Of a DNA stretch of 11,754 bases, positions 1 to 11,754 are shown one piece after another. The translations under genes and the position numbers were made by a program. The notes under the pieces are model-generated. The model was given only the letters and a program-made list of their open reading frames with translations, did not search any database and had not been told where the DNA came from. The stretch is taken from IMG/VR virus record IMGVR_UViG_2671181100_000003, positions 1 to 11,754 of that record; one strand, 5' to 3'. This DNA comes from a virus (taxonomy: Duplodnaviria > Heunggongvirae > Uroviricota > Caudoviricetes). The stretch's first letter is position 1, and each line of letters starts with the position of its first letter.

Positions 1-179
1 ACACGCCCTTCGTTCTGCCAGAGCCTGAGCCATTTGAAAATAACATTATCATTGACGCCATTTTCACGTGCAATCTGTGCAACACAAGCTCCAGGTTGTG
101 ATGCCAGTTCCACCATACGAAGTTTGAATTCATTCGAATAGTTTTTACGAGGTTCTTTTCGCCAGTCCTGTAATTCCAT
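1..179 (-). CDS. IS-type transposase OrfA-like HTH protein, N-terminal fragment (frame runs off the left window edge)
   Basis: Minus-strand ATG at 179-177 opens a frame that continues to position 1. Translation MELQDWRKEPRKNYSNEFKLRMVELASQPGACVAQIARENGVNDNVIFKWLRLWQNEGRV shows the OrfA-type helix-turn-helix pattern of IS3-family (IS2-like) or IS66-family transposases (EFK..V.....PG..V..IAR..GV......W.....EG). Absent from the ORF track because it is truncated by the window edge. A possible element terminus (minus-strand TGACCGCCG, plus 244-252) lies ~70 bp upstream of the ATG. Confidence 0.4.
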   Translation of the reverse strand, partial: MELQDWRKEPRKNYSNEFKLRMVELASQPGACVAQIARENGVNDNVIFKWLRLWQNEGR

Positions 180-193
180 ACTTAGATGTCCGT

Positions 194-430
194 CTATATC
201 AGATGGGCGTCTAAGTTACCAATTCTCGTCTGATGGCTACATACGGCGGTCAGTTTACGCTTACGTTCAGTTGACACTGGTATTACTTTGTTTTCCTGTG
301 CTGCACATTTAGCTTCAAGCGCATCGAATTTACGCACCAGGTATTCAGCATCTGTTTCATTTACTTTCAGATCTCGCGGTACACATCTCCCACGAAGAAA
401 CCCTTCCATTTCGAAAACATTCATGCGCAT
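194..430 (-). CDS. Small hypothetical protein (76-78 aa) downstream of yfdR-like gene; 3' end possibly altered by the adjacent IS-like element
   Basis: ORF-track frame. Its start overlaps the yfdR-like stop (ATGA at 421-424), suggesting translational coupling with the likely start at 424. No recognisable motif. If the IS-like element ends near 252, the last ~19 codons would be IS-derived. Confidence 0.35.
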   Translation of the reverse strand: MRMNVFEMEGFLRGRCVPRDLKVNETDAEYLVRKFDALEAKCAAQENKVIPVSTERKRKLTAVCSHQTRIGNLDAHLI

Positions 431-957
431 TTGCGTAACTCCGATAACTCGTTAAAGCGTTCCATAAACATCCCGTAGGCATGGCCCGGTGCCAGTGGAA
501 TCACGTTGAACATCTCTGTTGCCGGGATACCTTCCAGTACAGGCCAGAAAGAGCCATCATCAAGCCCGAGATCGCGGCGTTCGGTTGCCAGCATGATGAG
601 ATCGGCATATTTCACGGGCGTACTCATAACTGGGGGTAACCCGTATTTCTCACGGATTACGGCGTCTATTTTTTCTTCCATTTGTTTATAGTCAGGAAGA
701 AGGCGTTTCAGTGGTGCGGGAATGTCCTGGCAATACGCTTCTGTTGCATCATGCATTAACGCTTCAAAAGCAAATTCCTGCGGCACCAGCTGGCTGCAAA
801 GAACCGCATGTTGGGCGACGCTGTAGAAGTGCGAAAGATGACCGGCAAAGCGACAGATATTTGAAAGGGAAACCGCGATATCGTTAATATCGATGTCGTC
901 TTTATTTATCCTGTCATAATAAAAATGCTTCCCGGAAAAAGTTTTAATAAATGACAT
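421..957 (-). CDS. yfdR: HD-domain metal-dependent phosphohydrolase (YfdR-like, putative 5'-deoxynucleotidase)
   Basis: ORF-track frame 421..984 trimmed to the ATG at 957 (MSFIKTF...), which has GGAG ~6 nt upstream, giving 178 aa. HD signature residues are present (AQHAV and LMHDATEAY). Length and sequence match my recollection of the CPS-53 prophage protein YfdR. Confidence 0.75.
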   Translation of the reverse strand: MSFIKTFSGKHFYYDRINKDDIDINDIAVSLSNICRFAGHLSHFYSVAQHAVLCSQLVPQEFAFEALMHDATEAYCQDIPAPLKRLLPDYKQMEEKIDAVIREKYGLPPVMSTPVKYADLIMLATERRDLGLDDGSFWPVLEGIPATEMFNVIPLAPGHAYGMFMERFNELSELRKCA

Positions 958-1052
958 TTTGTTCTCCACGTATATGCGCTGCACCGCGCTGAATTCTGGT
1001 AAAAAGAATCCCTCACCATCCGGCGATTATTGAGTAAATTACGTTTCCATAA

Positions 1053-1070
1053 ATGCCCCCGCAGGGACAT
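1053..1070 (-). terminator. Weak hairpin between yfdQ-like and yfdR-like genes (possible attenuator or partial terminator)
   Basis: Imperfect inverted repeat ATGCCCC/GGGACAT with a 4-nt loop, followed on the minus strand by UUUAUGG. Not a canonical U-tract. Confidence 0.2.
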
Positions 1071-1084
1071 TTGCAGTAATGAAA

Positions 1085-1909
1085 TCAGGCGGTGAAAGTG
1101 CCAATAAAGGTTTCTACTTTGCTGTCCTTGAATTTCTCAACAAGCAGATCACGAAATTCGTTAGCCATTTCTTCCTGCACCGCCTCCAGCTGAATAATGC
1201 GCAGAACCAGTACAGGACGATCGCCAGTGATAATACTGAGGCGTAATTTAAACGGACGTTCTTTCAGACCTTCAAACGGAACGCATTTAAATTCAAATGC
1301 CACTGGCATAATGTCTTTGGTTTTCGCTTCGACAGACTCCATCAGAGAGCGTTTGCCGCTGAAGTCATTGTCTTCAAAATCAGCGGTCTGGTTTGCTTCA
1401 ATCGTGATTTTACGGACAGCCGCAGCCGCTTTTGTTGCCTGAATAGCGTCACCATTAGCATCAAAGCCCACAAGGTAGTCGGCCCAGTCTTCAATCCATT
1501 CTGCTAGTGACTTCTGGGAGTTACGCTCGCCGTTAACAGACAACAGAGCAGAGAACGGTGCTGTCTTTTTCAGTTTGAGTGTGGCGGTGTTATCTGCGTG
1601 ACCTGGTTCATCAATAGTACCTAGGTTAAGCACACTGACGGCACGCATATTATCAGCATCGATAAAGCAGCGGGTGCCTTCATCTGCAAGATCTTTAGAA
1701 TAACGGGTAAAATCATCGATGCTGGCAGTGGAAAGCGCACCACGGAAACGGAAGCGATTTAAATTAAATTTTTCCAGATCATGAATGCGGAAATTCTCAG
1801 GCAATGCCACAGCATCGGCACCAATCTTACTGATAATTTCATTAACACCCTGAGCAGAAATAAGGGCATGGATTTGATTAATTGCGGTTGCGTCTAAGTT
1901 CTGAGACAT
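1085..1909 (-). CDS. yfdQ: DUF2303-family phage early protein (YfdQ-like), function unknown
   Basis: 274-aa ORF with GAGGA 5 nt upstream of the ATG. Length and sequence ([21 protein letters not shown]...) match my recollection of YfdQ from prophage CPS-53. Confidence 0.75.
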
Positions 1910-1974
1910 AATAAGTCCTCACTATATAAAGATATTCAGTGATGAGATAAATAATCAGTTAATTAAAAACGATA

Positions 1975-2337
1975 TTAACGACCTGCTGCGCGGAGTTTTC
2001 CGTCAGGTTCACCGGCAAGAGTCAGCAACTGTCCCTGGTCTTCCTGCAGAATAGTCAGGCGACCACCGCGATTGACATACATCGGCGTTTCGGTGGTGTC
2101 TTCTTCGGAAATTTTCCCGCGGTTAGTCGGGCGAACATATGAGAGTTTGTGTTTGATTTTCACTCGGTTCTCATCAAACGGTTCGATTTCTAGGTTGAGC
2201 GAGACCTTACCTTTGGTTTTCGTGTTCATCACACCGGAAGCGACTTCACTGAGAACTGCGCCGATTTTGGTTTCAAATACGCCGCCGTCCAGCTCCCCGA
2301 TAAATGCCTGCACATCAGTACTGCGTTCGCTAGCCAT
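1975..2337 (-). CDS. yfdP: YfdP-like early protein (120 aa), function unknown
   Basis: ORF-track frame 1975..2655 trimmed to the internal ATG at 2337 (MASERSTDVQ...), which has GAGGAG ~7 nt upstream. The 106 upstream codons are P/G/R-rich read-through of GC-rich non-coding DNA. Confidence 0.65.
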   Translation of the reverse strand: MASERSTDVQAFIGELDGGVFETKIGAVLSEVASGVMNTKTKGKVSLNLEIEPFDENRVKIKHKLSYVRPTNRGKISEEDTTETPMYVNRGGRLTILQEDQGQLLTLAGEPDGKLRAAGR

Positions 2338-2385
2338 TTTGCTGCTCCTCATCATATCGACCCTGCAAGGTCGGTTAGTTTCTCC

Positions 2386-2666
2386 ACAAAACAGAGAAGA
2401 ACACCTGCGGTGACTGCCGCCCGGATGGATTGGGTTATGAGCCCGTCGTCCGGTGATGCTCTTCTCTGTTTTGTAAAAAGGACGGTACCAGCCGGAAGCA
2501 AGGGTACAAGCTGGTACCGCCAAGACTACACACAGCATAAAGTTGTGGTGCCGGGTGCCTCCCGGTGCCTGGCGAAGGTTGCACACCAGGCGGGTGGGTA
2601 TCCACAGAAGGTCGACTGTCAGCCTCAACCTTAACCCGCGTGCGCTGAGCCGCATTCACCACAACG
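2386..2666. other. GC-rich non-coding stretch with nested perfect inverted repeats (candidate structured leader RNA or regulatory element of the leftward early operon)
   Basis: Perfect inverted repeats: 15 bp (2386-2400 ACAAAACAGAGAAGA / 2460-2474), 10 bp (2483-2492 CGGTACCAGC / 2510-2519), 9 bp (2542-2550 GTTGTGGTG / 2657-2665), 7 bp (2575-2581 / 2627-2633), plus short GC hairpins at 2551-2565 and 2567-2591. ORFs open in several frames here encode P/G/R-rich, non-protein-like sequence. Confidence 0.3.
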
Positions 2667-2806
2667 CTAAGGATTCTCTCTGGTTGAAAATACTTAGCTG
2701 TTATGTGCCTGCTTTTAGCCACATCAGGCGAGGTGGACCTAGTTATTCCCCAACAACAAGGATTCGGTTAATCTGGATATCCCCAACAACAATAAGAGTA
2801 TTCAAT

Positions 2807-3322
2807 GTGATCGCTGAATTAACGGCAGCAATGACGGCTATTCGTGAAATCGCCCAGATTGCAAAACTAATGAACGAGGCAAAAACTCAAGCTGAAGTAA
2901 ATGCGGCTATTGGTGAGCTGAACTCAAAGCTTGCGTCTATTCAGCGCGAATGCGTGTCTCTCGTTGAACTGCTGGGCTCTTATCAAGAAATAAATGCTTC
3001 TCTCAAAGCTAAAATTGCAGAATTCGAAAACTTTGAGGCTCAGACGGAAGGCTATATCCTTAACCAACTTGAGTCGGGTACTTTTGTATACTCGAAGGAG
3101 GTAATCGTGAACGGTGACAGCATAACCATGCATCTTTGCCCAAAATGTTTTGGACAAAAGATAGTATCGATACTTCAACCATTCCCGGTTAGCGAAGATG
3201 AGCTTTTTCATAAAAGCAGGTGCCTCCACTGTGAAAATAAGTTTCTGATGAATAAAAATCCAGATTACGTATCGCCTCCATCCATTGAGGAGTTGGCCAG
3301 AAAACTTAACGGCAATCTGTAG
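2807..3322 (+). CDS. Coiled-coil protein with C-terminal CxxC...CxxC zinc-ribbon (accessory gene in the immunity region, function unknown)
   Basis: ORF-track frame 2543..3322 trimmed to GTG 2807 (AAGAG 8 nt upstream) or ATG 2831. The N-terminal ~80 aa are heptad-like and A/E/K/L-rich; the C-terminus carries CPKCF and CLHCENK ~24 aa apart. GC is ~42% against ~52-55% in the replication genes. Convergent with the repressor, own terminator downstream. Confidence 0.55.
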   Translation: MIAELTAAMTAIREIAQIAKLMNEAKTQAEVNAAIGELNSKLASIQRECVSLVELLGSYQEINASLKAKIAEFENFEAQTEGYILNQLESGTFVYSKEVIVNGDSITMHLCPKCFGQKIVSILQPFPVSEDELFHKSRCLHCENKFLMNKNPDYVSPPSIEELARKLNGNL

Positions 3323-3347
3323 ATTGCTACTGTTGTGGATATCCAGA

Positions 3348-3360
3348 TTGTTAAAGAGCG
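3348..3360 (-). promoter_or_regulatory. boxA-like element (minus-strand CGCTCTTTAACAA), candidate nut-type antitermination site
   Basis: Minus-strand 13-mer CGCTCTTTAACAA matches the boxA consensus (rrn boxA TGCTCTTTAACAA; lambda nut boxA CGCTCTTA...) as I recall it. It is flanked by hairpins at 3362-3378 and 3312-3327 and lies downstream of a candidate leftward promoter at 3468-3496. Confidence 0.35.
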
Positions 3361-3361
3361 A

Positions 3362-3384
3362 AGCGTCCTGTAGGGCGCTTTTTT
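3362..3384 (+). terminator. Rho-independent terminator of the coiled-coil/zinc-ribbon gene
   Basis: Stem AGCGTCC / GGGCGCT (7 bp, one G-U) with loop TGTA, followed by TTTTTT at 3379-3384, ~40 nt after the stop codon at 3320-3322. Confidence 0.5.
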
Positions 3385-3465
3385 GTTGCTAACGAATCAT
3401 CCTGGACTTCATATGCCCCAGGCGGCTACTTCGTGGGCGTCCTGCCTGTTCGTTATCTTTGATAT

Positions 3466-3553
3466 AAAATCTAACTTAACTTAGCTATTATGGCAAGAGA
3501 AAACACCAAACTTTTCTTAGTTCGGTGCCTTAGTTAGAGAAGAGAGGTCTTAG
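3466..3553 (-). promoter_or_regulatory. Candidate left operator/promoter (OL/PL-like): leftward promoter flanked by CTTAG half-sites
   Basis: On the minus strand: -35 TTGCCA (plus 3491-3496), 17-bp spacer, -10 TAGATT (plus 3468-3473). CTTAG occurs four times within 3480-3553 (3480, 3516, 3529, 3549), the same pentamer that forms the operators between the repressor and cro. Confidence 0.3.
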
Positions 3554-4176
3554 AGTTCGTATTGAACTCCTTTGACTACACCAATGATAAGGCAATTACC
3601 ATTGATAGGGATGTTGGGATACCGAGGATTTAATGGCACTAAAAACTTTTGAGGGCCATCGATGACTAATTTTTTTACTGTAGCTTCGTTTGTTCCATCA
3701 AGTCGAGCGATGACTATTTTTCCATGACGAGGTTCTGCATCTGGATCTACAATCACTGTTGCGCCTTCTGGTATTGTTGGGAGGCCATTAGGGTTAGTCA
3801 TGGAGTCACCTTTAACCTCTAATGCAAATGAGTTATCACCAACCTTTAATGATGTATCTACCCACTTGTCCACTTCACTAAACACTTCTGCTGCCCTGCA
3901 CTCAGTAAACTGCCCAGCCTGAACCCACGATATTACAGGAACTCTGCGCATGTTTGTGACGAGTTTGCCTTCAAACTCAGCACCATAAAGAATGTAATCT
4001 ATTGACGTATTGAAGAACTTCGCTAATTTCGAAAGTGCCTCCCCACCAGGGGTATTGATGTCTTTCTCCCAGTACCCCACAGCAACGTCGCTTACTCCAC
4101 AAAATTTACCCAATTCTTTCTGGGACGTTCTGGTAACTCTTCTCAGAGCTTTTATACGCTGACCAACCGTTTCCAT
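3550..4176 (-). CDS. Phage repressor, cI/LexA-type (N-terminal HTH + C-terminal S24 autopeptidase domain)
   Basis: 208 aa. N-terminal HTH (QKELGKFCGVSDVAVGYWEKD), candidate Ala-Gly cleavage site (VQAGQF), S24 catalytic motif GDSM and Lys in TVKKL. Divergent from a cro-like gene across an operator region. Confidence 0.9.
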   Translation of the reverse strand: METVGQRIKALRRVTRTSQKELGKFCGVSDVAVGYWEKDINTPGGEALSKLAKFFNTSIDYILYGAEFEGKLVTNMRRVPVISWVQAGQFTECRAAEVFSEVDKWVDTSLKVGDNSFALEVKGDSMTNPNGLPTIPEGATVIVDPDAEPRHGKIVIARLDGTNEATVKKLVIDGPQKFLVPLNPRYPNIPINGNCLIIGVVKGVQYEL

Positions 4177-4195
4177 AGGAGCACCATTTCTTTAA

Positions 4196-4266
4196 TTGCT
4201 AAGTAATCTTAGTTTTTATTGACCAAAGATAGATTTGTAATTAGCATCTAACAAAACTTAGTTTGG
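4196..4266. promoter_or_regulatory. OR-like operator/promoter region between repressor and cro
   Basis: Inverted half-sites CTAAG-TAAT-CTTAG (4199-4212), perfect palindrome AAACTTAGTTT (4254-4264), CTTAGTTT repeated at 4208 and 4257. Rightward promoter candidate -35 TTGACC (4219-4224), 17-bp spacer, -10 TAGCAT (4242-4247), upstream of the cro ATG at 4274. Confidence 0.5.
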
Positions 4267-4273
4267 AGAGCGT

Positions 4274-4474
4274 ATGACAACTGACGATATCGAAAGCTAC
4301 TTCGGCAGTATTGAGAAAGTTGCTGCTTTTTTCGGCATAACAACTGAAGCCGTTTATCAGTGGCGAAACCGTCCGGGCCAGTTAATTCCAAAAGGACGTG
4401 CAGCAGAAGCTGCATATAGAACTTGCGGACGGTTGCCATTTAAACCTGAGCTTTATGAAAAATCTAATGGATAA
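4274..4474 (+). CDS. cro: Cro-type repressor (P22 Cro-like)
   Basis: 66 aa; DIESYFGSIEKVAAFFGITTEAVYQW resembles P22 Cro (DVIDHFGTQRAVAKALGISDAAVSQW). Divergent from the repressor; GGAGAG upstream. Confidence 0.8.
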   Translation: MTTDDIESYFGSIEKVAAFFGITTEAVYQWRNRPGQLIPKGRAAEAAYRTCGRLPFKPELYEKSNG

Positions 4475-5063
4475 ATCGATTAACAGAAACCACAGAACGA
4501 TGAGGCTAACCGTGGGTAAGCATCACTGGAAAGTAGAAAAACAGCCTGAGTGGTACGTGAAAGCTGTCAGAAAAACTATCGCAGCGTTGCCGGGTGGTTA
4601 CGCTGAAGCTGCTGACTGGCTGGATGTAACAGAGAACGCATTATTTAACCGCCTTCGTGCCGATGGCGATCAGATTTTCCCGCTGGGATGGGCAATGATT
4701 TTGCAACGTGCTGGTGGAACTCACTTCATTGCTGACGCTGTGGCGCAGTCTGCAAATGGCGTCTTTGTGTCTCTTCCTGATGTCGAGGATGTGGACAACG
4801 CCGATATCAACCAACGCCTGCTGGAAGTCATTGAACAGATCGGCAGTTATTCAAAACAGATTCGTTCAGCAATTGAAGACGGTGTAGTGGAACCGCATGA
4901 GAAGACAGCAATTAACGATGAGCTGTACCTCTCAATTTCGAAGCTGCAGGAGCATGCAGCACTGGTCTACAAAATCTTTTGCGTTTCAGAAAGTAGTGAC
5001 GCCCGCGAGTGTGCAGCTCCGGGCGCCGTGGCGTGTCGTGACTGTGGAGAAACTAACGCATGA
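4455..5063 (+). CDS. CII-position early regulatory protein (CII/CP76-like by position; start uncertain)
   Basis: ORF-track frame 4398..5063. The GTG at 4398 has no usable SD spacing and overlaps cro by 77 nt; ATG 4455 or ATG 4467 (overlapping the cro stop) are likelier starts. About 200 aa, first gene after cro. Family assignment is by position and vague recollection only. Confidence 0.45.
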
Positions 5064-5398
5064 ACAGTTTAACAACACACTACCGTCGCTCGCAACTGAT
5101 TGCGCTTCCTGTACCGGGTGGAAAAGCGAAGGTGGAGTATTGCTATGCAGTAAATGTACCAGGTGACAGGGAAATTGTAACCCACAGCTTTGCAGAGTGG
5201 GCTGTGGGTGATTTCAACCGGCAGAAGGAGACAGTCCTTTGCGACAAGTTAACCGCTGGTTCAAAGATCACTACGGAGTGCCCGTCAGAGTCATTCGTTG
5301 GGAGCCGGAAACACAACGTGTTATCTACCTCCGCGAAGGCTATGAGCATGAGTGCTTCAGCCCGCTCGAACAGTTTCGTCGTAAATTCAGGGAAATAG
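5060..5398 (+). CDS. Hypothetical protein (112 aa as called); only the N-terminal ~55 aa look protein-like, possible frameshifted or overlapping gene
   Basis: ATGA overlap with the preceding stop (5060-5063). The N-terminal part ([52 protein letters not shown]) looks coding; the C-terminal ~50 aa are S/A-rich low complexity and overlap a better-looking frame (see 5239..5418). Confidence 0.3.
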
Positions 5399-5418
5399 AG
5401 GTCGGTCATGAGCACTAA
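5239..5418 (+). CDS. Small hypothetical protein (59 aa) from a TTG start; alternatively the C-terminal half of a frameshifted gene starting at 5060
   Basis: Not in the ORF track (no ATG). AAGGAG at 5225-5230, 8 nt before TTG 5239. Translation [59 protein letters not shown] is compositionally protein-like. Stop at 5416-5418 overlaps the O-like start. Confidence 0.3.
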
Positions 5419-6364
5419 ATTAACCGGCTATGTATGGGATGGTTGCGCTGCATCAGGCATGAAATTATCCAGCGTGGCAATTATGGCCCGCCTGGCTGAT
5501 TTCAGTAATGACGAAGGTGTGTGCTGGCCATCAATTGAAACCATTGCCCGCCAGATTGGCGCGGGGATGAGTACCGTCAGAACGGCTATCGCACGGCTGG
5601 AAGCAGAAGGCTGGTTAACGCGTAGGGCGCGTCGCCAGGGTAACCGCAATGCGTCGAATGTTTATCAGCTTAACGTTGCGAAGCTTCAGGCAGCGGCATT
5701 TTCTCAACTGTCAGATTCTGACCCGTCAAAATCTGACGCATCAAAATCTGACGCATCAAAATCTGACCCGTCAAAATTTGATGCGTCGAAATCTGGCAAA
5801 AAAGCGGGTTTTCACCCGTCAGAATCTGGTGGGGATCCGTCAGTAAAATCAAAACATGATCCGTCAGATAAAAAAACTTCTCGTCCGGACGCTTCGCAAC
5901 CGGACACGCAGACGGCTGAACAGGATTTTTTAACTCGCCATCCTGATGCGGTTGTATTCAGCCCTAAAAAGCGCCAGTGGGGGACGCAGGATGATTTGAC
6001 CTGCGCACAGTGGCTCTGGAAAAAAATCATCGCCCTGTACGAGCATGCCGCCGAATGTGACGGCGAGGTGGTTCGTCCCAAAGAACCGAACTGGACAGCC
6101 TGGGCAAACGAAATTCGCCTGATGTGTGTGCAGGATGGTCGTACTCATAAACAAATCTGCGAGATGTACAGCCGCGTCAGTCGCGATCCGTTCTGGTGCC
6201 GTAACGTGCTCAGCCCGTCGAAGCTGCGGGAAAAATGGGATGAGCTTTCCCTGCGCTTATCGCCGTCCGTCAGCACGTACACCGAAAAACGCGAAGACCC
6301 GTACTTCAAAGCCAGTTACGACAACGTGGACTACAGCCAGATCCCGGCAGGATTCAGGGGGTGA
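5408..6364 (+). CDS. Replication initiator, lambda O-like (N-terminal HTH DNA-binding domain, repeat linker, C-terminal domain)
   Basis: 318 aa, GAGGT 5 nt upstream. N-terminal HTH (SSVAIMARLADFSNDEGVCWPSIETIARQIGAGMSTVRTAIARLEAEGWL) is typical of phage replication initiators. An internal tandem-repeat block encodes (S/P)KSDA pentapeptides, like the iteron-encoded linker of lambda O. Position after cro/CII. Confidence 0.7.
   Translation: MSTKLTGYVWDGCAASGMKLSSVAIMARLADFSNDEGVCWPSIETIARQIGAGMSTVRTAIARLEAEGWLTRRARRQGNRNASNVYQLNVAKLQAAAFSQLSDSDPSKSDASKSDASKSDPSKFDASKSGKKAGFHPSESGGDPSVKSKHDPSDKKTSRPDASQPDTQTAEQDFLTRHPDAVVFSPKKRQWGTQDDLTCAQWLWKKIIALYEHAAECDGEVVRPKEPNWTAWANEIRLMCVQDGRTHKQICEMYSRVSRDPFWCRNVLSPSKLREKWDELSLRLSPSVSTYTEKREDPYFKASYDNVDYSQIPAGFRG
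5711..5800. repeat. Six tandem 15-bp repeats inside the O-like gene: candidate replication-origin iterons
   Basis: Units TCAGATTCTGACCCG / TCAAAATCTGACGCA (x2) / TCAAAATCTGACCCG / TCAAAATTTGATGCG / TCGAAATCTGGCAAA. Each junction forms the dyad CGTCA-AAATC-TGACG. Degenerate copies and an A-rich stretch follow to ~5880. Confidence 0.5.
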
Positions 6365-6366
6365 TC

Positions 6367-6855
6367 ATGAGTCTTTTGAATGACGTTCAGAAATTCATTG
6401 AAGCCCATCCGGGGTGTACTTCCGGAGACATTGCGGATGCTTTTGCAGGTTACTCACGACAGCGCGTTCTGCAGTCAGCAAGCAAGTTACGTCAGAGTGG
6501 GCGTGTGGCTCACCGTTGTGAAGGGGATACACGCAGACATTTCCCGCGGCTGACTGAGATACCGCAGGAGCCGGAACCGCAACCAGTTCGTGAATCCAGA
6601 CCTGTGCGCAATTTCTATGTCGGCACTAACGATCCCCGGGTGATTTTGTGCCTGACCCGCCAGGCGGAAGAACTGGAGTCCAGGGGCTTATACCGTCGTG
6701 CTGCAACGGTGTGGATGGCGGCATTCCGTGAAAGCCACTCCCAGCAAGAGCGAAACAATTTTCTTGCGCGTCGTGAGCGGTGTTTACGGAAAAGCAGCAA
6801 GCGCGCTGTATCGGGTGAAGAGTGGTATCTGTCAGGGAATTACGTGGGGGCTTAA
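6367..6855 (+). CDS. Putative transcriptional regulator: N-terminal winged-helix-like region plus PerC-like C-terminal motif
   Basis: ORF-track frame 6361..6855 trimmed to ATG 6367 (GGGGG 5 nt upstream, overlapping the O-like stop). The C-terminal motif AEELESRGLYRRAATVWMAAF resembles the PerC/Pch activator signature as I recall it. The size (162-164 aa) matches my recollection of YfdN. Confidence 0.55.
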   Translation: MSLLNDVQKFIEAHPGCTSGDIADAFAGYSRQRVLQSASKLRQSGRVAHRCEGDTRRHFPRLTEIPQEPEPQPVRESRPVRNFYVGTNDPRVILCLTRQAEELESRGLYRRAATVWMAAFRESHSQQERNNFLARRERCLRKSSKRAVSGEEWYLSGNYVGA

Positions 6856-7181
6856 TGACGACGTTAACTCAATGCCAGCAGCAGGTGCTGGATATGCTGA
6901 TTTCTTATCAGAAAGAACGTGGCTTCCCGCCAACCAATCAGGAGGTGGCAACCATGCTGGGATACCGTTCAGTGAATGCAGCGGTGGAGCATCTTCGCGC
7001 ACTGGAGAAAAAAGGCGTCATCACGATAAAGCGTGGCGTGGCCCGGGGCATCACGCTTCATACCGCGGTGAAGGACGACGACAGCGAGGCGGCCGGGATT
7101 ATCCGCGCACTGCTTGCTGGTGAGGAAAACGCCAGGCTGCGTGCAGCCCACTGGTTACATGAGAGGGGCCTGAAAGTATGA
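6855..7181 (+). CDS. LexA DNA-binding-domain-like protein lacking the S24 peptidase domain
   Basis: ORF-track frame trimmed to ATG 6855 (TAATG overlap with the upstream stop; GGGGG upstream). LTQCQQQVLDMLISYQKERGFPPTNQEVATMLGYRSVNAAVEHLRALEKKGVITIKRGVARGITL aligns by eye with the LexA N-terminus ([65 protein letters not shown]). The 108-aa product stops before any protease domain. Confidence 0.75.
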   Translation: MTTLTQCQQQVLDMLISYQKERGFPPTNQEVATMLGYRSVNAAVEHLRALEKKGVITIKRGVARGITLHTAVKDDDSEAAGIIRALLAGEENARLRAAHWLHERGLKV

Positions 7182-7567
7182 AGCTGATCCTGCCTTTTCC
7201 GCCCAGCGTGAACACGCACTGGCGACACCCCAACAAAGGGGCGTTTGCTGGTAAGAGCCTGATAAGCGCGGCGGGGCGAAAATTCCAGAGCGCGGCGTGC
7301 GCAGCAATAGTTGAGCAGTTACGTCGTCTGCCAAAACCAACGTCGGCACCTGCTTCAGTGGAGATCGTGTTGTTTCCTCCGGATAACCGGATCCGCGATC
7401 TGGACAACTATAACAAGGCGCTGTTTGACGCCCTGACCCACGCGGGTGTGTGGGAAGACGACAGTCAGGTGAAAAGAATGCTGGTGGAGTGGGGACCGGT
7501 TATCCCGGAAGGGAAGGTCGAGATCACTATCAGTAAGTACGAGAAACCGGCGGGTGCAGCCGCCTGA
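7178..7567 (+). CDS. rusA: RusA-family Holliday junction resolvase
   Basis: 129 aa with ATGA overlap to the upstream gene. Motifs LPFPPSVN, DLDNYNKALFDALT and GVWEDDSQV match the RusA family. Confidence 0.85.
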   Translation: MKLILPFPPSVNTHWRHPNKGAFAGKSLISAAGRKFQSAACAAIVEQLRRLPKPTSAPASVEIVLFPPDNRIRDLDNYNKALFDALTHAGVWEDDSQVKRMLVEWGPVIPEGKVEITISKYEKPAGAAA

Positions 7568-7586
7568 TTAAGAGGAGAAACGAAGT

Positions 7587-8384
7587 ATGAATAATCTGAT
7601 GGTTATTGATGGTATTGAAGTTCGTCGTGATGCTTATGGGCGTTACAGCCTGAACGATCTGCACAGGGCTGCCGGTTCTCTGGATAAACATAAGCCTGCA
7701 TTCTGGCTCCGCAATGAGCAAACTGAACGTTTAATAAGCGAGTTGCAGATTTGCAACTCGGTCAATATAGAGCCAGTTAACGTTATTCGTGGAGGAAATA
7801 ACCAGGGGACGTATGTCTGCAAAGAACTGGTGTATGCCTATGCAATGTGGATCAGCCCGTCATTCCATCTGAAGGTGATCCGTACTTTCGATATGGTAAC
7901 CAGCACACCGGAAAAATTATCCGGGCAGGCTGCTGACAAGATGCAGGCTGGCGTGATCCTGCTGGACTTTATGCGCCGGGAGTTAAACCTGTCTAACTCT
8001 TCAGTGCTTGGTGCCTGTCAGAAACTCCAGGAGGCTGTTGGCTTACCGAATCTGGCACCGCGCTATGCCATTGATGCTCCTGCTGACGCGCCTGATGGCT
8101 CAAGCCGCCCCACGCTGTCACTGAGTGCACTGCTGAAGCAGTATGGTATCCGCCTGACAGCTAATCAGGCATATCACCAGATGGTGAAGCTGGGGATCGT
8201 CGAGCAGCGCGAACGATACAGCCGTACCGCGATTAACAACATCAAAAAATTCTGGTCACTGACAGCGAAAGGCTGCATGTTCGGCAAGAACATCACCAGT
8301 CCCGCAAATCCGCGCGAGACGCAGCCGCATTTCTTCGAATCCCGATTCCCTGAGCTGTTAAAGCTGCTCGATACCGTTCATTGA
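7587..8384 (+). CDS. KilA-N domain protein (N-terminal KilA-N DNA-binding domain, uncharacterised C-terminal domain)
   Basis: 265 aa with strong RBS AAGAGGAGAAA. N-terminal YSLNDLHRAAG...KPAFWLRNEQTERLI...IRGGNNQGTYVCKELVYAYAMWISPSFHLKVIRTFD fits the KilA-N fold. Confidence 0.8.
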   Translation: MNNLMVIDGIEVRRDAYGRYSLNDLHRAAGSLDKHKPAFWLRNEQTERLISELQICNSVNIEPVNVIRGGNNQGTYVCKELVYAYAMWISPSFHLKVIRTFDMVTSTPEKLSGQAADKMQAGVILLDFMRRELNLSNSSVLGACQKLQEAVGLPNLAPRYAIDAPADAPDGSSRPTLSLSALLKQYGIRLTANQAYHQMVKLGIVEQRERYSRTAINNIKKFWSLTAKGCMFGKNITSPANPRETQPHFFESRFPELLKLLDTVH

Positions 8385-8385
8385 G

Positions 8386-9381
8386 GTGACCGTGAGAGCG
8401 CTACTGACCCCTGAAATTGCCCCGCGTATGGGGATCGTATTGTTCAGGCCAGGTTCAGAGCTGATGCCCCTGTTTATGCAGGGCCGTGTTCTGCTGGAGC
8501 CTGAGCCGGAGCGTTATTCATCTTTCGCCAGTGGTGCCGTTCCTGCGGCATCACAACCGCTGGCGGATGATCCTGCCGTTCTGGCCGTGTTCCGTAATGA
8601 GGCAGTGATTCGTCGTGCTGGTGGGGTGGAATGTCTTGAAAGCTGGTTACTTCGTGAAAAAGGCTGCCAGTGGCCTCATTCCGACTGGCACAGCGAGAAC
8701 ATGACCACAATGCGACACGCGCCGGGCGCAATCCGTCTGTGCTGGCACTGCGATAACCAGCTTCGCGATCAGTTCACGGAACGGCTGGAATCAATGGCAA
8801 CGGATAACTGTGCCCGCTGGGTGTTGTCTGTTGTGCGTCGGGATCTCGGTTTTGATGATAGTCACGTTGTGACAATGCCGGAACTGTGCTGGTGGCTGAT
8901 TCGTAATGATCTGGCAGATGCCTTACCGGAAAGTGCAGCCCGTAAGGCACTGAGATTACCGAAGCCTGTTGTGCCGTCTGTCACCCGGGAAAGTGACCTT
9001 GTGCCTTCGGTTCCTGCCACCAGCATCATCCAGGATAAGGCGAAAAAGGTGCTGGCGCTGAAAGTGGATCCGGAGTCGCCGGAGTCTTTTATGTTACGCC
9101 CAAAACGCCGCCGCTGGGTTAATGAAAAGTACACGCGCTGGGTTAAGACACAGCCGTGTGCATGTTGTGGAAAGCCTGCTGATGATCCCCACCACCTGAT
9201 AGGTCACGGTCAGGGTGGAATGGGTACAAAAGCGCATGACCTCTTTGTGTTGCCTTTGTGCAGAAAGCATCACGACGAGCTGCATGCGGATACCGTGGCA
9301 TTTGAAGAGAAGTATGGCTCCCAACTGGAGCTGATATTTCGTTTTATCGATCGCGCGCTGGCGATTGGTGTGTTGGCCTGA
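8386..9381 (+). CDS. DUF968-like nin-region protein with C-terminal Cys/His-rich (HNH-like) motif
   Basis: 331 aa from GTG 8386 (start uncertain; internal ATG at 8428). C-terminal CACCGKPADDPHHLIGHG...LCRKHHDELH suggests a zinc-binding nuclease-like motif. Family assignment from memory of YdfU-like prophage proteins. Confidence 0.55.
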   Translation: MTVRALLTPEIAPRMGIVLFRPGSELMPLFMQGRVLLEPEPERYSSFASGAVPAASQPLADDPAVLAVFRNEAVIRRAGGVECLESWLLREKGCQWPHSDWHSENMTTMRHAPGAIRLCWHCDNQLRDQFTERLESMATDNCARWVLSVVRRDLGFDDSHVVTMPELCWWLIRNDLADALPESAARKALRLPKPVVPSVTRESDLVPSVPATSIIQDKAKKVLALKVDPESPESFMLRPKRRRWVNEKYTRWVKTQPCACCGKPADDPHHLIGHGQGGMGTKAHDLFVLPLCRKHHDELHADTVAFEEKYGSQLELIFRFIDRALAIGVLA

Positions 9382-9398
9382 TTTGGTGGAGAAAGTTG

Positions 9399-9764
9399 AT
9401 GCGTGATATTCAGATGGTTCTGGAGCGTTGGGGAGCATGGGCGGCGAGTGATAGTTCTGGAGTAGACTATTCGCCTATAGCTGCTGGGTTTAAGGGGCTT
9501 CTTCCCTACACAAGCAAAACACGTCAGGCTTGTTCAGATAGTGATGCATTAATTATTGAAGGTTGTCTTGCTCGTCTAAAGCAAAAAAAGCCAGATGAGC
9601 ACTCGCTGCTTGTGGCACATTATTTATACAGAATATCCAAGCGTAAGATTGCAAAGGTGCGTGGAAAGGATGAAAAATTGGTACGCATAGAAATACAACT
9701 AGCCGAAGGATTTATTGATGGTTGCCTTTCAATGTTGGATGTTAACCTTGAAATGGACGCTTAG
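9399..9764 (+). CDS. Late-gene antiterminator Q (small Q family)
   Basis: ORF-track frame 9396..9764 trimmed to ATG 9399 (GGAG 7 nt upstream). The N-terminal motif DIQMVLERWGAWAA...DYSPIAAGFKGLLP matches my recollection of the small antitermination-Q family. Last gene of the rightward early operon. Confidence 0.7.
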   Translation: MRDIQMVLERWGAWAASDSSGVDYSPIAAGFKGLLPYTSKTRQACSDSDALIIEGCLARLKQKKPDEHSLLVAHYLYRISKRKIAKVRGKDEKLVRIEIQLAEGFIDGCLSMLDVNLEMDA

Positions 9765-9770
9765 GGTTGC

Positions 9771-9800
9771 ACAGGTTGGCCCCATATGAGGCCAACCTGT
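9771..9800. other. Perfect 11-bp inverted repeat (hairpin) between convergent Q and membrane-protein genes
   Basis: ACAGGTTGGCC (9771-9781) / GGCCAACCTGT (9790-9800) with an 8-nt loop. It starts 7 nt after the Q stop and abuts the membrane-protein stop codon (9800-9802). No adjacent U-tract on either strand, so not a canonical intrinsic terminator. Confidence 0.4.
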
Positions 9801-10261
9801 CACAAGTGGGGGAAGATTTTTCGTAACACTAACCAACACCTTCCGAAGGTATATAGCGAAATTATAAGGGAGGATAAGCCTAACAGTATGAATAGGAAAT
9901 CAATAGGTTTGCCCGCAACAATAACATCATCTGGTAGAAACATCGCTATCAATGGAAATATACATGCGACGATGAGAGTTAACCCTGTTGAAAGTAATCG
10001 ATTTACCAGAGTTGGTAACACGTTGTTTTGCTTAAGGGCATTAATTGCTCCTTCCTTATCGCTGTTTGCACTACTAAATATAGATATTGCAGCCAGAACA
10101 AAACCAAACAGGATGCCTGATATAGTCGAGAGCACCCCCGCTGTTGTGAGTACGTCAGCATGCTTCATCGGTTTAAACAGTTTTGTCGCTGCATAGGTCA
10201 ACAGAATCCAGAGGACGCATTTCCAGAGAAAAGTGGCTAATTCTCTCATTGTGTCCTCCAT
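9800..10261 (-). CDS. Small integral membrane protein, four predicted TM helices (second gene of the two-gene cassette)
   Basis: 153-aa ORF; the likely start is the second ATG at 10249 (GGAGG 5 nt upstream), giving 149 aa. Four hydrophobic segments (~residues 10-28, 37-63, 85-109, 120-140) with short loops and no soluble domain. Separated by ~20 nt from the upstream 313-aa gene. Confidence 0.6.
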   Translation of the reverse strand: MEDTMRELATFLWKCVLWILLTYAATKLFKPMKHADVLTTAGVLSTISGILFGFVLAAISIFSSANSDKEGAINALKQNNVLPTLVNRLLSTGLTLIVACIFPLIAMFLPDDVIVAGKPIDFLFILLGLSSLIISLYTFGRCWLVLRKIFPHL

Positions 10262-10270
10262 GCTTGGTTA

Positions 10271-11212
10271 TTAGTCTCTGCTAGCGAGCTCATACTGTGC
10301 AAGATAGTTCGCGTTATCAATTTTAGCAGATATCATCGCCGTTCTGATATCAGAATCGGATGGATAACCGCTTTTGACAATGATTGTCTTTGTACTGACC
10401 AATACTTGGTCAAGTAGACTTTTGGGCGTTCTATTGGATGGCTCTGTTACATCAATTTTTTTAATTTTTAGACCTCCAGAACCTTTTGGAAAAAGTTCAA
10501 GTAGTTCCTTAATAGCATCGGTGACAGAAGTTTTTAGATAGTTAAAACCTTGTTTTTTCGGGCGAATCCGACCTCGCATATTTAATCTTAGATGCGACCC
10601 GCCCATACCAACAACCATGTCAATAATTTCATTAGCTAAAGGGTTTTTAATCTTATAATTAGCTTTGTTAAAGTTTCTTGGAGCAGCAACTATAAGATCG
10701 AAACTACGTAGGATATTTCCGTCCTCAAGCAGTTCCTTCATGCTCTCTTGTTTCCAAATGGCTTCAAAAGTGACGCTTTTTAAATCAGTTTTGTTATACA
10801 AAATGAATGCCAGATCATTTACTTTGGGCCCTATATGGTTGAGGGTCATAGCTAATAAATCCGTTTCGTAGTAATAGATAAAATATGTTCTTTCAACTAC
10901 AGAATCTTTATCATTTAAAGGAATTGTTCTCTCACTACCTGTAGCATCCTCGATGAACGGTAGTAGGCATTCCCTTCTCCACGATACGTAACCAAAGTAA
11001 CATTGCAGTGTGGTATCTTTTTGAAGAATAACTAACTTTAACCCTCGATTTGGGGTGTCTGTTGTGTAAGTTATTGGAAAAGTTACAGTATCTGCTGTGG
11101 TCATTTGCTCAAAGGCTAGTTTTGCAGCAGATGTGCCATCTTTTTTGCTTCCATTACCAGTGAAAAAACCAACTCTCACTCGCCTAGTTTTATTCTTATT
11201 TTCTGTACTCAT
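10271..11212 (-). CDS. Uncharacterised 313-aa soluble protein (first gene of the two-gene cassette)
   Basis: Long ORF with no recognisable catalytic motif by eye (no Walker A, no clear nucleotidyltransferase GS...DxD). K/N/T-rich, GC ~35-42%. Opposite in orientation to all flanking phage genes. Confidence 0.65.
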   Translation of the reverse strand: MSTENKNKTRRVRVGFFTGNGSKKDGTSAAKLAFEQMTTADTVTFPITYTTDTPNRGLKLVILQKDTTLQCYFGYVSWRRECLLPFIEDATGSERTIPLNDKDSVVERTYFIYYYETDLLAMTLNHIGPKVNDLAFILYNKTDLKSVTFEAIWKQESMKELLEDGNILRSFDLIVAAPRNFNKANYKIKNPLANEIIDMVVGMGGSHLRLNMRGRIRPKKQGFNYLKTSVTDAIKELLELFPKGSGGLKIKKIDVTEPSNRTPKSLLDQVLVSTKTIIVKSGYPSDSDIRTAMISAKIDNANYLAQYELASRD

Positions 11213-11227
11213 TATCGATCCGAAATA

Positions 11228-11257
11228 ATTTTAGCAACCGTGTGAAAAATACAACAA
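11228..11257 (-). promoter_or_regulatory. Candidate promoter of the two-gene cassette
   Basis: Minus-strand -10 TAAAAT (plus 11228-11233) with -35 TTGTTG (plus 11252-11257, 18-bp spacer) or TTGTAT (15-bp spacer). Leader to the ATG would be under 15 nt and the RBS is weak, so confidence is low. Confidence 0.2.
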
Positions 11258-11334
11258 AAAAAAGAGGAAATCATTAGCGCGGTCCGCAAAAAACATTGTA
11301 ATCTGTTAAGAGTGGTTACTTCGCCACACAACTT

Positions 11335-11359
11335 AAACCCGCCGCTGAGCGGTTTTTTT
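11335..11359 (+). terminator. Hairpin plus T7 tract (intrinsic terminator-like) on the plus strand upstream of the small ORF at 11481
   Basis: AAACCCGCCGCTGAGCGGTTTTTTT: stem CCGC/GCGG (extendable with a bulge) then seven T. Would terminate plus-strand transcripts that have crossed the cassette antisense; could be a tR'-like site. Confidence 0.35.
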
Positions 11360-11409
11360 GTACCTGTAAACCTGGTGCAGTACAGTAAACACGCTGGTGG
11401 TCGTGAATA

Positions 11410-11436
11410 CTGGCTTTTTATCTTGCTGGCTTTTTA
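11410..11436. repeat. Direct repeat CTGGCTTTTTA x2 (16-bp period) upstream of the 11481 ORF
   Basis: Exact 11-bp copies at 11410-11420 and 11426-11436; candidate regulator binding sites or part of a late promoter/qut region. Confidence 0.3.
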
Positions 11437-11480
11437 GACAAGAGTTATTGGTATGTCATGTTAACCAGAAGGGAAAAAAC

Positions 11481-11684
11481 ATGCTAAAACAGCAAGATAT
11501 GACAGAAACCGCCGCCGCAGTCCTTCATTTCTTACCTGCTGACAAGTGGGTAACGCCACGCATGATGACGAGAACTACCGGAGTAAGCGAAGCCCGGTGC
11601 CAGTTAATACTGACTCAGTTAGTTCTGGCGGGTCTGGCGAAGGATAACGGCGGGTACGGGAATAAATTCAGACGCTGCCAGTAA
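11481..11684 (+). CDS. Small hypothetical protein (67 aa), possibly winged-helix DNA-binding
   Basis: ORF-track frame 11397..11684 trimmed to ATG 11481 (AAGGGA 6 nt upstream). Translation MLKQQDMTETAAAVLHFLPADKWVTPRMMTRTTGVSEARCQLILTQLVLAGLAKDNGG looks like a small winged-helix regulator. Confidence 0.45.
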   Translation: MLKQQDMTETAAAVLHFLPADKWVTPRMMTRTTGVSEARCQLILTQLVLAGLAKDNGGYGNKFRRCQ

Positions 11685-11754
11685 TGGCGGTTTCCTGCTG
11701 TGAAAATGGGCGGCTGGTGGGTGTTGGTAGCACCTGCCAGCCATTCGCTCATGC
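11684..11754 (+). CDS. Possible start of a further gene (partial, runs off the right edge)
   Basis: ATG at 11684 overlaps the preceding stop (TAATG); the frame stays open to the window end (MAVSCCENGRLVGVGSTCQPFAH...). Too short to judge. Confidence 0.2.
   Translation, partial: MAVSCCENGRLVGVGSTCQPFAH

Follow-up and report, generated by a model that had tools for sequence, protein, structure and literature searches.

A probable, highly diverged RexAB-type exclusion cassette in a cargo slot beside antiterminator Q of a lambdoid prophage

Two adjacent minus-strand genes, A and B, located between the antiterminator gene Q and the late region of a lambdoid prophage, probably form a prophage-borne, highly diverged two-component exclusion system of the RexAB type. 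No abortive-infection system has been known for longer than RexAB. Our proposal draws directly on the gene pair itself, the selection acting on it, its movement as one unit and its location in a cargo hotspot, and also on the RexA fold seen in the predicted gene A model and a profile-level similarity of the two products to RexA and RexB.

The gene pair and its cargo slot

The window, by which we mean the entire 11,754-nucleotide stretch analysed, comprises the early and nin regions of the prophage and encodes a LexA/CI-like repressor, a cro-like gene, a replication gene, PerC, RusA, KilA-N, DUF968/HNH and Q; Rfam and tRNA scans of it came back empty. The cassette adjoins Q rather than the repressor gene (3550..4176, minus), which lies about 5.6 kb away, and its surroundings are organised as follows.

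9396..9764, plus: antiterminator Q gene (PF06530, E 7.7e-52), convergent with the cassette
9764..11267, unstranded: variable cargo slot, from blastn against L001, L010, L011, L012 and L015
9767..9805, minus: strong hairpin that separates Q from B, which converge here, and overlaps the B stop codon (-27.3 kcal/mol, z -4.74)
9800..10249, minus: gene B, 149 aa, 16.4 kDa, pI 9.4; four-helix membrane protein, RexB-like putative effector
10255..10259, minus: gene B Shine-Dalgarno sequence GGAGG, 5 nt ahead of ATG 10249, read from the sequence
10261, minus: alternative upstream ATG for gene B (ORF 9800..10261, 153 aa)
10271..11212, minus: gene A, 313 aa, 35 kDa, pI 9.3, basic; predicted cytoplasmic, RexA-fold, divergent DUF6731 relative
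11228..11257, minus: candidate cassette promoter TTGTTG-18 nt-TAAAAT, read from the sequence, with a very short leader
11268..11357, plus: conserved 90-nt segment, common to prophages whatever the cargo

The A stop and the B start are 21 nt apart, and ATG 10249 is almost certainly the true start of gene B, being preferred because GGAGG stands 5 nt upstream, the RefSeq annotation begins there and so do the alignments with every homologue. Four hydrophobic segments are found in the gene B product and zero in that of gene A, and the AlphaFold model of B is a four-helix bundle (helices 2-24, 30-63, 77-104 and 116-145; pLDDT 78). That the two ORFs are genuine genes shaped by purifying selection is seen against Citrobacter homologues of about 84% amino acid identity, where pN is about 0.09-0.10 and pS about 0.75 (saturated); furthermore, their length and synteny are kept among homologues down to about 20% identity. 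The GC content is 0.374 in gene A, 0.413 in gene B and 0.39 across the slot (9765-11267), as compared to 0.49 elsewhere in the window, with 0.52-0.60 for the nin genes.

Homology to sister prophages stops at 9757-9763, at the Q stop codon, and restarts at 11268-11278 (blastn). Within these limits the slot was compared with L010:3869-5285, L011:3869-5501, L012:3834-5289 and L065:1200-2500, and the other cargo seen includes a KAP NTPase (PADLOC PDC-S20, E 2e-177), an SDH/ClpP-like protease, a 308-aa uncharacterised protein, a 45%-identical allele of the type found in phage cdtI and, in L011, a PDC-S42 protein with its partner (289 + 140 aa). The latter pair is not Rex-like; it matches PDC-S42. 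Unrelated cargo occurs in prophages with about 85-92% identical Q, and the cargo seen is always on the minus strand, directed toward Q. The cassette itself is present at 99% identity or more in 73 of 5,426 complete E. coli genomes, invariably annotated as two hypothetical proteins, and is carried by about 16% (73/443) of the E. coli genomes in which megablast finds this Q gene at about 80% nucleotide identity or more. It is accordingly accessory cargo in a hotspot for candidate defence genes, as only this fraction of Q-matching genomes carries it, and we rejected its reading as a core phage gene given that slot content differs among prophages with near-identical flanks.

Much of this had been anticipated by a sequence-only reading of the same DNA, which described two tightly linked minus-strand ORFs with GGAGG upstream of the second, a low GC content, a soluble first protein followed by a four-TM second one, and accessory cargo at a hotspot between Q and the late genes; each of these points is borne out by the analyses above, and the cassette is not core content of the related phages. 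The same reading placed the pair opposite to every flanking gene, which holds for Q and the downstream genes but not for the early-left genes and the repressor, as these are also on the minus strand.

Several signals surround the cassette. The hairpin at 9767..9805 lies within cassette-specific DNA and is matched in stability by none of 200 shuffles; it has no U-tract and is a probable terminator or insulator. At the opposite end, the TTGTTG-18-TAAAAT element would be our guess for the cassette promoter; it was missed by a consensus scan and is not conserved in the Citrobacter homologue. The conserved segment beyond the slot holds a palindrome, GCGGTCCGC (11279-11287), a promoter-like TTAGCG-17-TGTAAT and a hairpin at 11341-11353 followed by T7, from which we infer that it probably contains the late promoter, the Q site and tR', with a transcript of about 50 nt. 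The first ORF after this segment (11397-11684, plus) encodes a 95-aa protein of the uncharacterised PHROG 331, with weak winged-helix (MarR/TrmB) and Ren-like similarities, and shorter versions of it are annotated in other records.

Profile and fold comparisons with RexA and RexB

Neither product has a named family in Pfam, NCBIfam or PADLOC, and both match only uncharacterised families in PHROGs. For the protein encoded by gene A in the window this includes Pfam DUF6731 (PF20505; gathering threshold 27 bits), which gives zero match. Its relatives at 44-62% identity, among them orf54 of phage cdtI, do exceed that threshold with 31-45 bits, and the cdtI-type allele carries the RefSeq label 'DUF6731 family protein'. 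A profile search with the A homologues further retrieved 168 relatives at E<=1e-3 among 1.84 billion cluster representatives, with DUF6731 annotation on those sampled. On this profile evidence A is a divergent DUF6731 relative that falls below the membership threshold: homologues and profile search connect it to the family despite the lack of a direct Pfam score. The sequence-only reading had seen no motif in the 313-aa protein, a view superseded by this family connection. Invariant residues of A are N125-H126-x-G128-P129-K130 and D133, within an N-H-x-G-P-K...D-L block. A literature search gave zero papers mentioning DUF6731. In two phage records, vB_EcoS-733R5 (ON470608.1, 30277-31179) and vB_EcoS-716R3 (ON470622.1, 15473-16375), a DUF6731 gene is labelled 'portal (connector) protein', a name that seems wrong for a RexA-like gene.

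The predicted model of A shows the RexA fold, with a split globular domain and an inserted dimerisation domain, and would thus place the protein in the RexA/RdgC/CHL4 fold class. Other members of this class, RdgC and the kinetochore proteins CHL4/IML3/CENP-N, differ from A in giving much lower scores, having no membrane partner and serving a different biology. At the profile level, hhalign aligned a 70-sequence DUF6731 profile with a RexA family profile, the latter including members from viral contigs at 23-30% identity, over 256 collinear columns (probability 78.5%, E 1.7e-5, score 44.4), as compared to control scores of 13.9 for the reversed profile and at most 21.2 for block-shuffled ones. 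This signal was obtained only with broader profiles on both sides: a narrow A profile against a single RexA sequence, and single-sequence comparisons, gave no significance in hhalign. A profile search against PDB sequences returned zero matches, and Foldseek against the PDB returned nothing significant.

A corresponding relationship is seen for gene B. We built a RexB family from membrane proteins encoded directly downstream of collected RexA homologues, and hhalign aligned the B family to it over 70 columns spanning TM2, the central loop and TM3 (probability 86.5%, E 4.6e-6, score 40.2), with the reversed and 60 shuffled controls all scoring 21.4 or less. Here too broader profiles were needed, as a B profile against a single RexB sequence was not significant in hhalign; HMM scores are about 19-23 bits. 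The partners in the B family have in common the TM2 sequence S-G-x-L-x-G-F and, after it, a K/R-x-x-G-Y loop, TM2 of B itself contains an invariant motif (T42, G45-V51), and a Pfam-confirmed RexB (in L061) contains the B-family motif SGTILGF. B is more conserved than A. Furthermore, the second-best match of the B model in the viral structure library BFVD is a 165-aa protein of phage Sbash (probability 1.00), which by its published length and topology is probably gp31, an experimentally validated RexB-like effector of 165 aa with four TM helices.

The curated models for RexA (PF15969) and RexB (PF15968) in Pfam, and their PADLOC counterparts, do detect the lambda proteins and give no match to A or B at E<=1. 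Identity of the pair to lambda RexA/RexB (PDB 8TWQ) is about 13-15%, and A is 34 residues longer than lambda RexA; protein sizes, pI and gene spacing nonetheless fit lambda rexA-rexB. The Rex layout tested, a soluble protein of about 280-370 aa followed by an adjacent, co-oriented 4-TM protein of about 140-180 aa in a prophage, is what the cassette displays, with two adjacent co-oriented prophage genes of 313 aa and then 149 aa with four helices. Overall, we judge a remote homology between the cassette and RexAB to be likely. The sequence-only reading had drawn a parallel to RexA/RexB, which profile and fold comparisons strengthen from analogy to likely remote homology, and had gone on to suggest a previously undescribed system, which we revise: as of January 2026 only five systems of the Rex-like kind were on record (PMC12894663), and the cassette is not categorically new, probably representing instead a divergent branch of this validated kind that is unrecognised in the literature searched and escapes the Rex models of Pfam and PADLOC.

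Relatives and spread of the pair

Among the loci inspected, which span Pectobacterium, Yersinia, a Vibrio phage record, metagenome and sequencing-run assemblies and a Pseudomonas-like prophage, some of them only about 20% identical, the gene directly downstream of the A homologue, often overlapping it, encodes a protein of about 132-150 aa that has four hydrophobic segments; the exceptions are L004 and L005, where no partner gene is called downstream. Phage cdtI has, in the same place, an allele with 45% (A) and 50% (B) identity, which 25 further E. coli genomes also carry. A genome-wide pattern scan for relatives yielded three loci only.

In every lambdoid homologue examined the cassette is adjoined by Q. 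The amino acid identities of Q, A and B are 83, 84 and 83% to the Citrobacter locus L066 and 61, 62 and 62% to the Yersinia locus L006, and this near-equal divergence of all three argues for their long-term linkage. It suggests that Q, A and B are transmitted together in these lineages, even if others have exchanged the slot content.

Outside this setting the pair is found in other types of element. In Vibrio phage 10N.286.54.F4_PE001 (PQ189356; L014:1389-2896), with A at 34% identity and B giving 99.5% in hhalign, it adjoins the integrase in a PM2-like (Vinavirales) prophage of 14.6 kb, and its presence there indicates that the module crosses unrelated virus realms. In a Mu-like element the A-B pair comes after Mor/GemA. 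In two Pseudomonas-like prophages (L069:6330-9297 and L023:493-2984) the order is CI(S24) repressor, small ORFs, DUF6731 and 4-TM gene, a lambda-like arrangement and the published layout of the P. putida RexABpp locus, with sequences that differ from the primer-derived termini of PP_5643/5644. The primer-derived PP_5643 termini (supplement of PMC12894663) had no match among the proteins and loci compared, nor in IMG/VR. Repressor adjacency is thus a trait of these distant members; the window cassette is neither adjacent to nor co-transcribed with the immunity repressor.

Proposed function and alternatives

By analogy with characterised systems, the most likely function of A and B is a Rex-type exclusion of other phages via a membrane effector. 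The pair would be expressed in the lysogen, A and B being translated from one transcript, with A a dimeric DNA-binding sensor and B a RexB-like four-helix inner-membrane protein. Upon infection by another phage A would interact with and activate B, as in lambda RexAB, Sbash gp30/31, CarolAnn gp44/43 and RexABpp, and activated B would compromise the membrane through depolarisation or leakage, so that growth stops and the infection is aborted, giving an anti-phage phenotype. As all slot cargo points toward Q, early-right operon read-through after induction would cross the cassette in antisense and may dampen it while its own prophage grows lytically. If true, such a switching off in the lytic cycle would amount to a built-in self-immunity.

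The systems used for this analogy differ from the cassette in several ways. The lambda rex genes belong to the cI/pRM operon, whereas the cassette lies between Q and the probable late promoter with its own candidate promoter region. RexABpp of P. putida prophage P1 (PP_5643/PP_5644) has experimentally established defence, DNA binding and RexB-dependent membrane damage (Sci Rep 2026, PMC12894663). Sbash gp30/gp31 and CarolAnn gp44/gp43 are, like the cassette, pairs of a soluble and a 4-TM gene, in their case expressed from the prophage; their soluble partners are larger (370-372 aa) and their hosts are Actinobacteria. The Sbash pair has a promoter to itself that is not near the repressor, and in this it resembles the window cassette, which also lacks repressor adjacency. 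The DUF6731 branch might use a different trigger or membrane mechanism than lambda Rex.

We regard it as unlikely that a Rex-like pair in this position mainly tunes the development of its own prophage, by stabilising the lytic switch or acting on late transcription, with exclusion a by-product or absent. There is precedent in the action of lambda RexA on the CI-Cro switch, and both the in-step divergence of Q, A and B and the abutting late-promoter-like segment would fit such a role. Against a developmental function stand the unrelated cargo, including PADLOC candidate defence genes, that fills the slot beside about 85-92% identical Q, the presence of the cassette in only about 16% of genomes with this Q family, and the occurrence of the pair apart from Q, next to an integrase in the PM2-like element and Mor/GemA in the Mu-like one. 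Assuming exclusion, the roles of the partners could be reversed, as in the Rex-like variant described for mycobacteriophage Butters gp30/gp31 (PMC12894663), with a toxic soluble A that the membrane protein B would sequester until infection. The sequence itself gives no sign of which partner is the effector; we find this arrangement very doubtful, since the membrane protein is the effector in four of the five characterised systems, and the higher conservation of B with its invariant TM2 motif fits a channel- or pore-like element.

The likeness to RexAB could, finally, be convergent or spurious, and the pair a superinfection-exclusion block to DNA entry, a lysis-timing accessory or a toxin-antitoxin-like module. 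In favour of this, small proteins with four TM helices are often met near lysis genes, the curated Rex models are silent on both proteins and the Foldseek search against the PDB was negative. We nonetheless consider it quite improbable, as A and B independently point each to its own Rex counterpart with controls, a validated RexB-like protein (the probable Sbash gp31) is among the top fold matches of B, the genes are outside and antisense to the late/lysis operon, and family scans matched neither protein to holin, Sie or toxin-antitoxin families. A role as holin or in lysis was rejected on the wrong strand, the location outside the late operon and the presence of the pair also beside integrase, repressor and Mor genes. 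Kiwa, which combines the 4-TM KwaA with KwaB (DUF4868), was likewise rejected, there being no DUF4868 or PADLOC match and the gene order being reversed.

Returning to the preferred reading of the cassette as a RexAB-type exclusion system, the link of DUF6731 and its 4-TM partner to RexA/RexB would suggest what some 170 gammaproteobacterial protein clusters do, with about 100 complete E. coli genomes among their carriers, in a RexAB branch that Pfam and PADLOC models overlook. It also names targets for mutagenesis: in B, the TM2 motif (invariant T42, G45, F48 and G49) and the K/R-x-x-G-Y of the central loop, where K73 and N75/N76 would be the analogues of R70/D73 in Sbash gp31; in A, the N-H-x-G-P-K...D-L block. 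The DNA from the Q stop codon to the probable late promoter in this lambdoid group is a defence-cargo hotspot that could be mined for further systems. More tentatively, and with a good deal of doubt, we entertain a broader picture in which DUF6731 and its 4-TM partner would make up a large unrecognised sister branch of RexAB, extending over lambdoid, Mu-like and non-tailed PM2-like prophages, and would come with a Q-convergent defence slot and an antisense switch-off for self-immunity.

Two further genes in the window merit mention. An ORF at 2828-3322 (plus), convergent with the repressor gene, encodes a 164-aa protein with a coiled-coil N-terminal half, two CxxC pairs and no family match, and could be another accessory gene of the immunity region. 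The replication-initiator-like protein encoded at 5408-6364 (plus) contains SKSDA/SKSDP-type pentapeptide repeats at residues ~100-130 (DPSKSDASKSDASKSDPSKFDASKS).
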